From Podarcis cretensis (taxonomy: Eukaryota): a stretch of 64,000 bases of DNA. The translations under genes and the position numbers were made by a program. A model generated the notes under the pieces. The model was not told the origin of the DNA. It saw only the letters and a list, made by a program, of their open reading frames with translations, and ran no database searches. Below, piece by piece: positions 1 to 64,000 of the stretch. The stretch spans positions 50,654,001 to 50,718,000 of the forward strand of contig OX638150.1 in NCBI GenBank assembly GCA_951804945.1, in the 5' to 3' direction. Every line of letters begins with the position of its first letter. Position 1 is the first letter of the stretch.

Positions 1-222
1 GTATAAATACATGCGTCACCATCAGAAAAACACCCCACAAGTATAATTTGCTACTCCTTAGTTATCAGGCTTTGAATGCTACTTGATGCTTGATGTTTTT
101 TGCTTCGTTTTCTCCCCCTACTTCCACATTCTGACACCCGTTTCTATTTAAAACATCTGTCTCTGTTACATTTAATTGGAGGACCTCTTTGGAACGCTCC
201 ATGCCTGGTTGAAGCCCCTTAC

Positions 223-783
223 CATCTGCTTGTCGTACTCGTCCTTCAGGGCGACGACGCTGTGGCTGCTGTGGGAGCCAGTGGTGGAGCAGGCCTTGCA
301 AACACACACCAAGTCGTCTTGACAGAAGCATTCCAGCAGCATGGCATGCTCTGGGCATTTCTTCTCCTCCTGGGCCCCAGCGGTCCCAAGAGCCACCAAG
401 GCATGGTTCTTCTGGGTGGCCTTCGAATTGTGTTTCCTCAGGTGGTCCCGGCACAGGGACGCCTCACAGGTCAGACACTTCTTCTCCGCTGAGTGAGGTT
501 TCCCTAGGCAGAAATCGCAGGGAATCATGATTCTCCTTTCTTTGAGCTTCCAAGGAGGCTTTTCCTTCTGAGGAGGCAGTGAGAAACTGGCAGCTCTCTG
601 TTGACAACCTGGCATGAACCTTGAACACAGGGTAGGAGGTGCTGGCTTTGGACTCCTGCACTGTGTTCGGTATGCCCTGGGCAGAGTCCTAAGAGAACTC
701 CTGCAGCCCCAGCTCAGGGACACAGGACGGCCATGTATGCTGTGTGTCACCATGTTCCAGCAGGTGGTTGTTTCAAATTCCAT
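223..783 (-). CDS. TRIM-family protein, first coding exon (B-box1 + B-box2; TRIM16/25/47-like, no intact RING); gene continues off the left edge
   Basis: Translation contains CDFCLGKPHSAEKKCLTCEASLCRDHLRKH (B-box type 1) and CPEHAMLLECFCQDDLVCVCKACSTTGSHSSH (B-box type 2), then a coiled-coil start (LKDEYDKQM) ending at a phase-0 donor ATG|GTAAGG at 223/222. Acceptor ttcttacAG at 849-850. Start is ATG 783 (gcaATGG) or ATG 528 (atcATGA). Confidence 0.8.
620..750 (-). pseudogene. Vestigial (decayed, frameshifted) RING-finger coding sequence of the TRIM gene
   Basis: Frame A reads VTHSIHGRPVSLSWGC (cf. LTCSIC...PVSLxCGH). Frame B reads F-S-*-D-S-A-Q-G-I...S-Y-P-V-F-K (cf. FCxxCI...SCPxCK). The Cys positions are single-base changes (TCT, TCT, TAC, TTC), with a TAG at 689-691. 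Confidence 0.55.
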
Positions 784-1386
784 TGCTGTCTCTCTGCCAT
801 GGATCCAAAATCCATGCAGAGCTAAGCTCCAATTCAATGAAAGGAAACCTGTAAGAATTTTATTTTTATTTAAAAAAACACATTCCCATGTATTTGGCAC
901 AATAGATTCAGCTCTTCCAATGAAGATGTCTACTATTTTATTTATATGGTGGGTTTTTAAAAAAATTTAAGATTTATACCCTGCTTTTTGTGGAACTTCC
1001 TCCACAAGTGACTTACAATCTCCAAGAAAACCAACTTAAATACAATAGAAAATAAAAGAAAGCACAAGGCACTCAAGCAATAAGGCAGCATACAAACAAT
1101 TCACAAAACAAATCCAGGAAACCTTGCATCCAAGACCCTTCATTAAAATCAAAGTGAAGAGGTAGATTTTAAAGAATCCAGTTTTATCTTTGTGTGGTTC
1201 TACAGAGTAGAGAATCCTATGCATGTTTTGAAAAATACTTTGTGCAGGCACCTATGGTGCTTTTATCAAGATAGGAGTATCAGCACTTCATTTTTGACCA
1301 AATATTATTAATTATAATTGTATTGTATTGTACTGTACTGTGGCCCTCCCTTCACTGTAAGATCCCGAGGTGTGTTACAGCATCTG

Positions 1387-1436
<50 letters not shown>
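1387..1436. repeat. (TCTA)n microsatellite
   Basis: About 12 tandem TCTA units seen directly. Confidence 0.95.
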
Positions 1437-1648
1437 ATCTGTTTCTTAAATTTGTATCCCACTTTTCCAATAGCATGCTCAAAGGCAGATCACAAAATAA
1501 AAGTGACTAAAGTGACTAAATTGCTATACAAGACAGAAAATTGAGGGTTGGCACTTTGTGACATCAAGTGCTTATAGCCAGACATGGCAAAACAGTAGTC
1601 CTTGGGCCCTCCCTCTGTGTGAAGAAAAGTGTAGAAGACTGCCTCTAC

Positions 1649-1839
1649 CTTTGGGTCCTTGCCCAGGCTGCTTTCCTGGATGCCCTTATTTTAATGGGTC
1701 TGCCCGCATAGAGTAAGGCGAAATCAGCCACCCTCATGAGAATGCTAATAACCGTGTCCCAGAAATCCTGATTAGGAAGCATCATGCCTAGCAGAGCCTG
1801 TGGGAGCTTCACCCAGAGAGACTGCAGAGGTCTGCACAC
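1649..1839 (-). other. Possible non-coding 5' exon of the TRIM gene
   Basis: Acceptor-like gttttacAG at 1840-1841 and donor-like AAG|GTAGAG at 1649/1648; splice signals only. Confidence 0.2.
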
Positions 1840-2071
1840 CTGTAAAACATGATAAGTGCATATGCAATCCCCACACTGCATTTGTTTTGCTGTTTTTTTA
1901 AAAACATACACTATATGAGAGAGCTGAGGTTCCGAAACTGTGGTCTGTGGACCACCAATGGTCAGTAAGATTCATTCAGGTAGTCCATAGTATGTCTGTA
2001 AAAATACAATTGAAAATACATTTGAAAATCATACAGTGCTTGCAATAAGCTTCCTGAACTGGGGTGGGTGG

Positions 2072-2712
2072 GAAATAGAAAGGCAATGCGTTTTTCCCCT
2101 TTCTGACTCCTTCTCTTTAGTAACTACATGCTGGCAAAGTACCGGTAGATTCCTTCCTGCTTCTCCCAATTCAAGCTTGTTTTGAGTATGAGCTAGTGGG
2201 TACTAGTGTTCACTTCCTGGCTCCATCCTGTCCGCATGCAAAACCTATGCAGTACTTAGAATGGCTTTGTTTGCCATGGGTAATAACCAGCAGCCTTGAT
2301 GGGCTATTCCTTTCTGCACATCGCTGCAATATATTTGCTAGACTCCACGGATTTGGAAGTGGAGCAGAGGTGTGCAGGAGCACCCTGCTGTGCAAGCAAG
2401 AGTTCTTATGCTGGCTTCTGCTAGCACACCAAAGTATTTGATTCTGGTCCTTAATGCCTAGAGAGCAGAGGGGTCTGAAATGAGGATTTTTGCACATGAA
2501 CGGCATTTCTGAAAATATCTCTCACAATCGCAAATAAGGACAGGGACCAGAACATAAAGAGAGTCCTGGTAAATAGGGACACTTGCAAGATACAATTTCG
2601 CACATTTGAATGATTATATCATTTCCTTTCTACCCACTGTTACTTACTCACCTGGGGGTCTCCTTAAGCTTTCTGCTACATTTCCCTTTCCCTTTCCTTT
2701 CCTTTCCTTTCC
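2072..2712 (-). promoter_or_regulatory. Candidate TRIM promoter/first-exon region with IRF/ISRE-like motifs
   Basis: GAAATAGAAAG at 2072-2082; ETS-IRF-like CCAGGAAGTGAAC (minus, 2208-2220); GGAAA/GGGAAA array (minus, 2681-2712); strong donor CAG|GTGAGT at 2652/2651. Confidence 0.35.
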
Positions 2713-3010
2713 AACACTTTTATTCTGCAAATAACAACTGGCTCTTTCTTCGCATGCCCACACACCTCCAAAGTACTCCTTCATCCTGTTAGCAGAATAA
2801 TAAGCACACCAAGTTCCAAGGCTGCGTGGAGTTCCAAGGCTCCGAGGGTTTTGTGCGTACAGTGACAATCCCATCCCCCTGGGGATTTGCGGCATGACTG
2901 AAGCATAAGTGCAATTTAGGAGCAGAAAGCCACCCAAAAATGTACACACAATTCCACACAGAGTTGCAAACAAGCAGGACATGTTGGACTTCATAGTATA
3001 TTTGTTATGA

Positions 3011-3020
3011 TTTATTTATT
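3011..3020 (-). terminator. PPARGC1B: Probable PPARGC1B distal polyadenylation signal (overlapping AATAAA x2)
   Basis: Plus-strand TTTATTTATT gives AATAAATAAA on minus, followed by a GU/U-rich downstream element (ttgtttg...tgtgtggaattgtgtgt, ~2940-2975) and preceded by AU-rich UTR-like sequence. Confidence 0.6.
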
Positions 3021-4160
3021 TATAGGCAGATCACTTCACTATTTACAGTACATGAATGTAGAGATTCTACAGTCTTTGTGATGTAAACAAGTAACTCCAC
3101 GGCAGGGGAGTTTCAAAAAGAAGCCAGTTCTGAAGTATTTACACAATTTAAAATAGAACTTTTATATACCTACCAGATAGATATAGAGAATACATTGAGC
3201 AATTTGGTTAAATCATCTACGAAACTATAGAATCTGACAATGTAAAAATACAAGAAAACGTTCTCTCATTTAGAAGGTAGACATTGAAATCACACTAGAA
3301 AGAAATATTTCTTTTAAAAAATGACAATAACAAAGGAAAGGCATAAGAATCTATGCCGATTAAGGTTAAAGTATATTACATAAATAAGGACACAACAGAA
3401 CACAACTGGGGGGAAATTAAGTGAAATATAAAAATTTTCTACTATTTTTTTTTAAAACAGTGAACTAAAAACTTGATTTTATTGATTACAAAAGGGGTCA
3501 ATCCTGCTGCTTTTACTCACCAAGAAATAAGTTATCACTTAGTTAATACATGTAAAAGAGAAGCAGAATTGGCCCCTTCTAATTATTAGCAGTGTCCTCT
3601 TCAAAAAACAAAAAAAGTAAAATCTAGTTTTTTATTATAAATAACATAGCAAATGTGCCCCTCTTTTAGGTGAAATTCTTACACCTTTCTTAAGAAATGC
3701 ATCAATTTAGTCTCCTTCACTCTCTCTGGCTCACATACACTCATAAACACACGCTGCAAACAGTGGTATTAATTCACTCTTTTTCACTTTTCCAATAAAT
3801 AATGCCACCTAAAGCACCAGTGGCTGCATTAAAACCAGACTCTCCAGGGGTTTGCCTTGCTATCCACATCAGACATAGTTTCCTCCATGAGGAAATGGGA
3901 AACGTTTTGACTTTTTTTAGGGGGGGGGCGACAAAAACCTTCAGTGTAAATTGACTCTTCAAAAATTCAGTAGGCTAATCTAGTAATACAGGTGCATTTT
4001 TATGCATATAAAGCTCTGTGAAAACTGGCCTACCCATTCTCTTCAATTTTGTGTAAAGCTTTGAAAGACAGAATTCTGCCATAATGAAGACTATGGAGCA
4101 ACCTTATTTCTTTCTCTTTTTTTGAGCTCCATTTGCTCATTGGATCACAGCCTAGGTAAT

Positions 4161-4292
4161 GGATTGGGGAAACCTGTGACCTTTTGAATGTTGTTGGGCT
4201 CCAACTCCCATCAGCCCCAGCCAGCATGAACCATGGTCATGGATTATGGGAGCTGTACCCCAATAACATCTAACAGCACAGGCTCCTCCATC
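4161..4292. mobile_element. Palindromic ~130-bp hAT-type MITE (degenerate copy, within 3'UTR)
   Basis: Core ...ctccaactcccatcagcccc...ggattatgggagctgta... shared with other copies in the window. Confidence 0.65.
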
Positions 4293-7200
4293 AATGACAT
4301 GTGCTATGCATTCCAAGGACAGAGAACCCAAGTAAGGCTGATGCATTTGATTTAGTCTGCCTCACTGGCACAAAGTTTAGGGTGACAGCAGGATACCATG
4401 ATAAATTCACCCAAACCAGATTGGATAGCTTGCTCCTTAACACTAGGGCATAGCCGAGTTTTCACTGAGATTCTGCACATAACCTTTTCCCACGACATGG
4501 TCATTTTTCAGGTGCAGGGAGCGTACGGAGATGCGTTCAATCATGTGAGCCCCCCACCTGCAGTCAGGTGGCAAGCTCAGATGCAGATTGTTAGTGATAA
4601 CCTCAGTCACAGAGATCCCGTCTCTAAGTTGCATGACATGCAGCAATGCTTGTGTACTTGTTTTTGTAGCATCTATCCTACATTACAACACATTAATTTG
4701 TTAGAGCATCATAGGTGCTCACCTCTAGTGCATTTCTGTTGTCCACTATTAATGGTAGACTTCCAGCTATAAAATGCAAAATGCATAAGCCCCCAGGTTA
4801 CTTTGGGGGAGGGGGCGCACTGCCCCCTTAAGTGCAAGGAGGTACCTGCAATCATACGTACATGAAAATGTTATGGTTGGGCGAAAAGTCACGTTAAAAT
4901 GATGCATGGGCATCAGTGATGTGGGGGAAATGATGCCAGGGGAAATTGTCAAAAAGCACACAAATGAGAATGAGGCCTAAACAAACAATTATTTGCAGAA
5001 TGTTGATGGGAAAGCAGAAGGCTTTGAATGCTCATATTGCTAAAGTGTGTCACAAATAGACTACCCTGCTGTAAGAACAAATTGAGGAAATGCTCAGCTA
5101 CAGATTAAGGACTTGCTATTTTCATCTGGCAAATGAAAATCAAAGTGTCCTTGCTCTCTGATTCCTCTAAGGCTTTTTGACATGGGCTACTGAGAAAATT
5201 GGATGCTAATCATGGAAACACATGACCAAGCTGACATGAAAGTTTCATGGAGGTAGTAGCAAAGCTCAAGACAGTCACTCTGAGAGGGAACGTGGGATGA
5301 ACATTTCCATCGACTGACAATGAAAGTGACGTTTGGGAACCCAGTTCTTCTGCATGCACCTTCTTTTTCTGATGCCTGCATTCACTCCTTTGTCTGGTTG
5401 CTGAATTTAGCAGGAACCATTTGCGTTTCACATAAAAGCATGGTTATTTAAAGGACCAAGGGCAAGGAAATGGCTTATGACTTATTCCTATCGTTAAGGT
5501 ATTTTTCCTAATTAAGAAGCAGTTAGGAGGGACTTCTTTTTCACTCACACATATCCACACGCACACCCCTACATATAATATAGAGATAGTTCTGCTTATT
5601 TAAAAAAATAAATGTCTCCCTCATGATTGCCTTTCTCAACACACCCTCTTATTCCGAAACACCCTGGAAAATTGAATTCTTTTAATTTGTTTATTTGGTT
5701 TCTCACCTGATCTTGCAAAGGCTTGGTTTGTTTCTGCTGCTAATCGTTGTTATGGCTAGGCCTACCCCTTGGGTACGGGGTCCTTGGCTTTATGCATATT
5801 ATTAAGAGAAATAATATGGGAGAAAGTTAGGCAGACTTCGCAGAAGTATACGGAAAGCACAGGAGCCCAAGCTCTTTCTAAACAGGGCAGAGGAAGTAAC
5901 CATTAAGGTAATTAAGGTCCTTCTTTAGCTAATGGGGGCAGGGGACCCTCGGCTACTCTTCTTAGCCTCAACGTGCGGCCACCTTGGGAAATCAAAATGA
6001 GCTGAACTGCACCAAGGTTTAAATCTGCCCAAACATGTTGGCGGCAGTGATGGCTATAAAAATGTGTAAAGCTCATTTTAATTCCCCCAACCTAAATAAG
6101 GAACAAACTTCCTTTCCCCCTTTTCATCTCCAACCTGTGCTTCAAACTCAGCAAGTGAGGGGCTTCAGGCTGAGGAAGTGAGCCTTGTGAGGGACTGCAC
6201 CATGGAACTAGCTCCTCGCACACTAGTGGTGGTGACACTCAACTGCTGATGGCTTTGCTGGTTCCCTTGTGCACCACACTGACCCCCGACTACTGCCTCA
6301 ATCCTCCTGAAAGCAGCAGGCCACCCAGCTGGTGGGAGGTCAGGGGTGGACTGCCACCCTACCACTGTCCTCACAGTATGAGCAAAATGCCTATTCTGTA
6401 TTATAGGCCAGGACTGTGGAACCCACCAAGCCCATCACAGTATGCCAGCCATCTACGGAGGCCTGCAAGACACTTTGTCCCCTGACCAGGCCTCTGGCAG
6501 GCTGGTAGTTAGGCAAGCCACAAGTTCTGTAGATCTGTTAAAAAGGTATCCACCCAGCTGCTCTGATTCGTGGAGATGAACTAGGACCTCCAAGTGGTCC
6601 TTCCGATTCCTGTGCCATTCTGAACTGAGTTTTGGGGTTTGTTTTTTTCACCAGCAGCAGCTCAAACTACTTCTTGCAGTGCATGTGGAGCACAGCAGCT
6701 TGCTGCTCTACGAAATAGAGGACCCTCCTGGAATATACCCTGAATACAGGCTTGCTGCCTAAAATTCTCCCATCCATATGGAGCAACTTTCCAAGCTTCT
6801 GATAGCCAAGGGTTTTTGCACTGTTTGTATCCCTGTGGCTGATACAAACTTAGCTGTGCTTCCAATAGCCATTAAAATAAGCCACAGGTTACTAGTGTGC
6901 CACAACCAGCATTAGATGTCCGTGCTTTTCAAACCATACTACTCAGGCTCTACATTCAACAGTGGTGGATTTACAGCTGCTGCTCTGTACCCAGCAGCAG
7001 TCAGAGGGGCTCAATGCCCCGCCACTACCTTTTCCCTATACATGTGTGCGTTTGTGCACATGTGTGCATATTGCATAAAGTCCTAGCGAAATTTCTCACA
7101 AAAAATTAAAATAAATATTTTTATAGGCTTCAGGCAACACAAAGACCACTTATTGCACCTCTCCCTATATCTAGGATTGAGAGGCCATGTGCGTTACAGG

Positions 7201-9070
7201 ACCTTCTTCTCTCCTCAAAAGAGCATGCGTGTGCATGCTCTAACATCATTGGTAAGTCCAGCCTCTTAAAAGTAACTTGAGATAATAATAAAAAAAACTG
7301 ATTAAATACAAACCCATGTTTGCAAGCGATCTGCACTGAAGGCAGCTCTTTCTGGAGAGCAGAAGGACTCTTCCTTCTCCTCTGCAGCTGCATTCAACAC
7401 TTTCAGCATGCTCAGAAATTTGATGCATTTTCCATCTCTCTGACCAAAGCCAGTGGTGAACTTTGATCTATCCTTGTAACCAAGCCAGGAGATGGAAGAA
7501 TTCCACTTAACGGTTGTAGGGGTGGTTACTTATTTTTCTTCTTCTTCTGTTCGATTGTTCTCTGAAAACATCAGCACAGCACAGGACAGGACAGGACAGT
7601 CCTACCCACCCTAAATGTGTCGCTAAGTACATTCTACAGTAAGCTCTATAGCAATCACATGTAAACATCATTGTGGTGAGGAAATACTAGGACAGAAAAA
7701 GGCAGAGCTACAATGAGGCACTTGTCAACAGCAGATGCTTTGTCTGGGCCAGACTTTGCTCTGGGCTGATCATGAGAGGATCTTGCGATCCATCAGTAAG
7801 TTCTCGAATGGAGGTGGTGCAAGCAACATTGAAGCAGCCAATATTGTGAGGATGATTTTCTTTTTTTCTTTTTTTTGACCAACAACACATGAAATTGTGA
7901 CATCGGTTACTATATAAAATAAGCACTGTTGTTATTAAAGCTCCACATTAAAAGACGGAAACAATCACATAATTAGTATAGGATAACACATGAGTTAATG
8001 CCTTGATCTCATTCATGGTGTTTCTGATGCATGTGGTCCTTACTGGCTCAATGGAATTACTCAAGACAGGCAAGCAGGAGTTAGACCTAAGCCAGGCAGT
8101 TGCCAAGGTCTTTGGCAATTTCTTCCTTTTGATTCAGATTAAATACCTGCTGGACGAATTAAGGTTGTTGCATTCTGTATACATGGGGTGGCTAAATGCC
8201 AGAGATCTTTGTGAAAAATAAACCAAAGACATGATGGCTGATGAAGGTATTAGCAAGGTTATTTGGTCCCCACTTGAAAATGCTATCACTTGATGCATCT
8301 GCTGGTTTCTTGGTCTGCCTCTCATGTCCCTGGACATTGCTTCCAAGTATAGCACGAGAACAGCCATACTGCATGAGGCATTAGCACAGTATATTGTGGC
8401 AAGTCCGAGCTATGTTTGAGTGAAACAATTGTGGAAGTTAGATAGCGACTCCTTCCCACTACTCAGTCTTCTGAGCTAGAGGCTTCTACACTGCCTCTGT
8501 CCCAGCACCCCGGTTCGTATCAAAGAGCCCCTAAACTAGTTGCTTAAATCACTCTAAGACTTCCTTTGTAATTACTCAAACTTCTGAATCTGAGAGAAGC
8601 CAGGGGGAGGGCACAAGATTGCCGCCAAGAGGAAGTCAAAAGGAACATCAAATAGGCAGTGACATCCACGCCTTTCTTGACAGGGAGCAGGAGAAAGAGA
8701 GAGAAGGGAAGTCGCTTCACAAGGCTTCATAGCAATGACACTATGTTTTATGGCTTATTCCACTCATAAGGAGAGTAGTGTTCAAAATGGAGCAGGGACA
8801 ATCAGCTGATGAGCCATGTGCTATGTGCCAGCTGTAAACACTGTGAACTCACTCAGCCAAAGGTGTGAGAATTCCTATGAACTTTTTTTCTGTTGGGTGT
8901 TGCCCACCAGGCAGGAGATTTTGCTTTGGTTAGATGACCAGATGGGTAAAAAACTATTCCTGAGGCTACTGGTGATGTCATGTATGGCCTTAAATGAATT
9001 GCTCCACATTCCTCTACCTCAAACTCCCACATGGATCTCGCGAAACTGCAGCTGCTATCATTAGATGGTA

Positions 9071-9426
9071 CAGTGGTGCCCTGCAAGACGAACGCCTCGC
9101 AAGAGGGAAAACCCGCTAGACGAAAGGGTTTTCCGTTTTGGAGGTGCTTCGCAAAACGAATTTCCCTATGGGCTTGCTTCGCAAGACGAAATGTCTTGCG
9201 AGTTCCTGCGGGTTTTCCCCCCCTTTCCCCCCCTTTCCCTAAGCCGCTAAGCCGCTTATCAGCTGATCCGCTGATAAGCCGCTTATCAGCTGATCCGCTA
9301 AAAGCCGCTAAACCGCTAATAGCGCTAATCCGCTAAGCTGTCAATGGGCTTGCTTCGCAAGACGAAAAAACCGCTATACGAAGAGCCTCACGGAACGGAT
9401 TAATTTCGTCTTGCGAGGCACCACTG
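9071..9426. mobile_element. Tc1/mariner (pogo/Tigger-like) MITE, full length
   Basis: TA target duplication (9069-9070, 9427-9428); 22-bp TIRs CAGTGGTGCC(CT/TC)GCAAGACGAA; CpG-rich; second copy at 25641-25967. Confidence 0.9.
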
Positions 9427-9708
9427 TAGATGTAATGCAAAGAAACTTCTGGGTATAATTGTTCTGGGATTGGCTCTCAGACTTTCTCAGTCTTGCTGTA
9501 GACTTGTGCTCCTGCGCTACTGGTCACGATGGCTATATGGAGCTTTCAAGTTTAAAGTTAAAACGCCTCTTGAGTAACAGTTGCTGGAGAGCAAACAAAA
9601 GGACTACTGCCTTCATACATTGCTGGAGAGCATCAAAAGGAGAGGACTATTACTTTTTAGGAATCTAGTCACCCATGGCACAAAACAGAATGCTTGACTA
9701 GATAGGCA

Positions 9709-9786
9709 TTTGTTCTGATCCAGAGAAGCTTTTCTTTGTTCTGATCCAGGGGAGCTTTTCTTTGTTCTGATCCAGGGGAGCTTTTC
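9709..9786. repeat. 26-bp tandem repeat x3 (TTTGTTCTGATCCAGGGGAGCTTTTC), likely the duplicated tail of an old LINE/SINE 3' end
   Basis: Three head-to-tail copies (9709-9734, 9735-9760, 9761-9786) preceded by cagaatgcttgactagataggc. Confidence 0.85.
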
Positions 9787-10685
9787 TTACGTACCATTTC
9801 CCTGGCAGGTGGGGCTTCACTACCTTGTGACCACTGTCAATCCATCAAGGGGCAGAGGGAAAACACACTCTACCCTTGCACCCTTTTTCTCCCTCCCCTT
9901 CCTCAAAAATGCACCATCTGAGAACGCCATTCCTATCCACCCAGAGCCAGCTCTGGACTGAGGAATCACAATGTGCCTTGTGCCATCAACAAACAGGGCA
10001 GTGGTGATCCCAGAATTCAGCCCAAACGAAACGGAACAAATGGCTTATATAGCAAGAGCACAACATCAGTCGGTCACCCCTTGGTTTGCCATGGACAGGG
10101 CTGAAGCCAATTTCAACTGAGTGGCCAATTGGAGGGCACCCTTTGGGGAGGGCCACATCTGCTGACAGGCAAGTGCCTCATTACAGTGCATAGTTAAAAA
10201 TCAAGGAAGCGGTACAATAAATCTGAATTACAGTACATCTGAGCCATAAATACATTATAAGTATATATTTCTTTCTTCTATTAAAAATTAGTTTACAATC
10301 CTGATTCTATTCACAATTAACAATTTCATCATCACACACTACAGACAAAAAAAAAAGTTATGGTGAACACAGCTGCAAATCCACGGCGGAAGTGGGTAAC
10401 GGGGGGGGGGGCAGAGAAAGGGGCCGGACAAGAAGGGGACAGGAGGCTTTTGCAGGCTCATCCTAACACAACCAGTCAGAAGCAAAGATACTAATGTGTG
10501 GCAGTGGAACATCAACACCATGGGGACTCACAGACAGAAGCAGCTTGTTCAATGTAAACATCGATTTAAAGGGACAGCAGTCTCTCTCTCTCTCTCGTTG
10601 TGTACTTAATCATTTCTTTGAAAACGTAAACATATTGGAAGTGCCTTGACTGAGGTATTGAGGTATTCCTCAAAGGTTAAGGCTG

Positions 10686-10789
10686 TTACCGATGTAGGCT
10701 TTCCTGGGCCTCCTGCAGCAGGCTGTCGAAATCCATGGTCTCATATTTGCTTTTTATCAGAGCTGGGGAGGACTCTTCTGTGTTGGAAT
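10686..10789 (-). CDS. PPARGC1B: PPARGC1B exon 12 (terminal coding part)
   Basis: (D)SNTEESSPALIKSKYETMDFDSLLQEAQESLHR*, the PGC-1 family C-terminal DFDSLL motif; acceptor accAG at 10790-10791; TAA at 10686-10688. Confidence 0.96.
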
Positions 10790-11597
10790 CTGGTGTCAGG
10801 AGAGAAGAAGTACACATGTTGGTCAAAGGAAAAAGCAAAACCTGTTCAGCACTCCCCAAAAGAGGCAGAGAAGAGCCATACTATGCATTCTCTCCCTCTT
10901 GTTGTTGTTTTTTTATATTAGCATTCCTCACATATTTGGCGTGGAGAAATTACGTAATTACTACACAACAGGAACTTAGGAGGAAGGAGAATTCCCTTTG
11001 GCCCACATTTTTAAGTGGGTTAGTCAAATATACACCTTCTGGTCTAATAATGTGGACTGTAGTTCAATTATCCTACAGGTTACAATTTCCAGCTCAGCAA
11101 AACGCCAAAATGTGTGTTTATTTAAAAAAAAATACTTTTCAAAAATACTTTTTAAAAATACAAGTGAGGAATAGGAGATTAGATTCCTGATTTATTCCTG
11201 CTGATTGTGTTTTGCAATTCATTTTTGTGCTGCTGAAACTTTTGTTTTTGTCATTGTTTATTTATTGTGTTCTTTTTAGAAAAATAGTATTTTTTTTAAA
11301 AAAGTAAAATGCCATATAAGGTTCCGCTTCATAGCATATATTAAGATAAATAAGAAATACATACACAATATATATTTCAGTATATAACTGTGCTATTGTA
11401 TTAAATACAGTCTTTCCTAATCCTAAAATAACACATTGTATAAGGACCTATGATTGCCTGATGAATGCACTCTACCATTCCATTAGTCAATGAATAAGCT
11501 CCAGTTCTGTTAGGTTTCGGCCTACATTCTCTCATTGTTAAATAGCTTGTAAGCTTAGTTATTACTGCAAATTCAATACATTTTTGCCTCCCATTCT

Positions 11598-11694
11598 GTT
11601 AGCTCAGTTGGAGCAGGAGCATAATCTCAGGGTCATGGGCAAAAGATTCATGCATTGCAGGGGGTTAGACTACATGACCCTCACAGTCCCTTCC
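11598..11694 (+). mobile_element. tRNA-Lys-derived SINE with CR1-like tail (degenerate)
   Basis: TAGCTCAGTTGG...TAATCTCAGGGTCATGGG head followed by gcattgcagggggttagac...cccttcc tail. Confidence 0.7.
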
Positions 11695-12298
11695 CTTCTT
11701 TTTCCTAGGATTTGAATGTTTTTTCCAATATTTTGAGTAACATTTTACAGTGTCTACAATAATGCCAGACATCAGTTCTCCTAGCTGGTTTTTGTGTGTT
11801 TGTCAATACAAATAAGGTAGGTTCTAAATATTGTGGTACTTTTTATTTCCCCTATTATATTCTTAATCTGGGATGTGTTTGGGCTTGGTTTGTTGGTTTG
11901 CCTTTTCATACAACCATAAAATACTTTTATTGTATTATATAGCTGCTGTATACTGCTTTGGAGGCCCTTCCAGTAAAATAAAAAGGCCTATAAATTGGAA
12001 TATAAACCACTACAACAAAATAGTGACAAGCCAGAGAAAGTGAGCAAGCTGAAGCTCTATTGAATGTTTGTGTGTAGTTGATCCAATCAACTCTGTAATA
12101 ACCCAAGGTATCCCCCTAATAGCTTAAACAAACTATAAAGGATAATAAATAGAAGTGAACCTGTTGGACCGTCAATGAGCATTATGTACAAATGATAACA
12201 AACACAATGGGAGACAGCGCAGCAAAGAAATCATCACCACCCAAACAAGGGATGGAGGAGGAAGTGGACCGCTTTGGAGTGACATGGGGGTGGCTTAC

Positions 12299-12453
12299 CC
12301 AAGTCAGTGTATCTGGTCCAGAAGAAGTGCCCAAAGCCACCGTAGCTCAGCTGGAACAAGGGCTCATTTCTTTTCCTTAGCGAGGCACCATTCTTCAAGG
12401 ATAAGGCGGCATGTTCTGAACACCGATACGTGATGAAGCCATATTTATCTCCC
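12299..12453 (-). CDS. PPARGC1B: PPARGC1B exon 11 (RRM C-terminal half)
   Basis: (R)[51 protein letters not shown]; 155 nt; AG/GT sites; phase 2 to 1. Confidence 0.97.
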
Positions 12454-13215
12454 CTGAGAAACAAAATGGAGAACTTAAGCACAGGCAACAATTTACTGCC
12501 ATTCATTTGTGTTACGTTTTTTGTAAACCTCCAAAGGACACATCGTTTTCTCCTCAAAGAAGGTAGATGGAGCTGGAAGGTAGTGGTCATCCCAGTGTGC
12601 CTTTGTGGTTAGCCAGGGATTAGAAGCCAGGTGCTCTGCCCACTACACCACACCAGTCTCTCTGCCTACACTGGTCTCATTGAAATGAATGGACATGACT
12701 AAGTGAGGTCCAATAGTTTCAACAGATTTACTCTGAGTAAGGCTTAGCTGAATACCCCCCTCTAGTTCTCCTTGCATGCCAAACTTTGTAGGTCATTAGA
12801 ACCTAACAACCCTTGAGTCCAAATATATTACATAGGTCTCCACATCTCTCTTTATTTAGGAGAAAGGGAGACTCATTATTTTATAATCAAGCAGATCCCT
12901 AGAACAAAAAGAATTTCAAAGGGCAACAGTCCCATGAAATAACACTGGAGAAAGCATTATGTCTCTTTAAAATCCTGTGAAGCAGCATCTCTTCAGATCA
13001 CCATTGTACCACAGCAGCAGACACTTTCCCAAAGAACAGACATTTCCAGAGTCGTCCCCACAAAAAACACTCTCCAGCTTTCAATCCCCAAATAAGACTG
13101 AAGTCCTGTCTCTCATGTCATGCAGGATAGACAGGCTAGGTTCCTGGTGCTCAGATCTCCAAAAGTTCCTGCTGGTTCTAGCAGTGAGGGAGGGGGAAGC
13201 ATAGCTTTGACCCAC

Positions 13216-13337
13216 CTTTTATTCCTGGTCAAAACGCAACACTCAACAATCTCTCCGAACACCTCAAAGCGCTTCTTCAGTTCAGTGGAGCTCATACTGC
13301 TGGCAAGGTTTCTGATGTACACGACGCGGCCTTCTCC
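13216..13337 (-). CDS. PPARGC1B: PPARGC1B exon 10 (RRM N-terminal half)
   Basis: [40 protein letters not shown](R); 122 nt; phase 0 to 2. Confidence 0.97.
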
Positions 13338-13943
13338 CTGTTCAGGGATGAGAATAATTGCTTAGGCCTGTCCTGATACAACTCTTTCTTCTTCTTCTGA
13401 CTGAACTCTTCCTATCCCCCAACCTGCTTTAACAACAAGGCAGCATGATGTTGTGTAACAAATGCACAAATTCTATCTGCTGAAATGGCTCTTTGAGGAG
13501 TAGCTGCCAGCTAGCGCTTCATGGCTAGCTTGCCTATCGTGCACCCTTTATCATCTTATTTTATGTCTCCCTTTCAAAAGCTGCAGCTTTCCCGCATTTC
13601 AGCTTCACTACAAAGTTGCCATGGAATCACAATTCCCACTGTTCTCTGTAAGTGCTTGTTGATGAATTCGGCACCAAGTTTCTCCTGGGTCAAGAACTGA
13701 ATCTGTTGCCGGTTATGTTTACTTTATTTCTTTCTAATTCATCATCTTAAACTGGTGTTGGGCCAAGTGATACTGCAACATGTACTGTGCCACTCCTACT
13801 TGGAGTGGGAGTCAAATGAAAATTGCTTTGTCCCTAAATTCAGATGAACTTTCAAAAGAGGGAGTCAACCGATCTGGTTGGAAACCACACCATTCCCACT
13901 TGATTTATTACAGAAGCCCTCACACAGCAAACAGGTCACTTAC

Positions 13944-14013
13944 AATGGCTTTTTCTCTCCTCTTCTCCATCTGTCCAACAGTTCCATCTTGACACTGCTT
14001 GCCATTTTCGTAT
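13944..14013 (-). CDS. PPARGC1B: PPARGC1B exon 9
   Basis: (R)YENGKQCQDGTVGQMEKRREKAI; 70 nt; aaacAG acceptor, GTAAGT donor; ends in the conserved KRREKAI. Confidence 0.92.
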
Positions 14014-14900
14014 CTGTTTGATAAACAAGAAGACACATGAATTTAGTCCTGAATGGACTCTGGCTGGTCTGAGCGCTAGAAACCACAAGGTATTAGAGGC
14101 ACAATTGTTGCTTGCAGGGACAGGCTCACAGCACAAAGAATGCTGTGTCTGCAACAGCAGGCTTTCAAAGACAAATGCCAGCATCCAGCATAAAAAGGAG
14201 AAACGGCAAGGCATCAAATACAGGGGGGAAAGGGTGGACAGAAATAAATTTGCAGAGCCTAATATGTTTCAAAATTCTTCTCCATGCTTAGGTACAACCA
14301 ATTTGAGTCTTTGGCTTCCAATTCTGATGCAAAAGGTCTTATTTCTGCCCACCTGGATGTTTCTTCCCTCTTTTTCCCCTTCTATCAAGAGTATTTCTTC
14401 TGCAAAGGGAAAGGCTTGAGACATTCAGACAAGGGGCTGGCAATCTAGTGGAGCAAACTGCTAATGGAAGGGGAAAGGAGATTGCTCCCTCCAGTCTCTT
14501 CTGCCACTGCCCAGGCTGTTCCCGAGGGTCCTCCAACTTTCCAAAACAGATATTCAGGGGATGCAGAGGAGAACTGGCAAAAATGGCTTCTGCTACTTCT
14601 GTGAGAGGTCCTGTGAGTGAAACTTCGCTCACAGGGATTTCTGGACCCACCCAACCCAGTCTCTTTCAGAGTAATTGTATTATCTATAAAGCAGCATGGA
14701 TGTGCACGGCACCTCCTGGAGAAACATAAGCAAAAAGTCAGCACCTCTGTCAGAGGGCCACCTGTAAAGCAGTAGCTACCATTGTGAGGGAGCCGGTAAA
14801 GACCAGCCAATGCAACCCACTACAATTTTGCTCACCACTGGTCTCTCTGAGCCCTTTCGCCAAAGACCCTGTGAACTCACAAATGTGCAGAGAAGCCCAC

Positions 14901-15672
14901 CTGCTTGCTGGAGACCTGGACCTGCAGCACGAAGACTCAGAATCAGACCTGCTTCGGGAGCAATAGTGCAAACTGGCCCTGGAAAGAGGGTTCTTGTAGG
15001 GGCACATCTTGGATTCCAATGGACTTGTGCAGCACTCTTCCTCCTCCTCTTCTTCCTCCTCCTCCTCCTCTTCCTCCAGCGGGGAACCAATCTCACTGCA
15101 GCTGTCCTCAAAGACGGTGTCATATTCAGGCGTCTTGCTGAAGGCCGCCTCCCCGGCATCGAGGGCACTGTCCAAGAGGCCAAAGTGTTTTGTCAAGCTG
15201 GCCCTGATCTCCTGGTCCCTCAGCTGCTGGCTTCCCTCCTTCACTGAGGTCCCATTGACGCCCTCCTGACTCTCGTGCTGATAGTGCACATCAGGGGCTC
15301 TCCGCTTGTGTTTGTTTTCCACATGGCTCAGGGGCTCCCAAGATTTCAGCACCTTCCTCTGGAGTGAGGTCTCGGGCTTCAAGACCTGGCAATAGTCGTG
15401 GTCACCGAAAGAGCGTGAGAAAGGGCGCTTCAGCACCCCATGTGGCTCGGGGTGGGGCAGGTGGGGGGTGGACCGACTCAGGTGTGCGTACAGCTCTGTC
15501 CGCACCGGGTGCTTCTTCTGCTTCTTCCCGGAGGCTGCCCTGTCCCCCATCATTGGCTGTGGCTCAGAGCTGGTGATGATGGCAGTCTCCTTGGCTGGCC
15601 TCTGGTGAATGTCTGGCTTATACAGGTCCTCCTCTGAAGGCTTGTATGGTGGAGTAGTTGGTGGTGTGAGAC
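14901..15672 (-). CDS. PPARGC1B: PPARGC1B exon 8
   Basis: (G)LTPPTTPPYKP...SFGDHDYCQ (HCF-binding DHDY)...LRDQEIRASLTKHFG...E14 tract (15035-15076)...SRSRS; 772 nt; phase 1 to 2. Confidence 0.95.
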
Positions 15673-15807
15673 CTTATCTCCCCCAAGGAAGCAAAAGGAT
15701 AAAGGTCTTTCAGTACAGAAGCATGAAAGTTAAAACAAACAAGAAAGCTGCCTTGACAAGGGGAGTTAGACTTGTTCCCTCATTGTACACCGCCACATCT
15801 GTCAAAC

Positions 15808-15941
15808 CAGTTTCCCAAACTTGGGTCTCCAGCTGTTGCTGGACTACAACTCCCATCAACCCTAGCTAGCAGTACAAGTGGTCCAGGATGATGGGAATTA
15901 TAATCCAAAACCAGCTGGAGACCCAAGTTTGGGAAACCCTG
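15808..15941. mobile_element. Palindromic ~130-bp hAT-type MITE
   Basis: Arms tttcccaaacttgggtctccagctg / cagctggagacccaagtttgggaaa are perfect inverted repeats. Confidence 0.85.
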
Positions 15942-16222
15942 CTGCATAATTGATTCTGGGCCAGCTGCACTTCTGTTTACAGCTAGCTTCTTGTCTTGGG
16001 GAAATGGTAATAGCAGTTCTCAAGGAGTTGGTGAGGACACAGGCACTTATGTTAGATAGCTGCCATTTCAGATGAAGGGGGTCCCTTTCCTTCAAGTCAA
16101 TGGCTTTATGCAGAATTAACATCCTGAAGTCACTAGCTGACCATGAGGTCCTTGGCACTGGCCCACCTTCTCTTCACATTTTGCAGGATGTGGCAGACTC
16201 GTAAAGCGAATTCCACCCTTAC

Positions 16223-16287
16223 CTGCAGTGCCACACAGCTCTACGGTCAGAACTTGCTCGAAATTGCGCTTTCCAAATGTTGGTTCT
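16223..16287 (-). CDS. PPARGC1B: PPARGC1B exon 7
   Basis: (T)EPTFGKRNFEQVLTVELCGTA(G); 65 nt; tttAG / GTAAGG. Confidence 0.96.
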
Positions 16288-16981
16288 CTAAAGAGGAGGA
16301 GAAAAGGAGATTGTAGAGGTCATGGAAGAGATAAGGTGTATGTTAAAGATGGAGACATCACAATTCACATACTAAACCAGAAACAAGGAAGCTGTAAAGA
16401 TAAAGTGACTCTGGCCAAACCTTCAAGGGTCAGTTGCCATGTCGAACAGGTTTCTAAATGGCCATGCAACTGGTAAGGACCAGAGAGCAGGGAATAGTTC
16501 CAGGTAACTATGCAGTGAAAGTTTTGCAAACTAGAAGGAAACTGCTCTCCATGACCACCCTTATAGGCTACTACAGTGTCACAAATGGCCAGCATATGCT
16601 AGTAAAAAGTGTATATGGGCTAATACCATTTGTGGACTTATTTGCACACAATTATGTTATATTTTCATGAATGCATTAGGGCACAAGGGAGAAACGTGCT
16701 AAGAGGAAGGCATGCTTGGCAAACCCACACCGTGGTCAACTCCCACCCGGAAACCAATGTCCCCACTGTGGAAGGACGTATGGATCCAGAATTGGCCTCC
16801 ACAGCCACTTACGGACTCATTGTTAAAACTATGTTTATGGAAGACCATCTTACTCGGCTACGAGTGATCACCACAGAAGAAGAAGGGCAGCAAAGTTCTC
16901 AGACAGCCCTGTGCCAAGTTCCTGACACCTGAGGCTATATCCTCCTCCACTAACAATATGTATTTTTGGTATTTCACTTAC

Positions 16982-17018
16982 GTTGTTGCCAAGGGCATCG
17001 ACAGACACCTTGGTGCTT
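16982..17018 (-). CDS. PPARGC1B: PPARGC1B exon 6 (37 nt)
   Basis: (E)APRCLSMPLAT(T), cf. mammalian SPRCLMLALSQ; tttcAG / GTAAGT; phase 1 to 2 fits neighbours. Confidence 0.92.
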
Positions 17019-17159
17019 CTGAAAGAAAAACAAACAGGAAAAAGCAGAATGACTCAGTGAGCCACATCCGTGCCTTTGAACTGGACTAGGTTGCTCATGA
17101 GAAAGCAGATTAAGACCAAACAAAGCAAGACTGGATCTTCTGAATCTGACATCTTTTTT

Positions 17160-17470
17160 TTTAACACTTAAAAGGCAGTAGGGAGATAATTGGATCAGGG
17201 TTGCAGGGCTGGGAGAGCAGGGATTAGTCCTACCTGCTTCTGCAGTTTCCCTGATTTAAATCTGCCCTCCCCACAAGCTGCTATTGGGAAAAAGAGAGAG
17301 GCCTGTAATGCCTGCCTTTAACCCCTGCCCTCAATAATCAATAGCAGCCGTTGGGGGAGGAGGAAAGAGTTAAATTAGAGAATTGCCACAGGGTAAAGGA
17401 CTACCCTCCCCCCGCCCAATACTGAAGCTCTGATCCAATTCAGGACTCTCTACTGTTGTTTTAAGATGTA
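17160..17470. mobile_element. Old palindromic non-autonomous DNA-transposon-like element
   Basis: Left arm cagtagggagataattggatcagggt and right arm gctctgatccaattcaggactctctactg are imperfect inverted repeats. Confidence 0.5.
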
Positions 17471-17654
17471 AAAGGAGAGACACTGAGGGTCTGATCCTGG
17501 GTTTCCCACACCACGCCTGGTTTGCTCCTTAGTCACCTGGGTTGTAAGAAGCTGGAAGCTCAGATAGTGTCCTCTGCAGCTCTGACAGTCTATAAGAGTC
17601 CCTCCACAGAGTTTGTGTAACTTCTAAAGATACTCCCATCAAACTTTGCCAGTA

Positions 17655-17791
17655 CAGTCATACCTCGGGTTACAGACACTTCAGGTAGCGTTTTTTCAGG
17701 TTACGGACCTGCCAAAACCCAGATACCAGAACGCTGCGGGTTGTGAACGTGCATCCCACACGGATCATGTTCGCAGCCCGAGCGTCCACTG
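17655..17791. mobile_element. Short Tigger/pogo-like MITE
   Basis: TA|CAGTCATACCTCGGGTTAC...CCCGAGCGTCCACTG|TA; internal sequence similar to the 52445-52646 element. Confidence 0.7.
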
Positions 17792-17904
17792 TACTGAATT
17801 CCTCCTTTGCCACAACACTGCCACAACCCACCCTCTCCGTGCTCCATGAGCTTTTACAGGATATGTTCCCTGTGTTTGACTCAAAGCACGGGCCTTCCCT
17901 TACA

Positions 17905-18090
17905 GGAAGGGACAGAGCTCAACCGAAGAGCCATGTGCCTTGCTTGCAGAAGGAGCCAACCCACAGTATCTCCAAGTAGGCCTGGAAAAGACCTGGAAAG
18001 CCACTGCCAGACACTGTGGACAACCCTGAGCTGCATGGCCCATTGGTCTGGCTCAGTATAAGGCAGCTTTCTATGTCCCTTCCCATGTTC
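17905..18090 (+). mobile_element. tRNA-derived squamate SINE (Squam3-like), degenerate
   Basis: ...ttgcagaagg...atctccaagtagg...ggtctggctcagtataaggcagctttctatg; same family as 32113-32306 and 44434-44613. Confidence 0.65.
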
Positions 18091-18120
18091 CCCATACGTC
18101 CAGACTCTTACTTAGGGTAC

Positions 18121-19279
18121 CTGTCTGATGCAAAAGGGTGCAGCACTGGCTCTCGCTTATCTCACATGCTTCGCTCTCCCCGGAGCTCTCTGGTGAGGGG
18201 GTTTGCAGCTCCATCGGGAGACTCTGATACCTGTCCTCTGCCTCTCCTGCACCGCTCACTTCGACCTCTGCTGCTGGTGCTTCCCTGTCAAAGTTCTGCA
18301 GAGTGGAGGAGCACAGGGACAGTTCTGGGGAGGCCACTTTGTTTTGAGGGGGTGTGGCCGGATCAGGGGGAGAATCGTCAAGGAAGGAAAGCCAGAGACT
18401 GAGCTCAGGGTTGAGTCTTTTGGAGCGCCGCACGGCATAAATAAAGCTCTCCTGCTTGCGGCCTGCCTTCCCAAAGGCCAGCTGGGGCCGCTTTGCACAG
18501 TCCTCCTCCTCCTCCGCAGGGCCGCCGGTCTCTTCCTTCACCTCGGGCTCCGCTTTGGGGCCCTGCCTGGGCTCCGTTTTCACCTCTGGTGGCATTCTGC
18601 CCGCGGACTTGCATGCCTCCATGGATCCCCCAGCAGCCTCGGGTGGCGGAGCTCCTGGAGCCTTGGGTGGCTGCAACCTGGTCAAGGAGGCGTATGCAGG
18701 CTTGGCCAACCGGTAAGGCTTGCTCACATCACACGGGAGGTCCCTGGCAAGCAGCTCCTTCAGGATGGAGAAGCTGGCTGCGGGGGCTCTGGGCTGCTTG
18801 CAGCCCGCTGAGAGGTGCCAAGAGCTGGGCGGGCAACTGTCCTTGCTGCAGAGCGGAGGCCGCTGCAGGGGGCAATCTGGCTTGGCCCTCTTGGAGGGGC
18901 TGTGGAAATGCTGGTGTCTCGCATCGGCAAGGTCTGTGGGGGGCAGCTTTCTGGGGGGAAGGCAGTAAGTGTGCATGTAGCGGATGAGCTCCACAGTAGC
19001 GTGCAGCTCCTTCTCTCCGGTGCCTTCCTCGGAGGAAGACGGCGGAGTCGCTGCCATGTTGCCGCAGGGCAGCAACTCTTCACCGGAGTCGCTGTCCTCT
19101 CCATGGTGGGCGCAATATCTCTGGGGCTCCGTGCCGCCACTGTGGCACTCATCCGGCGGCCAGTTGTCCTTTGTGTGTGGGCAGTGGGCAGTGATGGAGG
19201 TGAGGTGCTTATGAAGCTCGGTGCAGCTCCGGCTCTGAGCCTGGAGAAAACTCGGCTTTCGGTCTCGGACACCGTCCAC
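18121..19279 (-). CDS. PPARGC1B: PPARGC1B exon 5 (large exon)
   Basis: VDGVRD...QSRSCTELHKHLTS...VELIRYMHTYCLP...FSILKELLARDLPCDVSKPYRLAKP (LxxLL)...VRRSKRLNPEL; 1159 nt; phase 0 to 1; alternative donor at 18112. Confidence 0.95.
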
Positions 19280-22200
19280 CTTCAAGAGCAGAGGGAAATG
19301 GAAGTTAGGCTAACCCAGAATGAGTTTCTTCCCAGCCACACCATATACAGAGAGTCCTCATCTCCTCATCACATTCCATGTTTGGTGGTTACAGTAAGCA
19401 ACTGCAGCAGATTTCTGTAGAAATGTTTACACCCCAGAAGATTTTATGGAATCAATAATCTACTGTATATGAAGAACTATTCAGCCTCTTCTGTGGTTAC
19501 CCTGGTAATTTATCAGTTACATTTCATTAAATGCCTATAGGATCTGTCTGATTTAATTTTATAAAGCAACTACTTGTACTCTGTGTAACTTATTTGTTCT
19601 CATCTACTTTCAGAGAACTTGCAGAATCTGGCTTTTTCGTGTCAGATTCTAAGGTAGTAAATGAAGGGCCTTGCATCCAAGCCACTAAACTGTATTTGCC
19701 GTCTTCTTCTTCTTCCTCAGCAGTCAGTTTTTTGGTAGCAAGCACCAATACTACTTTCCAGTAAAGGTTGATGCTTAATGCAAGCCTCACTCTGCCCTGT
19801 GTTTCAATTCCTGTTAAGCTGACTGAGCAAATACTGTGGGCATTTATCAGATGATGCCTTTGACACCACTAATAATGAGGGGAGCATTTGTTACCACCAT
19901 GGTCAAGTAGGCCCTTGCCCTGCCTGAATCAGAGAAGAAAATGGATGATGAAAACTTATCTACCTATGCATGGATCTCTGCTATCTCTCAGCACAAAGCC
20001 TATGGCATATGTACACAAGCTAAGTAATGGGAGGACATGCCCGTTCTTTAAGAATCACATATAAGAGTCATCTGTGCACAACTTGAAGAGAAACAGTAAA
20101 AGCTGGGTGGAAGGTTAAATTGATTCCATCCTTATCCTCCTATGTTTGTGTATGTGTAAGTATAACAGAAGAATAGGAGGGATGTAACCTGTTGAGATGC
20201 AGAGCCTTGTTCCTTAGTGAATGCCCTGGGTAGGAGAAATCAAATGAAGATTTGGGGAAGCTGCTGGAAGCTAATGCAGGGTTTAAAGAACTGGGCAGGA
20301 GAGATGAGAAAGGAGAGGATGTATGTACACTTTCAACAGCTCCTTTCAAGAACTGCACAGAGCAAGAGAGATCAAAGGGATTCTTCACACCCCTTGCATC
20401 AAATTTATTTCTAGCTGCTGTATGTGGCAAATAGTATTGATTTGCCTCCCCATTCTTCCAGTTGGCATGGAAGGGTCACTGTCTCTCTCTTTCTCCACCC
20501 CCCCTCCCCACTTAGCCCTGCCTTTCCCATGCAATCTAAATCCACTTGCCTAATGCACTGCACAATTTCCATCACCCAAGTGGAAAATCTTTAATGGCAT
20601 CTTGTGTGGATTTCAGGGGATTAGTTTAAATGACTGGACTGGTTCTGCAACTTTACGAGTAGCTCTTTGCCCAGCTAAAGTCAATTCAGTCAGCTGCTGG
20701 GAAGCTCCATTCTAATTTGGGGTCAAGGATGAGAGTGAGAGAGAAGAGGGGAAAGATCATCATGACAAAATTTAAAGACGAAGGGAATCTGGGGAAAATA
20801 AAGAGGCTCTTTGTACACCGCACTCCAAAGGGCACACAGATGAAAGCCTTCTTGTTTTGAGAAGGCTCACTCTGATATCACTACCAGTGTCCTGTTTTTT
20901 CTCTCTCATCTCTCCTTTAACCCAGGTATGGCCAGCTTCTGTATTCATGGCTCTTTATTCCTGCTACGCAACCCAAATTCCTCAAGGGTAGACAAACCGT
21001 ACAAAACAGTGGATTCCACCTGTCAGTACTGGTCTCACAGTTTATGGAGCATGTCTGCCTGGACACCGTAGCTAGGGCACTACTACAGTGGCCCGATGTG
21101 AGAGGACAGGGCTCCTGCAACATCCATAAATGTGCATGACAAGCTACACTGGCTGAAATTCCCTCTCCAACACCACCATTAAAGGGCACAGGAGCCCAGA
21201 TTTCTTTTGCATCTAGCTGCCCTAGCTGCTTTCTTCACATCCCCACAGAGAGATATAAATAACGAAAAGGTTTTTTTTAAAAAAAAATCCCTTGCCTCTT
21301 GATAAATTTAGAAAGAAAAATAAAATCTCTATGAGTGAGACTAGGGCAAGCTTTTTTAAACCACCCCTTGATTAACATTTGGTATGTTCACATGGGACTG
21401 CATAAAAATGCATGATGGCCTGTCAATGGATGACCTTTGGCTAAATAATAAAGATTTGAAGATCCAGGGTACCACCTCAATTTTAAAGGACAACAGTGAC
21501 AGTAAAAAACCAGATTTAAGTCAACATGACCAAGATGCATTGTTTTTGCTTAAAGTAGTAAGCAAAGATCTTGCTTAGCTAGGCCAGGGTCCTATCATGC
21601 ACCCTAAGTAGGGCTACTCCAATGGCTCACTTGGATGCTCCAGGTAGTACAAGATGCAACTGAGTCACCCGCTGGCCCTCTGGTGCCACTGCCCCAACAG
21701 CTGCCGTTAGTTCAAACTGCTCTGATGACACACATAGGTCACGGCCATCTCAGTCCAAGTTCCACATGCATTTAATGGGAGATCAATGCCACCCTCACTT
21801 TGGGCAGCATGTCATGGGCTTTCAAGCCCCAACTTCTGAATGCATCTCAATTAAATGATCGATGGAGGCTCTGATGTGCTTGAAGCACTGTGGCCAAACA
21901 TGCACAAGAGGGCCTTTTTGACTGTGGCACCTTGGTTGCACAAAAGGCCTGCTTGTCTACCTCACTGCTCACCTCCTGGCACACAACCAACCCCGGGCTT
22001 ATTCAGGAAAGGTTGTGAGCTGATTAAGGCTGCAGTCCTATATACACTCATCTGGAAGTAAATCCCACTTTCTGAGTAGACATCACCATGATTACACTGG
22101 TAAGAGTGGCCATGGGAACTATTTTTGCCTGCTACAACTTTTTTTGTTGGTGAAAACATTGTCACCACTTTCTGGTTTTATTGGTGAAGTTAAGCCGTTA

Positions 22201-22450
22201 CTGCAAGCAACCTCAAGTGTTTTGAGGAGAGGCAAGACAGCAGTCATTTAACAAATAAATAAAAAATTACAAAACACTTCTAACAATACTGATGGGAGTG
22301 TGCCAGTGCTTACTAGGCTTTCCTAGACCATACTTCTTCTGTTTAAAATGGGAGGTGAGCTGTAATGTGCAACATGGATTTAATCTTGGGTAAATATAGT
22401 GCGGTGTGCTATCTTAGGGCAAAGGTTAGGGTTGCTAAGGCAAACAATAC

Positions 22451-22567
22451 CTTTGTACAGGGTCGCTGGGGTCTGGATTTGGGAGTTCCTTGACGCCATG
22501 TGCTCCCCTCTCTCTGAACCTCATAGCTTGGAGGCACATTGGATGGAGAAAGGAGCAACTTCTTCAG
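22451..22567 (-). CDS. PPARGC1B: PPARGC1B exon 4 (117 nt, LKKLL NR box)
   Basis: LKKLLLSPSNVPPSYEVQREGSTWRQGTPKSRPQRPCTK; ttccAG / GTATTG; phase 0-0. Confidence 0.95.
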
Positions 22568-23742
22568 CTGGAAAGGGAAGCGGTGAAAGAAAGAGTCGGA
22601 ATTCCTACATAAATGAACAGCCACGTCTGCTTAAATTATCCCAGGTCAACCCTCCTGCTCTCCTCTAAGCAGTTGGAGTGGAGATTCAGCCCCCGCCCCC
22701 CACAACATGAGTTATGGCAGCCACAGATGTTCGAAGAGTCACATGAATCCATGAATCAGGGTCATGGGGAGGCTCCAACACACGCTGAGACTGAAAGCAA
22801 ACAGGGGCTTGGAAAAGACCATTTCCAAATTTATTGCCTCCTGAGTTGGGTCTGGCTTGCAGTTCCAACTAGCATTGGATACTTACCAAGACCCAGCTCC
22901 ATGGAGGCTCACTGCCTTGTTGTTAAAGCTCATCAAGGTGATGACAAAAATTCATTCATAGCTACGTGCAGCGAAAAAGCCTGCATGTGTGACCATCACA
23001 CATGAGGATCTGCCTGCAGGTTTTGTGCCATTTTCCTACATGGAGGTGCTGTTCATGTAGCAATTATATAGCATATGAAGAATTCCAGAAAGAGCCGCAC
23101 AAAAAACAAATCATTTTTGCAAAAAAAAAAAAAACAAAAAACCCCAAACATCTTTCTGGAGAGCTCTTTGGCTGCAGGTATTAAAAGTTAATGCATAGGG
23201 GAGGGACAATGGCTTATCAACAATACTCATCGCATGTTATACAAAACATTTCACAATCCTTCTCTGGGTACTCCTCCTTAACGTCTCTGGAGTATCTTCC
23301 AGGGAAACCAAGGTGTGTGCCACTTACTACCAGCAGTGGTTGGCAGGGTGGCACAGGCAATGACTAATGTCACTGCTGCTTACCATGGGGGGGGGGAGGG
23401 AGGGAGGAGGGCACAGAGAGCTGAGTCTGGTGTGGGTGCAATGGTGGGAGCCAATCTGATGCTCCAGCCACCATGCCTACACCATGCTGAACTCTGCCTG
23501 CCCTGCCCGCCCCTCTCCATCTTAGCTCAGTGTCAGGAAGTCAGTTGTGTGGTGCTGCTCTGCCAACTGCTGCTACCTCTGTCACCTCCTCTAAGGAGGA
23601 CCAGACCTGTCTTAGCACTGAATAATCAAATCAAGTCTGATTGTGCAAAATGAACATTCTGTTGCCATAATTAAACGGTAGGACACCATGTGTGGAGTAA
23701 GTGTCCCTCGATGGCAGAAACCCCCTAGGTACAGAGGAAGAC

Positions 23743-23778
<36 letters not shown>

Positions 23779-23789
23779 AAAAAAAAAAA
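23743..23789. repeat. Compound (GT)n(GA)n(A)n microsatellite
   Basis: Seen directly. Confidence 0.9.
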
Positions 23790-24099
23790 TAGGCAGGTCC
23801 GGGATTCTGCAAGCATGCTGCCTTCATGGTGCTTTAAGAATATTGGCAGCAGAGATTCAGGCACCTCCACTCCAGGCTCCTTTAAGTGAAAAGTTTGAGG
23901 GGGAGAGAGATAGGTCTTTGCAGTTTGAAGAATCATGGGTGTTGTTGAACTGGCTTCTAGATAGTGAGGTTAATTCCCACCCACCCTTTAAACCATAACT
24001 TGTGATATATTTTTTATGGGCATCCAATTTGTGCCAAGGAAACAAGTGCATCAGCACCTGAAAATCAATCAGTGGGATGTAACATTCCAACATGGCCTT

Positions 24100-24100
<1 letters not shown>

Positions 24101-24135
<35 letters not shown>

Positions 24136-24136
24136 C
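24101..24136. repeat. (GATT)n microsatellite
   Basis: About 9 units seen directly. Confidence 0.9.
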
Positions 24137-25640
24137 AGCTCGCCAAGTCTTTTGAAGATGCACGTTCTGTCCAAATGCCAAGTATTTACAAGCTTCTTTT
24201 TTATTTTTATTTTTTAATAAATATGAACTTTGGGACAAGTGCTATTTTAATCCCATCAAGGAAGTTGTGGGCAAAACAGCAGACTGAAAAAATATCTTTG
24301 GGTATCTGGTATCATGACCCAAATGTTCCTGATTACATGGTTAGAATATTTCAGTTTTGTTTTTTTAAAAAAGGGGGAGGCAAGGTTTCGCATTCCACAC
24401 TCTCACACTGAAGGCAACATGGGATCCGTTAACATTAATGCCAGATTTGACTCTTGTGGGAACGTGGCAGTCGGGGGAAATCTTCAAAGGCAGTCTGGAA
24501 ACTCAAAAAAGCTCTTTAACAATTAAGCGTACGATGGAGATTCAATCAGTCAGTTCCCACGGTCAAATGCCTGCTTTCTCCATCACAATATTAAGTGAAA
24601 ATTTCTGATGCCTGTGTGATATAATATATGCATCTAATATATATAAATAAAAAGTTTATTTCCTTCTCCCTTGCAACGTATACATCCTATATATACACAT
24701 ATGGATTTGTGTGATATATATATATATATCTATAAATATATAAATATTATACACCCACACACATGCACACTTTTGTGTGAAGTGAAAATGCCATACATTT
24801 CACCACTAGATGCCGCCAGAACACTTTCAGAAATCATGACATTCATTAATGACAGATAAGGGAGGGGAGAGGAGGGGGAATATAGAATGATAGGCGGGAG
24901 CCTGTGGGAACATACAGAGTCCTCTAAAACCAACACTCTTGTAGGATGATTTAGAGCATGGCCAAGTAACAGAAGGGTGGAGGGTCGAAGGCTCTGTAGC
25001 CTCCAGGTCTGGGCATGTGCTAAGTGAAAACAGGTTCTGAAAACGTGACGTTCTCCGTGAAGACGCCATCCACAGTGCCCTCTTCCCCTTCCACCACTCC
25101 TTGCAAGTTTGCTAAGAAGGGATCTCTGAGAGAAACCACAGAGAACTCAGAATAGCTAGAACTTCAAGCTTCATCAAGCCCCCAAAATCCAGGAGTCACA
25201 GAAAGGGCGTTGTGCATTCTTCACTTCTGTGTATCCTCAAGGGAGCAGAGAGCAGGGCAGGGGCTGGAATATGGCTCTAGGCACAGAATTTGGCTTTCCA
25301 GAGAACCTCTGCAGTGTAAAGGCAAGCTTCAGGTTCTTGAAAGCGTGTGGGCAATACCAGATGAAATCTCAAAAGTGTGGGAAGTAACTAAACTTCTGGT
25401 TGTTGGCTGGGTAGGGGTGGTGGTAGTCCTAGTTCCTAGCCAAAGCAGAATAAAATTACGCCAAAGGAAAAATACGCAGTCTGCTTGATTTGCATAATGC
25501 ATAGCGGTCATAGACTCCAGGTTTTCAGTTATTTATTTGGAAAACCTGGGCTAAGCTTTCAATTTGCTATACATTCCATAAGTTTATTCAGGATACCATG
25601 GTGCACAATACTGTTTCTTGGTTTTTAAAGCAAATAAATA

Positions 25641-25967
25641 CAGTGGTGCCCCGCAAGACGAATGCCTCGCAAGACGGAAAACTCGCTAGATGAAAGAGTT
25701 TTCCGTTTTGGAGGTGCTTCGCAAAACGAATTTCCTATGGGCTTGCTTCGCAAGACGAAAATGTCTTGCGAGTTCCTGCAGGGTTTTTTCCCTTCCCCCC
25801 CCCTTTTTCTAAGCCGCCAAGCCGCTTATCTGCTTATCTGCTAAGCCGCTAAACCACTAATAGCGCTAATCCGCTAAGCCGTCAATGGGCTTGCTTCGCA
25901 AGACGAAAAAACCGCTAGACGAAGAGACTCGCGGAACGGATTCTTTTCGTCTTGCGAGGCACCACTG
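25641..25967. mobile_element. Tc1/mariner (pogo/Tigger-like) MITE, full length, same family as 9071-9426
   Basis: TA TSD; TIRs CAGTGGTGCC(C/T)CGCAAGACGAA; near-identical flanking arms to the first copy. Confidence 0.9.
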
Positions 25968-26667
25968 TACTAATTTATTTGCTCATTTTCTCGTGTTCTT
26001 CTATTACGGAACACAGGGCAACCCAGCCACGGAGTGTTGTCTTTGTGTGTCTCCCCCCCCCCCCCCCCGCCGCCGTAGGCACTGACAAGACCCAGACCTG
26101 CCTAAGCTTCAGCAAGGTGGTGCAGATACATTCAGCCCTGACCATAAGGGGATACAGCAGATCAGCGACACTAGCCAACCTCATAGCAAGGAGGGAGCTT
26201 TTCTCACGCCTCTGATCATGCGAGGGATCGGCACTTGGAGACTTGGCGGCACAGAGAGTGGAGGGTGGGAGTGGGCGAGGAGGAACGGGGAGGGGGGGAA
26301 TGTTGGGAAATGAGATATATCAAAAAAGAGAAAGAAACAGCAGACAATGAGGCACCACTGGAGTGGGGCTTGTTTAAAGATGATTGCAGCTCTGGAATGC
26401 ATCCGATGCCATTCACACGCCTGACCCGCACTCGATTCCCCCTCCCCGCAACAGTCACACCCTTTCCCCCATGAGGATGGCAATGGAGTGAGAGCAATGG
26501 TGCAGCACATGTATACGTATACAATAACAGGTATATGCTTTTTGTATTGTTATAATTGTAAGCCTATAATGAAAAAATTCAGACCTTTGCTTCCTATCAT
26601 ACCCATGCAGCCGGCTTATCAGAGGCGCATCCAAATCCACCTTAAACAGTAGGAAGTGGGTTCTTAC

Positions 26668-26880
26668 TAGAGACAGCTCATCAACCTCTGGGGCCAGAGG
26701 AGGCCCCCTCGGGAGAGGGGCGGCAGGTTTGGGAGAGGGGGTGAGTGACGTGCAGCCGCTGTTGGGCATGTCCCCCTCGTCCATAGGTCTGAAGGCGGCC
26801 AGGCCCATGTCGTCTCCCTGGATGTCATCCAGTGTCTCGGTGAGAGCCGCCAGCAGCGCTTCATTCTCGCTGTCAATAAT
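26668..26880 (-). CDS. PPARGC1B: PPARGC1B exon 3 (activation domain)
   Basis: [30 protein letters not shown]...PEVDELSL; 213 nt; ccAG / GTAAGA. Confidence 0.97.
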
Positions 26881-26902
26881 CTGGTGGGAGGAGTCAGAAG
26901 AA

Positions 26903-26932
26903 TGAGAAAGAGAGAAAGAGAGAAAGAGAGAA

Positions 26933-26984
<52 letters not shown>
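26903..26984. repeat. (GA)n microsatellite, a (CT)n tract on the transcribed strand next to the exon 3 acceptor
   Basis: Seen directly. Confidence 0.95.
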
Positions 26985-26990
<6 letters not shown>

Positions 26991-27095
26991 TACCCAATCA
27001 AAATGCCTCCTACAGGAGAACAACTCAAATCACATCACATTAAAGCACAGGAAAAACCATGCAGATGAAACCACTGAGGCTGAATATATCGCTAT

Positions 27096-27185
27096 ACAGT
27101 GGTACCTCGGTTTAAGAACAGCCCTGTTTATAAACTATTCGGTTTACAAACTCTGCAAAATCGGTAGTAGGGTCCCGGTTTAAGA
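27096..27185. mobile_element. Truncated Tigger-like MITE end
   Basis: TA|CAGTGGTACCTCGGTTTAAGAAC terminus with no matching right end. Confidence 0.6.
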
Positions 27186-27389
27186 TACATAGGGTTGTAT
27201 CCAACGCTAGTCCCACTCAGAGCAGATCATGGACATGACTGACTTTCACCCACCAACTTGAATTTGTCTATTCTGAGCATCCTTTAATTGGATAGAACCC
27301 ACATGGAGTTTATTAGAATCCAAAATGTAATAACACACTTCCATTTGTACATCATCATATAGCATCCATATGTAATCCCTCTGCTACAG

Positions 27390-27476
27390 TTTTCTTTCTT
27401 TCTTCCTTCCTTCCTTCCTTCCTTCCTTCCTTCCTTCCTTCCCTCCCTCCCTCCCTCCCTCCCTCCCTCCCTCCCT
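27390..27476. repeat. (TTCC)n(TCCC)n pyrimidine microsatellite
   Basis: Seen directly. Confidence 0.95.
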
Positions 27477-28789
27477 GTGAAAGCAGGCAAGGAAAGTTCT
27501 GAGAAGCCTTTAACAGTGTAACCCATCCATGAATATAATTTCCATCATTAAAGGTTTTATTTTTTAACAGCATTCACCTAGGTTTGTTGAGATATGATTT
27601 GATTTGGAGGTGAGCTTTATTTCTGCAAGAGCTGAAGATCTTATCTCTAGCTATATTTCTGCTTCCGAAAAGGGTTTATGTTGGAAGGATTTTGCTGTCT
27701 GACTTACGGCTGATGCACATTGTTCTTAAAAGAAAAAAAATAAACTACAAATCCCTATCTTAAAATAACAGATGTCAGTGAGGATTCCCTGATTTTCCTG
27801 CAGACATTTCCCATCTTCGTTGTTTCTGGCCTACTTTGCATCCCAATTCTGCGGAGGTTTCCTTGGAAGCAAGTCCCATTGAGTTCAGTAAGACTTACTC
27901 TCAGGAAGGTATGCCTGAGGATTGCAGCCTTAGAAATGTTTCAACCGATACAAATGGCACACTAAATGAAGGCTGTAAGTTTAATGAGAGAACTGATCAA
28001 CTACCACACTTGCAAGGGCTAAGCCCCATTGAACTCAATGGGATTCAGTTCTAAGTACGGTAAATACGCATAGGACCATACTGTACAGCTTTGATCTCAG
28101 ATCAAAATTTGCCCCTCCATTAGCTGCTGGGTCTGAAGCTGAAGGGTACAAACTTCACACAGACTGCACATGCATAGCTATTCCCCTCTTCTCTGTACTA
28201 AATTTGATAGGGAAAAACCCAACAACTTACATCCAGCTTTTCCTCCCAGTTTATATCCATATCTATCAGATATTTTGCACTTGATGACAAAGTTATCTTT
28301 TAGCAATAAAAATCACAGGCAACTGAAGCACTCAGTTGGAATCAGTGGACACGATCCAACCACAGGCAGGTATTGTAAAATCTTGATTTCAATGAAAGAA
28401 TTATATGCACATGCTCAAAACTCTGCCCCTTCAATCAGTGGGGCTTTAAAATTGCTTAACTTCAGCTGGGTTGTCCCCACTGTCTTACTGGGTTTTACTG
28501 GTATGTTTACAATCAGCCTGAAGCACACAGGTTTATCACAGAAGCAGCTTCCCACGTGATTTGCCTTCCCGGTCACAATCACGCTGTAAAGGTTGTAGTA
28601 ACTGGCCTTACTTTGGCTTGGGCTCCATACCAATGAATGATGGAATTGGTGAATTTGAGTGTCCAATGAAGAAATAACTCAATAGAGGGTGGAGCATAAG
28701 CTGACAGAGCCTATGGGGAAAACTCTAATCCATCCTGCATCTGTGAGAAGCTTGGGGTCACAGTCAACTAATTTGTTGCGCTAGTGGAA

Positions 28790-28995
28790 GCCAGGGCAGA
28801 GATTACCCCTAGTGCAACGGGACTTCCCCTCTTTCTTCCCCCTGTGTCCTCTACCCAAATTTGCTCCACAGGGTCAGGGAAACAGCCAGAACAGAATATG
28901 GGGAGGAGGAGAGGGGAGGGGAGGCTGCTCTGTCGGACAAGCAGAAATGCTTCCGCTGATGAAAGGATCCCTTTAGCAATATGATGAATACAACC
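28790..28995. mobile_element. Old interspersed repeat (related copy at ~50095-50280)
   Basis: Shared agtgcaa..ggacttcccc..aaat(c/t)tgctcc..aagcaga motifs between the two loci. Confidence 0.4.
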
Positions 28996-30371
28996 ATTGG
29001 TGCAATTACAATCTTAGAACTGGAAGTTAGCAGATTATAATGGAATCTAACCCTCTGTTTTAAAACGTGTTTCTCCATGCACTTTGCCACACCCCACCAC
29101 ATCTTGCAGATTAATCCTTGAGGTCTAGAATTGACTCTATGCTGCAATGAGGTAGAACCAGCAAAGTGCCTGTACAGTTTAAGGCATGGTTTGGCAAATC
29201 ACCTCTGACGACTCCAGCAGAGGTGCTGCTGTGGCCCGAAAGCTATTGGACATCACTGGCAACCGCTAGGAAAACCACTAGGAAAACCAGCTGAGGGTGC
29301 CAGTTTTCCTAGTGGTTATTTTCAGGATGATTCATTTGGAACATGACAGTACACAGGGCCATGTAATCTTGCACCGCACATTTTATGTACTCAAATCAAG
29401 CAGTTCCCTAAACTGCACAGTTGCAGATATCTGAGTATGATGAACACTGGAATCATTCCTGGAAATCCAAAGAGTAGATGAAAAAGAACGCTGTTGAGTT
29501 CAGATTATAGCTAAATGGTTCAGGGGAGGGTGAGCCAGTGGATTTTAACAACCAGATGTTTTATTCCTAATTTCCCAAGCTGAATTTGCCATGAAGTTAT
29601 TTTACAGTTCTTTGATTCTGACCTGTCACAGCCAATATGTTTAAACTTTGCAAAAATCAGGTCTGAGACTGCAGAACTCCAAATGTTAACTGAAAGACAG
29701 TCATGCAGCATTTTGCTCTTGACAATTTCAATGTTATGATTTGCTTTAGTATTCCTTCCAACATAATGGAGCATTGTATCACTTCTCTGATAGAGTTGCT
29801 GAAAAGAAAGAAAGAAGGAACACGTTTCAAAAACAAAGTTCTTTCCTTCCTTCCTTTCTAGAACAACAGCTTGATAAAGACAATGCATGCTATGAGTCTC
29901 AAAGTGTCAGGACTTGGCAAGGTCCAAGTTCCAGTATACGGGATCCTGGGACCTACAGCAGCTGCCTGTCACTCCAAAGCAAGTCAAGCCCAAATAAAAA
30001 AGGTGTCTATTTCCACAGCAGAAAACAGGGGAGGGAGCAGGGCAGGGTTGTACGGGCCTGAAGGAAGAGAGAAATTTTGGAGGCTGGGGTGGGAGAAAGC
30101 TCCCTCCTTCCAACCCCCCCCCCCCAAAAAAAAAATTTTAACAGCACTTAGAAAGTGTCCTCATGCTAGAGATGGGTTACTCAAAACATAGGTGCCAGCT
30201 CTAAAGCTACGGCTTGGTGGACAGGGATTGGCCCCTGGAGTCAGCTGGCGCTGCAGCTTAGAGGGTACCTTTGAAGCACAGTGCTCACTCTGCCAGGCTC
30301 ACAGTGAAAACTGCGAATTGGTGGCGCAGGAGGTAAGGTGCCCAAGCCTGGCTGTTGAATTTCATTAGACT

Positions 30372-30406
30372 TTGTTGTTGTTGTTGTTTAGTCATGTCCG
30401 ACTCTT
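30372..30406 (-). mobile_element. 3' terminal fragment of an RTE-BovB-type element
   Basis: Reverse complement is AGAGTCGGACATGACTAAACAACAACAACAA, a BovB-like terminus with a (CAA)n tail. Confidence 0.5.
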
Positions 30407-32112
30407 ACTGACATCTTATTGAGAACCTTGCCCTGATGCCTTATTGGCTAAGGGTGCAATGCAAACCCCCTTTGTTGAGAGCTGTGTACTAGTGTGTGGA
30501 TTGGATGGAGGTGCTCCTTTGTCCAGCCCTGCCAGCTTTCGCCTGTGGAGGGACACCGGAGAGCCGCCTGTTTTACCTGCCAAAGATGTGGGAGGGTGCA
30601 GGTGCTGCCAGCAGGATCCCTACACACTCCAGTGTCAACCAAGGCCCCCAAAGGGGGCATTCCAGAACAGGGAGGTGCTGAGCCAGAGCCAGCTGCAATC
30701 ACCTAGGAATGCCAGTCTATCTTGAATAGAAGCAGGCACGGGACTTGGAGGTAATTCAGGCTTTACTGGGGTAACGTGGCACAGTCTCCCACACTCCTTT
30801 GTTGCCTCTTATGCTGGTACTGCTTGTTTCCTAACTCCCCCCCCCCCCATCTGCATTCTCATGACGGAGTTCTGCATCAGGCGTTTGCATGAACATTTAA
30901 ATTGGCTCTCGGAAACAAAGAGATGTGCATAACTTTGAAGAAATGAAGAATCCCCACTGACTGTGTGTATGTGCTTATTTGGATTTGACTATAGCCACCA
31001 TTAACCCCAAATATTCATGTCAGCACCACGAGAAACTATGGCGGAAACAGCAGCACTCAGAAGGAAGGGCAGCAAAGGGGGCTGTGTTCTCCCAACAAAT
31101 TTATTTTCCTTCCAGCATTGGTGAGATACTTCTGCAGACAGGAGGACATCAGCAGGGTACGTTTCATCAGGCTCCGCTCATTCCTAAAAGACCTGCCTTT
31201 TACTTTTCAGCTCTGTTTATCTTTTCCTCAGGAAGTTCAGTGGAAAATATGTATCCCGCAATGACGGCCTGTCAGTCACTCTCGACCTTTTGCAAGAACA
31301 GTGTAAAGCTGGCATGTGAAGGTGTCACTGTGGGGAAGGAATTCTTTAAAAGTTCATCATGAGTGGATAATTCCACTACAAAATGCGAGCTGGCAGGCAG
31401 TTGTAACCTGGAATCCAAAATCAACCTTATGCTAAAGACAAAAGGAAAAGAAAAGAAAAGAAGAAAGAACACCTTTTCTTCATATACAGCAAACAATCTT
31501 TTCCCCCTGAAGCAGCAGGTATTTAATGGAGGAGAGGCAACAGGAGAATGGTTGTTTCTGCCAAATAGCTGATACTACATCAGGCCAGGTATAAACTCAT
31601 ACCCCACACTGTTCTCTCCTCACTCCTCCTGCCTCCTTGATTTCCTTTCTCAATTACTCTGGCGAGGCACTTCAAAGAACCTCTTCAGACATCCTCCACC
31701 CCTCCACCCCGGCCAAAGATCATCATGGGAATCAAGTGTATAAAATGATGAACTATTCTTTTATTACAGGAACTAAACGGCAATAATATTAGCTTTTTGC
31801 ATAATGTGCAGGACTCTCCCAACATCCTGGTTCCTGCTGAGTCAGTCAGTGGGGACGGTGCTGGGCCAGCCGACAGAGCCTGGAGCAGCCAGACCAGTCT
31901 GCATGGCAGGATGCAGAAATGGAACCAAGCTCCTTTGTTGCTCAGCCTTCGGAGGAAGCAAAGGTTACCTGGAAGGCTATGCTGGGGTTAAGAAGGGAGC
32001 AGGGGTGGCAGGTGAGGCACCATCATATGAACTAGCTCTGGACTCTTGGAAATGCTACTGGCATTCGACATAAAAGGCAAGAGCAGGCATATCGTGTGCA
32101 TGTGAACACAAT

Positions 32113-32306
32113 GGGAAGGGTTAGTGGTAGAGCATCTGTCTTGTAAGCAGAAAGTTGCAACTTCAACCCCTGACATCTCCAGGTAAGGCTGGGAAAGACT
32201 CCCTGTCCGAAATGTTGAAGAGGTGCTACCTACTGGTCAGTGTAGGCAATACTGAACTAGGTAGGGCAATGGTCTGATCCGCCACAAGGCAGCTTCCTGT
32301 CTTCCT
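32113..32306 (+). mobile_element. tRNA-derived squamate SINE (Squam3-like)
   Basis: AGTGGTAGAGCATCTG head...ctccaggtaaggctgggaaagactcc...ggcagcttcctg tail. Confidence 0.75.
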
Positions 32307-34189
32307 AAATTAACAGGGGGAGAACTGAAGCCAAGAACTGTTCACAACATATCCTGATCATGGAAACACCACCATGAATACCTTGTGCCCTGTTGGGAAA
32401 TGGTGTGTATTTTGTGGAAAGCCAAGAGCAAGGAGGGGGAGGCGGCATGGGGTGCGCCAAGGGAGCTGTGTCACCCGCAGATAATCTGTGCGCCTTTAAT
32501 CTTCCTCGCGGGCTCACGGCTCCATCCACCTGCACCGCGTCTCAGCTCGCCGATTGGTATAATGGGACCACATATATTTAGAGAGCACGAGCAACACACT
32601 GAGAGGGAGCCTCAGCTAAAAATATCCATGTGCACAGAGAGATGCAGAGGTGACGCCGAAGCTGGAGAGTCAGATAAAAGGGAAGCTTTCTGTGCGCTGG
32701 AAAATTAACATTCCAGGGCCACGTCACTTTGTGTGCTGCTTCCTATGAGCTTTCCCCTCCCATCGCCACCCCCCTCCCTGGCTTGCTGCCTCCCTCCCAC
32801 CCACTGCTGAACAATCCGTCAGGTTCGGAAATCAGGCTGGATGGCACAAGGCACCATCCTGTAATTTCCTTTTAATAATAGATCACAGGAGGATGGGCTC
32901 GGCAGCCTTCGCCTGCTCTTCTGCCTCCTCATTAGCTTTACTACACTTGCTCCATTTAGAAACCAAGCGCAAATTAATGGAGCACTAATCATCTGCAGAA
33001 GAGATATTAATAGTGTGGACCCCCCTCCTCACCCACAGACACCTTTCCTCAGCTTTCATCAGGCTGTTCCAGAAAAGGGGGGAAATGAGCCTCCTCTGTG
33101 TGGAGGAATTAACAAGTGAGTGCCGGCAGGATACGGAACATCCTGGGCCTGTGTTGCATCTGCCGTAAGGGGCAAAGCACCAGGTAGGCAGGGGCAGGCA
33201 AAGGAGATTATTGGTGTGCGTGTGATTGTCTGCAAGAATTATTGATGTAGTGTAGCTTCTTCACTTTGAGATAGTTGCTATATTAGTTTTGTACGTTCTG
33301 TGGCGGACCACATGTTTCCTGTGCAGAAGAACACAGTCCCACGTTCAATTTTCAGTATCTCTAGTTAGAGACGCTAAGTGCTGAGGCTGAAAAAGAGCAT
33401 CAGCTGAAACTCTGGAGAGTGGCTGTTAGTCAGGGGAGATAATATTCAGCCACTGATAGGAAGGAGGGCCAAACTTGAAGCCTTCAGTGTGTGGTTGCCA
33501 TTTACATATCTTTCGTTTTAAGAAGAAAAATGTGAAAAAGAAAGAAACAGCTACAGGAGCCCCCAATTCCAATTAGAACTGACAGACATGAGGGTGTTAA
33601 CTCTTGCAATTTTTCTCCATCCCACCACCCCTCACTATTATCAGCGCTGGATTTAGGGTGGTTCCCCCGCACAGGGCGTCGTGCGAAGGGGGTGCAAAAT
33701 AACAAATAACAAAAAAACCTATTTATTATATAGGGAGTGGCCCCCAAATCACTTCTTGGGGCAAATCACAGTTTGGGATGAATTATTTTATCAGCAAAAC
33801 TGTGCTGGGGTGGGAAAAGGACTAGTTCCCCTCCACTGTACCAGAGTCCTGATCTAGGCTAAGGCTCCCACAGGTCCTATTTTTTTATTTTAAAAACGTT
33901 GAAAGATGTGCAATTGAGACCACACATTTACGTTGTGGCCCTACACATTTCTACTCTGCCTGAATTAAATTCTGTGTAATTCAATGGAGCTTACTCTCAG
34001 GTAAGTGGATATAAGAGTGCAGCACTAACGTATTATCTAATTTGGCCTTCAGCATAAGGTGGCTTCATATGTTCCTGGTTGCACTTTGCACAGAAAGCCT
34101 AAGGAAGAAGCCGCAAATCCCAACTGTAGCCCAAAACAACTGCTCTTGCAGGTAGCAGGCCATATATTGGTACTTTAGATCTGAACTGT

Positions 34190-34316
34190 TCAGACATGCA
34201 TCCCTAGATGTTGCTGGGCTACAACTCCCATTATCCCCAGCCAGGTTATCCAATGGTCACAAATGATGGGAGATGTGGTCCAACAATATTTGGGGACCCA
34301 AGGATGAAGAAGGCCA
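34190..34316. mobile_element. Palindromic hAT-type MITE (degenerate)
   Basis: gatgttgctgggctacaactcccatt...gatgggagatgtggtccaacaat core. Confidence 0.6.
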
Positions 34317-34938
34317 CCTTAGAATAACAAGAGATCACCCTTTACCTTTCCTTGGACAAATGAAGGCCAGATTTCTATGTGCTCTTCCTTCACAGAATCA
34401 TGAAGGAAACAAACTGATGTTGTGGTGGGGCTTCGCTAGTGAGTCACTGCTACTTATTGGGAGGGGCACAGTGGTGGTGAGCTGCAAAAACAGTTCAGTT
34501 TGGAACTCCTCCCAGTGCATTTGCATGGTATCGCCCTTCCTTGTCCCTCCCTCTCCAAGTAAGCAGCAGCAACTCACCTGCCAAGAGGTCAGGTAAGGGC
34601 CTCCATCCCACCACACTGTCTGCTGCTGACTAGAAATGTTTTGTCAGAAGACCTGTAAACAGAAAACTACATTCTTTCCTCCTACCTATGGATCATTCCA
34701 GCACAATCCACATGTGCTACATGGATTCCTTCACTGTTCTCCTCCTCATGAAGAATAATGGCCATAGCATACACTTATTTCCTCTAGAAATGTGTTTCTT
34801 CTCTGCAGTGGGCTCCCAGAACCAACATATTGCCAATGACAGTATTATCGTTGGGGGAAGATACATGCACAGTTGGGAAGTTCCCATCCCAGAGTAAATT
34901 TCCCACAGTGACGCAGAGAATCCCACGGCAAAGTGTAC

Positions 34939-35112
34939 CTGAAAAAGCTCGGAGTCATCTGTACTGTACTGGCTGGACTCTGTTTCAGAGTGCTCGCAAC
35001 ACCACTGCAGCTCATTGAAGCAACTGGCTGAGTCAAAGTCACCGGCATCCAACTGGGACAAATCTATCTCTGGGAAATCAGAGTAGAGGTGTTCCTCACC
35101 AGACACTTCATA
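34939..35112 (-). CDS. PPARGC1B: PPARGC1B exon 2
   Basis: [58 protein letters not shown]; 174 nt; cacAG / GTACAC. Confidence 0.97.
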
Positions 35113-37435
35113 CTGTGGATGTAAAAGAGAAAAGGATGGTGAGCTTGGCTGGCTTGCCAATCCTTGGGAAAACCAAATGAGGTCAAATATAATCACACAT
35201 GCCTTCACAAGGTGTAGATCAGATCACTGGTGTCTTTAAGGGGTGTCCAAATGTTACACAATAAAAAGCCACACTAACGTGGAGCTAAGAAACCAAAGTC
35301 CAAACCTTCCTAATACAAAGAGGATTTAAAACCACTTGAAGGCAGGCTGCCACCTGTAGAAAGCCTTCAAGCTCCAAAAAGGCAACAGTTCCACATTTGT
35401 TTATTTACCGAGGTATTTTTAGCCTGTTCTTCAAAAGAATTCCTTTTACAACAAAACAAAATTTTATAAAATAACCACATTGAAACTAAAAAAAGCAAAT
35501 TAAAGATGGCAGATATAGTTCTAAATGACTCCCAGTGGCTCTTATTCTGACCTGACCTGGTATTACTGATGAAAGGGGATACAGAAATGTTTTAAATAAA
35601 TACATAAAATGACTGGGAAAATACAACAGAGCAGTGTGTAATAAGAGTTGTGCCTCTAAAGCAAGGACATGAATGCTGTAAAATGAGGCATTTCCTGCCC
35701 CTCCTCCAATGTATTAAAACTAAAAATCCCGAGATTATTTTTCTTTTCCGCATTATTACCTGCTGGTGAATTATAATTATGTCTTACTGGCTTGTCTGCA
35801 AAATCAGAATTTAGGTCTATTCTTCTCATTCCCCTTCTTAAATTAGAAGTGACAACCTGTACCTGATTGTGATTATTATTATTTTTGCCGACTTTGAATA
35901 TGTGCATCAATGCCATTCAAAAGAAACTGAAGGATAAAGCAAAACAGAGCACTTTCTCCACGCTGAACATCTAGTATTTCCATTTGGGAATGATGCTGCA
36001 ACCTTGGCCAGCTTTCGCAAGAAATGCTTGGGTTTTGTATTTCTAGTATCAACATGATAATATCCTATTATGCAGATTCTAAGATTAACATTTCTGTGCT
36101 CTTGGAAATATCACTCCCACTACCTTCTAGTGTGCGAGAGGCCAAGCCCCCTGGAGGACAGCCCAGATGCTTTGTTTCCCCATGGCAAAAAAGGAGGAGG
36201 AGGTTACTGTGGGTGACTGACAATATGCATCTTTCAAGTCTGTCTCTGTTCAAAGGAACAGGAAAAGACCCACCCACCTACCAGCAGATCACTCGGATTA
36301 AATGGCTGCATTTCGAGGGACAATCTTTCAAAATGAATAATGCCCGTTTCCTGTATAATTACAAAGATGTGCTTATGGTGCTTTTTGTTTTGTTTTGTTT
36401 TTCAAGTTCAGAGGAAACAGACATTTTCAACTTTTCTTGGGACAGTTCCCTTGCTCATGGATCATCACCATGATCCATTGCTAGCCTTCCACATCCATCT
36501 CAAGGTGGTGTACAAATTATAATAAAAACAGCTAAGGAGAGGTATAAAAATAGCAGAAGACCAGTTCAACCACTGGTGATCTCCTCAGGCAAGACAGACA
36601 GTCAAACAGACATAGACACCCACAGACGCCCCTGTACACTACCAGAGCAGCTGCATGGCTTCTTAAGGGACACTTAAGCTACTCCAGCCTTTAGTGACGT
36701 AATGCAGACATCCAGGGCTTATACTAGTGCCCTGATAGCCAGCAATTAGGAAGGAAAGGAAGAGGCTTATAGGGTACACCAGACAGTCACGAATCAGGTA
36801 AGGCTCTGCAACAGAGGCCTGTGTGCATCTGAAGGTGGCACTTTTGGCTTACTGGGCATTCTGGGTCCTGACCACCCCTGACTTCCCCTTTCTTTCCTAG
36901 GCCTTCCAGCCCCAGCTCCATTCATCAGCTAAACTTAGCTCCGCCACGCTCTTGGCAGTGGCAAGCAGGCCTTGGAGCTTCAATATTTCCTCATACCCGT
37001 GGCAATCTCTCCTTATAGAAACAAGTTTCTCCAGACACCAATTCAATAACAGCTCTAACAATCCATTGTATTCTTCCCCTGCTCCTCAAGCCCAGCCAAA
37101 ACGAGAGTATAATAGAGCAGAATCAATGGCTGGCGCATGTAAGGCAATCTAAGCTCTAAGAACTGAGCTAAAAATATCCAGTCAATCACACAGAGCAGCT
37201 GAGACCCGGCCCCATTTCCACCACATTCTCAAGGCATACGCAATTGCATTAAACTCCCAACACGGTCGGCGAAAGCGAGTGACCGAGAAGGACACAGTAA
37301 TGCTGCACTGCACCATTACTGCTAAGCCTACCAAAGGTCACAGATATGCTGGGGGATGCGGCTTTCGAAGGCCCACGATGCACAAAGGCGGGGGAGGGGG
37401 AGGACTGTGATACAGAAGACAAGGCCTGCTCAGAT

Positions 37436-37886
37436 TAGGGATGGATGAGGGAGAAGGTAGGATCTGTCTGAGCTGAAAGGTGAACCTCCCTACTTTGCAC
37501 TTCCCCAAAGCAGTACACAAGACAGAAGCACAGTTATCCTCGAAAATCTGCACTCTCCGAATTTTCCAGTGCAGTTCTGCAGCCAAGTAACATGTACTTA
37601 ATATATACAAAAATGTAAATATTAGTAGAACTGACATGGGTGGTGATGGCAGGTGGGGGGGGGGATCCATTGTATTAGGAAAATTCTTTTGCTAAAAAAC
37701 TGTCTCTTAGGCAAAACCACTTACAAAAATGTGTCTACTAGTTGAAATTTGCACAGAAATGCTGGTGAATCTTCATGAAACCTTTTTAAAAATCACCATC
37801 ATCACAAACTGATGTACAAATGTGGGGAACAAAACATAAGATTGGAAAAATGAGAAACCTGAAATTGACATATGGGCCCATCCCTA
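37436..37886. mobile_element. Non-autonomous hAT-like DNA transposon
   Basis: Termini TAGGGATGG...CCATCCCTA; degraded 8-bp flanks gctcagat / gctcaagc; AT-rich interior. Confidence 0.55.
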
Positions 37887-40800
37887 GCTCAAGCAAAGGT
37901 TTCTGCAAAATTGTGCCATCGGGCACTACTGACATCTATACCATGCTCAGTGTAGGAAAGAAACTCTATCTGATGTGTAAGAATTTTGCTAACGTTATGA
38001 CTCCAATTTGTTTCAGTGACATGTGATTTTATTGTTCATATTTGAATGCTGCTCTTCCTCCAAGACATTCAGGCCAGCATACATGGCACTATCATCTCTT
38101 GCAATCTTCAAGTCAACCTTGTGAGGAATGTTAAAACTGAGTAACACTCTCATGGCTGAGTGGAGATTTGAATCCAGAGTTCCTCAGTTCACCAGCTAGA
38201 CTCCATTAGCTGAATTGGACAGACTTGAACACCAAGATTTCCTGCTTCTCCACAAATGCTTTTTATCTAGCAAAGTACAGCACCGATTGAGAAATTTTTG
38301 ATCCCAATTTTGCTGGCATCAGTACGTTTACAGTGTTCACTGAATTCAGCGAGTAGGGTCAGCACTCAGTCCTGCCTTTCTGAGCCAACAAACCCATTCC
38401 AGGCAAGCCACCATGGAGCTGGTAGATGATAAAAGCCTTTGTCCTCGTAATGACCAAGACTAGCATTCAAAACAACCACCAGATAAATGAAAATTCATGA
38501 AGCCCTTTTATGTGAAGACCTGCTGATCCTTGGGAGCTTCCTAACAATGGGGAGAGCAAATATATTTGTTTTGCATTTAGCTCTCAACTCACAAGATCAA
38601 CTGAACATTTGAGAAGCCGTAATGAGAGAATAACATCCAAGGCACTGCTTTGAAGTTTTCCAAATAGTCTCTCTAGGACTTAACAATCAATTTTCACAAG
38701 AAGTTACAGAAACGAAAGAGACAGCATCTCCCCCTCTCCACCCCCTTTGTTCTGTCTTTATTAACTGGATAATCTCAGATTATAGGGCTTGTTTCCCCCA
38801 GGAATGGGACTTTATGTCTTCTCTACGTTTTCCAATTTAATTTAGGACACAGTCTCCACTAACAGTAAATGGTGGGTCCTCCCACAGCTTCTGTATGAAC
38901 ACTAGGTGAAAGAAAGGGCAAATGGACCTTAGGTTATGAAGGGTCAGTCTTGGGGCAAGGAAGAAGCCTGGAGACTGGCAGAAAAAGAAAATTGCAATGG
39001 AAGAAGGTTGCAAGCTGACCTCCGCCCAACCTGTCCAGGGCAGGGCAAGCTTCCACCAAGCCACATGGAAAAATGAGCGGATAGGGACTTTTCACATTAT
39101 GGAGACACACATTATTGCCAACTAACATCTGCATAAAAAGCTGCTGCTAAAAGCACAACTGCAGTGACCATTTGAAAAGTTGCCTACTGGAGGGGTGTGT
39201 GGGGAAGCCAGTGGATCCAGAGACTTTTTCTAATCTGCTACCTTTTCACACACTTCCCTTACTGCATTGTGCATGCAATGCACATTTTAGCACTTTCTGA
39301 AGGAAGTGCGGTTTAGAATCTGCGCAGCCCTTAAAAATTATTGCCTTTAACCCATCTTGGATTGAGATGGAATTGTTATCATATTGTTTCAATTTACAGT
39401 CTCATGACGAAACTCTCATATAAACCCCAAGGGATTTGCAGGAGATGCATGCTGATAGATCTGTATCTTGTAGCTTTATTCCGAACCCTTTGTTGCTCTC
39501 CCTTGCTCCATTTGTCCACAATCCCCTAGTACAAATTGGGTTACCCACCTATTTCCTATTGGGGACCTATCACCCAGGAACAATACCACCATGGCCCCAT
39601 TTTGGCTATGAGAAACTGTTCAGTAATTTGCCTGGCTTAATGGTTAATCCAGCCCCCAGTTAGATTCCGATTTCCATCAATATATCTGATTGTCCAGGCC
39701 CCCAGCAAATGTATGTTTTCATCAAATGCTGTGTTTCCCCTCAAATCTTTCTCAGGGAGTAGAGATAGACATATTTATTTTTAGAAAAACTTTGAATATG
39801 CATTTGCAATTCATACACGAACCTCTGCAAAACACTCAGATTCCTCAGTTGTCTTTGATATGTCACTAGGGAAGAGATCCCAGCTCTGCAATCACAAGGT
39901 GCAGCTGACGCTAGCACTTGGGATGTCTTTTGATAATCTCTACAGACGTGACACCTCCCCACTGCCAACAGAATTGGGTATAAATAAACTCCTGCAATCC
40001 AATGCCTCCTTGGGCTGCCTACATGGCATGCTGAGTTCAGCAGCAAGATTCAGATGGTGCCCTGGCAATGCCATGTTGTTCAAGTCCAACTCAAGGGTCA
40101 CCTGGGAGACAAGCAATAGGGCAGCATACTCCTCAGTGCATGTATGAATCCATCCCAAATCTTCCAAACAACTGTCTGACTGATTGACTCTGGAGGAAAG
40201 ATTAATGGTTCGGTTATGAGTGGATAAGTGACATAAATCATCACAGGAAACAGCCACCTAAATCTGTTAATATCACAATAGCTCTCTTGAGAACCAGACC
40301 CCACCTTAACCATGTCCTGTGATACACAACCCACTTTTCTATATTGTTGTTGTTCCTACTGCTACTACTGTATACATCTGTTCACCTCCTTGTTTTTCTC
40401 TTCTATTTTCCATTTTCTCTTAACTTCTCTGTCCTTCCCTCTTTCCTCTTAATATAATTTGAACATGGGGGGGGGGAATAAAATTAAAGGTGTTGGCACC
40501 ACTGATGGGACCACTTGAGGTAAAGGCAAGGCCTACTTGAGAGTCCTCTTCCCAGTGGGCTGAACTACATGCTAGTTGGGGATGATAAGAGCAGAATGCT
40601 AGCAATGCCTTGAGGTCCTCAGTTTCTGCATCCCTAGCCTAGACCTTCAGAGTTAAATAAAGGGATTCTCTCCAAGCTAGTGAGTGCCATTCAGCTGGGG
40701 CAGCATAGCCAAGAACTGGACTGGTTAGTTCTGTCAATGAGGTATGTTTCAGTTGCTGGAAGGATATCTAAATACCAGTTTCCTTCCTCCATTGCTTTGG

Positions 40801-43013
40801 AAACAAGAAGAAATACACATCTTTGGCTGCATGCCTTGGAAGAAGAAGAACTGAAGCACTTAACAGAAGGCAGAACATCTGATGATATTTCCGAGTCTTC
40901 TTTCCACCCACAGTGGTGGGCAGGTGGATGGTACAGGGCTCTTCTTTGATAGGCCCAGCACTTACGAGTGGGTAATGGATCTTGGCTGTTGCAGTGTTCT
41001 CCTTTTCTGCATTTCCTTTTTGTGCTTGTGAAAGAAGTGAACTTTGTTCTAATTTTACCCAGGAGATTGTAAGGGAAGCAGCCATTGGACCTTGGAAGGC
41101 AGCCAGCAAAATGGCTGGGAATTCTGAACCATCTTTCATTCCAGACACCTCATTCAAGTGTGGTGGAGCAGAGCAAAACATAAAAACTAGCCCAGGAGCT
41201 CTGTGGAATAAGCCCATTCTCTGCCCGCTTTTAATCTACCAGGGGAGCCTAACCGGTCCAGCAGTGAGCCCTCGCGTTACTTTGATTTAGAAATAGGATT
41301 AATATTATTAATTGCTCACCCTTTACTCTAATGTCCCAATTAAAACACAATGTTTAAAAACAATTCAAAACAACTTAGAATCACAAAAATAAGGTAGGCC
41401 CTAAGAATATACATTTCAAGAAACCCAGAAAATGGGGAAGCGCCATGGGTAAGTAGCAGAGTCATCGCTTTCCCTGTTTGATTCCCCTTATCTCCATTTA
41501 AAAGTATCTCGAGTAGATGTGCTAGAAAAAACTCTAAATCTTTGGAGAGTTCCTGCCAGTAACAGTAAACAATTCTGGTCTAGATGGACCAATGATCTAA
41601 CTTGTCGGGAGCTTCATGTTTTCATCCTTACAGGGACAGCAAATGGAAAAGTGTGCCCCGGCAGGCTGCCCTGGAGCTCTGCCAAGAAGATGGGCTCTGA
41701 GATTCTAAGAGAGGAGTGGGATTTCACGTACTATTATGGGGCTACATGGTGCTCCTGAAAGATGTTGTTTTGAAAGCAGAAAGGTTGGATTTGCCCTTGT
41801 CAGATACATGATGGAAGCATTTTGGGTCTCAAACTGTGATTTGTTAATTAGGTCACACAGACACCTAGATTTGCAGAACAGTCAGGCAATCCATCTTGGA
41901 GGCGCCTATTTCTACATCGCCCCCGAGTCTTCTTTTAAAAATGTGAATTTCCTGTAAATGTACAGGAGACATTGCAATTCTTGATGAAAACAAAACCAAA
42001 AGAGAGCAGCCAACACATAGATTTTTGTGTGGTGCAAATCCACAGTCAACAGACAGACAATGACTGGCTGGATGCAGCACTGAAACCACTATTTTATTCT
42101 ATTATTATTTTTAAAGTATTGACACGAGTTCCCTGCCATGGGAAATCCGTAATCTAAGTGCAGAATGAACCGTCAGGCTGTCGGGAAGGCCTCCTTCTTG
42201 GGAGCTTTTTCTTTTTTGATGTCTTCATTACAAACCAATGGGTGACACCTTATTAACAGATGTAGGATGGCAATTAGGAGCCCTGGGATAAGATCTGAAA
42301 AACAGGAGCTTGCCCAACACAATGAGGCTTGCATGTGCGACATAAAGAGCTGTGATGATACATGCTCTAAATTGGTCACTCACAACTCGCGCAGAGTTAC
42401 CTTCAAAGGATAACTAACACAGTATGCTAAGGCACTGGCACCCAGGCCTCCACAATGATAGACAGACAGCTAGATAATTGCAGAAGCGGAATTTTAGCCT
42501 GTCCTTCTCTCTCATCAGCTTGGGAGAGAAGACCAAATTCTGAGCCAGCACGCAGCATTCAAGCACATGGGTGAAAGACATACAGTCATCTGGCACCAGC
42601 AATAGAACTGTCTCCTTGAACTCTACTCTGGTTTGGTTAAGAGTCTTAAGAACGGTTAGATGATTGCCATACATCCTAGACAACTGGTCTAAGAGACACA
42701 AGTCCGGGGGCTCAGATGGTATTGAGTGTCTTGATATTTAGGCAGCTGTTGAAGACATTTTTTTTAATTTAAGAAGACTTTCCCTGAAGGGTGACCCAGT
42801 CATTTTATGGAAGATGAAGTGTACAAATGTGTAAATTGATTGGTTGCTTTTAATTTATCAAATTTATAAACCTTTGTATTTTGTCTTATTTTACACCGCT
42901 TCAGTATGTTTTGGTTGTGAAACAAGTTATACAGCTGCAAATAAAATAAAACCATAATGCATCTGTTGCTGGGCTGTATTGTTGATGGGGTTCAAGTAGT
43001 CAAATGCTTGCCA

Positions 43014-43057
43014 TATAGATATAGATGATATAGATATAGATATATAGATATAGATAT
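43014..43057. repeat. (GATATA)n-like microsatellite
   Basis: Seen directly. Confidence 0.85.
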
Positions 43058-44433
43058 CCCATAGCATACAAAAACAGGATAGGAAGAGTCTATCCTACTT
43101 TTTGCTCTGCTCTCTTGCAGGCTTGCTTTGTTTCTGTAGGAAAGCAATGGGTTGCTCCAAGGAGATCATTCCATCTCCAACAGATTTTTTGCTTGCCAGA
43201 TTGAACAGGCGGGCTGGAAGTACCACAGTGCTAGCAAGACTTTTTGCACTGGCTTCTACTAGCGCAACAACTTTGTTGAATCCACTCTATTATCCTCTGG
43301 CCCTTTCAGAACATGCATCTCAGGAACGCATGCACTGGGTAAATGGAAACGAGAAACTGAGAAGTTTTATTATCATTATTTATTTAATTTGATGTGCCAC
43401 ACGGAGAGCATCTCTAGGTGGCATACAGTAAAGTTTTAAAACATACAGAATGGTTAAAAGTCATCAACATGGAATGAATCAATACACAAAACATAAAACA
43501 AACTCACTAAAAACTTATCAGCATTTGCTTTCTTTTCTGAATTAAGTTTGTGCTGGCGCATTTGACTGTATGGCCATTCCAGACCTTTTTCTCAAGATCC
43601 AGCTCTACTACTCAAGATCCTGGGACAATCTATGTCCTTCCCTCCTGCTTTAAAGCAGACCTTATTCAGCCAGACGGCTGGTGCTGCCAAGAGGTCCAGA
43701 GGCTCAATGGAGTCAGACTGAAAAAGCTAAATCATTGCAGCCTTCTCTGAACAACACCCCTGAGCCACGTGCTGAGATGACAGACCCCAAGTGGGATGTT
43801 TGCAGTTTCCTTCTCTATAAACTTCAACGTGAGGCACAGCCTGAGTTGGCAAGTCTGCTGAGGGGGGAAACAGAAGGTTCCGCCAACTGGTAGCAAAAGT
43901 GCCATTTCAGAAAACCTGCAAGCAGTGCCTGCTGAAATCTAAAGGAGCCAGAGGAGTAGTGCTTGCTGAATGGGTTGTTTTTCTACCGTAGTAGTAACTA
44001 GCTTTCTCTTTTGATGGGCTTCTATGTGTTTTCCCTTCCTGGCTTGCATTGGATGGGGCGGGAAGACTAAAGTGACATAAGCCCCACATCTCATTTCTCA
44101 CAGATCTACTAGGGTAAAGTGTATCAGGAAAATGGTCCTGGTGAATATCCAAGGAGAAACCCAGGCACATTTCTATGAACGCCAATGAACTGACATCTAT
44201 GGTTAAAAGAAAGCTGAAACAGCAGGCTTTGGGAAATAACCCTGAAGGAGAAGCATTGCTAGACAGTGTTGACAGGACTAGACTGGATGGGCCACTGGCC
44301 TGACTCCATACGCTGTGGTTTCTTATAGGAACTTCTTTCTCATTCTCACACTGCTGTGTTGGAGATGGAGGAGAGAATTTTTATCAGGATTGCAGCTGGG
44401 ATGTGCAGCTGGGGTTAAATGTCCCCAGCGAGT

Positions 44434-44613
44434 GCAGCCCAGTACATGGGATCTGCCCTGCATGCAGAAGGCCCAGGTCCAACCTCTGGTGTCTTCAGGG
44501 GCAGGTGGTAAAAACTGCCTGACACCCTAGAGAGCCACTCCAGTCAGGACAGACACGACTGGACAAGATGAGCCAATGGTCGGACTCAGCATAAGGCAGT
44601 TTTCTATGTTCCT
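44434..44613 (+). mobile_element. tRNA-derived squamate SINE (Squam3-like)
   Basis: ctgcatgcagaaggcccagg...caatggtcggactcagcataaggcagttttctatgttcct. Confidence 0.7.
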
Positions 44614-44680
44614 ACCGGTGTGATAGGATCCCAATGAAAACCTGCACCCCCTCATCTGTGCCCAAACACAACCATGTCTA

Positions 44681-44814
44681 TAGTGGTTCAGTCGGTGGAG
44701 CATGAGACTCTTAATCTCAGGGTTGTGGGTTTAAGCCCCACGTTTGGTAAAAAAAATAATCTGCATTGCCTTGTGGTCCCTTCCAGTTCTATAATTCTGT
44801 GATTCTGCTATTCT
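44681..44814 (+). mobile_element. tRNA-Lys(CTT)-derived SINE with CR1 3' tail
   Basis: TCAGTCGGTGGAGCATGAGACTCTTAATCTCAGGGTTGTGGGTTTAAGCCCCACGTT resembles tRNA-Lys-CTT; followed by ccttgtggtcccttccagttctataattctgtgattct, a CR1-type end. Confidence 0.8.
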
Positions 44815-47742
44815 AACTATGCTATTAAAGGAACATTCCTTTTGGTCCTGAGAAGCCAATGGGCTAGGAGCTCTATTAGCTGAGGATGAAGCTTCACTGC
44901 CCTTTTTCAACTTTGCCACAATTGATGACAAGCAAAACTTCGGTGGGGAGAGGAGCAAATTGTCCAGGAAACTTACAACTGCAAATTAACTTCGTAAAAA
45001 TATGAGGCATTATGAAATTATTATTTTTGCACAATGTATCCAAGTCAGATAGTTTTTCTTGATGCAGTATGAACTTAGGAGTTAGAGCTAACTGGGTTGC
45101 TGTTATTTTTAGCACAGAGCTGAATACCGTACATTAAAACGGGTACAAATTACACTTGCAAAAAATTCTTATTTTTCATATAAACACACACACTTAAGTA
45201 TGAAGAATGATTCACCTCGGTATAAATTGGGTTTGCTTTTCCAACATTGCAGACAAACCGCACTAAATGGTACTGAATGCATACCTGATGGTCCTTATCA
45301 CAGGATAGGTGGATCGCCAGAAACACAAAGTGCAAGCAAGTGACCTGTGTGGATCTGAAAAAGAAGGCTGTTCTGATGGGGGTGGGGGGAGGAGTAAGCT
45401 CAGTTTGCAGTTGTGCAAAAATGGCCCTTAGTTATTAAAGCATCTTAAAAGGATGACTAACTTTTCCCCCTTCCCCCTCCCTTTTTTTTTTTAGCAGTGC
45501 AGCAGAAAATACAGCATAAGACATCACATGCTGGTTTGCGAAGCGGTAAGCTTCTACCTAACAGCTGCTGCAGCAACAGCTAAAAATGCCGCTGGATGGA
45601 CAGGCTGCAGCGGCTTCTCAATAACCTAATCCCGTTTTAAGCCTGGAAGGCCAGATTTATGTTGTCATTTGCATAAACGCCGGCGGGACGCTTTGCAAGG
45701 GCCTTGTCATTCAAGCGCCTTCTTCCCCTGCTCTCCGTTTGCGAAGGTGGAGTCACGACGGTTCCACTTGGGAGTCTAAGGGGGCAATGGCCCCAGAAGG
45801 AGCATCTGCAACAAAACGACCAGCTAGGCTCCTCACAAAAGAAGCTGTGGCTTCTGCCAGTGACTCATTCAGTTTGATTCAGAGCCTCCCACTCATGAGT
45901 AAGTCCCTACGCATGGCATTAAGAGATAAATATAACTTCAGCACCAGCATCCAAATTAGCGCGTAGCATTTAGGTAGATGGGTCGCAAAGCAGCACAAGG
46001 TGAGATAATTTACAAACAGGCTTCGGCGAGGAAGATAGCAGCGTTTCTAATGCAGGGAAGAACTTCAGACATTGGTGACAGAAGGCAACTGGACAGGCAA
46101 ATGAAAGTGTCGACAATCTTTCGAAAGATAGGGGGAAATTGTTTGGTTCCCTGATTCTGCCTCTCTTCCCACCCACCCTTTAAAAATGAAAGAAAATCCT
46201 CATGCAAGGAGATTTTGTGAGAGCCGTCTGGACTTATCACGGAAATCCGTAATTACATACTGCAGGCAATGTGGATTATGGACAAGCTGGGAGGAGAGAG
46301 AGATTTTTTATTACCATGAACTGTTGACCTCTTAGACGGGACATTCTCTTTGGAGACTGCATCAGCACAATTAGGGATATTTCAACCACTTCAGGGACAC
46401 ATTATTTACATCCAGTGGAGATAACCAGTGGGATTATAGGGTGCCCAGACATGTAGCCAAGAGTTCCCTTTTGAACCAGAATGGCTTGTTAGAGCTAACA
46501 TTATTACAAAAGAGAAAACAAAAACTGGAACTCATTTAATGTTATTGCCCAGCTATACAAAAGTGGAAGGAAGCTGGTGAAAAGGAAGTTAACGAGCAGA
46601 CTGCACCTGAAATTGTGAATGGACCCTTTTATTGTGTCTGCCATATTCAAAAGACCATAGTCAATAGATGAAGCATAAGTCAACAATCCAAGTTATATAT
46701 TATATAACGTGGCAGAGTGGAGCAGCTCCTGTCCAAGGTAATAGCCACCTACCCTTTTAGGATACTCCATCCCAGGAGAAGCCAATGTGGAGCCATTGAA
46801 ATGCTACTGAACTACAACTCCCATCAGCCTGATCACTGACCATACTGGCTGGGGCTGGTGGAATCCAACAGTATCTGGAGGGTACCACACTCAGCTCCAT
46901 TCTATACCCCTCCCTGTTTTCTATGCCCCACCCAACAAGCACTTTATATTCTGTGCCAATAACTATGCTCAGTCCTCATTGGCTTATTCTTTTTCTACTT
47001 CTTGGAACCTTGGGGTTTCCCCTAACATGCAGATACCTCTCTCAGTGTTCCCCTTTAATTTACAATTTTCTTGGCACTGAACCAGATTATGTGCAACTAG
47101 GCAAGCCCCAAGGAAAGGTAAAAGCAAGAAAGCCCAGGCCAGAGACCACATAACTACCCGTACCTGGAGGGACCTGGGCAGCCCCACCTTTCCAGGGGCT
47201 ACTTACTACTTCTTTAAAAAAACAAACAAACCCACAACAACCCCCACTGGTGTCAGTGAAGTTAACTCTTTATCAAAAGAAACCAGCAGCTCTTCCTTGT
47301 AGGTTTTGCTCCCATGAGGCAGTTATGAGGACTGAAGGTCCCTGCCTTCCCACAAACACCTAAGTCCCCTCCTCTCCAGGGTTTTTCCCCAAGCAGAGAC
47401 TGTGTCTGCTTGCAATAAGTCTCTCCACTGCTCTTTTCATTCCTCTACGTGTTCTGGGAGACAGTGGGGTGGGGTGGGGGGGGAGAGAAGAGCTGCTTGC
47501 AGCAGGAGGGGGAGACTCCTTGGCTTCTTCAGCAGCCGGCCTCACTGTCTCCTGGACCCGTTCCTCTCCAGCCTCGGACTCAGCTCCTCCTAGTCTGACC
47601 CCTCGTCTCCCTCTAATCAACATCCCACCACTGCCAGCAGCTCCTGAAGCCAGCCTAAGAATATTTTGTACCTTTTTGTGTTAATATTGTAAACTGTAAA
47701 CCACCTTGGGTCCCCTTGGCAAAAAGGCAGCATATATATATT

Positions 47743-47791
<49 letters not shown>
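47743..47791. repeat. (AAAG)n microsatellite at the tail of an L2-like 3' end
   Basis: Seen directly; preceded by tgtaaaccaccttggg...aaaaggcag. Confidence 0.9.
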
Positions 47792-47792
<1 letters not shown>

Positions 47793-48979
47793 TGTTCTGA
47801 GATCCAACTTCCATTAAGCAGTAAGAGCTCTGCAGAGGAAGAACATAAAAAGTAGTGAGTTTTTCTCCCCTGGATTGGAGCAAAGTTCCATCTATTCCTG
47901 CATCATCTTCAACAGTAGCCAACCAAATACCTCTGGAACATCACAAACAGGGTATAATGGTTAGACCCATCCCATGTTGATTGGGTCCAAGTACTGGTAC
48001 TCAAGTATCCTTCCTTACAACATGGAATTTCCATTTAACTATCTGTACTATTAATTTGCCCTAAATATCCAACCAAATGAGTGGCAATTGCCACATTTTG
48101 TAAGTTAATATACAGAACCATGTCCTTATTTGGGTATTGATCAAGCTAGCAGTCAGTTATATGGCCTGACCCTGATCTGGTACTGTGTGAGAAAACAAGA
48201 TTTCCTTCTTCAAACGGTTTCCTCCAAAATTGTGTTCTTTTTAATTTTATATGTGCAGTATGCTGAATGTGTGTGTTTGTGTGTGTGTTACGTTTTTGTG
48301 AGGTACTGAGGTGAGAGATCACCCCACCTGCATTCTGAAGTGGCATGGTCCACGGCAGGCTGTATCACATGCTTTTGGCTGAATAGGTAACATTTGTCGC
48401 AGCAGAGTAATTAACATGATCATTCCCAGTCAAACATTAACTCTCACTGCAGCACAGGACTCAAGAGCCTCTACTTACAACACAGTAAAGAGGACTGAAG
48501 GAATCTGGCTTGCTCTGGTTTTGGTGCTTCAAGGCAGTCCAAGCTGAAGAGCTAATAGGCTTTTATGTATGTTTGCACCTATGTCCTAAGAGCCTTAACG
48601 AGGAAAGGAGCTGGTTGCTGGAAAGTAGCATCGCTGTGCTATCTATATAGGCATCGGCCTTCCTCCTTGATAAGCTTTTCCACCTCTGAGAACAAACCTC
48701 TTTGCATAAAAGCTACCTGATATCAAGAGAAAGGCCACACTCTTAAGATGCAGTTCAGGGAGGTGGGGGTTTGAAGGGAGGGCAAATCCTTCCATTATTT
48801 TTTGTTTTGTTTCCTGCATTCTTGGTAGCAGCCCTCCAGGATTGGTAATCTGCATTCCAGGCTATAGCTACTTTTCACTACCTTCAGGCCCAAAATCCAA
48901 TGGAGTCTGCTGGGGTTCCAGGGAAAGATAGGGACTTCCTGCTTTCTGAGCACTGGCTTTATTTTACCCGGGTCATTTG

Positions 48980-48983
<4 letters not shown>

Positions 48984-49012
<29 letters not shown>
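48984..49012. repeat. (CA)n microsatellite
   Basis: Seen directly. Confidence 0.9.
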
Positions 49013-49015
<3 letters not shown>

Positions 49016-49267
49016 GAAGGAGTGTCAATGGTGCCGCTCTGTAGGCTTCACCTGAGGCAAAAAACCTGGCTAGTCCCCCTTGTAGCTACGGCTCTGGTGT
49101 ATGTTTCCTTTTCTTCTGCAGTTCTTCCCAGGTAACCATCCTTACTTGGCCTAGGTTGATAGAAATCAGAAAAATAAAAAGTGGAAGCTTTCCTTTCGCA
49201 CTGAGGCTGGATCTCACCAGCAAATGGGATGCAAGCCCCATGAAGGGATTGTATAAACAAACACAGT

Positions 49268-49269
49268 GA

Positions 49270-49307
<38 letters not shown>
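49268..49307. repeat. (GAAA)n microsatellite
   Basis: Seen directly. Confidence 0.9.
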
Positions 49308-49308
<1 letters not shown>

Positions 49309-49959
49309 GCAGGCATCTGGCAGTCAGCATGAAGGCCAGTGCTGCCAGGAGATATGCCAACCCCTGCGATGGCATTTGACAAAATGTCATTTTAAATGGG
49401 TAAGTGTAGTGCTGACTCGTGTCTTTTGTCAGGCTGCTCCTCTTGACAGTGTGATATTTATAGCTGAGGCCTCGGAAGAGATGACTGGTACTCCCAGGGA
49501 GTTACGAACGGGGAGGCGGACCAGCTTGCACTGGCAAACATAAATATTTGACATGGTGGAAGGAGAGAAGAGGAACGATGTCCTGCTGAGCTAAGGAAAG
49601 GCAAGGGTTCTCAGGGTGCCAAGCTGAGCCCCCCTGCATGGGACCTCCCCACTGTTTGTTTGTCCTTGCAGAATGCGGACGTTCCACCTAGAGTCTGTGC
49701 CAAGAAGCCCTCCATAAAGGGGGGGGGGGTAAGGAATTTAAAAAACAGGTAGGTTGTTGCAGTCAGAGCTCTCATTAAGTCCTCCACTGAGCTTAGCTTT
49801 TGGCCACAGAAATGATCAATAACGAAGCTAGTACTCAGGAAGTACAGTGGGGGCAAAAGTGATGTGACCTCTCCCCCAACCTTTCTACAGACAAGGCTTC
49901 TGTCTCCTTTCCCCATATTGTAACATATTACTACTGGTAATAATCTTATACATAGTGCA

Positions 49960-50085
49960 TTTAATTTTCAAAGAGCTTACAATCTTTTATTCACTTGACC
50001 TCATAACAATCCTATGTAGTAGATCACAATGTGTCCCATTTCACAGATAGGAAACTGATGCGATAGCTGACCCATGGCCATGCAG
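49960..50085 (-). mobile_element. MIR/CORE-SINE remnant
   Basis: cctcataacaatcctatg...cccatttcacagataggaaactga matches the MIR core consensus. Confidence 0.6.
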
Positions 50086-50659
50086 TGGTATAAAACCATG
50101 TCCCATCAGTGCAATTGGACTTTCCCCCCTTTCCTCCACTTGCACTCACCATACACCTTTCATAAATCTGCTCCGGAACAGATTCAGGAAGTTCATGGAG
50201 GGTAGGAGAACGTTCTGTTGCTCAAGCAGATGTTCCTGGGCTTACAAAATGTTCACGGAGTGCTGCATTGCATGCAACCCTATACCTGCCTATACATCTA
50301 TCACAAAGCCATTAGAATTGAGAGGCGATTAAGATAATTGCATAACTATTGAGTCACAGCTTATCATGATTCATTCTAGAAGCAGACCATCACTATGTTT
50401 GGCCTTTCATAAAATGGAACATAATCATAGTGTTTTGTGCTTTTAAAAATGCCTCTCTCTAAGAAGACCAACCACGGTAGCCAGCAATTATATCCAGAGT
50501 GTGGGAATAAGCCTTGACTTAATGATGGGAAGCTTAGACACTGTGTCCCATGGTAGGGCCTTCCTGGGACTACAACGTGCAAGCGGGATTTGTGTGAATG
50601 GGAGCCAGACTAGACCGCTGGTTCAGCCCTGACAAATGTATGTGGTGCTCTTGAATTCT

Positions 50660-50810
50660 TCCAGGTAAAAATCCCCACTCACCCAAGAAGGTCGCTGGAT
50701 GACTATCACACAAGGTTGTGGTGAGGATAAAATGGAGAGAAGGGAGAACAATGTACGCCACTTTGAGCTTCTTGGAGGAAATGCAATGTATAAATGTAAT
50801 AATAATATAA
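50660..50810 (+). mobile_element. MIR-like squamate SINE with L2-like tail
   Basis: caaggttgtggtgaggataaaatgg...tgtacgccactttgagcttcttggagg...tataaatgtaataataat. Confidence 0.6.
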
Positions 50811-51968
50811 ATGGGGTACAAGAAATAAGAAAAGCTAAAAGAATTAGCTGGGCACTTTAAGGACTTGCCAAGGCATGTTTAAGGCAGCAGGGGGTGGGGG
50901 GAGCTCCCGTATGTCACACATTTTCCATACATTACCTGGAAAGAAAAAGGAATGGCATTAGATATGGCTGCTGCTAGTGATGTGCAGAGTAAACAGAATT
51001 AAGCAAGAGTGTTATAGACAAGCATGTGGAGGATTAGGAAGGAAGCATATTTTGTCAAAGATTAATTATCTGCAGCCCCTACACTGGCCAAGGCCTCTTA
51101 GCATTTTTCACAGCCATATTGTTCACATATCCAAACTATCTGTGGTTAAATCCAATGCTGACATGAGACTATTGCATGCAGAAACTACTCCCAATAAAAT
51201 TCTGAAGTCCCTTCTGACTTCTTTGCTATAAGGCCAGAGCCGTATGAAAAATAATGTAGCCGAATAAGTCAGCATTGTTCATCTTAAATGACTGAACATA
51301 CCTAACCCATCGAAGATAATTTTGCATAAAATGTAGCCTAAGAAGGAGTGAAGCACACCATTCATCTAATAATTCCATTACAGTTTTAGGGAAACTGCTA
51401 AAGAAACATTTTCTCAAGACAGCAGGAGAAAGGTGAGGAGAAGACAACCAAGACCAGGCTAACACAGTTTTGTCACTGTGGAAATATATATTTGGGTCCA
51501 GGATTAAACAAGTATGCGGTAATAATTACAACACTATTTGAAGTTTTGCGGGAGGTGTTTTTACATGTGATTGTTGGTACTTGCTGCTGAAACTCTGGAC
51601 AGGGAAGAAGACAAATGGAACAAACTAAACAAAAACTTGATCGACACCAGTCAAGTTCACAAAAAATTACTAGCCTGAAAAATATTTACTAGCTTGCTGG
51701 GGGCTGGCAGAGGAGGGAAGGAAAGTGCTGTCTTTCTCACAGCACCTTGTGGCATTTGCATCCCGGGTGCAGAAGATAGGGCTTCCCTTCTCAGGCAGCC
51801 CACTTGGGTTCTTCAACAGGCATAGGGGAAGATCCTGTCAATCGCTGACCAGCCTGTTCACTTGCCTGTGCACAATTCCTTGACACCTATGGTTACCAAG
51901 TGAGTGCTTAAATGCAAGGATAACTGAAAACTTACACAGGCCAAACCTGAAAAAGGTTCTGGGTAGTA

Positions 51969-52333
51969 AAGGTAAAAGGTAAAGGTACCCCTGCCCGTAC
52001 AGGCCAGTCTTGACAGACTCTGGGGTTGTGCGCCCATCTCACTCAAGAGGCCAGGGGCCAGCGCTGTCCGGAGACACTTCCGGGTCACGTGGCCAGCGTG
52101 ACAAAGCTGCATCTGGCGAGCCAGAGCTGCACACGGAAACGCCGTTTACCTTCCCGCTGGTAAGCGGTCCCTATTTATCTACTTGCACCCGGAGGTGCTT
52201 TCGAACTGCTAGGTTGGCAGGCGCTGGGACCGAGCAGCGGGAGCGCACCCCGCCGCAGGGATTCGAACCGCCGACCTTTCGATCGGCAAGTCCTAGGCGC
52301 TGAGGCTTTAACCCACAGCGCCACCTGTGTCCC
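51969..52333 (-). mobile_element. Sauria SINE, full length
   Basis: 5' GGGACACAGGTGGCGCTGTGGGTTAAA...GGTTCGAATCCC (A/B boxes), 3' (ACCTTT)n tail; 11-bp TSD tctgggtagta (51958-51968) / tcggggtagta (52334-52344). Confidence 0.93.
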
Positions 52334-52444
52334 TCGGGGTAGTAGATACAGGTTTTCAAATACCTGTGCTGCTAACTGACCTTCTCCAATTATCTTGTCA
52401 CAAATTATTCCCTGCAAACAATCCTGGGCCTTTTATGGAAACAT

Positions 52445-52646
52445 TTACAGACGCTTCAGGTTACAGACTCCGCTAACCCAGAAATAATACCTCGGGTTAA
52501 GAACTTTGCTTCAGGATGAGAACAGAAATCGTGTGGTAGCGGGGGCGGGAGGCCCCATTAGCTAAAGTGGTACCTCAGGTTAAGAACAGTTTCAGCTTAA
52601 GAACGGACCTCCAGAACGATTAAGTTCTTAACCTGAGGTACCACTG
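52445..52646. mobile_element. Tigger/pogo-like MITE, left end truncated
   Basis: Right end gttcttaacctgaggtaccactg|TA; internal repeats of ggttaagaac. Confidence 0.8.
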
Positions 52647-52666
52647 TAATGCACATTGCTCTAGTG

Positions 52667-52797
52667 CAGGGTTTCACAAATTTTGGTCTCTAGCTGCTTT
52701 TGGAATATAATTCCCATCATCCCATTGGTCCTGCTAGCTAGGGATGATGGGAGTTGTAGTCCAAAAACAGCAAGAGACCCAAGTTTAGGAAACCCCA
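52667..52797. mobile_element. Palindromic hAT-type MITE
   Basis: cagggtttcacaaa...aagtttaggaaacccc; same family as 15808-15941. Confidence 0.8.
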
Positions 52798-53055
52798 TAA
52801 TAGTGTATGCACAGTACATATTTTTTTAATAAACATTTTACTGGGGGTATAATTTTGATTGCAGCATTTGTGCTTTATTGGTGCAAAATTTGGAGTTCAA
52901 TGACACAGAAGCTGGATCGTGCTCCTGGCTTAAATGCAATCATGTTTCTGGCCATGAGAGTCATCCATCCAACAACATGGACAACTGCAGAGTCTAAGAA
53001 GATGCTGCAAGCATTATAGTCAGTGAGGTTTCACAATGTTGAGTTTGGTCCAAAT

Positions 53056-53172
53056 CAGGGGTGGAGAACTAGGCACTGTTGAACTAGGACTCCCAGCATC
53101 CCTGACCACTGGCCATGCTGGCTGGGACCGAGTTGGAGCCCAACAACACCTGGAGGTTCACAGACTCCCCAC
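53056..53172. mobile_element. Palindromic hAT-type MITE (degenerate)
   Basis: caggggtggagaac...ctcccagcatccctgacc...ctcccca. Confidence 0.5.
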
Positions 53173-53267
53173 TCTTATCTCAGTCAAGCAATGCTTTTCA
53201 TGTGTTCCACACACAGGCACTCACAAAATATGCTTGCCACACAACTCCGCTAGTAGAACACATAAGA

Positions 53268-53688
53268 CCTGGAAACAATGCCTTATGAGGAACGGCTAAG
53301 GGAGCTGGGCATGTTTAGCCTGGAGAAGAGGAGGTTAAGGGGTGATATGATAGCCAAGTTCAAATATATAAAAGGATGTCACATAGAGGAGGGAGAAAGG
53401 TTGTTTTCTGCTGCTCCAGAGAAGCGGACACGGAGCAATGGTTCCAAACTACAAGAAAGAAGATTCCACCTAAACATTAGGAAGAACTTCCTGACAGTAA
53501 GAGCTGTTCGACAGTGGAATTTGCTGCCAAGGAGTGTGGTGGAGTCTCCTTCTTTGGAGGTCTTTAAGCAGAGGCTTGACAACCATATGTCAGGAGTGCT
53601 CTGATGGTGTTTCTTGCTTGGCAGGGGGTTGGACTCGATGGCCCTTGTGGTCTCTTCCAACTCTATGATTCTATGATTCTATGATTCT
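53268..53688 (+). mobile_element. CR1 LINE, 5'-truncated 3' end
   Basis: ORF2 C-terminus [23 protein letters not shown]...[41 protein letters not shown]; 3'UTR ending in (ATTCTATG)n. Confidence 0.97.
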
Positions 53689-55723
53689 ACATACACTGAA
53701 GTGTATTGAGCCGCTTTTCAGGCATGGTGCTACCATAGCGAGGATGAGAACCTTTCCCACACAAATGCGTGGAATATTAGTGTGATGACATGTTGTTATG
53801 CAATTTTGAACTACCCACATGACCTGCAACTGGACTTGTGCCCCTGCAGAAGGCAGCAACTAATAGCAAGCTCCACATCCTACCATTGCAGCTTTATTGT
53901 GCAGAGAGTCTATGGAGGGAAAACAACCAAACGAATGCAAAGGAAGAGGGTGGTTTAAGATCACACAGCTGAGATCCCAGAGGCGCCTCTAAGCCCTAGC
54001 AATATTTTCTAATAAACTTGGTGTTATCTCCTGCCACACAGGAACAAAGACTAGGATAAATGAATAGCAATAAGACGAAGTATGTGTTGGGCATGGCACA
54101 AAAATGTGAGCGGGAAATAGGATCCAGGTGTAACGAACTCTCCCAGGCTGCCCCTCTTTGAAAATAGCAGCTGTGTGGGCAGACAGGGAAATTACTGGGT
54201 AATATCTAAGGCAGATTAAAAATAATAACGATCCGATTTTTAAAAGTTTCGTGCACTTTATAACTTGCCCTTCCCCAAATGAACCCTCTATGAAACACAA
54301 TCTGAGTTCACTACACAGAATGCAGAGGCTAACTAAAAGTAACAATGGTTTATTAAAACAATTAAAAAAAAATAAACATAACTAACCCATGGGTCTCTAG
54401 AAAACATAGTAAGATAAAGGCCACGCTTCCACATCAATAAATAACCAAAGAGGAAATTACTAGATTTTAGTCCTGTGCCAACACCACTAGCACATTGTGA
54501 CATACCAAGAAGTGATCAGCCTAAAGATAAGCACACCTGTCACCTGAGAGGCGAAACCTACTGACATGTCAGTGTACTGGTCACCCACAGAAGAACAAAA
54601 GTCATGGGGAGAAAACGGGTGTCTGAAAATGGCTTAGCTGCTCTAAGGCACAGAGAAGGCAGCTCTCACATTTCACAAGGACATTTCTCCTCTGGTTTCC
54701 CAGCCCCTCCCTCCTCTCCCCTCTTTCCCTCCCTCTTTTCCTTGCACCTGCATGAATGATGGATGGCTCTGTCCCCATTTGCAGGTCTAGCCAACACACT
54801 GGGGAAGCTGCAGGGAGGGCTCCAACTGGAGCACTTGCAGCAGACTAGAAAGAAATAAAAGCAAGGAAGCTTGCGGAGAGATTTTAGATTAAGCAGGTGA
54901 TGAATCAAATAAGCAAAATAACTAAGCAACCTACGCCTGCTCTCCACGCCCCCCTCTCCACAACCACAACTCCCAAGCTGTGAAAAAGGAACTGGCTCTC
55001 AGAAGCTGAGAATATGGGTGGGGAGGGATGGAGCAAAGATGCTTCCTCAATTGTCAGGATGACTCCTAGCTCATTTGTTGGTCACAAAACTCATTGGGCT
55101 GGCAAATCTGCCGTGTCAAATGGAACAAGCGTTTGGGCAAATATTTGTTAAAAATGTCATTCCACTGATTATTCTAGGGGTGCACGGCAAAACAACAGAT
55201 CTGAGCTTTCAGAGATACTATAAGGGATGCTTCAAGGGTATAGCTAACCTGCAGAGGAAGGTAACCTCTTTGCTTTTTTTGCCCACACTCCTCATTGCAT
55301 TATTTTCTTGGGGAAACACTTTTCCCTGTGCTATGACCCGGGGTGGCCTCTGGTCTTTCCTCTCTTCAGATCTAGGCATCTTTTAAAAAGATAGCACACA
55401 CTTCTGTTTTTCAGAAGCCTGTTGAGAGAATGCACACTTCCCTGCAAAATTGGAATGCCTGCTATTCTTACCCTGAACTGCATGCAAGCGTCTGTGTAAT
55501 TTGTATGGCTGTGATTTGTTTTTCTTATGAAATAAATTAACAGTTTTAAAAAATTACATGCAACTTGAGAAATGGCAGGAGCATTCATCAGAAAGCCAGT
55601 AAGGAAATGCACTAAAACAAAAAAGCATAGTTAGCACCGGAAAAAAACACCAGTAGTCCAGTTCTGCTGATTTCATGCTATCTCTAACACCACCTATTAT
55701 ATGGTACGTCTGCCCATAGCATA

Positions 55724-55820
55724 GGTTTCCCCAGCCTGGTGTTTTAGACACCAACTCCCATCAGGTAGGATGGCCAAGACAAGGATGATGGGAGTCCAAA
55801 ACATCTGGAGTCCCCTGGGA
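55724..55820. mobile_element. Palindromic hAT-type MITE (degenerate)
   Basis: ggtgttttagacaccaactcccatc...gatgatgggagtccaaaacatctgg. Confidence 0.55.
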
Positions 55821-56710
55821 ATACAGACTATTAACCCCTTCTGGAAACTGTAGCTTTGTGAGGAAAATAGGGGACTCCTAACAACCCTAACAACCCTTAA
55901 CAAATGACAGTTCCCAGGATTCTTTGGGGAAAGCTATGACTCTTAAAGTGGTATTCCAGTGCGGGTGCAGTCAGGACAAGAATCTGTGGGAATGTTGCTA
56001 TGGATCTAGTCAGCTATCTTCAACTTTTCAAGACCTGTAAGCAGACTCACCTTTAGTCCAAACATGTGCTGGGGGACCCACTTCTCCTTTTTATTTTTTT
56101 ACCATACGCTTGTATGGTGGTAGTGCTGTTGCTGAAACCCATTTTAGGTCAGGCTACAGGTACCTGGTAGTGAGTCCCAATCCACTAGCTGAAATCCAGT
56201 GATCATTCTAGGCCTTCTCAGGTGTATTTGCTTTTCAGATCTCAGCAAAACCATGTGAAATGTTTGTGATTTGAAGGAACATCTTGAACATATAGGGTGA
56301 AAAGTCAGGAAGTAAAGCTAGCAGCAAGGTCAGGCTCCCAAGCATGCACTGAGCTCAAGGGCCTTTGCTCAACGTCCAGATTATTTTTATCCTGCCGTGT
56401 GATCTCTTCCCAGTCCCCTGAAATCCCATTCCAAAGAAAGGCTGGGAAAACTGTGTCTGAAAGCCCAACAATTTCATATCCTGTCTAGTTTTCTCACTCC
56501 AAGGAGGGGAAACAAATTCTAAAAACAGCATGTATGATGCTTGGGCTTTCCATCTTTAGACTAGAGAGTTGGGAGACAGAATTGTATGTGGCTGTGATTT
56601 CACATGGAATGTCTACATAGGCTTGGGAAATATGTGCTCAAGTATCATGGTGGTACATATCTATTATAGCTTATTCCCAAATTCAAAGAAGATGGCCAAT
56701 GCTTACAACT

Positions 56711-56716
<6 letters not shown>

Positions 56717-56750
<34 letters not shown>
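56717..56750. repeat. (CT)n microsatellite
   Basis: Seen directly. Confidence 0.9.
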
Positions 56751-56755
<5 letters not shown>

Positions 56756-57597
56756 ATGGGTTGAATTTAGAGGTGGGGGATTTATTCACAAAGATCTTTC
56801 CATTGCTTTCAAATAAGGAGCAGAACTGTCTTCTGTGCCCTCCAGATCAAATGAAATCTAGCCTACTCACATTTACAAAGTTTGCCAACCACTGGCTAAT
56901 GCAAATTTTCACTATCTGTAATACTAAAAAAACAAATCAGAAATAAAGGACGTAACAGGAGTCAGGATTGGTGAACACGGCAGGACAACCAAAAGATACA
57001 GAGGCCCAGAAGATCTCAAGAGGACCTTGTTGTTTGAGCAAAGCTTAGCTGCAGGAGGAAGCCCTCTTATAGTCCTTCCTACCCAAGGGGATTTCACAGC
57101 TTGTCTGTGTGGGCAGGGTCAGTTCAGAGCCAGAAGGTAGTAAACTGCTTATGCAGAGACTGCAACTTGCAAATCAGCAGCTCACTCCATGGACACCTGC
57201 AAACAAACCCAAAGGCTCCCATTTCTAACTCCAGCAGTTTTTGACAGATGCAATTATAGAATCAGACTTTGCACTGTAGTTCAGTTATTTCCCCAGTGTT
57301 TTATGAGGTAAGCATGTAAAGCAAGGAACATGTCTCCTGTAGATGCATGGCACCGAGTCGCAGAAAATGGTAGGTATTGGGTGAGTGTGAATGCAATGCA
57401 AGCTCCCAAGTACCGTACTTAAGTGTGCAGGTATTCACTTAACAAACAGTAAGCATGGTTCAAACCATGGCACCATGGAAGTGTGAAGAACCTCAGTACT
57501 AACTCAAAGACTAGCAAGGTGACAGAAAAGTTCAAGCTCAGGTTAAGAAGGCACAAGAAAGCTATTAGTATCCTGTGTCCTCCTTGAGCATTAAGCA

Positions 57598-57606
57598 TGA
57601 CCTTGA
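57598..57606 (-). promoter_or_regulatory. Perfect ERRE consensus (TCAAGGTCA) in intron 1
   Basis: Plus-strand TGACCTTGA; motif match only. Confidence 0.25.
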
Positions 57607-57825
57607 CAAGGAATCAAAGCCCTGTTGTACCTAGTACAATAAGTGTATCTGGGAGTGCCAGATGATCTTTGCAGTCAAGAGAAAAGCTACTACTGAGACC
57701 AAGCCCCAGTGATTGGAGACAAAGGTCTTGACATATTTACAGAAGATCACAATCCTCTTGAAGGCCCCGAGATCAGGTCAGCAAGCTCCACAGCCTATCA
57801 CACCAGGCCCTGAGAGCACTTACAG

Positions 57826-57959
57826 CAGGTGTGGGGAACACCTTTGGCCCTCCAGATGTCACTGTGCTACGACTCCCATCAGACCCAGCAAGCATGGGCC
57901 TCAGATGATGGGAACTGCAGTTCAGCAACATCTGAAGGGCCAAAGGTGTATCACACCTG
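57826..57959. mobile_element. Palindromic hAT MITE with 8-bp TSD
   Basis: CAGGTGTG...CACACCTG termini; TSD acttacag (57818-57825) / acttaaag (57960-57967). Confidence 0.88.
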
Positions 57960-60900
57960 ACTTAAAGGCAGCTCACAAATGGCAAGAAATCCAAACAGAC
58001 TTAAAACCATCCTACCAGCCTGAGAACAAACTTCATCTCTGCCGCTGCAGTTACCTCTCCCTCGACAAAAAAGGGACCTATTCTATTACATGGATGGAAG
58101 GAGGTAGAAAATTAAAGGTGAAGAGGGTAAGAATAGCTGTTTTTTTTCTATCACAATTCTTCCAATGGGTCAAAAGCTGCTTTTGTATTATAAAAGTGGT
58201 CAACACCAGTTTCTTATCAGATCAACAGGCTACAGTTCACTGCTCTGTCGAGCCCAATGCAATCTTTCCACGGAGTCGCTGGTCTGTCCCTAACTTGTCA
58301 TTAACCAGGATCCCCCAAGGGTCAATTCAAATGTTCAGCTATTAAGGATGTACAGCCCACTCACTTGAATGTACTACCTCAGCTTCTAAATGGGGAGTCA
58401 TAAAAATGACTACCCCGTGTCAAATTGGTCCAGAAGCATCCATTAATGGCAGGCAACTTGGAGATGAGCAGCACAGAAATACTTCAACTAGCAGACAAGA
58501 GTAAACACCAAAATTCCTCAAGTGATGAGCAGCATTAAGAATGAAACCAGGTTGTGGCAACTGTCCCACCTTAAGAGACTGTAGGACTTGGCTATGGGGA
58601 CTGGCAGGTACCCTCCTAATGTTCAGACTTCTGCTCTCACTTCTGAACATGCTCAAGTCTCACAGTGCCTTCTGCAGTTCTGAGAAAAATACCAGGAAAG
58701 AAAGAGCAGTCAGTTTCTCAGCACAAATATGTAAGCATTAAAAAGCAGGTATTGTTTTAAGACAAGCAACAAGACATGGCCAGGTTCCCAACAATAGAAC
58801 TGCCCCTGTGCTCAAGAATTGGAGGGGCCTGAAATTTCTAGTCCTGAAATGAAAGTTTGCACTTCAGGAGAAAGCCGTAACTAGATAGCCACAGAATACA
58901 GAGTCCTTCCAGATTGGTGGTTTGTTTTTTTCCAGGTGCGTGCTGCAACATGTCATTGACGCAACAAAAGTGTGTTAGTGTTGGGTTTTTTCCTGGACCT
59001 TCTGCACATCATTCACCTTTATTTCTTGTTCTGTGAGGCTTCCCCCATGCTACTGCATTACTGCTGTCTGGGAGGCCCCTCTTGCAACAAAATGAGGACA
59101 AATAAAAAATGCCCCAGAATGTATGTGGTACAAAAAGTTACACGATTTCTGCAGGAAGTTACAAGACATCCACCAATTGGAAATAAAGCAGGTGCAAAAC
59201 TTATTGAAAGTGGGGTCACATATAACCACCATGATGCCATCGAAGCCACTACAGAAAAGATGTCTGGTGGTGTCCCATGCAGTATATTGTATTATCATAA
59301 TCTAGGCACTGTGTGTGAGAGGCAAAAGCTCTGTATATATTTTGTTGTCTATTTGGCAACCCTACAGTTTTTTTTTCCAGTCTGCCCTACTCAATGGGGT
59401 ACACCTTCCAGCAACTGTATGATGTCTCCCCCCTTCTCCACAGTTCACAGTTGTGTGAGAATCTCATGGTTCTGGGCCCCCAGTGTTGGCAGCAAACAGT
59501 GAGGCCAGATATCACATTCGAACCCCCTGTAGCCTCCTGCTTTTCAGTAAGCATTCTCAGCATCATACACTCAGCTCAGATAATTCATCCAGAATAAAAA
59601 TAATTTCCCAATGATACGATTATAATTGCTAACAAACCCACCCTTAAATGTTAATATAGTCAGCTATTTTTGTCCACACTGATTTTTCTCAGTGGTTCTT
59701 TTTCCTCTTCTAACCCCTTGTTACGCTTTCGATCAAGGGTGCGTTTTTTACAATCACAAATGAATTTTAGGTTGGCCCTTCCAACCTTTCAGCCTAACAG
59801 ATGAATGGAAAAAGTCCACTTATAAAGAGCTCCAATAATTAGCTATGATAATTTAACAATGCTGTGAGCGAACTAATATTATCTCTAGAGCTCTCATTAA
59901 AAAAACCAACACTAAAAAAACCCCACCACTCTGCAACTGCAACTCTGCAAAACTGTCATATGGGAAGGAACCATTCCAGGTTTTTTTTTTTAGTTTATAA
60001 ATATTTCATCCACTCCCGGGGCCATTGTGACACTTTCCTAACCCCCATTGTCCTGCAGTTTGTTTGCACCGTATGCGCTTTCTACATTGCCATCAAAGGA
60101 GGACTTCCATGTTTCTTCTTTACTTCCGTCTATTAACACATCATTGCAACATATCTTATTAGGGTCCATCCCTTCCCGGTGGAAAATTTCTGAAGATGTT
60201 GTGGCATGACCAGACACATTCCCCATCATGGCAACAATTATCCCTGCTCAACTACAATCCCTGTTATTATAAGATTTTTTGGGAAACATAGCCAAGGGCA
60301 TGCATAGGGTAGAGACACTCTTTCCTGAAGGCCAACATTTTTGCAGTTTTTCTCTCAGCACTGCTGGAGAATATAAACTGGAGTCAGCACAAAATGAATG
60401 GCTGCAGCCTTAAAGCAGCACCCATATTTTCCATTCTGTCCTATATGGGTTCCTCTAATACTCCTCCCTTACTACAGTATCTGAGTTACCAACGCTCAGA
60501 GATACAGTCACTCTGAGCTTAAAAGCTAACAGCAGATGAGAAAAACTTCTATTATTCATGGCATCTGATTAACTCATTGGTATTAATGATCTGCACACAA
60601 TGCAAAGTTATGACATTTGTTTAGGTCACAGGGATCCGGAGTACAAATTTGTTGTGAAGACACAGAGGAAATGGACTATCTAGAGACTCCAGAAATACTG
60701 TCCTCGTGTCCTCAGAGTGTTAATGTCCAGAGGAGAATGAATGAATGAAGATGGGTGGGGAGGGAGGAGCAATAGAATCTGTCTGGATTTAAGCAAATAT
60801 TCCACACACACCCTCCAAGATTCAGACATCTGTCTGCACTGCCCAAATATTACCCTTTTTCATCGGTTTGCCTGTTTGACAATTCCTGTTCTGCCGGAAA

Positions 60901-63900
60901 ACCTTTTATTTGCCCTTTATTTCATGGTACTTCCATGACAAGACACTTCAGACTGAAGGTTAATAATCCACAACACCGGAAAAAGTATGAACAGAGTGCG
61001 AATTAGGTGCAGGACTGCACTGCCATATATCATGTTCTCATGGGTTGAAACCATCCGTATATCAGCCAGAGGTCTAGAATCTTCACATCACCTATACGTG
61101 CAACTACACTGAAGAAATGAAAAGCTACAATAAGGGGAAGACATACTTTCCAGACTCTGAATTAAAGTTCTGTACTACAGATTCTCCTCTTCCTCAATCA
61201 TCAATCATAGAAGCCTATTGGACTGAAGTACATATGGCTGTCCAGGATGGCCAATGATAATAAATGACAGGTTGTATGGTCCAGCAACAATATCTCAATG
61301 GCCACAGGTTCCTCTTGTTGGGAGGGAATTTTGGGCAGCAGATAAAGAAAGTGGAAGAATGGGCTGAGAAGCAGGATGGCTCTCTCACCAAGATCCGTTC
61401 AAACTCTCCTCTTTCAGTGCCAAGCATTATTCTCCCAACCATCAGCTAAAAATCTACCTATGCGACCAAGGAAGAAATCCATTCAAAGGTGAAGTGTTAT
61501 CACTTGTGATGTCTCAGTTGCATTCCATGGATGTATCAACACTTAGTACCCGCACTGGTGCTGGCAATGGTAAGGCCATGTGGCTGTGGGTTTTGATGTG
61601 AGGTTGTCCATATGTGTGAGAGCACCACAGCCAATCTCATTGCAAGCCTTGCTAAGAAGAGAGTGCCTCCCCCCATCTTTCTCAAAGCAGAGCCATTAAA
61701 TCCAGAATTGCACTTGATTTAAAGAGTTGTGTTATGCAAGTCTCTAGCCACTCTGAGAAAATATTTAACTGGAGCAAAGCTTTTGCAGGAATATGGGCCA
61801 AACTATCACGTCTCGATATAATTTACTTTCAAAATATCAGCAAATATGGAAATCACATTCTTTGAGTCGTTTTTAATATCAGAAGATGAATTTTTAGAAG
61901 ACGGGTGCAGGGCACAACTAGCCTGCTAGATCAGGACGTACCCAACTCAGACCTGGGCTTGGCATACAAGTGTGAGTTGCATGCTATTGTTTTTTTAAAA
62001 AAGCAATAATTTAGAAAGGGCAATTATTCATTCGATTATGAAGGGTAACAATTATCGTATTACCATAGATCATGTTATTTCCCCTTGAGTGCACTACAAT
62101 AGTTCAGGATAACAAATGGCAAGAAGGTGCCAAGAACTGAGTAATAAATAATACTTTTGAATATTTTTCAGAAGGTTGACCCGGTATGCGTATGTACATA
62201 TCAACACATGTACCCACTTCACCCTGTAGCTCAAATCTGTCCTCAAGAATAACCATCCACTCAGGAGATGACTAAATCATATGTCCCATCACCAGCCTGG
62301 TCTAACCAAGCCATACCTATTTTATTGCTAGAGTTGACTAGGACCCCACATTCACCTGTCTCCTTGCAAGCGACTTGCCTTGAGAAATTTCATTTCCAGA
62401 AACCTCATTTTCTGGGTCATGAGGAGGACGTGAGGGAGATATCATCTCCAGGACCTTGTGAGCCTGGAGCGTAGATTCAAAATGACAAGCAGCCAGTGCC
62501 TGACTACTGGGCACAATAGATCTATTAATTAGGAAGCATTTTGTATTGTGTTTGCCAAGGTACAAATGAAGGGAAACTGTTTGCAGAAAGCATAACCCCC
62601 AACCTACAAACCCTTTCTCCAGGGAAATCTAGAATTCCGCAGGAGTCAGATAGTGCTGTTCTCTACCCTGCACTGCTTGTTCTCCAGGCCACCAGAATCA
62701 AAATGTTCTTGGTACAAAGATACATAGATGAGGCTATGACATTCCCCCATCATCTTGCCTTCTTATCCTTGTTACTAGAAAAAAAAATACTTACATTAAT
62801 TTAGGTTTGTTTGAGCAGTCCCTCCACCCCCATTCAAATCTACAGATCTCCTGGCACCAGTGTCTGATATGCTATTTGCCACAGAGGAAAACTGATGTTG
62901 GAAAGCCTGTATTTGGGGGAGGACTGGGGCTTGACCTTTTGCCTAGAAAGGGAAAAGCATATGATCACTTCTATCCAAAAGTTCTGAAAGAACTTAAATC
63001 TGAATTCACCCTCTCTCTTTCTCTGGGGGCTTCTGGTCAAAAGAACTGCAGCCAGCGGATGAAACCCAAGGTGCAGCTTCATTTCTGGAGGAGGCTATTT
63101 GCTAAAATGGGCTTACATGCCTGGCACAGCACACAATAGCGTTTCAAGGTAGCTGCGTAATATGCCCCCTTCATAAACTTTGAATGGCTCCAGCTCTCCG
63201 GCAGCAAGGAAAGCAGCTTGCAAATGTCATGTGAGCGGCAGCTCCAGTTACCCGGGGCCCAACTGTGCTGCATCTCTACCTTGCTTTTATCTGATCCATC
63301 TCCCTGCTTGGGAGCAGACCATCATCCACTCCTTTGATACTGTTGCTTTCGGTGGCCAGGAGCTGCTGGACTCTGAATGCAGCTGGTGCCCTTAAGCGGA
63401 CTCCAACGCCTCCAATGTCACCTTGGCAAGAAATGCTGCAGCTCAAACTTTGGAAGGGGGGCAGGAGAAGAAAGCAGGAAACAGATAAAGGCGGCACTGT
63501 GACTCTGCTTGAGAAGGAGAAAGAGTCATGGAGAATGGGAATAAGGGATCGCCACTGCAAAAGATCTCTGCTCTATCTGCGCCCACTGGCCTGCCAAACA
63601 AGGCTATGCAAAATAAAAATAGGTCAGTACAGGAGCCTGGACAGACGGTGCCTGTTGCACCCCCACCTTGCTATCCACCTGCAGATTTCATGCCCTACGC
63701 CCTTTGCACCTAACACCATTGCAGACACCCCCACCCCACCAACCATAGAGAATGCAAAGCAAACTACATTTCCTTCAGCAAAGAGCAGATAACCTAACCT
63801 TGGCACCCTAGGCTGGCATCTGGTTCCATAGTTCTGCAATCCTGCTTTTCCAAATGACCCAGCAGATGCAGAATGTTACCTAAAGATATGCTAAATTGGC

Positions 63901-64000
63901 TCATGAATATATATAAGCAAACTGAGACGGTTGCAACTAGGTATATTAGTCTCTGCTACTCATGACAGGTACAGCCACTCCTGGCACACTGCCGCTACTT

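Follow-up and report, generated by a model that had tools for sequence, protein, structure and literature searches.

A RING-less TRIM gene of Podarcis, orthologous to TRIM211, with the relic of a RING finger in its first coding exon

The locus and the gene model

The DNA analysed here (the window) is a stretch of 64,000 nucleotides from Podarcis cretensis, located at G000:C2:50.65 Mb, and it carries on its minus strand the first coding exon of a TRIM gene. Read from an ATG at 783, this exon spans positions 223 to 783 and encodes an 85-aa extension across the remains of a RING finger, followed by two B-boxes, in agreement with the 400-aa Podarcis RefSeq models. B-box1 (400-519, minus strand; PF22586, E 9e-6, with a score of 26.1 bits, slightly below the 27-bit cut-off) and B-box2 (250-372, minus strand; PF00643, E 2.9e-8) contain all their ligands. 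The GT splice donor comes directly after position 223, at 221-222 on the minus strand, and is used in a spliced contig from a relative (run X1). The initial annotation, made from the letters of the window, had described these ligands and the donor as preserved, and this proved right.

Eight further coding exons were recovered to the left of the window, from G000:C2:50652555 down to 50645601. The resulting model has nine coding exons, eight introns that are all GT-AG, and 400 codons with zero stops, and the predicted protein is identical to two Podarcis models at 388/400 and 390/400 residues. The rest of the nine-exon frame is free of the signs of a pseudogene, with neither stops nor frameshifts and with every splice site retained, so that the plain pseudogene considered in the initial annotation was not borne out by the downstream exons. 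The product has the B-boxes followed by a coiled coil and is missing an intact N-terminal C3HC4 RING. Neither PRY nor SPRY was detected by Pfam in P0001, the database protein that stands for the window protein, and the C-termini of SPRY-bearing relatives gave zero tblastn matches in the 80 kb downstream. The gene is thus a RING-less, or incomplete, TRIM, with B-box and coiled coil, an open frame, and a transcript seen in a relative only.

The gene follows PPARGC1B on its 3' side and precedes SLC26A2. The upstream exons that end near 10.7 kb are those which we take, from their sequence, to be PPARGC1B. These PPARGC1B-like exons extend over about 10,690-35,223 of the window, on the minus strand and thus on that of the TRIM gene, and end ~10 kb upstream of it; they include large exons at 18074-19309 and 14753-15673 and RRM-like exons near 13.4, 12.5 and 10.9 kb. 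The assignment agrees with the duck locus described in PMC10445537. In duck, a TRIM sequence is annotated within the PPARGC1B 3' UTR, which makes read-through possible. A GATA/TAGA tetranucleotide microsatellite is found at 1385-1440 of the window.

Sulfate-transporter genes are located 27-52 kb downstream of the TRIM gene. They are two tandem genes (L016-L019, G000:C2:50,602,000-50,626,700), one SLC26A2-like and the second more distant, and they fit the slc26a2/slc26a12 pair (PMC11145369). A turtle record, P0179, is a TRIM fused to SLC26A2, and the nearer transporter of Podarcis is 82% identical to it.

Orthology and copy number

Two squamate proteins, XP_028573400.1 and XP_042303456.1, are listed as TRIM211 by Campbell, Peery and Magor (2023, PMC10445537), and both fall within the clusters of the window protein. 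According to that paper, TRIM211 belongs to the TRIM25 cluster, is found beside PPARGC1B, has no published function and is filed under the C-IV TRIMs. In contrast to this class assignment, PRY-SPRY, the C-IV hallmark, is missing from all turtle, bird and lizard TRIM211 orthologues that we found. The downstream PRY-SPRY exons expected in the initial annotation are therefore not only missing in Podarcis but were already missing from the turtle and bird orthologues. A loss of the RING in lizards is not mentioned in the accessible text of PMC10445537. The gene also appears as LOC416147 in chicken, as 'TRIM25-like' at NCBI and as 'TRIM29-like' in lizards.

A tree was computed from 32 B-box and coiled-coil sequences, with the RING left out and P0001 (388/400 identical) representing the window protein. 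The squamate sequences form a clade with support 100/100, and squamates, turtles and a SPRY-less bird clade group together with support 100/99. Three crocodilian rows fall outside this TRIM211 clade, as do the bird paralogues that have a SPRY. One unit that the tree does not contain, the third TRIM in a fused model from alligator, bears a RING and looks like the true crocodilian orthologue. P0196 and P0207, more distant relatives, have the layout RING-B1-B2-CC, one of them with a degenerate SPRY-like end, which suggests that the family originated as a full RING-to-SPRY protein.

Orthology to TRIM29/ATDC was considered and rejected: the nearest relatives are RING-bearing TRIM211 proteins, in a tree that does not contain TRIM29 itself. 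The genome has a separate locus at G000:C15:23.9 Mb, 38% identical in the B-boxes, which from its sequence is a better candidate for TRIM29, and another at C2:39.56 Mb that is presumably TRIM16-like. The NCBI label 'TRIM29-like' reflects likeness of layout, not orthology.

The coiled-coil exon has at least one match in the genome, and only one was found. With the turtle N-terminus as query, none of the matches (at least 117, partial stretches of 27-47% identity) stood out as RING-like. SPRY-bearing tandem paralogues like those of birds and crocodilians left no trace between TRIM211 and PPARGC1B (window 850-10,700), TRIM211 being the sole match in a tblastn search of 144 kb. By these searches TRIM211 appears to be single-copy here. 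Elsewhere in the genome, at G000:C2:108-121 Mb, dozens of RING-bearing TRIM-like loci are densely clustered; this is probably the MHC-linked TRIM expansion described for lizards.

The RING relic in the first exon

A nucleotide-level profile was built from 25 turtle, bird and crocodilian N-termini. On the minus strand of the window it matches 740-615 with 48.1 bits; none of 300 shuffles exceeds 24.8 bits, and none of 396 window tiles exceeds 27.4. The relic (615-740, minus strand) covers ligand pairs 2-4 of a RING finger and contains a net +2 frameshift near 701-705. A frameshift-aware alignment at the protein level reached 42.2. This signal beat all 200 shuffles (36.6 at most) and fell short of the top value among 224 window tiles, 47.5, and the nucleotide-level profile was therefore used. 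In that form, the frameshift-aware comparison with turtle, bird and crocodilian relatives places the relic above both shuffles and window tiles. Pfam gave no RING family match in any frame of the relic, and the first CxxC pair of the RING could not be aligned to the window.

The relic is composed of two blocks, and the proposal that RING fragments are spread over different frames was confirmed. The first block, PVSLSW (709-726, minus strand), is in the B-box frame, and its Cys position reads TGG (711-709). The second is a stretch of 29 codons (617-703, minus strand) in a shifted frame, colinear with the turtle and bird RING core, in which the His and four Cys positions are altered; FS*DSAQGI and SYPVFK lie in one frame here, differing from that of the B-boxes. 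CAG (703-701) now stands in place of the His, and TCT (694-692), TCT (685-683), TAC (634-632) and TTC (625-623) occupy the four Cys positions. These codons had been presented as single-base changes from given Cys codons; each is indeed one second-position change away from a Cys codon, while the choice between TGT and TGC as ancestor is a matter for outgroup DNA. The reported TAG stop is present at 689-691 on the minus strand, in the ancestral RING frame.

On both sides of the relic there are further, fainter matches. A putative remnant of the linker between RING and B-box1 lies at 560-588 (minus strand), where 41 of 2000 shuffles reach the score and the gecko-like record described below matches too. 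In the leader, 800-751, the alignment score is reached by 43 of 2000 shuffles, so that leader and linker each have p about 0.02. The leader begins with a probable ancestral start, ATG 800, which now opens, as first described, only a 17-aa out-of-frame ORF (747-800, minus strand). That an ancestral RING was lost from this gene is, in our view, almost certain.

Distribution and history of the loss

The RING motif is found in 0 of 24 squamate records from 16 species (annotated proteins on this side, not DNA) and in 108 of 113 non-squamate matches, a set that takes in the paralogous bird clade and in which the five exceptions include four models beginning inside the RING. The squamate records come from geckos, a skink, a cordylid, an amphisbaenian, lacertids and iguanians; that of Lerista is 5'-partial, and one isoform begins in the coiled coil. 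Together with the 48.1-bit relic and the intact frame, this bears out the central proposal of the initial annotation, that a RING-bearing TRIM became RING-less in place. Its view of the loss as peculiar to one lineage has to be given up, all squamate orthologues found, geckos included, being without a RING.

Among the matches listed (17, and 120 of 337 in a second listing), no tuatara, snake or anguimorph orthologue was named. TRIM211 may have been lost or have diverged in snakes and anguimorphs. With no tuatara or snake record identified, turtles/archosaurs on one side and crown squamates on the other are the only limits on the timing of the loss.

The N-terminal extensions of other squamate records give some insight into the order of events. 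That of Anolis sagrei maps on 683-532 of the window (40.5 bits, 0/1000 shuffles) and leaves Phe and Leu as the sole options for the last Cys, provided that Lys follows; the peptide had no direct match to the outgroup profile (921/1000 shuffles as high). The Sceloporus extension matched neither the window nor the outgroup profile (702 and 120 of 1000 shuffles, respectively). The extension of a gecko-like protein aligns with 682-536 (53.6 bits, 0/1000 shuffles) and also matches the outgroup profile (27.5 bits, 0/1000 shuffles), the match running in three phases. In this record the penultimate Cys is kept in frame and FCKE can be encoded in a shifted frame, the phase shift across the FCKE block being identical to that in the Podarcis gene. 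The frameshift near 700-711 is thus the foremost candidate for a first hit common to both, although this is read from a back-translated peptide and may be a coincidence.

A targeted erasure of zinc ligands was also considered, the relic retaining 0/6 ligands and 14/29 other residues (p=0.033, post hoc). It was rejected in favour of later decay, because two of those Cys are retained or encodable in the gecko-like record. For the same reason at least two of the Podarcis Cys changes postdate the split of the geckos and do not qualify as the cause of the loss. Geckos diverged from the remaining squamates about 200 million years ago (PMC12262214).

A single loss in early squamates is likely. The RING may also have been lost several times independently within squamates, a course eased by RING-less isoforms already present in the ancestor. 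The Cys changes at 694-692 and 634-632, absent from the gecko-like record, point in this direction, as do turtle and stork isoform models (P0039, P0040, P0092, P0166, P0182, P0185) that begin at a Met within the final Cys pair of the RING; going by these models, RING-less isoforms may be older than the squamate loss. We consider repeated loss unlikely, given that none of the 24 squamate records has a RING, that the gecko-like record and Podarcis share the FCKE phase shift, and that the last Cys is gone in Anolis too (Phe or Leu, compared with TTC here).

Transcription and start codons

Contigs of run X1, from a relative and presumed to be RNA, join six of the eight introns, and a loose end matches exon 9. 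One of these contigs runs from spliced exons through 222-963 of the window, which places the relic within the transcript. Two raw RNA runs (tissue unrecorded, 12% read) gave almost no coverage of the exons and one junction read. Among the runs listed as containing the sequence, none is recorded as RNA, which carries no weight for or against expression. The expression check is thus positive in the spliced contigs of a relative and nearly empty in the raw runs. The gene is not a pseudogene, as its nine-exon frame is open and a relative has spliced contigs of it.

A dying gene might still be suspected from the broken RING, the decay of B-boxes in some lineages, the few reads in the two RNA runs and the premature stops reported at the duck locus (PMC10445537). 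Against it stand the open 400-codon frame with its canonical splice sites, the spliced contigs, and a C-terminal two thirds that is 69-83% identical between geckos and other squamates; this explanation is already largely refuted and scarcely credible.

Three ATGs that the initial annotation had overlooked (783, 753 and 615) share the B-box frame, and a single frame is open across the relic. Most squamate protein models start at a Met right before B-box1 (526-528, minus strand). As this Met is also present in an alligator copy and in 7 of 101 non-squamate matches, a newly gained start codon before B-box1 was ruled out; a fallback start may have been ready at this place ahead of the RING loss. 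An upstream non-coding exon was discarded as well: the loose end of the X2 contig that suggested it maps to contig C18, making the contig a chimera. A possible acceptor at 850-849 is read through unspliced by the X1 and X2 contigs.

Could the relic have been kept for a job of its own, be it as a newly acquired N-terminal extension or as a 5' leader whose uORFs tune translation? Some 200 million years on it can still be aligned, it lies inside a spliced contig, and three out-of-frame and three in-frame ATGs precede 528. Yet ATG 800 is ACG in a relative's contig (X2, place 799), the length and frame of the extension vary by lineage (85, 30, 0, 63 and 76 aa), and the X19 substitutions, 5 in 320 nt of relic compared with 5 in 252 nt upstream, give no sign of constraint. 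Such a role is very unlikely.

Conservation and predicted structure

Identities were compared by domain in an alignment of 16 sequences, on which the statements on B-box1 ligands rest as well. Between geckos and other squamates they amount to 49% in B-box1, 50% in B-box2, 69% in the coiled coil, 77% in the L2 helix and 83% in the tail motif. The corresponding values are 81%, 34%, 71%, 88% and 86% between lacertoids and iguanians, and 68%, 59%, 53%, 34% and 8% between turtles and birds. Squamate constraint, as judged from the alignment, is highest in the C-terminal 75 residues, which comprise the L2 helix and a squamate-specific tail. A search of the protein atlas with the tail gave no match of 0.9 or above.

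Ligands of B-box1 are lost in geckos (four records) and those of B-box2 in iguanians. The two intact B-boxes of the Podarcis window, which the initial annotation had treated as a conserved feature, are hence a local state. This bears on the idea, speculated for RING-less TRIMs on the basis of the resemblance between B-box and RING (PMC2533329), that the protein is still an E3 ligase in which a B-box has replaced the RING. Every squamate lineage with a full N-terminus does retain at least one largely intact B-box, but a catalytic site should stay conserved, and B-box1 has decayed in the four gecko records and B-box2 in iguanians, so that we regard a B-box ligase as highly improbable.

For the Lacerta orthologue, AlphaFold2 predicts, in the monomer, a long helix at 91-227, an L2 helix at 240-271 and a low-confidence tail (pLDDT under 50). 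A homodimer model reached a score of 0.64, the best of three controls being 0.00; it is antiparallel, at least 89% of its contacts recur between runs, and pLDDT is at least 81. In calibration, the mark for a dimer was reached by 21/30 microbial homodimers and 0/23 monomers, and among eukaryotic proteins by 17/29 homodimers (7/16 in animals, 1/7 without a solved relative) and 0/30 monomers. The best solved match over B1-B2-CC-L2 is the TRIM25 coiled coil (4cfg, E 3.9e-12), and with this structure already solved the dimer pass may be a reproduction of it. Within the modelled dimer, the tail contacts the partner chain through residues 273-286, 289 and 293. The tail may therefore be structural, and it could be either a cap or a binding surface.

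The placement of TRIM211 in the TRIM25 cluster (PMC10445537), the match to TRIM25 as best solved structure and the hetero-interactions proposed for incomplete TRIMs (PMC2533329) would suit a dominant-negative decoy, a RING-less protein that heterodimerises with a RING-bearing ligase of the TRIM25 cluster and blunts it. We found no RING-bearing sister copy in the genome and thus no obvious partner, TRIM coiled coils heterodimerise chiefly with close kin (PMC12115990), and the best-conserved part is L2 with the tail, not the coiled coil alone. A decoy is accordingly quite unlikely.

Proposed course of events

Taken together, we favour, with a probability of roughly 0.6, a joint reading in which the first exon holds a RING relic in a gene whose frame is open, the RING was lost once in early squamates, and the product is a ligase-dead dimer that scaffolds through its C-terminal segment. 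The first hit would have been a frameshift at the Cys-x-His stretch of the RING. Translation would then have shifted to the Met already present before B-box1 or, in Podarcis, to the in-frame ATGs 783/753, and the relic would afterwards have decayed neutrally as leader sequence. The protein is predicted to be a ligase-dead antiparallel homodimer with the L2 helix and the tail at its centre. In TRIM25, PRY-SPRY sits at the centre of the coiled-coil dimer (PMC12115990); in lizard TRIM211, partners would be scaffolded at that place through L2 and the tail. A role as scaffold or regulator is likely, judging from the architecture and its conservation. An immune role would follow from the family placement only.

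A bolder version sees a switch from ligase to adaptor in stem squamates ~200 Myr ago, by which TRIM211 became a squamate-specific innate-immune regulator with a new, acidic and hydrophobic C-terminal motif. The RING would have been shed and, in one lineage after another, the B-boxes, while the new motif would have arisen where PRY-SPRY once sat and become the best-conserved part. We hold this version as tentative and rather doubtful. If it is true, the turtle and bird ligases could serve as living controls for a replay of the switch from enzyme to scaffold.

Comparison with known systems

The origin of RING-less TRIMs by domain loss is established (PMC2533329, PMC3503706), and the loss in TRIM211 brings no new type of system to light. 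In the literature on TRIM211, squamate TRIM RINGs and RING loss or relics that was searched, subscription papers falling mostly outside the scope, we found no report of this loss.

The RING-less TRIMs of mammals include TRIM14, TRIM16, TRIM29, TRIM44 and TRIM66 (PMC2533329). They have in common with lizard TRIM211 a B-box and coiled coil without a RING, but lizard TRIM211 is not orthologous to them. TRIM29 shares its layout of B1-B2-CC and an unclassified tail, whereas TRIM14 and TRIM16 retain the PRY-SPRY that lizard TRIM211 is without. TRIM25 is an E3 ligase of the layout RING-B1-B2-CC-PRY-SPRY; lizard TRIM211 has neither its catalytic RING nor its substrate-binding PRY-SPRY, and the likeness lies in the antiparallel dimer predicted for the lizard protein. 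The squamate harbiTRIMs (PMC12262214) are reptile TRIM genes as well, yet these antiviral ligases have RING and PRY-SPRY, are multi-copy and are located beside a Harbinger element, whereas TRIM211 is apparently single-copy and has neither domain.

What distinguishes lizard TRIM211 from the mammalian RING-less TRIMs is that its RING DNA is still readable and that RING-bearing orthologues are available for comparison. The route of the loss can be read, as lacertid, anole and gecko-like records have RING DNA left in exon 1, and the RING-bearing orthologues persisting in turtles, birds and crocodilians make the gene a dated natural experiment on the passage from enzyme to putative scaffold. The lizard-specific C-terminal segment, in which conservation is concentrated, is the obvious place to seek a new function.
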